Shown here: positions 1 to 32,000 of the stretch, one piece after another
How the letters are laid out: every line of letters starts with the position of its first letter
How positions within the stretch are numbered: the first letter of the stretch is position 1
NCBI GenBank assembly: GCA_964648855.1
Contig: CAZYLT010000008.1
Coordinates: 1 to 32,000, forward strand
DNA: 32,000 nt
Direction: 5' to 3'
Origin: an uncultured archaeon
Lineage (GTDB): Archaea; Asgardarchaeota; Thorarchaeia; Thorarchaeales; Thorarchaeaceae
Made by a program: the position numbers and the translations under genes
The notes under the pieces: generated by a model
Told to the model about the DNA's origin: nothing
Database searches by the model: none
The model's input: only the letters and a program-made list of their open reading frames with translations

Positions 1-2
1 GC

Positions 3-2393
3 AGCACAACATATGGTGTTCATTTGTTTTACACCCTCAACATGACATTCATCGACATGTTATTCCGTGACTTCGGCACGGGCATCCAATTTGGCAATGC
101 AGAAAACACTACTGTGAACAATACAATATTCACCATGGGCACCACGGCCCTAGACTTCAAAGGTGGTACTTATACGATCCACGATTCTCTAATAGCAAAC
201 GCAACGACTGGAGTTGATTTCTCAACAGGTACCATCAAGATGCGGAATTGTGTCATAGATGACGCTGAGGTTGGAATCACCTACCATTACTCGGGTGACT
301 CAGTCTATGATATCGACACCAGTAACATGATTGATGGCAAACCAGTATACGTAATATTCAACGAAACTGGAACCTCCTATGCGGGACTGGACACATATCA
401 TTTGGCTCTATTCCAATGTGACTCCGTGACAATCTCTTCATCTGCCATCAGCTTCGACGGAGTATGGATTGATCAGAGTTCTCAGGGCACAGTGTTCGCA
501 AATTCGAGTCTCGATACTCGTTTGGCCATTGGTGGTTATGACCATTGGATAGTTGGAAATGAATTCGATAACATAACGGTTGATTTCGAAGACTACACAG
601 ATAACCTTACAATCTCTCTAAATTCATTTCTCGTCGACTACGCCTTCCTTGATGACCACTACATAATCGACATCAATCTCAATGGCTCCGAGTACGGTAA
701 CTACTGGGAGAATTATACGGGAACTGATGATGATTACGATGGTATCGGAGATGATCCATACAACGTTGTAGGTATCAGTGGAGAATATGACTACTTGCCA
801 CTGATGTCAAGTCCTGTTGATTATACCGCCTATGTAGAAATCAACGCACCTGAAGATGAGAGCTTCCTCTATGGAGAGGTGGCAGTTTCAGTCTACGCTG
901 ATGTGGTAGCAGGATTCTATTATGAGGACAGCATTTCGGTCAGCACAACAATAACGGTCAATGGTACGCTGATTGGGAGCGGCGGAGAGGGAACTATCGA
1001 ATTTAGCTGGAATACATCTGAGTACTCAGACGGCTTGTATCTATTGAGAGCAACACTCACGGTTAACTCGGTTGATAACTATATTGATGAGATTTGGATA
1101 ACGGTTAGCAACACGAGGCCCGTTCTTGAGCCATCGGTCGATGACGGATGGGTTACGTCTGATCCTTCGCCAGCACTTAGTGTCGAGGCGACCTCTTCAC
1201 TATCAAATATAGCCTGGATTGCGGTCTACTTGGATGGTAATCTCGTCGACAATGAAACCAAATCCGGGCAAACTGCGACCCTTAACTTCGTCCTCAGTTT
1301 ACTTACCGAAAAGAGCTATATTCTATGCACGCGGGCTATGGATGAAACGGGAAATCTCGGGGAGCGGAATATCACTATCTACCACGATGATTCGGTTCCA
1401 TCACTCTCAGCTCCTGATGATATCGAATATGAACTGGGAACAACAGGGCATTCCATCACTTGGACTGCCAGCGATTTGACACCGAGCCATTACAATATCT
1501 CACTCAACGGTGAACCTTGGTTGGATGCTGTTTGGGATGGTTCTGATATCGAAGTCATTATCGATGGTCTTGATGCTGGAACTCATACAATCTATATCGA
1601 GGTACACGATCGAGTTGGTTATACAGCAACGGACACGGTAGAGGTGAGCGTCATTGTGGTCGGTGCACCCACGATTGACAGTCCTCCGGATATGGAATTT
1701 GCTCAAGGCACGTCGGGAAATACTATCAATTGGAGCCCATCTGATCCGGGACCTGACTCTTATATCATATTCAGAAATGGTTCGGAGATTGAATCTGGAA
1801 ATTGGGATGGGTCGGATATTCAGTGGGAGCCATCTTGGCTTGAACTCGGAGTCTACAACTTCACACTCTGGGTGAATAACACTGACGGACTATCTGCACA
1901 CGATACTGTCTTTGTAACCGTGTTTGATGGCACAACGCCCACGATTGACAGCCCGAGCGATATTGAGTTCAACGAGGGTGAAACGGGTAACAGGATAGTC
2001 TGGCATCCGTTCGATGACCACCCAACTGATTTTGAAATATACAGGAATGGAACCGTCGTTCTATCTGGCTCTTGGAATTCCTCAGTTCCCGTTGAGATAT
2101 CCCTCGATGGTCTTGACGCAGGTGTCTGGAACTACACCGTGCAAGTATTTGATGTAGGTGGCAATTCTGCAGTTGACACTGTCTTGGTCACTGTGAAGCC
2201 AGAAAGCACGACAACTACCACCACAACAACCACTACAACAACAGATACGACCACCACTGATACAACAACGGATACAACCTCTCCGCCTGTAGATGGCGCG
2301 ATTATGGGATTAGTTCTGATTGCTGGAGGATCTGGTGCGGCAGTGCTAATCATAATAGTGGTCTATCAGCTAAGAAAGAAATCTAGTGGTTAG
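3..2393 (+). CDS. 5'-truncated cell-surface protein: parallel beta-helix/NosD-like module, Ig-like (Big/PKD-type) repeats, Thr-rich linker, C-terminal TM anchor
   Basis: Frame is open from position 3 (STTYGVHLFY...), so the true start lies upstream of the window. NosD-type cap GNYWENYTGTDDDYDGIGDDPY; three repeats of P-x-D-x-E-[YF]-x-x-G-x-x-G-x-x-I-x-W...WDGS; poly-Thr linker, hydrophobic helix and RKKSSG tail. Paralogous to the C-terminal third of 5694-13154. Confidence 0.85.
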   Translation, partial: STTYGVHLFYTLNMTFIDMLFRDFGTGIQFGNAENTTVNNTIFTMGTTALDFKGGTYTIHDSLIANATTGVDFSTGTIKMRNCVIDDAEVGITYHYSGDSVYDIDTSNMIDGKPVYVIFNETGTSYAGLDTYHLALFQCDSVTISSSAISFDGVWIDQSSQGTVFANSSLDTRLAIGGYDHWIVGNEFDNITVDFEDYTDNLTISLNSFLVDYAFLDDHYIIDINLNGSEYGNYWENYTGTDDDYDGIGDDPYNVVGISGEYDYLPLMSSPVDYTAYVEINAPEDESFLYGEVAVSVYADVVAGFYYEDSISVSTTITVNGTLIGSGGEGTIEFSWNTSEYSDGLYLLRATLTVNSVDNYIDEIWITVSNTRPVLEPSVDDGWVTSDPSPALSVEATSSLSNIAWIAVYLDGNLVDNETKSGQTATLNFVLSLLTEKSYILCTRAMDETGNLGERNITIYHDDSVPSLSAPDDIEYELGTTGHSITWTASDLTPSHYNISLNGEPWLDAVWDGSDIEVIIDGLDAGTHTIYIEVHDRVGYTATDTVEVSVIVVGAPTIDSPPDMEFAQGTSGNTINWSPSDPGPDSYIIFRNGSEIESGNWDGSDIQWEPSWLELGVYNFTLWVNNTDGLSAHDTVFVTVFDGTTPTIDSPSDIEFNEGETGNRIVWHPFDDHPTDFEIYRNGTVVLSGSWNSSVPVEISLDGLDAGVWNYTVQVFDVGGNSAVDTVLVTVKPESTTTTTTTTTTTTDTTTTDTTTDTTSPPVDGAIMGLVLIAGGSGAAVLIIIVVYQLRKKSSG
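2208..2280 (+). repeat. Low-complexity Thr-codon (ACN) repeat encoding a stalk/linker
   Basis: Translates TTTTTTTTTTTDTTTTDTTTDTT immediately before the TM anchor. Confidence 0.9.
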
Positions 2394-2398
2394 TTCAC

Positions 2399-2440
2399 AA
2401 AAAAGGGAGAATGCAGCCTGGGTGACTTCGTGCCCAGGCT
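2399..2440 (-). terminator. Hairpin plus T-tract between convergent genes
   Basis: AGCCTGGGT (2415-2423) pairs with GCCCAGGCT (2432-2440). A6 at 2399-2404 reads as T6 on the minus strand, downstream of the 2454-3041 gene. Confidence 0.5.
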
Positions 2441-2453
2441 AGACATTTTCAGA

Positions 2454-3041
2454 TTATGTCCAATTGTACCTGAGTGTTAAGGTGATATCGACATCCCACA
2501 CGTCTGTCTTGGATGAAGCTTCAAACCAGATGACCCAAGTATAAGTGTCTGCATAGTTATGAAGATCGATGAAATCTAAGACCTCTCCGGTATGAGTGGT
2601 CTTGCCCATTTGATGGTTATTGTCCAATTCGGACCATGATAAAGAGTCAAAGGTACTCTGGTCGACATCATAAATTGCAATCACGATATCCACAGTTACA
2701 TCATCACTACCTGTATCTACATCAATTTCAAAATGAAGGTCGGGCTGTGTAGAAGTCTGGGTTTCAGAAGAACTAACGCTGAAATCATCTCTGTAGAAGG
2801 TTGGATAAAGTTCAATGTCGTCATTATTATAATCTTGAATCTCTCGCGTACTGTAGTCGCCTGATTGGGTGTCCCCACCCGGCTGTAGGACGAGGAACCC
2901 GGCAACTCCGATAATGGCTATTATTATCACAACAACGATGATTTTTTTCCATGGAATGTCCTTCTTTGAAGGTGTCTCTGATTGTTGATACCCATCATCT
3001 CCGGGCATTGGTATTTCGGTCAATAGTGTCAAATCTCCCAT
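2454..3041 (-). CDS. Single-pass membrane protein with an acidic, beta-strand-rich extracytoplasmic domain, function unknown
   Basis: 195 aa. KK followed by the TM helix IIVVVIIIAIIGVAGFLVL, then ~130 aa of alternating-hydrophobic strands. Confidence 0.75.
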   Translation of the reverse strand: MGDLTLLTEIPMPGDDGYQQSETPSKKDIPWKKIIVVVIIIAIIGVAGFLVLQPGGDTQSGDYSTREIQDYNNDDIELYPTFYRDDFSVSSSETQTSTQPDLHFEIDVDTGSDDVTVDIVIAIYDVDQSTFDSLSWSELDNNHQMGKTTHTGEVLDFIDLHNYADTYTWVIWFEASSKTDVWDVDITLTLRYNWT

Positions 3042-3147
3042 CTAAATAGCAGGTAGTTCTTAAAATATTTCCTTCTTATTACAATTCCGAGTGGATACTA
3101 TCTGGGTACGATTCTTACGTGACTGCTCAGTACAAACTCAAGCTGAT

Positions 3148-3300
3148 TCAGAATTGAGCTAGAGCCCCTCGCTTTCTGACATTCTTCTCTGTCGTTCTGA
3201 AAATCAACATACCAAACGCTAGGAAGATAATATCTAGTATCACGAGTGCAAGTACGGCTTGAAGGAAGCCACGATAGGTCATTCCATGCATCAGAATCAT
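3148..3300 (-). pseudogene. C-terminal remnant of an ABC-2-type permease (50 aa, below the ORF-track cutoff)
   Basis: My translation: MILMHGMTYRGFLQAVLALVILDIIFLAFGMLIFRTTEKNVRKRGALAQF*. A final TM helix followed by E-K-x-x-R-K-R-G-x-L-x-Q-F resembles ABC-2 permease C-termini. An in-frame TAG lies just upstream. Confidence 0.5.
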
Positions 3301-3408
3301 CTTCTATGTTCCATATCTTCTGTTTTCCAAGCTTATTTTCGCATCAGCCATCTATCTTTTATAGGAACAACCACGTCAACTTCATGGATAGAGGAGCGTA
3401 TTCAAGAG

Positions 3409-3774
3409 ATGATAGGCAGAAAAAGAATTATTGTGTCTTTAATTATGGGCGCTATCCTTGGTGTTCTTTGCATAATTGGGGTTGGTGGACGAATTGAAGG
3501 TGGCTATTTACCAAACATTGTATTCTTGATTGGGATGTGGTACAACAGAGTAATCATGGGGCTTCTGATTGGGTTCGCTGGGGAATTGCATCTAGCTGGA
3601 GATGAAGATGCATCTCCTTGGATCAATCCGCTCATTCGAGGATTGTTGTTTGGCATTTTGGTTTCACTTGCCATATTTCTTTCAACTGAATTCAGAGATA
3701 TACCCTCACTCTTTGCCGGATTCGCATATGGTCCAATTATAGACATAATCACAACAAGATATTCTTGGTCCTAA
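3409..3774 (+). CDS. Small multi-pass membrane protein of unknown function (copy 1)
   Basis: Start moved to ATG 3409 (MIGRKR...) by alignment with paralog 13256-13639; GAGGAG lies upstream. Shared motifs GMWYNRVIMGL and STEFRDIPSLFAGFAYGPIID. Confidence 0.8.
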   Translation: MIGRKRIIVSLIMGAILGVLCIIGVGGRIEGGYLPNIVFLIGMWYNRVIMGLLIGFAGELHLAGDEDASPWINPLIRGLLFGILVSLAIFLSTEFRDIPSLFAGFAYGPIIDIITTRYSWS

Positions 3775-3842
3775 CAATTTGGGATTCTGTAGCGCCGTAT
3801 CCGTTAAAGTATTAGGCTAGAGTGTGACGTTCCTTTTTTGCT

Positions 3843-4748
3843 ATGCAGCTCACACCCGATTTCATTTTTGGCTCGTTTGCCGGACTGCTAAGTGCGGCAC
3901 TTTATTCTTTTTCTGTGGTAGTATATAGGTCCAGAGATACAGATATTCGGCCAATAGCAATAAGTTCGTACAAGATGTGGGTGTCACTCATCTTCATGGC
4001 AGTTATTGTCATCTTGCCTTTTGGTGCATCTCTCGCTACGCTTTCAATGGCTTCCATTCTTTTGCTTTCAGTTTCAGTACTGGTTGGTGCCGTGATTGGG
4101 GACACTGTATATCTGATGAGTCAAGAGATTATTGGCGTTTCTTATGCATTTCCATTAGCGATGTCCTATCCCATCTTAACAAACTTATTCACTTCGATAT
4201 TCCTACATGAGGAATTATTGCTTGGCAGATTCGCTGGAGCGACTGTAACGGTAATAGGGACTATTATGCTCTCTCGGGAGCAAGGAGTTCATTCAGAAAA
4301 TTCAAGCCAAAGAAAATGTCCGAATCTTGTCGGACTGACACTAGCGTTTGCTACTTCCGTATTATATGCGGGAAGCACCACCATCCTACAAGTGGGAGTG
4401 GCCGATGTGGATCCGATAAGTGGAAATTTCATCCGTGTCCTTGCAGGATCAGTAGCTTTTGTTCCTATATTCGCCTTGGCAAAGCGTGGAGGAATGCAGA
4501 TACCATCCAAAAACGTAGCTAAGATAATTGCAGTTGCTGGTGTATTTGGAATGGCCATAAGCTCACTATTCTATGTAACTTCTGTGAAGCTGGTGGGTGC
4601 CGCTGTAACGTCGGTATTGGCTTCAACAGCTCCCCTCTTCGCCGTTCCTGCTTCTGTTGTATGCTTGAAGGAGAATCTTTCCTTAGTCGGAGTTGTCGGC
4701 ATACTGGCAACAGTAATCGGAGTAGTTCTAGTTGTACTCAGTGGATGA
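3843..4748 (+). CDS. DMT/EamA family transporter (copy 1)
   Basis: 301 aa, ~10 TM helices in two EamA repeats; GAVIGDTVY...IGVSYAFPL and PLFAVP...LKE motifs. Confidence 0.9.
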   Translation: MQLTPDFIFGSFAGLLSAALYSFSVVVYRSRDTDIRPIAISSYKMWVSLIFMAVIVILPFGASLATLSMASILLLSVSVLVGAVIGDTVYLMSQEIIGVSYAFPLAMSYPILTNLFTSIFLHEELLLGRFAGATVTVIGTIMLSREQGVHSENSSQRKCPNLVGLTLAFATSVLYAGSTTILQVGVADVDPISGNFIRVLAGSVAFVPIFALAKRGGMQIPSKNVAKIIAVAGVFGMAISSLFYVTSVKLVGAAVTSVLASTAPLFAVPASVVCLKENLSLVGVVGILATVIGVVLVVLSG

Positions 4749-4749
4749 G

Positions 4750-5243
4750 TCTCACAGACATTGCCCAATGAAGTAATGATGAGTTTGACCGAGGGCTGCC
4801 ATCATTATCGACAATTCTTGCGCTCTTCCATGATATATACCTCTTATCCCCCTCTGGTGTCAGTATTGGGTTGGTATGAGTTTTGCAATCAATGGCATGC
4901 CTTGACAAATCTGCTGCATCAAGTGTCTAATCTCATTCCTGTCTCCTTCCAGAACAAACTTGTCAATCCAATTCATTCCCACTAAGTCATCAATTTTGTA
5001 GCCCACAGTTCTGGCGGCTGAATTATTTGTACTGAGCACTTCACCTTCTGGGTTCAAAACAAGAAACATAATCTCGGCAAAACTCAGGTATTTTTCAGCC
5101 AGCTTCAGCTCGTCCCAGAGCATTTCTGGTGTGGGTGACCGATGCAATTGGTTTGCATCATCATTCAAATATAGAATCTCCTTAATACGGTTGAATTTTG
5201 TATACCATGTATTTTGCTCGTCTGTATTCATTTTCAGAATCAT
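4750..5243 (-). pseudogene. Frameshifted PAS-PAC domain gene
   Basis: The PAS core (VLNPEGEVLSTNNSAARTVGYKIDDLVGMNWIDKF) is in the ORF-track frame, which stops at 4860. The PAC motif HTNPILTPEGDKRYISWKSARIVDNDGS continues in a shifted frame from ~4895, and VKLIITSLGNV follows a second shift. Confidence 0.7.
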
Positions 5244-5693
5244 TGCAAACTTGTACAAATAGTCGAGTCTATTGGTGTTTCGATAAGATTTTGCATGAAA
5301 GGACTCTCGTATGGCATTACTATCTTGTCCATTGTCACAAATAACGAATGGTATCATGAGGGGGCTGACACTGGCAAGGAACCAGTGGTACAAATAAGTT
5401 TCAAGCATGTTGGATCCTTTCAATTCGTAAAACACAGGTTATCTAGACATTTCCATGATAACTATCATGAGCTTGCCAATAATTCGACTGAATCTATTGA
5501 TTTCTTGGAAGCTAAATCATCCCCCCACAGGAAAATAGAGACGTGCGGATAAATGAGGTTCAGGCCAGACCCATCGACAAATGGATAATAACCACATGAG
5601 AAAACTATATTATCAATCAAAAATATATACAAATATTGGTAACACTTATTAGTCTAACCGTTTGGAGCAAAAGCATCCCCCGAGGGTTGCCCT

Positions 5694-8600
5694 ATGAGTC
5701 CACATACGTCATCTACTAAATTCTTTGTATTTCTTGCTGTACTCTTTTTTATTGCTGTTGTAGCTCCAACAACAAGTCCTGCCGCCACGAATACCAATCC
5801 GAATGACCCTTTGATAATACCTAACGCTCCAACGGGTAACTCAATCGTTAGTCAAACCGGTGACACCTACGATGGAACTGGAGACTGGGTCATCACACAG
5901 CCGACCGAGTATACCAGCGAAACTGTGGTGGTCAATGGTGATATACTCATTCAAGATGGTGGAGCTCTCATTCTGGACTCCGCCGCCATCAGATTCAATG
6001 TAAGCAATGCTCTCCTCAATGTATCGGAGGAGGGATACTTAGAGGGTCATAATTCATATCTTTGGACAGTGGGATCACAGTATGACATCCTTGGTGAATA
6101 CAATATCTCGCTGTATGGGAATGTTTCATGGACCGGTGGTTTCATCCGTCACTTCGATGAGGTTTCGATGAAAGATGGAAACTTGAATGCAACGTTCACA
6201 GATACCGAGTTCTCGTACGGCACTAATAGAATCGCGATACAGGGCCATAAAGTGAGTTTCACAGGATGCGACTTCTACGAGATTGATTGTGATTATGGTT
6301 ATCTGTTACATACAGTCGGAGGTGGATTGACCGGTGGGTTGCTCATCGAGAACTGTCGATTCGGGATTCCCGACTACTATCCGGCACCACAAACTTCGCG
6401 AGGGATGATTAGGGCTGGGAATATGGACGGAGGCCTTGAGATCCTCTCGAACCTCTTCTACGAGGTGAATGCTCATGGCACAACTCGAGGGACTGTGGTA
6501 AGAATAGACCCCTCCGAGAATGCCATTCTGGCTGACAATAGATTCATACGATGCGGTGGCTTCCTTCGCGAAGTTGTGTACATCGGCGATGATGGATGCC
6601 TAGTGTCCGGGAATCGCTTCTTTGGCAATTTCCGTGACGATCCGTCTTATGATCAAGTCCTCTACATGGGGGTTGATGACATCATTGTTGAAAAGAACTT
6701 CTTCTGGAACAACCAGTTCGGCTCAGACATCAGAATATGGGCTGGTCAGAACGTCTCACTGAGGTGGAATACGTTTGTCGATGGAGGGGGAACTGCAATC
6801 CAGCTCGGTGCAGAGGTCACCGGAACTCCCGCCTCTGATTGTCAGGTCTATGGGAATGCATTAGCCTCGAACAATCTAGGAGTGTCGATACATGAGGACT
6901 CGGCAAATCATTCAGTCTATCTCAATTTCTTCATGGACAATACTCTGCATGCGGTGGATAACAATGAAACGAGTAGTTGGACCAACGGAACCCATGGGAA
7001 TTTCTGGGACAACTATACAGGCGGCCCTCCTAACGACAATTGGATAGGCGACGCTTTCAGTCCGCATCCGACCATTCCCGAAGAACCCGCCAGCCTCATG
7101 ATCGGGACTCTACCACCTTCTTCTGGTGACTGGGAGATAGACATCCCTCACGTGTTCGCGATGAAGGACTTGGCCATTGATGGTGATGTCAATGTGACAG
7201 GGCCCACTGGGGCTCTCGTACTCTTTGCTAATAAGCTAGAGTGTGGAGATGCCAATTCATTCACTTTTGGGGAGAGCACTATCTTCTGGCTTCATGAGGC
7301 CGAGCTTACAACCCTGGATCCGTCACATGAGATAGCAGGCTTCCAATTCACGGATGTCTTTCGTTTCGGCGGTTATAGATCTTCGATAAGCAATGTTCGC
7401 AGATACTATGCAGATGATAGCTTCACAGTTTCGGCTGTTATTGTTGAAATCGATATGAGCAACTTTACGAATCTGCCACATCTCGAAATCGATATGGCCT
7501 CTGACTACAGGTTGAACTACGGTCAGCCAATGGAAAGGTGTACTATTCAAGACACTATCTTCATGGGACTCGGCAACCCGCATCATTCTGGTGGAGGCCT
7601 CAGCGTCGATTGGCCCAATCTCCACTTCAGGAACAACACAGTTCACATGAGTGCTTCCGGCAAAGAGGTCCGTCTGTCCTCAGCGTATCAGGCTGGCTTC
7701 GGATATCCTTGGGGGCCTAATGTGACGGCAGAAGGTTGCACTATTGTCAATGCTTCGCTGAATGTCACGGTAATTGGTTACGAATCAGTTGCAAACATCA
7801 CCAACTGCGAGGTGGATGAGGGAATCATGGCGTATTCAAGATACAACGGCATAGATTTAACCTATCTTCACATAGTGGGCAATACCATCAACTCAGGGGG
7901 ATTGGATGCCAGTGATACAGAGCCATACGGGGATCCACACTACGCAATCCTCACCCTTGAAGACAACAGGATTATGGGTAGGACCGACCTAGAACGCATT
8001 TCGAGTGGCAATATAATCAACAGCACCTTCTATGATGCCCATAACGCTCTGGTTATTGAAGACTCTGAACAGTTGACAATACACAATAATACCCTCGACG
8101 GGGATTTGTTTCTCACTGATTGTGACCAATTCCAGATTACAGATAGTCGGTTGGCCATTGTTGAATTTACCCGCTCTGAATCCATATCTTTTGAGAACTG
8201 CGTCTTCAATTCTACAGGAAGCATGTATTTCTGGAGGCCTGCGGGGATTCCCAATAGGCAGATTACATTTGACAACTGTACGTTTGATGGCCTTTCTTGG
8301 AGTATGAATGATAACGATGCTTGTGAATTCCTCACATTCTTCGATTGCACTTTCTACAAGACTGGCTTTGCTCTTGGCACTAACAATCTTGTCAACAACG
8401 TCACTATCGACTCGTCCAAGTTCTTCTTGGATAGCGGGAATGCGATTGACTTTAGAGGTCACAATGCCACCGTGACCAACAACATAATTGTGGGGTCGGG
8501 CGACACTGCAATTCGGCTCAATGATCAAACTAGAGGGAACAATACAGTTGTCACTGGAAATCGGATTGAGAGTTTCGAGGGAAATGGTATACGTGTCCGC

Positions 8601-11600
8601 AATAGCTATTCCTCTATCATAGAGGGAAACGTGATATACGATTGCTTTGGCTATGGGATATTCGTCACCGTTGGCAACCACTCGGTCATAAGCAACAATT
8701 ATGTAGAATCAGTAGGAGGTGCTGGGATCTGGGTTGAGGGGTTTGATCCGGCAAATTGGTTCGTGAGTGTCACGAACAATGTAGCCAGAGATTGTAGCAG
8801 CTACGGAATGTACCTTCGTTACATGAGGAATACCTTGGTCTTTAACAATACCATCGTGGAGAATCAGAATTACGGTCTTCGGGTGAGATTCTGTGGTGAC
8901 TCGCAGTTCTGGATGAATGTCCTGTACCATAATGAGGATGGGAACATAGACCTCCAAGGTAGCAATCACTTCTTTGACAACGGAACTATCGGCAACTTCT
9001 GGGGCCCCTCCGGTCCTGAGGGTTCTGAGTATTGCGACAGTTACTATGACGGCGGTCCTAATCCCTGGATTGGGGATGTTCCCTATGAGCCGAGCCCAGG
9101 CGATAACCAATACGACAATCATCCAATGCTTCTCAGTAATCCTCACTACTTGACATACCCAAATGTTGTCACCGGCCCACTATATATGGATGAACTTCTC
9201 TATGTTCTCAACACGACTGTGTATTGCGAAAATGGTATCATCGTAGCACCAACTGGGAGCCTATATTTCATCGGAACCCGGGTGACATTCCAAGATGATG
9301 GATCTTACACTCAGCATATCGAGATACATACTGGTGGCTCGTTAACTCTCATGGGCGGAGCCCGATTCATGGCAAATCAGACAACGAACACCTATGGCTT
9401 TGTGCTGCGAAGCGGATCCTCACTTATCATCGATGATGCTCACATTTCCAGATGTGGCTATGGGACGGGCAACCCCGGCTTGCTAGTCAATGTAACCGGC
9501 GTTTCTGTCAACGAGCTCACGGTTTTGGATGCGCCCACCGGCATGGTGCTCTCTCAAGACAGCATGGATATCGGTAACATCACCTTCGTAGATTGTGGTG
9601 TAGGTCTACTTGTGAGCGATTGTTCATCTTGTACCATCAGTTCCTTGGAGTTTAGTAACGTTGGCACGGGTGTGAGGTTCGAATCGGTCACGGACAGCTA
9701 TGTTATGAGTGTCAATTTCACCGGCTGCAATGAATTCGGCCTCTATCTTCACTCTCAAAATTCTGATAACACCATTGTGGATAATGTGTTCGCGTTTATC
9801 GGTGGAACCGCCCTCAACATATCAACCGGCGGTAACTATGTCTATTTGAATGCGTTCATCGAAAACGGACATCATATCGAACACAATGAAGCGTTTACGA
9901 ATGCATACAACAACGGAACACATGGAAACTTCTACCTTGATTACGACGGTGTAGATGATGATGGCAATTTCATTGGGGACACACCTTACTCCTCTTCAAT
10001 CTCCGATGTTGTTGATTCGTACCCGGTGATGGTCTACGGCAGTTTTCCGACCGCTGATGGTTGGATAGTTGACAGACCCACAGCTGTGCTGAATACGAAT
10101 TACACCATTTCCGGTGATGTGGATGTCCACGAGATGCTGGTGCTATTGAACACTCGATTATGGATGAATAGCACAGATTCTATCTCTCATACAATCACTG
10201 TTCATCTAACTGGGGACTTGAGATTGGTAGGTGCCATATTGAGAGCAGTCAATTCAAGTCATAAGTTCACCATGATTGCACAGGCGAAATCATTCATCTA
10301 CTTGTCCGATGTCAATCTTGTTGGTCTTGAAACATTCGACTTGCATACTGCAAACATCGCCATTGAAAATACAACTTTCACTGACATCAATCGTGGCCTT
10401 CGTCTGCTAGGCGCCAGTATCTCAGACCTCGTCTTTGAGAACTGTACTGTGGATAGCGCCCTGAACACTGGCTTCTATGTTGGCTCCGGTATCAACAACA
10501 TCACAATACGAGATTGGGTCTTCTATTCGGCTGAAACTGCAATACACGTCGACCAAGGAGTAGACATCTTTATTGAAGACATTCATGTGGACAACTGCAC
10601 AACAGGAGTGTCCTATCATGGAAACAGCGGTATTCTGAGTGTGACGAATTCTGATTTCTACAGAACCCAGAATGTCATAGATGCAGACACAGCAGACCTG
10701 CTGTTTGTGGATGGCATACACGGGTATTTGATAGAAGCATACGGCATCAGGGTATCTTCGGTCGGCAATGCCACGATTCTAAATTCACATATAGAGATGA
10801 CAGGCGGTGGAAGGTCCTACCATATTGATCAATATGTTGATTGGTATCTGATATCCAATTCGTATGGTTTCAATGCAACCGCCGGAGTTACGATATCCCC
10901 GCACTTTAATGATCATGGAACTCATGGTTCCGTGACAGGCGGTGATTTCAGAAACTGCACCATGGGCATAGAATTCGTTGGTTCAAATCAGATCGTCTAT
11001 CTGAACGTGACTGACACGTTCCTCTATGGCTGTGATGTCGGATTCAAGGGCCACGCGTTAGGTGTCATAAGAGTGGCCGAAAACGAGTTCTTGTACTGTG
11101 GAACAGCCATTGACGCCATGAACCTGAATGGGTCATTCTTTGAGAACAACGAAATCCAGAACTCGGAATATGGTTTCTTTACGGAGAACGATGATTTCCA
11201 TGATTGCCTCATTGCAGGAAACTCCTACCTCGATGTAGACTATCCAGTATACGTTAAAGGACCTCAATCCAACTTCACCATTACGGATGAGACCATTGTC
11301 AACTGTGTCATCGGTATTTATCTCGATGGAAGATATGCTTGGATGGAGAATGTTTTCATTGAAAACATACATGTTACGGGCTCGACTGATAGTGCAGTTC
11401 AACTATACTGGAGTAGGAACATAACGCTGTTTGGGTCAACAATAGAGAATTTCGAAGATGGCGTGGTAATAGATCATTCGGAGATGATATTCCTCAACCA
11501 GACCGCGGTTACAGATGGTGTCATCGGGGTTCGCATCGAAGATTGGTCCTCGCTGACCATGAGACACTGCATCATATCAGGTGCCTCGACGCAGGCCATT

Positions 11601-13154
11601 CAATACGGCCAAGAATCGATAACTGTAGACATTGACACAAGCAACACCGTAGAGGGACTACCCGCATACTCGTTCTATGGCCTTACTGATGAGGTTCTCT
11701 CTGGATTCGAGACCTATCATCTTGCTATACTCCAATCGAACAACGTCACCCTCGTGTCTTGGAATGTTCATCGAATGGATCGCCTGAGCATACTACAGTC
11801 CGGCAATATCACAATCGCCAACTCCACGCTGGACTGTGATGTGTACATTGACAGCGACGATGTCACCTTCGTAGGCAACATCTTCGAGTCTGCTGAAGAG
11901 ATTGAGGTATACTCTAGGATGGACAGCTCTATTGTCACCATGTATCTCAACGCATTTCGTACCCAGTACCTATTCGAGCGAGGAGGATGGCCAAATGCTG
12001 TCTTCATGCTCAATGGCACTGATTATGGCAACTACTGGTACAACTACGAAGGCGTTGATTCCGATGGGGACGGGATTGGTGATGACCCATTCTTGGTTTC
12101 CGGCTCAGGCACCTATGACTATCTACCTCTCATGGTTGATCCCTCTGCATATGATGTATACATCAATATCATTCATCCCTCTGATGGAGATGCCTTCTTG
12201 GGATTGTTGGCTGTTTCAGTTGAGGTTCAAGTTGTGGTTGGAATCTATTATGAAGGCGATGGCAGTGCAGAGACTGTAATTACCCTAGACGGCGTTGTGA
12301 TTTTTACTGGAGATGACGGAGAAATCGAGTTCGAGTATGACACCTCCCAGTTGACTGATGGTGTCTATACCTTCAGAGTAACCACTACGGTGGACTCTAG
12401 TGATGACTTCATCCAAGAGATACAACTCACAATTGACAACACGCCTCCTGCACTTGAGCCGTCAATTGAAGATGAGGAGGCCACCACTGATAGATGGCCC
12501 TATTGGAGTGTAGAAGCATCAGACGCTCTCTCTGACCTGAAATGGATTGCAGTGTTCTTGGATGGCGATCTGGTCAACAATGAAACTCAACACGACAGCA
12601 CCGGCACACTCTACTTCGACCTTGAATTCACAGATGATGGAGCATATGAGCTCTGCTTTATGTCAAGCGATGTTATCGGCAATATAGGCAAGTTCAATCT
12701 CACTGTATACTTTGATACCACACCTCCTCAGCTCAGCTCTCCTGGCGATGTGAGTTATGAAGAGGGAACCACTGGGCATACTGTCACATGGCAAGGAAGT
12801 GATCTTACTGCTAGCCATTACAATGTAACACTGAATGGAGTATCATACATTGATTCTGACTGGGATGGTTCTGATATCGTTATCGAGATCGATGGGTTGG
12901 ATGTTGGCCTCCATACACTGGAGATCAATGTCTATGACAGAGTAGGCCATTCTTCTAATGATGCAGTGCAGATAGAGGTGACAGAGCCGACAGAGCCTAC
13001 CGACACCACAGACCCAACAGAACCAACAGGGCCTACCGACCCCACAGAACCGGTTGATGATATCATGCTTATTGTGCTGGTAGCGGGTATTGCAGTGGGA
13101 GCTGTTGTTGTAGTCATTGTTCTTCTCCAAGTGAAGAAGAAGTCTGCTGGCTAA
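5694..13154 (+). CDS. Giant (2486 aa) cell-surface protein: signal peptide, four beta-helix/NosD-like modules, Ig-like domains, TEP/TDP linker, C-terminal TM anchor
   Basis: N-terminal KFFVFLAVLFFIAVVA; abundant PbH1-like repeats; four caps G-N-[FY]-[WY]...D.WIGD/DGIGD; C-terminal TM followed by KKKSAG. Confidence 0.88.
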   Translation: MSPHTSSTKFFVFLAVLFFIAVVAPTTSPAATNTNPNDPLIIPNAPTGNSIVSQTGDTYDGTGDWVITQPTEYTSETVVVNGDILIQDGGALILDSAAIRFNVSNALLNVSEEGYLEGHNSYLWTVGSQYDILGEYNISLYGNVSWTGGFIRHFDEVSMKDGNLNATFTDTEFSYGTNRIAIQGHKVSFTGCDFYEIDCDYGYLLHTVGGGLTGGLLIENCRFGIPDYYPAPQTSRGMIRAGNMDGGLEILSNLFYEVNAHGTTRGTVVRIDPSENAILADNRFIRCGGFLREVVYIGDDGCLVSGNRFFGNFRDDPSYDQVLYMGVDDIIVEKNFFWNNQFGSDIRIWAGQNVSLRWNTFVDGGGTAIQLGAEVTGTPASDCQVYGNALASNNLGVSIHEDSANHSVYLNFFMDNTLHAVDNNETSSWTNGTHGNFWDNYTGGPPNDNWIGDAFSPHPTIPEEPASLMIGTLPPSSGDWEIDIPHVFAMKDLAIDGDVNVTGPTGALVLFANKLECGDANSFTFGESTIFWLHEAELTTLDPSHEIAGFQFTDVFRFGGYRSSISNVRRYYADDSFTVSAVIVEIDMSNFTNLPHLEIDMASDYRLNYGQPMERCTIQDTIFMGLGNPHHSGGGLSVDWPNLHFRNNTVHMSASGKEVRLSSAYQAGFGYPWGPNVTAEGCTIVNASLNVTVIGYESVANITNCEVDEGIMAYSRYNGIDLTYLHIVGNTINSGGLDASDTEPYGDPHYAILTLEDNRIMGRTDLERISSGNIINSTFYDAHNALVIEDSEQLTIHNNTLDGDLFLTDCDQFQITDSRLAIVEFTRSESISFENCVFNSTGSMYFWRPAGIPNRQITFDNCTFDGLSWSMNDNDACEFLTFFDCTFYKTGFALGTNNLVNNVTIDSSKFFLDSGNAIDFRGHNATVTNNIIVGSGDTAIRLNDQTRGNNTVVTGNRIESFEGNGIRVRNSYSSIIEGNVIYDCFGYGIFVTVGNHSVISNNYVESVGGAGIWVEGFDPANWFVSVTNNVARDCSSYGMYLRYMRNTLVFNNTIVENQNYGLRVRFCGDSQFWMNVLYHNEDGNIDLQGSNHFFDNGTIGNFWGPSGPEGSEYCDSYYDGGPNPWIGDVPYEPSPGDNQYDNHPMLLSNPHYLTYPNVVTGPLYMDELLYVLNTTVYCENGIIVAPTGSLYFIGTRVTFQDDGSYTQHIEIHTGGSLTLMGGARFMANQTTNTYGFVLRSGSSLIIDDAHISRCGYGTGNPGLLVNVTGVSVNELTVLDAPTGMVLSQDSMDIGNITFVDCGVGLLVSDCSSCTISSLEFSNVGTGVRFESVTDSYVMSVNFTGCNEFGLYLHSQNSDNTIVDNVFAFIGGTALNISTGGNYVYLNAFIENGHHIEHNEAFTNAYNNGTHGNFYLDYDGVDDDGNFIGDTPYSSSISDVVDSYPVMVYGSFPTADGWIVDRPTAVLNTNYTISGDVDVHEMLVLLNTRLWMNSTDSISHTITVHLTGDLRLVGAILRAVNSSHKFTMIAQAKSFIYLSDVNLVGLETFDLHTANIAIENTTFTDINRGLRLLGASISDLVFENCTVDSALNTGFYVGSGINNITIRDWVFYSAETAIHVDQGVDIFIEDIHVDNCTTGVSYHGNSGILSVTNSDFYRTQNVIDADTADLLFVDGIHGYLIEAYGIRVSSVGNATILNSHIEMTGGGRSYHIDQYVDWYLISNSYGFNATAGVTISPHFNDHGTHGSVTGGDFRNCTMGIEFVGSNQIVYLNVTDTFLYGCDVGFKGHALGVIRVAENEFLYCGTAIDAMNLNGSFFENNEIQNSEYGFFTENDDFHDCLIAGNSYLDVDYPVYVKGPQSNFTITDETIVNCVIGIYLDGRYAWMENVFIENIHVTGSTDSAVQLYWSRNITLFGSTIENFEDGVVIDHSEMIFLNQTAVTDGVIGVRIEDWSSLTMRHCIISGASTQAIQYGQESITVDIDTSNTVEGLPAYSFYGLTDEVLSGFETYHLAILQSNNVTLVSWNVHRMDRLSILQSGNITIANSTLDCDVYIDSDDVTFVGNIFESAEEIEVYSRMDSSIVTMYLNAFRTQYLFERGGWPNAVFMLNGTDYGNYWYNYEGVDSDGDGIGDDPFLVSGSGTYDYLPLMVDPSAYDVYINIIHPSDGDAFLGLLAVSVEVQVVVGIYYEGDGSAETVITLDGVVIFTGDDGEIEFEYDTSQLTDGVYTFRVTTTVDSSDDFIQEIQLTIDNTPPALEPSIEDEEATTDRWPYWSVEASDALSDLKWIAVFLDGDLVNNETQHDSTGTLYFDLEFTDDGAYELCFMSSDVIGNIGKFNLTVYFDTTPPQLSSPGDVSYEEGTTGHTVTWQGSDLTASHYNVTLNGVSYIDSDWDGSDIVIEIDGLDVGLHTLEINVYDRVGHSSNDAVQIEVTEPTEPTDTTDPTEPTGPTDPTEPVDDIMLIVLVAGIAVGAVVVVIVLLQVKKKSAG
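12981..13052 (+). repeat. Imperfect 9-bp tandem repeat encoding a (T-E/D-P)n linker
   Basis: acagagccg acagagcct accgacacc acagaccca acagaacca ... translates TEPTEPTDTTDPTEPTGPTDPTEP. Confidence 0.85.
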
Positions 13155-13255
13155 TGTGACTCATTGTCACAAACGGTCGTTTTCTCCAAGGGGAGCGACC
13201 GTTCTAATATAAACGGGATGTTGGAATTCCAAATGGTGAGGAGTGACCTCCCAAA

Positions 13256-13639
13256 ATGATTAACACTAAACGGCTTGCAGTTTCTCTGTTGATGGGCGCT
13301 ATTCTAGGGGTCTTCCGCATCATTGGAGTAGGTTCTCGCATAGAAGGCGGTATTCTGCAAAATACTGTTTTCCTGGTCGGTATGTGGTATAACAGGGTGA
13401 TTATGGGTCTTGTTATTGGGCTATCCGGTGACCTGCACCTTTTGGACGGGAAAGAAATCCCTAACTGGAGAAACACAATTCTCCGAGGATTAATATTTGG
13501 TATTCTGATATCTCTAGCAATTTTCCTTTCAACTGAATTCAGAGACATACCCTCACTCTTTGCAGGATTCGCCTATGGTCCCATCATAGATATCATGGCT
13601 ACAAAGTTCTCTGGAGCAGAAAGGCAGCCGGCTGCCTAA
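13256..13639 (+). CDS. Small multi-pass membrane protein of unknown function (copy 2)
   Basis: 127 aa; close paralog of 3409-3774; GGTGAGGAG upstream. Confidence 0.85.
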   Translation: MINTKRLAVSLLMGAILGVFRIIGVGSRIEGGILQNTVFLVGMWYNRVIMGLVIGLSGDLHLLDGKEIPNWRNTILRGLIFGILISLAIFLSTEFRDIPSLFAGFAYGPIIDIMATKFSGAERQPAA

Positions 13640-13695
13640 TTCAAGCCGCATCCGGTAAGATATTAACAGGCATATGCGGCACCTGGTAGAATACC

Positions 13696-14601
13696 ATGCA
13701 ACTCACACCCGACGCCTTAATTGGCGTAGCAGCAGGATTGATTGGCGCGGCATTGTATGCCTTTTCAGTTGTGGTGTATCGTTCCAAGGCTAGTGATGTT
13801 AGGGCTCTCATGGTGGGGGCGATTAAGATGTGGATTGCACTTCCGCTTATGGCTGTACTAGCCCTAGCCCTGTTTGGTTCATCGGTCTTCTCGATTCCTC
13901 TGGAAACAACTATACTCCTTGCTCTATCCATAAGCTTGGGCGCCGTGATAGGCGATACTGCCTACCTGATTAGCCAAGAAAGAATCGGAGTTTCATATGC
14001 CTTCCCTATTGCAATGTCATTCCCGATTCTAACTCATATTTTTACAATCGTATTCCTAGGCGAATCCTTCATTCCATCCAGATTCATCGGGGCTTTTGTT
14101 GTAGTGGCAGGTATCATCCTCCTTTCCAGGGAGCAATCAATAATCGATCCGGAAACAGAATTGGAGGCTCATTTCGATCTTCTAGGCATTTTGCTAGCAC
14201 TTCTTACATCATTGCTATATGCCATTGGAACCACCATTCTCCAGGTTGGCGTGACCGATGTTGATCCCATTTCAGGCAATTTTATCAGGATTCTAAGTGG
14301 GTCTATTCTATTCATCCCAATGGTGATTCTTGCACATCGAAAAGGGATGCCTTTCCCCACAATAAAGACAACAAAGCTGATTGCCATTGCTGGATTCTTT
14401 GGAATGGGAATTGGTTCATTGCTCTATGTCGTTGCCGTGAAGTACGTGGGGGCAGCGGTCATGTCTGTCATTTCTTCAAGTGCCCCGCTCTTTGCAGTTC
14501 CAGTCTCTGTTTTCTACTTGAAAGAAAGGATCACTAGGTTGGGTGTTGTTGGGGTCGTATGCACTATTATTGGGGTCGCATTAGTTGTTCTTGGAGTCTA
14601 G
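13696..14601 (+). CDS. DMT/EamA family transporter (copy 2)
   Basis: 301 aa, same length and same N-terminus (MQLTPD) as 3843-4748; shared TTILQVGV-x-DVDPISGNFIR. Confidence 0.9.
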   Translation: MQLTPDALIGVAAGLIGAALYAFSVVVYRSKASDVRALMVGAIKMWIALPLMAVLALALFGSSVFSIPLETTILLALSISLGAVIGDTAYLISQERIGVSYAFPIAMSFPILTHIFTIVFLGESFIPSRFIGAFVVVAGIILLSREQSIIDPETELEAHFDLLGILLALLTSLLYAIGTTILQVGVTDVDPISGNFIRILSGSILFIPMVILAHRKGMPFPTIKTTKLIAIAGFFGMGIGSLLYVVAVKYVGAAVMSVISSSAPLFAVPVSVFYLKERITRLGVVGVVCTIIGVALVVLGV

Positions 14602-14661
14602 CATTTCTATCCATGAATCATGATTGCTCGGAGATTGCCTATTTCTGAGAGTTTTGTGTTA

Positions 14662-16890
14662 TTAATGTGGGGGCTTTGGAAACCAGACTCGAAATTCCGC
14701 CCCTTGACTATAATCACCTAGGACACGGTCGTGAATTGCAATCCTTCCGCCATACTTCTCAATGATTTGATTCGCTTGATGGAGGCCGACACCTCCAAAT
14801 CTTCTAGCCATATTGAATAGTTTGTCCTTCCTGGCATCCTTTATTCCAGGTCCATTATCTGCAATAGATAAGAGATATCCCCCGTTAGATGCCTTCAAGG
14901 ATACCCAGACGCTCTTTTCATCATTCGTATTGTGCTCAACGGCATTTGTTAGTATGTTTGTGAGCAATAATTCCAAAAACACGTCTGCAAGAACAATTGC
15001 ATCATCTTCCAATGACAAACGGAAGTCTACCTGATGCATTGACTTTGCCAGTCCAGAAATGCATGCTTCCAAGGCTGACTTGAGTGACCTCTTTTGTAAG
15101 GGGGCCAGAACAAAATCCTCCGATGCTCTCACCTCCTCAATCAATCGTGAGCACCGGTGTACCGATTCATCTATCACCTTAAGGAAGGAATCTCTAGCGC
15201 GCTGATCATCGGCATCTCGGAGCAGGGTTGCACTATTCATAATTACTTGAAGCATATTCCTTACATCATGACTGAGAATGTCTAGGTACAGGTCCGCTCT
15301 ATCTTTCGCAGTTCTTGATTGCTTTTCTGCCTGTCTTCTCTCGCTTATATCGACGTGAACAGTTTGAATCGCTGATGTCCCCTCGTAGTCAATCCGTGAG
15401 GCAAATGATTCGACCCAGATTGCCTTTCCATCCTTTGTGACAAGTCTATACTCTGATCTATGTCCGACTTCTTTTCCTTCACTTCTCGCTTCGATTCTTT
15501 GTCTTAGTAGCTCTCTATCATCGGGATGTATTAATTCCCAAGCCTCCTCAAGACTACGGCCATATAGTTCTTCTAAGCTATAACCGACCATCTCTGCAAA
15601 GGTCTTGTTCGCGTAGGCAATCCCATCGTCCTTCAGAACTGTTATTCCCTGAATGCTCTGTTCTGCAAGCGTTTTGTATTTTTGTTCAGATTCACGTACT
15701 GCTTCTTGTGCCTTTTTCCTTTCCGTGATATCAATAATAAGTACCTGCAGCGCGGATTTGCCTTCATAGTCTATATACCCAGAAAATGCCTCGACCCATC
15801 TAACTTCTCCATCTTTGGTGACGAACCGATATTGATATGGCTGGGGTACTGCTTTGCCTGCTTTCCGGTTTTCTGATAGCTTCAAGAGATAATTCTGGTC
15901 ATCAGGGTGAATCAAAGCCCACTGTTTCTCCTTCGTCATGCTGAGAATTTCTTCCACACTATATCCTACCATGTTTGCAAATGCGTGGTTCACATATACG
16001 TAATGATCATCTTGAATAATGGAAAGACCTTGAAGAGAGCTTTCTGCCAGTGTTCGGTACTTCTCTTCCGATGCCCGGAGAGCCAAGTCAGAACTCCTTA
16101 GGGCAGAAATATCATCAAAGGCAACAAGAATCTCAGACACACTCCCGGTTTCATCAATAATTGGGTGAAGCTTGTATCTAACATACAGGTTCCTTCCCTT
16201 CGTAGACTTGTACTCCAATCTGCCAGTGAAACTTTCCTTTTCTGTTAGCGCCCTCTGATACTGTCTATTAATCTCTGAGTCTTTCAGTTTCGGATGTTCA
16301 TTGATGTTGATCTCCAGACGGTCCTCTCTCGACTCATATCCTAATAGCTCTAGTGCAGTCCTATTGGCATCTAGAATATCCCCATTCGCATTGAGACGTA
16401 TTATTCCAATAGGTGACTCTTCAAATAGTGTTCTGTAGATCTTTCTACTCTTCCGAATCTTCTCCTGGTTTTCCTTCATCGCTGATATGTCCGTGATTGC
16501 GGCAAAAGAACCCATGTGATTGTTATTCTTATCAAACAAGGGTGCACCGGAAACGAGAGTTGGTATATTGGTCCCACTGCTGGTTGTCCATTCGAGTTCA
16601 TACTGTGATGAAATGCCTTCGCGACGTTTCTCCAGAGTTGAACATAATACCTCGGCCTGAGACTCTTCAAGAAAGTCAAAAATGGAGTGACCTACCATCT
16701 CATTTGGTTCATAACCTAGGAGGTCACCGAATCTCTTGTTCACATAGGTGAAGACCCCTGTTTCATCAATAATCCCAAACCCCTCGTTCATGTTGTCTAC
16801 CAATGCCTGATACCAACGGATGCTTGTATCTTCAGGGAGTGACGGGGTTTTGGACTCATCGTTCATGCTGCCTTCCTCACGTGCGGACAT
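14662..16890 (-). CDS. Soluble multi-PAS (4x) sensor histidine kinase
   Basis: Four PAS/PAC repeats (ending DIS/DITERK); H-box LSHDVRNMLQ; N-box LTNAVEH; G1 ADNGPGI; short G2 GGVGL; no TM helix and no receiver domain. Confidence 0.92.
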   Translation of the reverse strand: MSAREEGSMNDESKTPSLPEDTSIRWYQALVDNMNEGFGIIDETGVFTYVNKRFGDLLGYEPNEMVGHSIFDFLEESQAEVLCSTLEKRREGISSQYELEWTTSSGTNIPTLVSGAPLFDKNNNHMGSFAAITDISAMKENQEKIRKSRKIYRTLFEESPIGIIRLNANGDILDANRTALELLGYESREDRLEININEHPKLKDSEINRQYQRALTEKESFTGRLEYKSTKGRNLYVRYKLHPIIDETGSVSEILVAFDDISALRSSDLALRASEEKYRTLAESSLQGLSIIQDDHYVYVNHAFANMVGYSVEEILSMTKEKQWALIHPDDQNYLLKLSENRKAGKAVPQPYQYRFVTKDGEVRWVEAFSGYIDYEGKSALQVLIIDITERKKAQEAVRESEQKYKTLAEQSIQGITVLKDDGIAYANKTFAEMVGYSLEELYGRSLEEAWELIHPDDRELLRQRIEARSEGKEVGHRSEYRLVTKDGKAIWVESFASRIDYEGTSAIQTVHVDISERRQAEKQSRTAKDRADLYLDILSHDVRNMLQVIMNSATLLRDADDQRARDSFLKVIDESVHRCSRLIEEVRASEDFVLAPLQKRSLKSALEACISGLAKSMHQVDFRLSLEDDAIVLADVFLELLLTNILTNAVEHNTNDEKSVWVSLKASNGGYLLSIADNGPGIKDARKDKLFNMARRFGGVGLHQANQIIEKYGGRIAIHDRVLGDYSQGAEFRVWFPKPPH

Positions 16891-17105
16891 CGATTTACAG
16901 AATCTTACTTAGCTATTGTATGTGAAAATGCTCAATTTCTTCTTTTGGGTCGCATATTCCATCCATTATTTCAGGTCCCATTATTTTATCGGAGGATTAT
17001 TCAATGCCTTTTCAGAATCAATAACATGTCAGAACGGGATTTCTATGGTAACCAATCCGTGCTTACCGAGATTGGAATTGGACGTCAACAAATGGAGGAC
17101 TATCA

Positions 17106-17525
17106 ATGAAGATTGCGAACTATGATGAAATTCAGGTTGACGATGAAGCAGAGGTCACTCATACAGTGACTGAAGAAGACATCGAAGCGTTTGGAGAACT
17201 AAGTGGTGACTACAATCCTCTCCACTTTGATGACGAGTGGGCAAGTAAGACAATGTTCAAGGGTCGCATAGCTCATGGAATGCTAACTGCATCCTTCATA
17301 AGCACCGTAATTGGGATGAAACTCCCAGGAACAGGCACTGTCTATCTGAGTCAAGAGATGAAGTTCAAACGCCCTGTAAGAATTGGTGACACCATAATTG
17401 CGAGAGTAAAGGTTGCAGAGAAGAATGATGAACGACATCATATTTCTCTCTTGACCGAGTGTACAAACCAAGATGGCAAGGTTGTCCTTGAGGGCAATGC
17501 CGTGGTCACTTTGATGCGTTTCTAG
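17106..17525 (+). CDS. MaoC/PhaJ-type (R)-specific enoyl-CoA hydratase (hot-dog fold)
   Basis: Hydratase-2 motif FGELSGDYNPLHFD...RIAHGML, plus LPGTG and F-x-x-PV-x-x-GD; GGAGG upstream of the ATG. Confidence 0.92.
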   Translation: MKIANYDEIQVDDEAEVTHTVTEEDIEAFGELSGDYNPLHFDDEWASKTMFKGRIAHGMLTASFISTVIGMKLPGTGTVYLSQEMKFKRPVRIGDTIIARVKVAEKNDERHHISLLTECTNQDGKVVLEGNAVVTLMRF

Positions 17526-17617
17526 AGTGATGCAATACCCCCTCGTTTTCTAGTTAAATTGTCCAATAGAAGTGTCAGATTTTCCCCTAGCTGTGCTCAC
17601 CGCGAGTTTTGTGGCAG

Positions 17618-17625
17618 CTTAAATA
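17618..17625 (+). promoter_or_regulatory. Archaeal TATA box for the putative ncRNA
   Basis: CTTAAATA ends ~22 nt before GGACTAGG (17647), which is normal TATA-to-start spacing. Confidence 0.5.
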
Positions 17626-17646
17626 GCCCCCGTCAGACTCACTACT

Positions 17647-18064
17647 GGACTAGGTGAGTGGGCCAGCACCTTTGTGCGGAGCTCGCAACCGAAAACCCGA
17701 GGGAAGTCAACGACTTCTCGACGGAGGTCCTACTCTCCACCAAAGGGACTACATCAGCTCCCGGAGAGTCCGCGGCTGTTCACCGTGCTCAGACGAATCT
17801 TATTGACTTTGGCGACGAAGCTAGTAAGGGTGATCATGAACCCGCCGTGGGAAGAACTGTGGAAAGCCTCACTGTGGCTGAGTGTGATGCCTCAGGACAT
17901 ACACAGGAGGAAGAGACCAGGACCGTGGGAGGGATCCCATCCCGATGACCATGGACAAAGCTCCTGCTGACTCAGTGGCCCTCGGGTACGCTGGGGGCGG
18001 TGACGCTGGCAGGGGACGGGTGGAACACAGAAATTTCAGACACGTTGAGGTCACTCAATCTGTC
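17647..18064 (+). ncRNA. Putative large structured non-coding RNA (~420 nt), family unassigned; a divergent SRP RNA is one candidate
   Basis: GC ~57% by hand count versus ~36% in the following 120 nt; the two ends pair with each other; many long-range helices; upstream TATA box; overlapping ORFs look spurious. Confidence 0.6.
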
Positions 18065-18346
18065 AGAAATAGTTTATCTAGATATGCCAGCTACCCCTAA
18101 TGTCACTACTCCCTATCAAATGTACCCGTATTTTGTATATAGTCAATGTCTAACGAAGTAAATGAACCCAACTCTGAGTTTGTGTGTATCATCAATCATT
18201 CTTGAATTAGATTTGCCTCAGCGTACCTTCAGGCACCATTTCAGTAATTTCCACACTACATGTCAGGTATGTATAAATTAACACACAAATCTATTTTAGT
18301 ACAGATTTGCCACATGATAAACGCCACTTGGAGGAATGAAACGGAG

Positions 18347-18733
18347 TTGAAGAAACGAACTCCGCTTAGAGCGGTCTTTCTAACAATTTATTTCGTCATG
18401 CTGGTTCTTTTACCCTTGGCTGCAATGGCTACGGGAGAATCAGTATCCTCAATAGGACATGCAAAAACAGGGCCCTTCGTGGATAAGTTAATTTTCAAAA
18501 TGATTCTTGAGGGCGAAGAACGTGAAATAGAGGCTTTAGTCAATAATGAGATTGACGCCATAGACAATGCGATATTCCCAGAATACCTTAGTCAACTAGA
18601 AAACGCGGAGAATGGAACAACTCGGATGACAGATTCTTCATCATCCCCATGTGATGGAGAGCTTTCCAAGAATCGGTGTCCTGATTATTACTCTTTAAGA
18701 AAGCCCTCTATCAGGTCGTTGAGCTCTTTATGA
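18347..18733 (+). pseudogene. N-terminal remnant of an ABC (family-5, peptide-type) substrate-binding protein
   Basis: TTG start, signal peptide, then TGPFVDKLIFKMI...EIEALVNNEIDAID...YLSQLENAEN, typical of SBP_bac_5-like proteins. The sequence then degenerates and overlaps the convergent hydrolase. Confidence 0.65.
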
Positions 18734-19470
18734 TGGTCAACTATTACAAGATGTCCTGCCTCTTCTACTATAACCATCTCCGATTCTGGGAGCCATTCGT
18801 CGATGGTTTCGGATGCCCACACCGGAGTGGATTCGTCATTTTCACCTACTATGACGAGCACAGGTATTTGCAGACTGCGAAGATTGCCGCAGAAATTAAC
18901 GCCGGCATATGCGTTGATAGCATGGACCGCATCCTCCGGCTCCATGTAATCGATCATCTGATGAGCTAGCCATTCTGCCTCTTCTTCATCGTGAGGTACA
19001 AGACCTCTTTCCCCAATTTGCAGAGCGAATTCACGAATAGGCTGGCTTTGGACTCTGCCCAATATTTTGGTAATCGCTTCATGCCTTGCAAAGCAGAAGG
19101 CACCGATTAATATCATTTTAGAGATTGCCTTTGGATGTTTTAAGGCATAGGCTAAAGCTATCAATGCCCCGAGTGAATGCCCGACCAATATTAAGTCATC
19201 ATCCCACTCTATGTGCTCCAGAAGTATGGACATATCACTAGATAAATGAGATATTGTGAACTCCTTCTTGGGTTTAATTGACCTTCCATGTCCATGAAGA
19301 TCAAAACGGAGAATATGATACTCCTCTTCGAAGCGTTCAAGCTGATATTTCCAGCAGTCGCTATTTAAGAAAAGGTCGTGAATAAGAACCATCTTTTGTC
19401 CTTTTCCATTCCCGCTGATTTCATAAGCGATTTTAGTTTCTTCTTTTTCAAGAACCTCCAATGGAGCCAC
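18688..19470 (-). CDS. Alpha/beta-fold hydrolase
   Basis: FDLHGHGRS; nucleophile elbow GHSLG; acid residue in VGENDESTP; catalytic His in AGHLV. Confidence 0.92.
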   Translation of the reverse strand: MAPLEVLEKEETKIAYEISGNGKGQKMVLIHDLFLNSDCWKYQLERFEEEYHILRFDLHGHGRSIKPKKEFTISHLSSDMSILLEHIEWDDDLILVGHSLGALIALAYALKHPKAISKMILIGAFCFARHEAITKILGRVQSQPIREFALQIGERGLVPHDEEEAEWLAHQMIDYMEPEDAVHAINAYAGVNFCGNLRSLQIPVLVIVGENDESTPVWASETIDEWLPESEMVIVEEAGHLVIVDHHKELNDLIEGFLKE

Positions 19471-19886
19471 CTCGATTATGTAGGAGTTGTTTGCTAAAAA
19501 GGGCCTCGATTATGCTGCCGAAAGGCTATCTGTCAACAACATTTCGGGAATGCCCGAAATTTTATCACGACGCGTGCAGATTCAAGTATGAAATCTCTAC
19601 AGATGTCTTCCTGTGACAGATACTGCTCGTTTGAGGTACATCGCTTTGAGGGTAGATAAACTGCCAATCACGAAAGCGATAGGGTGCCTGCTATGGGCGA
19701 CTACTTCGTAAGGATAGTGGGGAAATGTATCTAAAGCGAAAAAGCTCGATTTGCGATTATATCACACTTGTATAAAATCATGTCTTGGGTTTCTCTTGCT
19801 CCTTTTCTTCTTATACCTATTTTTGCTCCAGTCCTATCGTCATGCAAATAAGGATGTATGCATATTACTTACGCGAGGACGGAGAC

Positions 19887-20792
19887 GTGCAACCCACCAT
19901 TAAACGTGATGAACTTCCAGTGCTTCGTATATCTGTTCGGATTTACCGCCCAATCGATGAAGTCTGGGGGGAGTTTCTCAACCCGCTTCTAATGACGCAG
20001 TGGCTTGGAAATGAGATATCCGCAGATATGCGAGAGGGAGGGAAGATTCGTTTCTCTGGTAAGAATGCACCCACTAACGCCGAGATGGAAAACTTCTGGA
20101 CTTTGAAGCGCTATAAGGAGGAGCGAGCACTGCTCCTTAGTTGGGGTCTCGTTGGTGTAGAGACTCTATTTCTCTTGAGTTTCAAAGAGATGCCAGCAGG
20201 AACCATCATGGAAATCCGCCATGGGCCTATTCCCAGCTCTGCTAACAAGTTGCACTTGTCTGATCATTGGACATTGTTACTTAGTAATTTCAAGTCCATT
20301 GTTGAACTCGGAGAACCAGCATTTCGCTTTGACTATACGGACTACCGTCCTCTGCGGGTGACCAGATATGACCCAAAGGTAGTTAGACACAGTGTGCTAG
20401 TCAGGGCTCCACCACAACTTCCATTTGATGTCTTCACAAATCCCGAAAAGCTGAGGCATTTCATACGGGCTGACAAACCCGTCATTGATCGGCAGTATGC
20501 GGGCATCTATACCTGGTGGTCAGAAGGGAAGGGTCCTGTTGTCTTTACAAAAATGGAACCTGAAGAGGAAATCGAGTTCACCTGGGTTTATGGCGACGAA
20601 CCCGAAACCAAGGTGAATATTAGATTCGAAGATGTTGATGATGACACTCTGGTTTCATTGCATCATTTTGATTTCAAGAAGCCCGAGGATGTTGTGGGCT
20701 ACAATATTGGTTGGGCAAGCATCTTAGCCGAGCTCAAACTAGTCTGCGAATTAGGTGAATCAGGAATCGAGAGAAGTATTGAATGGGAATAG
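19887..20792 (+). CDS. Tandem SRPBCC (START/AHSA1-like) domain protein
   Basis: Two repeats (VWGEFLNPLLMTQWLG...HW..LL..FK and FDVFTNPEKLRHF...GWASILAELK). GTG 19887 is preferred as start because GAGGACGGAG precedes it; the ORF track opens at 19785. Confidence 0.8.
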   Translation: MQPTIKRDELPVLRISVRIYRPIDEVWGEFLNPLLMTQWLGNEISADMREGGKIRFSGKNAPTNAEMENFWTLKRYKEERALLLSWGLVGVETLFLLSFKEMPAGTIMEIRHGPIPSSANKLHLSDHWTLLLSNFKSIVELGEPAFRFDYTDYRPLRVTRYDPKVVRHSVLVRAPPQLPFDVFTNPEKLRHFIRADKPVIDRQYAGIYTWWSEGKGPVVFTKMEPEEEIEFTWVYGDEPETKVNIRFEDVDDDTLVSLHHFDFKKPEDVVGYNIGWASILAELKLVCELGESGIERSIEWE

Positions 20793-20797
20793 AGTCC

Positions 20798-21553
20798 CTA
20801 TATCGGTAGGAAAATCATCCAATCCGCAGGAAATATCAACGAAATCATTACAATTGCGGTTAGGATAGGTATAAGGAAATTATCGCTCCAACCTATACTG
20901 AGTGCTTCAGTTATGGCGATCACACCGGCAACCAATAGGATTTGAGGAAATAGGCATAGCAGACAAACTCCACTGCCCTGAGCGAGAAGAGCTACCAGAA
21001 CCGATAGAAGGCCAAATATAAACACGCCAAGGCTTCCCTCAAATGACTTCTTGCCATACTTGCCCTGCACGTACTTTCCCCCAATAGTTCTTCCAATCAC
21101 TTCCCCGGCGGCATCGCCCCAGGCTACAGCTAGAATGGCTGCAACAAATATGCTAGAATGAGCCACAGATAACATAAAAGCTATTGAGAATCCAGCCAAG
21201 CCCATAATGCCAGACGCGAGTGTATTGAATCGTGTTTCGCTCTCTCGGGTTCCAGCAACAAGTAGTATAGTGATCAGATTGCTCTTATGTGCCCAAGCAT
21301 AAACTAGAATGGTTAGAAAAATCCCTGCAGCCAAGAACGGCCCACTGAGATTTGAATATCTTAGTGCTGTCAAGGCAATTATGGTGCCCATAGTGATATG
21401 GACAGTCTTTCTAGCCTTCCAGTTTTCTATTCCATGCATTGCCATCTTATACGAGAAAAGTAGCACGATGCCTCCGACTACGCCCGTGGTGATGGCCATG
21501 ACCAAGTCAAGAGTGTTCAGTCCCCCAAATATCAACTCAACCATGGTTCTCAT
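20798..21553 (-). CDS. CTP-dependent polyprenol kinase (phytol/farnesol/dolichol kinase family)
   Basis: Multi-TM; RKTVHI, WGDAAGEVIG, KKSFEGS and SDNFLIP motifs. Confidence 0.85.
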   Translation of the reverse strand: MRTMVELIFGGLNTLDLVMAITTGVVGGIVLLFSYKMAMHGIENWKARKTVHITMGTIIALTALRYSNLSGPFLAAGIFLTILVYAWAHKSNLITILLVAGTRESETRFNTLASGIMGLAGFSIAFMLSVAHSSIFVAAILAVAWGDAAGEVIGRTIGGKYVQGKYGKKSFEGSLGVFIFGLLSVLVALLAQGSGVCLLCLFPQILLVAGVIAITEALSIGWSDNFLIPILTAIVMISLIFPADWMIFLPI

Positions 21554-21597
21554 TCATCTGTGTGATAGGATCGCATTTGATTCTATCTCTTCTGAAT

Positions 21598-22506
21598 TCA
21601 GGCTCCACCGCCACCCCCGGGCACTTGAAAATTCCGTACGTCTCTCCATGCCCGTCTTCTGTACTGAATCACAGATATAATAAGCATCAGTGTCAGGAAT
21701 ATGGCTACAGTGAAGGTTCCAGCAAAGAAATCTCCAATAATGATCTGAAGAAGCACATAGACTCCTAGCGCCACCGCTGCTGAACCTACTAGTGGACTCA
21801 ACGTTCTCGCATCTACGCGATTAATGGAAACCGCTGATACAGGCGCGGAAATAAGAGCTCCAATTACTAATGGAATCTCCAACTCCAGAAAGGGCTCTAG
21901 TGATAACTCGGTTATGCCCAAATAGAAGTATACTAGCCAAGCCGCGCCTGTGACAGCAGCTTCTGCTACTGCCGTGGTGCCAATGGCCTTGGTACTATCT
22001 CTTCCGGAGAGGATTTGTCCCCCAGCAACGATAGGGCCATAACCACCCCCGCTGATGCTCTTGTTAAATGAGGCAATGATCCCAAAGGCTGTTAGACGCT
22101 GCCAAGAGAATCTCCATCTAAATCCCTGGACCACCATGGTTCCCGTAACAATTACAGTAATACTCACATATGTCGCGACAAATAATTCGTGCAGGGTGAT
22201 TGCAATTAGAGCTCCTGTAGCACCAGCAATTATGCCTAGTACTGAGAGTAGAGTCGATACCTTGAAGTCTTCAGACTGAACTTCTGAATCTATATTTCCC
22301 ATCAACCTGTGAAGCAAAGCGGTTAATCCAGCTCCCATAAACTCTGAGATCAATATAGCTGGAACTGCTCGATAAATTGGATATCCTACAATTATCAGGA
22401 CCGGTGCCAGAATTGTTCCATATCCAAGACCCAGTGTTGAATCAACGAATTTGCTGAAGAAGCCTACTAATGCAATAATCGCTACTATGACAACAATCTG
22501 CATCAT
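21598..22506 (-). CDS. TauE/SafE family (TSUP) sulfite exporter-like permease
   Basis: DSTLGLGYGTILAPVL and SISGGGYGPIV repeats, AIGTT; ~9 TM helices. Confidence 0.88.
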   Translation of the reverse strand: MMQIVVIVAIIALVGFFSKFVDSTLGLGYGTILAPVLIIVGYPIYRAVPAILISEFMGAGLTALLHRLMGNIDSEVQSEDFKVSTLLSVLGIIAGATGALIAITLHELFVATYVSITVIVTGTMVVQGFRWRFSWQRLTAFGIIASFNKSISGGGYGPIVAGGQILSGRDSTKAIGTTAVAEAAVTGAAWLVYFYLGITELSLEPFLELEIPLVIGALISAPVSAVSINRVDARTLSPLVGSAAVALGVYVLLQIIIGDFFAGTFTVAIFLTLMLIISVIQYRRRAWRDVRNFQVPGGGGGA

Positions 22507-22669
22507 TTTCTTGTTCTCTCTTGCTAAATCAACAGACTAACTTCTACTGCACGTAACGCTGAACTTAGGGCAAGCCATTCTAGGGCAATATAAATCTATT
22601 CTTCACCATCCTAGAGAGTTTATCCTTTTTAAGCACAACCTGCATACGCGCATCTTTTAAACGAAATAT

Positions 22670-23053
22670 TCAGACTGGTGAGAGCGTTCCCTCTCTTTGC
22701 AATGTTTCTTCTTTTTCAGTGGATTGTCTTTCTCTTAGAGTAACCACCACTGCTGCTTTTACACTAGCGATTGCCACTGTAAGCGTGATGATTATCCAGG
22801 TTATATCGTCAAGCATTGTCTTCCAAAGAGTGCAGATTCTTAGAATAACTGCAGTTATCCCAACTTTTCGTGTAGTTTGCTTATGAGGAAGTACCTTCAT
22901 TAATAAAGCTGACAGAGGTGCTGAAGTCATCGAATCAATGCGTAGAATTATCTCTAGTTGCATTAAGGACTCGAAGCTCAAGACAGCTGTGCCAAACCAT
23001 CAATAGAGAAACCAAGAAGCCGCCGTGACTATTGAGCCAGCTAATGCTGTCAT
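22670..23053 (-). pseudogene. Small membrane-protein frame interrupted by an in-frame TGA
   Basis: ATG 23053 gives MTALAGSIVTAASWFLY*WFGTAVL..., in frame with the 103-aa ORF; the TGA is at 23002-23000. Confidence 0.4.
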
Positions 23054-23113
23054 TGCAACAACCTTATTTTATAGTCGGCAAATACATATGATGATACGCA
23101 ATCAATATTAGGA

Positions 23114-23740
23114 ATGCTCTTATCTAGTAGCCACCAAAGGGGTGTTGGAGTACAATTGAGAGACCAAGATGACGGTAGCAAAGTGATGAAGGCCGTACTG
23201 ATAGGTGACGGCGCAGTTGGCAAAACAAGCATTCGCCGAAATTACTTAGGTGATGAATTCATAGAGGGGCACATCGCAACCATCGGAGTTGATCTTGCAA
23301 CTAAGAGAGTCCTATTTGATGATGAAATTGTGAAATTCATTATATGGGACTTGGCAGGTCAACCTTCTTTTGAGCAGGTTCGAGGGCATTATTACCACGG
23401 CTGTAACGGAATTTTATTGGTCTATTCGGTTGTGGACCGGGATTCATTCGACAATGCCAGCAAATGGCTGGTGGAAGCATACAAGAACATGGGTCCACTG
23501 CCACCTACTGTGATCGTTGGCAATAAGACTGACCTGAGAGATGGTGTGCCTCCAGAGCAGAGAGTTACTACTGAGGACGGTGAGGATTTCACGAAATACT
23601 TCATCAAGAAACTGGAGGTCCCAGCTGTATTCTACGAGACCTCAGCGAAGACTGGGCACAATATCGAGAATGTGTTCAGAGACCTCTTGACCATGATGGG
23701 CGAGGCTGAATCAGAAGAGAGCGACCTATACATTGGATAG
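23114..23740 (+). CDS. Rab-like small GTPase (Ras superfamily, eukaryotic signature protein)
   Basis: G1 GDGAVGKTS, G2 TIGVD, G3 WDLAGQ, G4 NKTD, G5 ETSAK. The real start may be a downstream TTG/GTG/ATG. Confidence 0.93.
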   Translation: MLLSSSHQRGVGVQLRDQDDGSKVMKAVLIGDGAVGKTSIRRNYLGDEFIEGHIATIGVDLATKRVLFDDEIVKFIIWDLAGQPSFEQVRGHYYHGCNGILLVYSVVDRDSFDNASKWLVEAYKNMGPLPPTVIVGNKTDLRDGVPPEQRVTTEDGEDFTKYFIKKLEVPAVFYETSAKTGHNIENVFRDLLTMMGEAESEESDLYIG

Positions 23741-23888
23741 TTCGCGGATATCTATCAAGGACCTATTTCACACCCGAAATGCATAAAGTTTTAACTCCAA
23801 ATACAAAATTTAGTGTGGAAGATAACCATAGTTAATATTCTATAGGATGTGACTATAATTGGTTAGACAGGAGAGAGTGTAGCAAAAA

Positions 23889-26684
23889 ATGAGCAAAACT
23901 AGCCAAGAAAAAAAACAACAGACCAAGACATCAATGAAGATAGAAGGCATGCATTGTGCGTCTTGTGTAGCGACCATAGAAAAATCCCTGCTCAATGAAG
24001 ATGGGGTCTTGAAAGCAACAGTGAGTCTCCTTGATGAGAAGGCTGTTGTCGAATATGATCCTGAGAAAGTAGACCGCGAGAAACTGGAGAAGGCTGTAGA
24101 GTCCGCGGGATACAAGTCAAAGCGTCCTACAATGACACTTACTTTGGCACCCAAACCGGGTGTGGATGAATGGGATATCATCATCGCAAATATAGAATCA
24201 ATAGACGGGATTTTTTCGACAAAGCCCTTTCCCGATTCAGGGAGAGTAATTGTAGAGTATGATGATGACAAAGTAACTGCAAGAATAGTTAAACGAGTTA
24301 TTGAAGAACGCGGATTTGAGGTTGCAAGTAGCACCGAGGCTCTCGGCGATAGAGAAACACTGGCAAGGGAGACGGAGATCCGTTATTACGGCACTCTTCT
24401 CGTATTCTCATTGATATTTACAATCCCTGTTGCACTTACGGGATTTGGACTACTGACTCCATTAATTCAGCCCTTTATTGCTCCAGATGTTTTCATGTTT
24501 CTACTAGCAACACCTGTTCAGTTCGTTGCTGGTTACCCATTCTACAAATCCGGACTTAGAGGTCTAATACACGGCAAGACTAACATGGACACATTGATAA
24601 TGCTTGGAACTAGCGCAGCATATTTCTTCTCTGTCGCCGCCACGTTCATTTTCCCCGATTTTATGCCATTCTACAGTACTTCGGCTTGGCTGATTGCATT
24701 CATAATCATGGGCAGATTCTTGGAGGCCGTGGCAAAAGGTAGAACCTCAAGGTCCATTCGAAGCCTTATGGATTTGCAGGCAAACATAGCTGTAGTTGAA
24801 CGAGATGGTGAAGAAATCACCTTGCCAATTGAAGATGTTGAGGTTGGAGATATCGTATTAGTCCGCCCGGGTGAGAAGATTCCAGTAGACGGTAGGGTCG
24901 TACAAGGCGAATCCAAAGTAGACGAATCGATGATTACCGGTGAATCCATCCCAGTCGATAAGACTCCTGATGACGATGTGGTTGGTGCAACTATCAATAA
25001 GAATGGCGTCCTCCGGATTGAAGCCACACAAGTGGGTCAGGATACGGTGCTATCTCAGATTGTCAAGCTTGTGGAAGAAGCTCAAAGTGAGAAGCCTCCA
25101 ATTCAACGAAGGGCTGATGCCATTGCAGAAGTTTTCGTGCCTTTTGTTCATGTCGTTGCCTTGGCTACATTTCTCGGATGGTTATTCATTGGCGCGGCAG
25201 AATGGACTGTGGCATTGAGTTTCACCATTGCCGTTTTGGTCGCCGCATGTCCCTGTGCGCTAGGATTAGCCACGCCGACGGCAATCATGGTAGGACTAGG
25301 TAAGGGTGCTCAGTCTGGCATATTGATCAAGACTGGTGCAGGACTTGAAATAATACCAAAAATTGACACAATCATTTTCGATAAGACCGGAACCCTTACC
25401 GTCGGAAGGCCAACGGTCACCGATTTTATTCTGATATCGGGCAATGATAAAGAACTGGTATTATCTGAAATTGCGGCTGTTGAAAAGAACAGCGAGCACC
25501 CTTTGGCTGAAGCCATAGTACGATATGCTCAGAAAGAAGAGGTCGAAATTCCACACAGTGCAGACTTTAAGTATGAGCAAGGTAAAGGAGTTCGAGCTGT
25601 AATCGGTGGAAATGAGGTACGAGTTGGCAAAGATGAGTACATTCGCACCCGCGGTGCTGATATCTCTGAATTAGAACAACACAGTGCTAGACTTCAACAA
25701 CAAGGAAAGACAACTGTCTACGCTTCTAGAAACAACGAACCTTTGGGAATCATAGGTATCGCAGACGCTGTCAAGCCTTCGTCAAAGAGTGCAGTGAATT
25801 CGCTGAAGAAAATGGGCCTCGACGTGTGGATGATAACGGGCGACAAAGAACGCACCGCAAAAGCTGTTGCAGAGAAGATTGGAATTGAGAATGTCATGTC
25901 TGAAGTTCTTCCCGCAGATAAGGCTGACAAGGTCAAGGAGCTACAAGATCAAGGAAAGATTATCGCCATGACTGGCGATGGTGTCAATGATGCTCCTGCT
26001 CTTGCTCAGGCAGATGTTGGAATAGCACTGGGCTCGGGAACCGACGTGAGTGTGGAGACCGGAGAGATTGTCCTTGTTCGCGATGACCTAATGGACGTTG
26101 TTTCAGCCATAAAACTGGGTCAGAAGACAATGGTCAAAATCAAACAGGGCTTTTTCTGGGCATTCGTCTATAACATGGCGCTGCTCCCCATCGCAGCTGG
26201 TTTCTTTTATCCCTTCTTTGGACTGGTATTGCGACCGGAATTTGCTGGACTTGCTATGGCATTGTCAAGTGTGTCTGTGGTCAGCAATGCACTTCTGCTG
26301 AACCGATTTGACCCGAGAGAGGATATGGAAGAGATGGGAGTTCTAGAAGATGCAGCCAAGCATTCGATAGCCATTGACCCAATATGCAAGATGGAAGTTG
26401 ATACAACAACAGCTGAGCTCTATACTGACTACAAGGGAAATCGGTATTACTTCTGTGCGCCCTATTGCAAGGAAAAATTCGAAGAAAATCCTGAGGAACA
26501 CATTGAACGAGAGGTCACAGGCACCGATGAGAACGAGCAGGGAGTTGCAATAGATCCTATTTGCAAGATGGACGTGGATATCGCGACTGCAGAGCTCTGT
26601 ACTGACTACGAAGGCAAGCGCTACTATTTCTGCAATGCACATTGCAAAGCCACCTTTGAGAAGAATCCTGAGAAATACATCTGA
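23889..26684 (+). CDS. copA: Cu(I)-translocating P1B-1 ATPase with N-terminal HMA domains and two C-terminal YHS domains
   Basis: [34 protein letters not shown] and MALSS motifs; two DPICKM...YYFC..C repeats. Confidence 0.95.
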
Positions 26685-26875
26685 TTGCCAAGAGCAACTC
26701 CTTTGCTGTGTTTTTCAGAAAAAAATCCTGGGTGTTTCTGTATTCAGCTAGGAGCATGGTGGACTAAGATAGAGAATCGAATTGCAAATTTGCCAAAATT
26801 GGGGTCATTGTGATTTCTGTCTAAAGCTACGCTAGTAAGAATGATACCCGACAATCATCTTCTAGCTGCTTTTGC

Positions 26876-29800
26876 CTACTTTCTTTTCTTCATGAAGAAG
26901 ACGAGCATAACAACAATTACAACTCCAGCAACCGAACCAATGAGCAACAATGGTAGAAAATCGGACCCACCATGAGGAACAAGAACATCAGTTCCCCTAA
27001 TTTCTACATGGTGTTCGCTATGTTGGTAGGTCAAATGAATAACTGTTGCAGTTTCGTTTGAGTCAGCCACGTAATCAATAGCCTCACCATCGAAGAGAAC
27101 GTCCCACTCATTGTGAGGTGCATATAGAAGATTTCTTGGAATTGTGATATTGCAGAAACCGATTGTATCATCTTCCCCAGCTATGTCGAATTCTATGACT
27201 CCTTCCTCCTCAATAAAAGAGGGATTTTGGATATCCGAATTAGTGCGGAAATCTATATTGTACCCAAGGTCGGGAACTGTCCATATGAGTATTTTCGGGA
27301 AATTGCTTGGATTCAACGGGTCAGAACCAAAGTCTACTTCATAACCATCATTATACCCGTCCCCGTCGGTGTCTTCAAGGAAGCATAATGTGTGGTTGAT
27401 TAGATGAGAATAATGCCTGAACGTTGTGTTTTCATCTCCCAGAGTCGTGTAGGTGTATCCAGGTATTATCATGTTCAGCTCATGGTAATCTGAGAGTAAG
27501 TCATTGTCAAAGTCTGTGTCTATGCCGTCAAGCCACATGTCAGAATCCTGGTCCGGATCAAACATGTCAGTACCCAGGGGGTACCAGCTCAATGAAGGAT
27601 TCTGATACTCAAAGACCTCAAAACCATCGTAGATGCCATCGTTGTCTGAGTCGTAATCTAAAATATTGACAACACCATCATTGTCAAAATCGCCTAGCGG
27701 AGCATGAGCTGAATTCCCACTATCGGCAGCCCTCTCCTCACAATACAGGACTTCATCCAAATCGGTGAGCCCATCGGCATCTGTGTCATTATTCAGAGGG
27801 TCTAACGAAACCCTTGTTGGCTGAAGACCTTCATATGCATGATATGTAACAATTTCATCATAGTCTGAAAGCCCGTCCCCATCCGAATCTGGATGAAGGG
27901 GATTAGTGCCATTCATGAGCTCGTGGTAGTCATTAATGCCATCATGATCCGTGTCAGCCTCAATTGGACTCGTATATCTCCTGTTCTCAGGCAGAGATGT
28001 GTTGGTGGTCACTGTTATACCCACATTAGGGTCAAACGTGCTATAATTACTGCTTGCCACTGAGGTTGGTACATAGAGTTCGGTCCAGTCATCCAAACCG
28101 TCCATATCCGTGTCCGGCATCAACATGTCTGTCCCTTCTTGTTCCTCAATGAAGTCACTGATACCATCCTTGTCATAGTCGTGGTAGTGCCAGATATCAG
28201 GCACCTCATTCCACCCTTTCAGAAACCTACCTTCCATGTAGGCTATCTCATCCACATCCAGCCAGCCGTCTGCGTCAGTATCATTCGTTACTGGCGATAG
28301 TACGATTTCTTTCTCAAGGCCATCGGCGAGGCCATCAGAATCAGTGTCAGCTTCCATAGGATGAGTCTGGAACCGTGCTCTATAGGGGTCGGGTGAAGCG
28401 AATAGTTCTCTGAGGATATACTCGTCGTCCTCTTCTTGAATAGGTTCTTGAATATCAGTTGACCCTGTTGCCACCCTTCTGTCGACTGCCCAGTTCCAGC
28501 CGAAGTACTCTTCTCCGTCAGTGAGGTTATCGTCATCTGAATCTGGATCATTTGGATCCGTGAAGTATGTCACATTCCCATGATACAGGATGTACATCTG
28601 ACCCTCAGCTACTTCCGTAGCATCTGAGAGGCCATCATTGTCTGTGTCTCGTCGGAGCGGGTCTGTTGCATAGACATGTACCTCAACACCGTCAAGGAGT
28701 GAGTCCCCATCAGAGTCACTTACTAATGGAGATGTACCTATTTCGAGCTCCTGACCATCCAGGAGCTGGTCTGAATCTGTATCATTGTTGAGAGGATCTG
28801 TTCCAATTCTGAGTTCCATCCCATCGAGAATACCATCATTATCAACATCAGAATTGTTTAAGTAATGCAGATTTGCGATTGTTTCGTTGGAAATTCCGCG
28901 AGTGAGATTATAGTACTGGACCTCAATACCGTCCATTAGGCCATCGGAATCAGTATCAGGCTCTGAGCAATTTGCATTAAAGAAGAAGAAATCTGCAACA
29001 TTATTGATCCCATCGCCATCGGAGTCGTCTTCTACTGGATTTGTATCGTTTGCGTATTCCTCCACATCAGTTGTTCCATCATTATCAGAGTCTTTCTTCA
29101 AGGGGTTCGTGGGGGTAGGATTGAGTGGTTTACAGTCATCTAATCCAAATGGATGCCCGTTCCAAGTGTTCCCATGGATTTCTCCATAATCATCGAAATT
29201 GCCATTGGTTCCAGAATTGACAGCTCTGCTCTGTTCAGTTGCATTGATGTAGTTATCATTATCTAGGTCAAAATCGCCGTCCGTGTCTATGTCGAGGGGC
29301 GATGTTCCATAATCGAACTCTTCGCCATCAAGTAATCCCTCGCCATCAACGTCAGGATTTAGGATATATAGGACTGGAGATGGGACCCCATAGAAATTCT
29401 CATACCAATCATATTCCGCCTTGTCCCATAAGCCATCATCATCTGAGTCTTTTTTAAGTGGGTGAGGGTGTGGGTCTTCTAGATCTGGACCTGCAAATGC
29501 CCATTCTTCAGAGTCGGTAAAGCCATCGAAGTCTGTATCCTTAAGCGAGGGATTAGTCTTGATTACCTCAAGCCAATGCGCACTATTCATGCCTTTGAGT
29601 TCTTGCTTGTCATTGAGGCCATCATTATCACTATCATAGTCTATAATGCATGGCTTTCCGTCGTTGTCATAATCTGCCAAGGGGTCAAGTCCGGCAGCAT
29701 AGAATAGAGCCAGTTCTTCAGAGTCAATGAGGCCATCCTGGTCTGTATCATTTTGTAATGGGTCAGTGAAATAGTAAAGTAACTCATTGCCATCAGAGAG

Positions 29801-31597
29801 ATGATCATTATCAGTATCCACTTTTGTGGGATCCAATCCCATACTTTTCTCTAATTCATCCCATAGACCATCTCCATCAAGGTCTAAGTTGGCGTGGTCG
29901 TCGGTGGGCGGATTCGTGGCGCTATCCTTTAATTGGATAGAAAGAAATGGGACCGTATCTTTCCAAGATTTTGTGATGTCGAACTTGAAGATCCAGAATA
30001 GGGATGCATAGAACTTGAAGAATAGGTTGTAGAATAGTCCTACCTTGAAAGATTCTCCCTCGTGACCAAATGACGCTTGTGCCAAGATCCCTGTTTTTGC
30101 TTTCAGCTTCACTCCTAGCTTTATGAAATCCAGGGGAAGGCTAACTCCTATGGCATCCTTGATGTAAGATGCCGGTGATGGCAAGCTAAGAGAGATATCA
30201 AGACCAAATCCGACCTTTAGAGTGACATCTTGTTGTGACGCCTCTTTAGTGGCATTATAGTTCATCCCAAGCATAAGCGATAGATAGTTGACCAGATTCA
30301 CTTTCATGTTCAAGAGGTCCATTATAGTAGTAACAGTTTTCCCCGTGCCAGGAATGAGGTAATCGAGAAAAGTTGCTAAGGGAATACCGAGCTCAAAGCC
30401 GAAGTCAATGGAGAATGAACCCCCCATGAACTTGAATGGATTGCCAGCTATTGAAGGGTTGGCATCAGCAATCTGCTGAATGAAGTTGCCTATACGCAAA
30501 GTAGCGCTGAGCTTTGGAGTTAGCTCCAGTGTAACAGAATATCCCGCAGCCTTGAAGACCTCCTTTAGCCCCAGGACCTCTGTCAGATCGAGCGAACCGT
30601 CCTCTGCCTGTACAGTGAATACCAAATCAACATATTCTGGCATGTACCAGGGTCCAGTCCCAATACGAGGATCAACACCGAAATCGATGGGAATTTCGAA
30701 TGGAAACTCACCTGTGTTCGAGTTTCCAGCACCCATCTTCTTCATCTCAATTGAGCCCTCACCAGTAGAGCCACTATTGATTTTTGATTCGTCGAAACTG
30801 ACATGTGTTGAATTTGAGTCGTACCAATCGCCATAATCGAAGCCCGTAACAAGTAGTATCGTCATAAAGACATCAATAATCCAGCCCCATGGCCCGCGAG
30901 AATCAGTTTCATCCTGTGTATAGTCAATATAGAAACCATCCAGTGAGTTCTTCGGACTAATTGTCCTTTGAATTATGGTGTTCAAATTGCTCAACAGATA
31001 GAAACTGGTTATGTCAAATAACTGATCAGAAATCTTCTGTCTTTTTGGTTCAGTTGATTTGAAGATCTCATATATTGAGCATAATGCTCCAAGTAGTGCT
31101 ATTTCAGCATCAATTGAACCCTGCAACGTATGAATGCTGTGTTCAGGTAGCATTTTACTAAGAATGCTGGAGTGACAGACTTGGAAGATATTATGCTCAA
31201 CATCAGCATTCTCCATAATTTTGCTCAAAGCCGTCCAAGATAAGACGTCTGAACCGATCTCCATTCCGCGTTGCGTCCCATGAAATACGTAGACATTCAT
31301 CTTGGAACCGCTCAGGCTACGAACAAAGTGTTCTTCTGACCATATTGGGATTCTTTGTGCAGATAAATCAGATTTCGACAACTCTTTGTAGAGCCTGTCC
31401 GCAGTTTTTCTGGAAATCCTGTCCATTGAATTGAAGAGAATCTTGACCAAATATCCATCATGAGAAGAATCAGCTTCAAACGCATCAGAATGTAAATGAA
31501 AACTTGGTTGAACAATTTCAGCTGAACTGACTGCAACAACTAATGGATTGACCAGCAAAGATAGAACTAGAAGTGTAGAATAGACCTTAACTCTCAT
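26876..31597 (-). CDS. 1573-aa secreted, C-terminally anchored protein: caspase/gingipain-like N-domain, beta-rich central domain, ~29 Ca-binding DxDxDG repeats, C-terminal beta domain, TM
   Basis: Signal peptide; VYVFHG...IFQVCHS; repeats of P-x-x-x-D-[ST]-D-x-D-G-L-x-D-x-x-E; FCNITIPRNLL...YQHSEHHVEIRGT; TM followed by KKRK. Confidence 0.85.
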   Translation of the reverse strand: MRVKVYSTLLVLSLLVNPLVVAVSSAEIVQPSFHLHSDAFEADSSHDGYLVKILFNSMDRISRKTADRLYKELSKSDLSAQRIPIWSEEHFVRSLSGSKMNVYVFHGTQRGMEIGSDVLSWTALSKIMENADVEHNIFQVCHSSILSKMLPEHSIHTLQGSIDAEIALLGALCSIYEIFKSTEPKRQKISDQLFDITSFYLLSNLNTIIQRTISPKNSLDGFYIDYTQDETDSRGPWGWIIDVFMTILLVTGFDYGDWYDSNSTHVSFDESKINSGSTGEGSIEMKKMGAGNSNTGEFPFEIPIDFGVDPRIGTGPWYMPEYVDLVFTVQAEDGSLDLTEVLGLKEVFKAAGYSVTLELTPKLSATLRIGNFIQQIADANPSIAGNPFKFMGGSFSIDFGFELGIPLATFLDYLIPGTGKTVTTIMDLLNMKVNLVNYLSLMLGMNYNATKEASQQDVTLKVGFGLDISLSLPSPASYIKDAIGVSLPLDFIKLGVKLKAKTGILAQASFGHEGESFKVGLFYNLFFKFYASLFWIFKFDITKSWKDTVPFLSIQLKDSATNPPTDDHANLDLDGDGLWDELEKSMGLDPTKVDTDNDHLSDGNELLYYFTDPLQNDTDQDGLIDSEELALFYAAGLDPLADYDNDGKPCIIDYDSDNDGLNDKQELKGMNSAHWLEVIKTNPSLKDTDFDGFTDSEEWAFAGPDLEDPHPHPLKKDSDDDGLWDKAEYDWYENFYGVPSPVLYILNPDVDGEGLLDGEEFDYGTSPLDIDTDGDFDLDNDNYINATEQSRAVNSGTNGNFDDYGEIHGNTWNGHPFGLDDCKPLNPTPTNPLKKDSDNDGTTDVEEYANDTNPVEDDSDGDGINNVADFFFFNANCSEPDTDSDGLMDGIEVQYYNLTRGISNETIANLHYLNNSDVDNDGILDGMELRIGTDPLNNDTDSDQLLDGQELEIGTSPLVSDSDGDSLLDGVEVHVYATDPLRRDTDNDGLSDATEVAEGQMYILYHGNVTYFTDPNDPDSDDDNLTDGEEYFGWNWAVDRRVATGSTDIQEPIQEEDDEYILRELFASPDPYRARFQTHPMEADTDSDGLADGLEKEIVLSPVTNDTDADGWLDVDEIAYMEGRFLKGWNEVPDIWHYHDYDKDGISDFIEEQEGTDMLMPDTDMDGLDDWTELYVPTSVASSNYSTFDPNVGITVTTNTSLPENRRYTSPIEADTDHDGINDYHELMNGTNPLHPDSDGDGLSDYDEIVTYHAYEGLQPTRVSLDPLNNDTDADGLTDLDEVLYCEERAADSGNSAHAPLGDFDNDGVVNILDYDSDNDGIYDGFEVFEYQNPSLSWYPLGTDMFDPDQDSDMWLDGIDTDFDNDLLSDYHELNMIIPGYTYTTLGDENTTFRHYSHLINHTLCFLEDTDGDGYNDGYEVDFGSDPLNPSNFPKILIWTVPDLGYNIDFRTNSDIQNPSFIEEEGVIEFDIAGEDDTIGFCNITIPRNLLYAPHNEWDVLFDGEAIDYVADSNETATVIHLTYQHSEHHVEIRGTDVLVPHGGSDFLPLLLIGSVAGVVIVVMLVFFMKKRK

Positions 31598-31897
31598 GGT
31601 GTGACGCGTCCCTTTGGGTAATCTGAGTTATTTGGCGCTATTTATGTTCTACGTAAGATGGTTCTGACTAGTATTTTGATGTGGCGCTTGGATTGCATCG
31701 ATATCGGAAGATGCATCTAGGAGATACATTATCTTGAGCATGGCTATTTGTTTCACTTAGCTCGACTCCTTTCAACTAGGCACAATCAATATGGTCCACG
31801 TATCACCTAGTTTGCCAACTATAAGAATTAGAAGTCATTCTTAATAGTGGGTTTGACGCTCTGATTTTAGAAGGCACAAGACTTGGAGGAATGAGAT

Positions 31898-32000
31898 TTG
31901 CTTAATCAACTGCAAAAAATGTATTTTGGAATGGCGAGATTGGGTCCAAGCATCATGCTCGATATGCTGGACCTTGCGAGTGCACTATTCTACTTCTCGA
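31898..32000 (+). CDS. Start of a membrane transporter, possibly MFS (GPH-like), running off the window
   Basis: GGAGG at 31885, then TTG 31898 opens MLNQLQKMYFGMARLGPSIMLDMLDLASALFYFS with no stop before the window end. Confidence 0.5.
   Translation, partial: MLNQLQKMYFGMARLGPSIMLDMLDLASALFYFS

Follow-up and report, generated by a model that had tools for sequence, protein, structure and literature searches.

The window analyzed here, a 32,000-nt stretch of a Thorarchaeaceae contig, holds a GC-rich stretch placed between a MaoC-like gene (17106–17525) and the next gene. Alignment of copies set the borders of the element that carries it at 17527–18076 (550 bp), with the hexamer TCTAGA on either side: the MaoC-like gene ends with its stop codon inside the left one (17521–17526), and the right one (18077–18082), recognized from the duplications of the copies, supplies the opening bases of the predicted guide. 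Reading along the plus strand, on which all features of the element lie, the transposon left end (17527–17600, with the end motif TGTCAGA at 17573–17579) is common to copies in the same genome and to the autonomous element L074. It is followed by an archaeal TATA box, CTTAAATA (17618–17625), identified by comparison of copies, with a transcription start predicted at G17647, and by a scaffold of ~430 nt (17647–18076) whose last bases (18072–18076) form the 3' strand of a pseudoknot, as indicated by the fold and by the copy alignment. The original prediction placed here a structured RNA gene ending at 18064; all the motifs it quoted are present and the GC island it described was confirmed (56.5% over 17647–18076 versus 39% in the following 300 bp), but the feature is larger, and the RNA ends at 18076. 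A Ras-family small GTPase (23114–23740), a 2486-aa beta-helix/NosD protein (5694–13154) and a 1573-aa TSP3-repeat protein (26876–31597) in the window are unrelated to the element. A degenerate right-end remnant of the same element lies at 5350–5447, terminating in TCTAGA (5442–5447) and overlapping the 5' part of a PAS ORF (4860–5435, minus strand); its left end was not found nearby.

The genome contained more than 20 copies or fragments of the stretch, many of them sitting at contig ends, and DNA searches matched it in 25 of 36 genomes of the same family and in none of 24 genomes outside the family. A pattern search of viral contigs for the element and a search of metagenomes with a window-specific 25-mer returned no match. 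Identical hexamers were found at both ends of 23 complete short copies, in seven variants with the consensus TCNNGA, and this pair is a 6-bp target-site duplication (TSD); several copies had no matching TSD. The orthologous site is empty in a genome of the same genus (G001), where the downstream gene sits next to the MaoC-like gene and the element is absent. Copies, TSDs and this empty site together show that the element is multicopy, polymorphic and mobile. The feature is the core of a 550-bp gene-less mobile element of an Asgard archaeon, and neither an SRP-like RNA nor an entirely new one. Elements of this kind are known; the transposon family here has been little studied. The element consists of transposon ends, a promoter and the large, folded guide RNA that belongs to a TnpB nuclease, and nothing else.

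The RNA region corresponds to the 3' end of a Thorarchaeota tnpB gene (17647–18076, ~70% protein identity, frameshifted), such that the element retains the last ~100 codons of tnpB and the right end. The relic of the C-terminal coding tail spans 17647–17948 and matches TnpB residues 458–485 and 486–556 in two frames (71% and 70% identity), with a frameshift near 17731 and no in-frame start codon, and it reads as a broken tnpB remnant. Two ~97-aa ORFs over the region, which had no Pfam match, are pieces of this tail. Divergent copies sit at the 3' end of 555–620-aa ORFs that contain a TNB zinc finger and match TnpB/Cas12f families weakly. The parent TnpBs have the RuvC motifs GIDLG (RuvC-I D) and NADxN (RuvC-III D), while RuvC-II has an E-to-G change and an alternative E in VxExWTS, a rearranged RuvC type described by Altae-Tran et al. 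(2023; PMC10691335), and their structure model resembles Cas12f and TnpB structures. Four intact tnpB genes in the same genome belong to more divergent elements.

Selection along tnpB changes character toward this tail. Divergence at 4-fold sites was 0.57–0.71 in the gene body and 0.21–0.34 from codon −20 on, and differences at the three codon positions shifted from 0.31/0.21/0.58 to 0.28/0.27/0.33 in the tail, with periodicity lost. The conservation might have been due to a small ORF encoding the C-terminal tail of TnpB, given that the frame is open in 39 of 41 tnpB-linked copies and that, in other Thorarchaeota lineages, an ATG stands at −6 in the tnpB-less copies, whose ~101-codon frames are mostly intact. 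However, the frameshift and the missing in-frame start rule out this copy, the frame is broken in about half of the tnpB-less copies, codon periodicity is absent, the tail is predicted to be disordered (pLDDT <50, residues 470–557), and conservation extends over the last 130 nt, which are non-coding, making a protein signal very improbable. The ATG-bearing copies (L111, L116, L120, L121, L130, L147 and L239–L282) have it in frame at the predicted start, 6 nt ahead of GGACTAGG, and mostly keep the ~101-codon tail frame intact (14 of 17 held-out loci); the window and g12 lineages are unlike them. This ATG could denote a leaderless peptide, or the youth of these copies combined with an initiator element.

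A large structured RNA, as proposed in the original prediction, is supported by covariation, by synonymous-site suppression and by recurrent TATA boxes, and the region is non-coding in the window copy. The covariation set comprised 90 distinct copies (41 tnpB-linked, 47 tnpB-less and 2 at edges). Of the 30 top covarying pairs, 24 were Watson–Crick and 14 stacked, versus 2–8 and 0 in tree simulations; given that only three single pairs reached E ≤ 0.05 against the simulated null, the support comes from the enrichment and stacking of pairs. Folding of the single sequence was mildly better than that of shuffles (z = −2.05). The consensus fold was 90% paired in 30 held-out metagenome copies (<95% identity), with 237 compensatory cells, whereas slid controls reached 41–44%, and the window copy retains 125 of 133 consensus pairs. 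Covariation, the held-out test and 4-fold-site suppression all bear on 17647–18076 as the whole RNA unit. The RNA profile had no match in tnpB loci of another Asgard family (f5).

Domain 1 (17647–17730) is closed by a helix (17647–51/17726–30) around two hairpin arms, with covarying pairs 17662–17682, 17667–17676 and 17697–17723, and is followed by a helix with a variable loop (17732–17769; 17732–38/17763–69, 87–100% paired). The multi-branch domain 3 (17770–17850) includes hairpins at 17787–98 and 17799–17828, covaries at 17788–17797, 17789–17796, 17811–17816 and 17784–17829, and contains the 5' strand of the pseudoknot (17837–17841). The pseudoknot (17837–41/18072–76) was 91–96% paired, and 94.5% paired in held-out copies, and has one strongly covarying pair; position pair 17840–18073 was C-G in 61 copies, A-T in 14 and T-A in 7. 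In domain 4 (17857–18030), a closing helix (17857–61/18026–30) holds arms at 17868–17909, 17921–17956 and 17961–18015, with stacked covarying pairs at 17971–77/17989–95 and further ones at 17876–17902 and 17924–17953. The subterminal hairpin of the right end (18033–18070) shows a compensatory exchange at 18039–18064 (T-A 49, G-C 13), and its 3' strand contains the end motif TGTCAGA (18061–67). Among the helices proposed originally, the local hairpins GCAC/GTGC and GAAGTC/GACTTC and, within a nested arm, CCGTGG/CCATGG and GGGAT/ATCCC had covariation support, but CAGGAG/CTCCTG of the same arm did not (G about 0). The terminal helix (17648–61/18051–64) and the long-range GCCAGC/GCTGGC helix had no covariation (G about 0), nor did the perfect 9-bp ACCCGAGGG/CCCTCGGGT, which is paired in 31–96% of copies per position; the segments of these helices, those of CAGGAG/CTCCTG included, pair locally instead. 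In A3 loci, tnpB codons −10 to −1 before GGACTAGG are near-invariant; in tnpB-linked copies they fold into a CTCACA/TGTGAG hairpin immediately ahead of the RNA start, a possible processing signal.

The idea that this RNA is a divergent housekeeping RNA of the SRP or RNase P/MRP type drew only on a 5' GGACUAGG likeness raised in the original prediction. This SRP-like start, GGACTAGG, encodes (GGA CTA GG) the Gly-Leu-Gly of TnpB, and the element is multicopy with TSDs. Canonical genes lie elsewhere in the genome, for SRP RNA with 107.8 bits (G000:C2:49700–50010) and for RNase P RNA with 155 bits (C6:41563–41894), and the element profile matches neither. An Rfam scan at gathering and E-value thresholds yielded nothing real, a CbSR1 hit at E 1.2 being chance. 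The window feature does not qualify as archaeal SRP RNA (RF01857; Alu and S domains, helix 8) or as archaeal RNase P RNA (RF00373; P4 motifs), and an Alu/SINE-like origin was rejected along with them. A housekeeping role can be set aside as having almost no chance of being right. The suggested alternative, an undescribed large Asgard ncRNA, holds only in part: the RNA represents the omegaRNA portion of a TnpB transposon, and a multicopy non-autonomous element carries it. Origin from the tnpB 3' end and right end, a conserved fold, a subterminal hairpin and a terminal pseudoknot are all present, the last two corresponding to omegaRNA hallmarks, namely a hairpin ≤10 nt from the end and pseudoknot pairing of the final scaffold bases (10.1101/2023.11.20.567912; PMC10097598; PMC10278001).

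The position of the guide follows from where this architecture ends. Conservation across copies stops at 18076/77, and the flank beyond is near-random (84 distinct 12-mers in 87 copies, ~1.9 bits). PMC10691335 describes a variable segment between a conserved T and GTTCACTCA downstream of tnpB, at 18036–18057 in the window, and proposes this "hypervariable" segment as a spacer-like internal guide. The segment does vary (49 distinct 12-mers in the same 87 copies), and the motif downstream of it is likened there to the start of a CRISPR repeat. However, its entropy is mostly 1.0–1.8 bits, versus 1.9–2.0 for the flank; members of a subfamily share it regardless of insertion site, and it varies together with their end motif, TGTCAGA or TGTAAGA; and, upstream of the pseudoknot, it forms the 5' side of the subterminal hairpin, with a compensatory pair, while the near-random part is the flank. 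An internal guide is therefore improbable. Given that the pseudoknot and the hairpin both end at 18076 and that the internal segment is a hairpin strand, the guide slot is placed, from these sequence comparisons, in the TSD and downstream flank rather than in the segment favored in that paper. The predicted slot (18077–18096) consists of host flank, opens with the duplicated hexamer and is unique in the genome, with no second match, so that the only target of the predicted guide would be the empty allele of its own site.

Copies without tnpB appear to have acquired their own start of transcription. A TATA-like motif was present 24–40 nt upstream in 34 of 47 tnpB-less and 3 of 41 tnpB-linked copies, in line with the promoter predicted originally, and held-out copies included further independent promoters. 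The tnpB-less copies are dispersed over the tree, with 14 label changes, at least eight of them forced, between tnpB-linked and tnpB-less. Their left parts differ, nearly all resume the tnpB sequence at or just before GGACTAGG, and the TATA-like box lies ~28–35 nt upstream of it. We conclude that tnpB-less copies arose repeatedly, most of them with a TATA box, although recombination between copies may inflate the number of origins. The RNA of the window copy would start at G17647. A sigma-70 promoter scan does not bear on this start, archaeal promoters being outside its scope. In metatranscriptome X1 (share 0.05), eight contigs of relatives, 80–95% alike, cover 17713–18082; their strand and transcript ends are unreadable and they could be of DNA origin, and we did not count them as expression.

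The parent tnpB genes are arranged head-to-head with genes for giant proteins of 1500–1830 aa, in which residues 1–258 adopt a Cas1 catalytic fold, followed by a PD-(D/E)xK motif. With residues 1–258 as query, the top 12 VIA-align rows were Cas1 or casposase (Z 9.0–13.3, next 6.0; rmsd 3.4–4.0 over 152–197 residues); Foldseek found Cas1 at E ≥ 0.01 only, and Pfam, PDB-sequence and Atlas searches were blank. These parents fit the published aCas1-TnpB loci of Asgard archaea, and their gene content points to aCas1 as the probable mobilizing enzyme. The autonomous L074 has a window-type left end and TCCAGA at both ends, ~8.2 kb apart, and thus shares ends and TSD type with the window element. In the window's own genome, C4:3–9246 has a window-type left end and an aCas1 gene that is partial and split; this partner (C4:3–4259) is split by a stop, and tnpB is missing at the contig edge. 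An IS200/IS605 PATE was rejected, as no Y1 TnpA partner was found and a 6-bp TSD is present; likewise IS607, as no serine-recombinase TnpA was found and a TSD is present. Neither a Y1 gene (PF01797) nor a serine-recombinase gene (PF00239) was found in this 94.6%-complete genome. With a probability of roughly 0.8, the window element is a non-autonomous ("RNA-only") derivative of a Thorarchaeota aCas1-TnpB transposon.

Several further features of these loci were observed. C4:1–9246 is a cargo-carrying element with a window-type left end, the TSD TCCGGA and the split aCas1, and C2:1–236, which opens with a right end and then TCCGGA, may be its other end. Just inside its left end (2590–2660), L074 has the cassette of 3' hairpin and right end a second time, as a mini copy, and an extra gene for a 224–247-aa protein without a Pfam match lies between aCas1 and tnpB in L074 (7601–8344, minus strand) and L072. 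Some aCas1-tnpB elements (L069 and L070, on G000 C21 and C28, and L197) adjoin tRNA-gene sequence at the right end, with a degenerate tRNA copy at the far end of C21; this subgroup appears to target tRNA genes instead of TCNNGA. In L084 and L079, the tnpB leader has a right-end-like motif followed by ~12 nt matching the gene's own upstream AT-rich sequence.

The element could be a passive MITE, moved in trans, whose RNA is no longer used by TnpB and whose structure was inherited, or is kept for transposition or as an RNA decoy. The ends alone suffice for mobility, the window-type partner in the genome is incomplete, and among single changes, pair-breaking and pair-keeping ones are about equally frequent (61/63). 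However, within the tnpB-less clade of the window, divergence was 0.075 at paired versus 0.159 at unpaired sites, and 17 of 24 double changes stayed Watson–Crick (shuffle mean 6.2, maximum 11). Selection on the fold thus continues in this clade after tnpB loss, with compensatory change ongoing, part of which recombination between copies could explain. Moreover, several independent lineages have the complete 430-nt unit together with a TATA box at the right spacing. We consider a passive MITE unlikely.

In an RNA-only derivative with a functional guide RNA, the Cas1-fold/PD-(D/E)xK protein of full-length elements would act in trans on the TGTCAGA-type end sites. With the tnpB mRNA lost, the scaffold would be transcribed from its own TATA promoter, near G17647, and read into the flank; a TnpB from another locus would load this RNA, with the flank after 18076 as guide against element-free copies of the site, and cutting followed by repair from the filled allele would keep or spread the element. 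Insertion sites had a purine at −3 in 21 of 23 cases (p = 2e-5) and at −2 in 18 of 23 (p = 0.002), while the element's own end had T at both positions in 23 of 23; sites thus tend to read RRN|TCNNGA, and the element end always reads TTA or TTT before the hexamer. No strong TAM was visible. The purine bias could be a TAM that spares filled sites, and equally an integrase preference; we can only speculate that TTA/TTT versus RRN acts as a TAM-like self/non-self signal by which the filled site escapes cutting. More tentatively, and as a picture we hold to be possible rather than probable, Thorarchaeota would carry dozens of promoter-bearing RNA-only copies of a Cas1-mobilized family, supplying different flank guides to shared TnpBs, with a scaffold that may act beyond guiding. 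If so, the copies would amount to a guide library, dispersed and written by an integrase of the Cas1 fold, that resembles CRISPR adaptation and interference in a forerunner form without arrays; in addition to guiding, the 430-nt four-domain scaffold might, for instance, link TnpB to the integrase.

These results remove a false lead of a new SRP-like RNA and offer, for a TnpB family that is uncharacterized, a model that can be used. In the aCas1-TnpB elements, one transposon combines an integrase of the Cas1 fold with an ancestor of Cas12; the guide RNA of these elements had been undefined. RNA-only copies mark its 5' end, by promoter position, and its 3' end, by pseudoknot and TSD, and insertion sites supply a candidate TAM; therefore, guide position, TAM and Cas1-driven transposition become directly testable.

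Among known systems, the closest are the aCas1-associated TnpB loci of Asgard archaea, Cas1H-Asgard-1 and -2 (PMC10691335). The parents share with them the head-to-head tnpB and giant Cas1-fold protein genes and the T-(variable)-GTTCACTCA segment, whereas the window copy has neither tnpB nor aCas1. In the accessible text of that paper, the 430-nt structured scaffold, the pseudoknot, the TCNNGA duplication and the RNA-only copies are not described, and the guide is proposed to be internal. PATE-like non-autonomous IS200/IS605 elements also encode omegaRNA (Meers et al., PMC10055086) and, like the window element, have no protein gene, keep both ends and need TnpB in trans. However, they insert scarlessly next to a TAM, whereas the window element has a 6-bp TSD and a dedicated TATA promoter of a recurrent kind, belongs to a family with a Cas1-fold partner, and lies in a genome in which no Y1 or serine-recombinase gene was found. 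The omegaRNA/reRNA of ISDra2 TnpB (PMC10097598) similarly overlaps the disordered tnpB C-terminal tail and has a subterminal hairpin ≤10 nt from the end, a pseudoknot on the last bases and a flank-derived guide. Its functional scaffold is 116 nt, while that of the window element is ~430 nt, with all four domains conserved and no Rfam model match, a length inside the 79–466 nt range of processed omegaRNAs (PMC10278001). Haloarchaeal sotRNAs (RF02656/RF02657; PMC12558985) are likewise archaeal omegaRNAs overlapping the tnpB 3' end, but they are attached to tnpB in an IS200/IS605 context, and the window RNA matches neither model. The Cas1-fold transposon class, the 6-bp TCNNGA TSD, the four-domain scaffold and the repeated gain of a promoter set the element apart from the RNA-only elements known in IS200/IS605.
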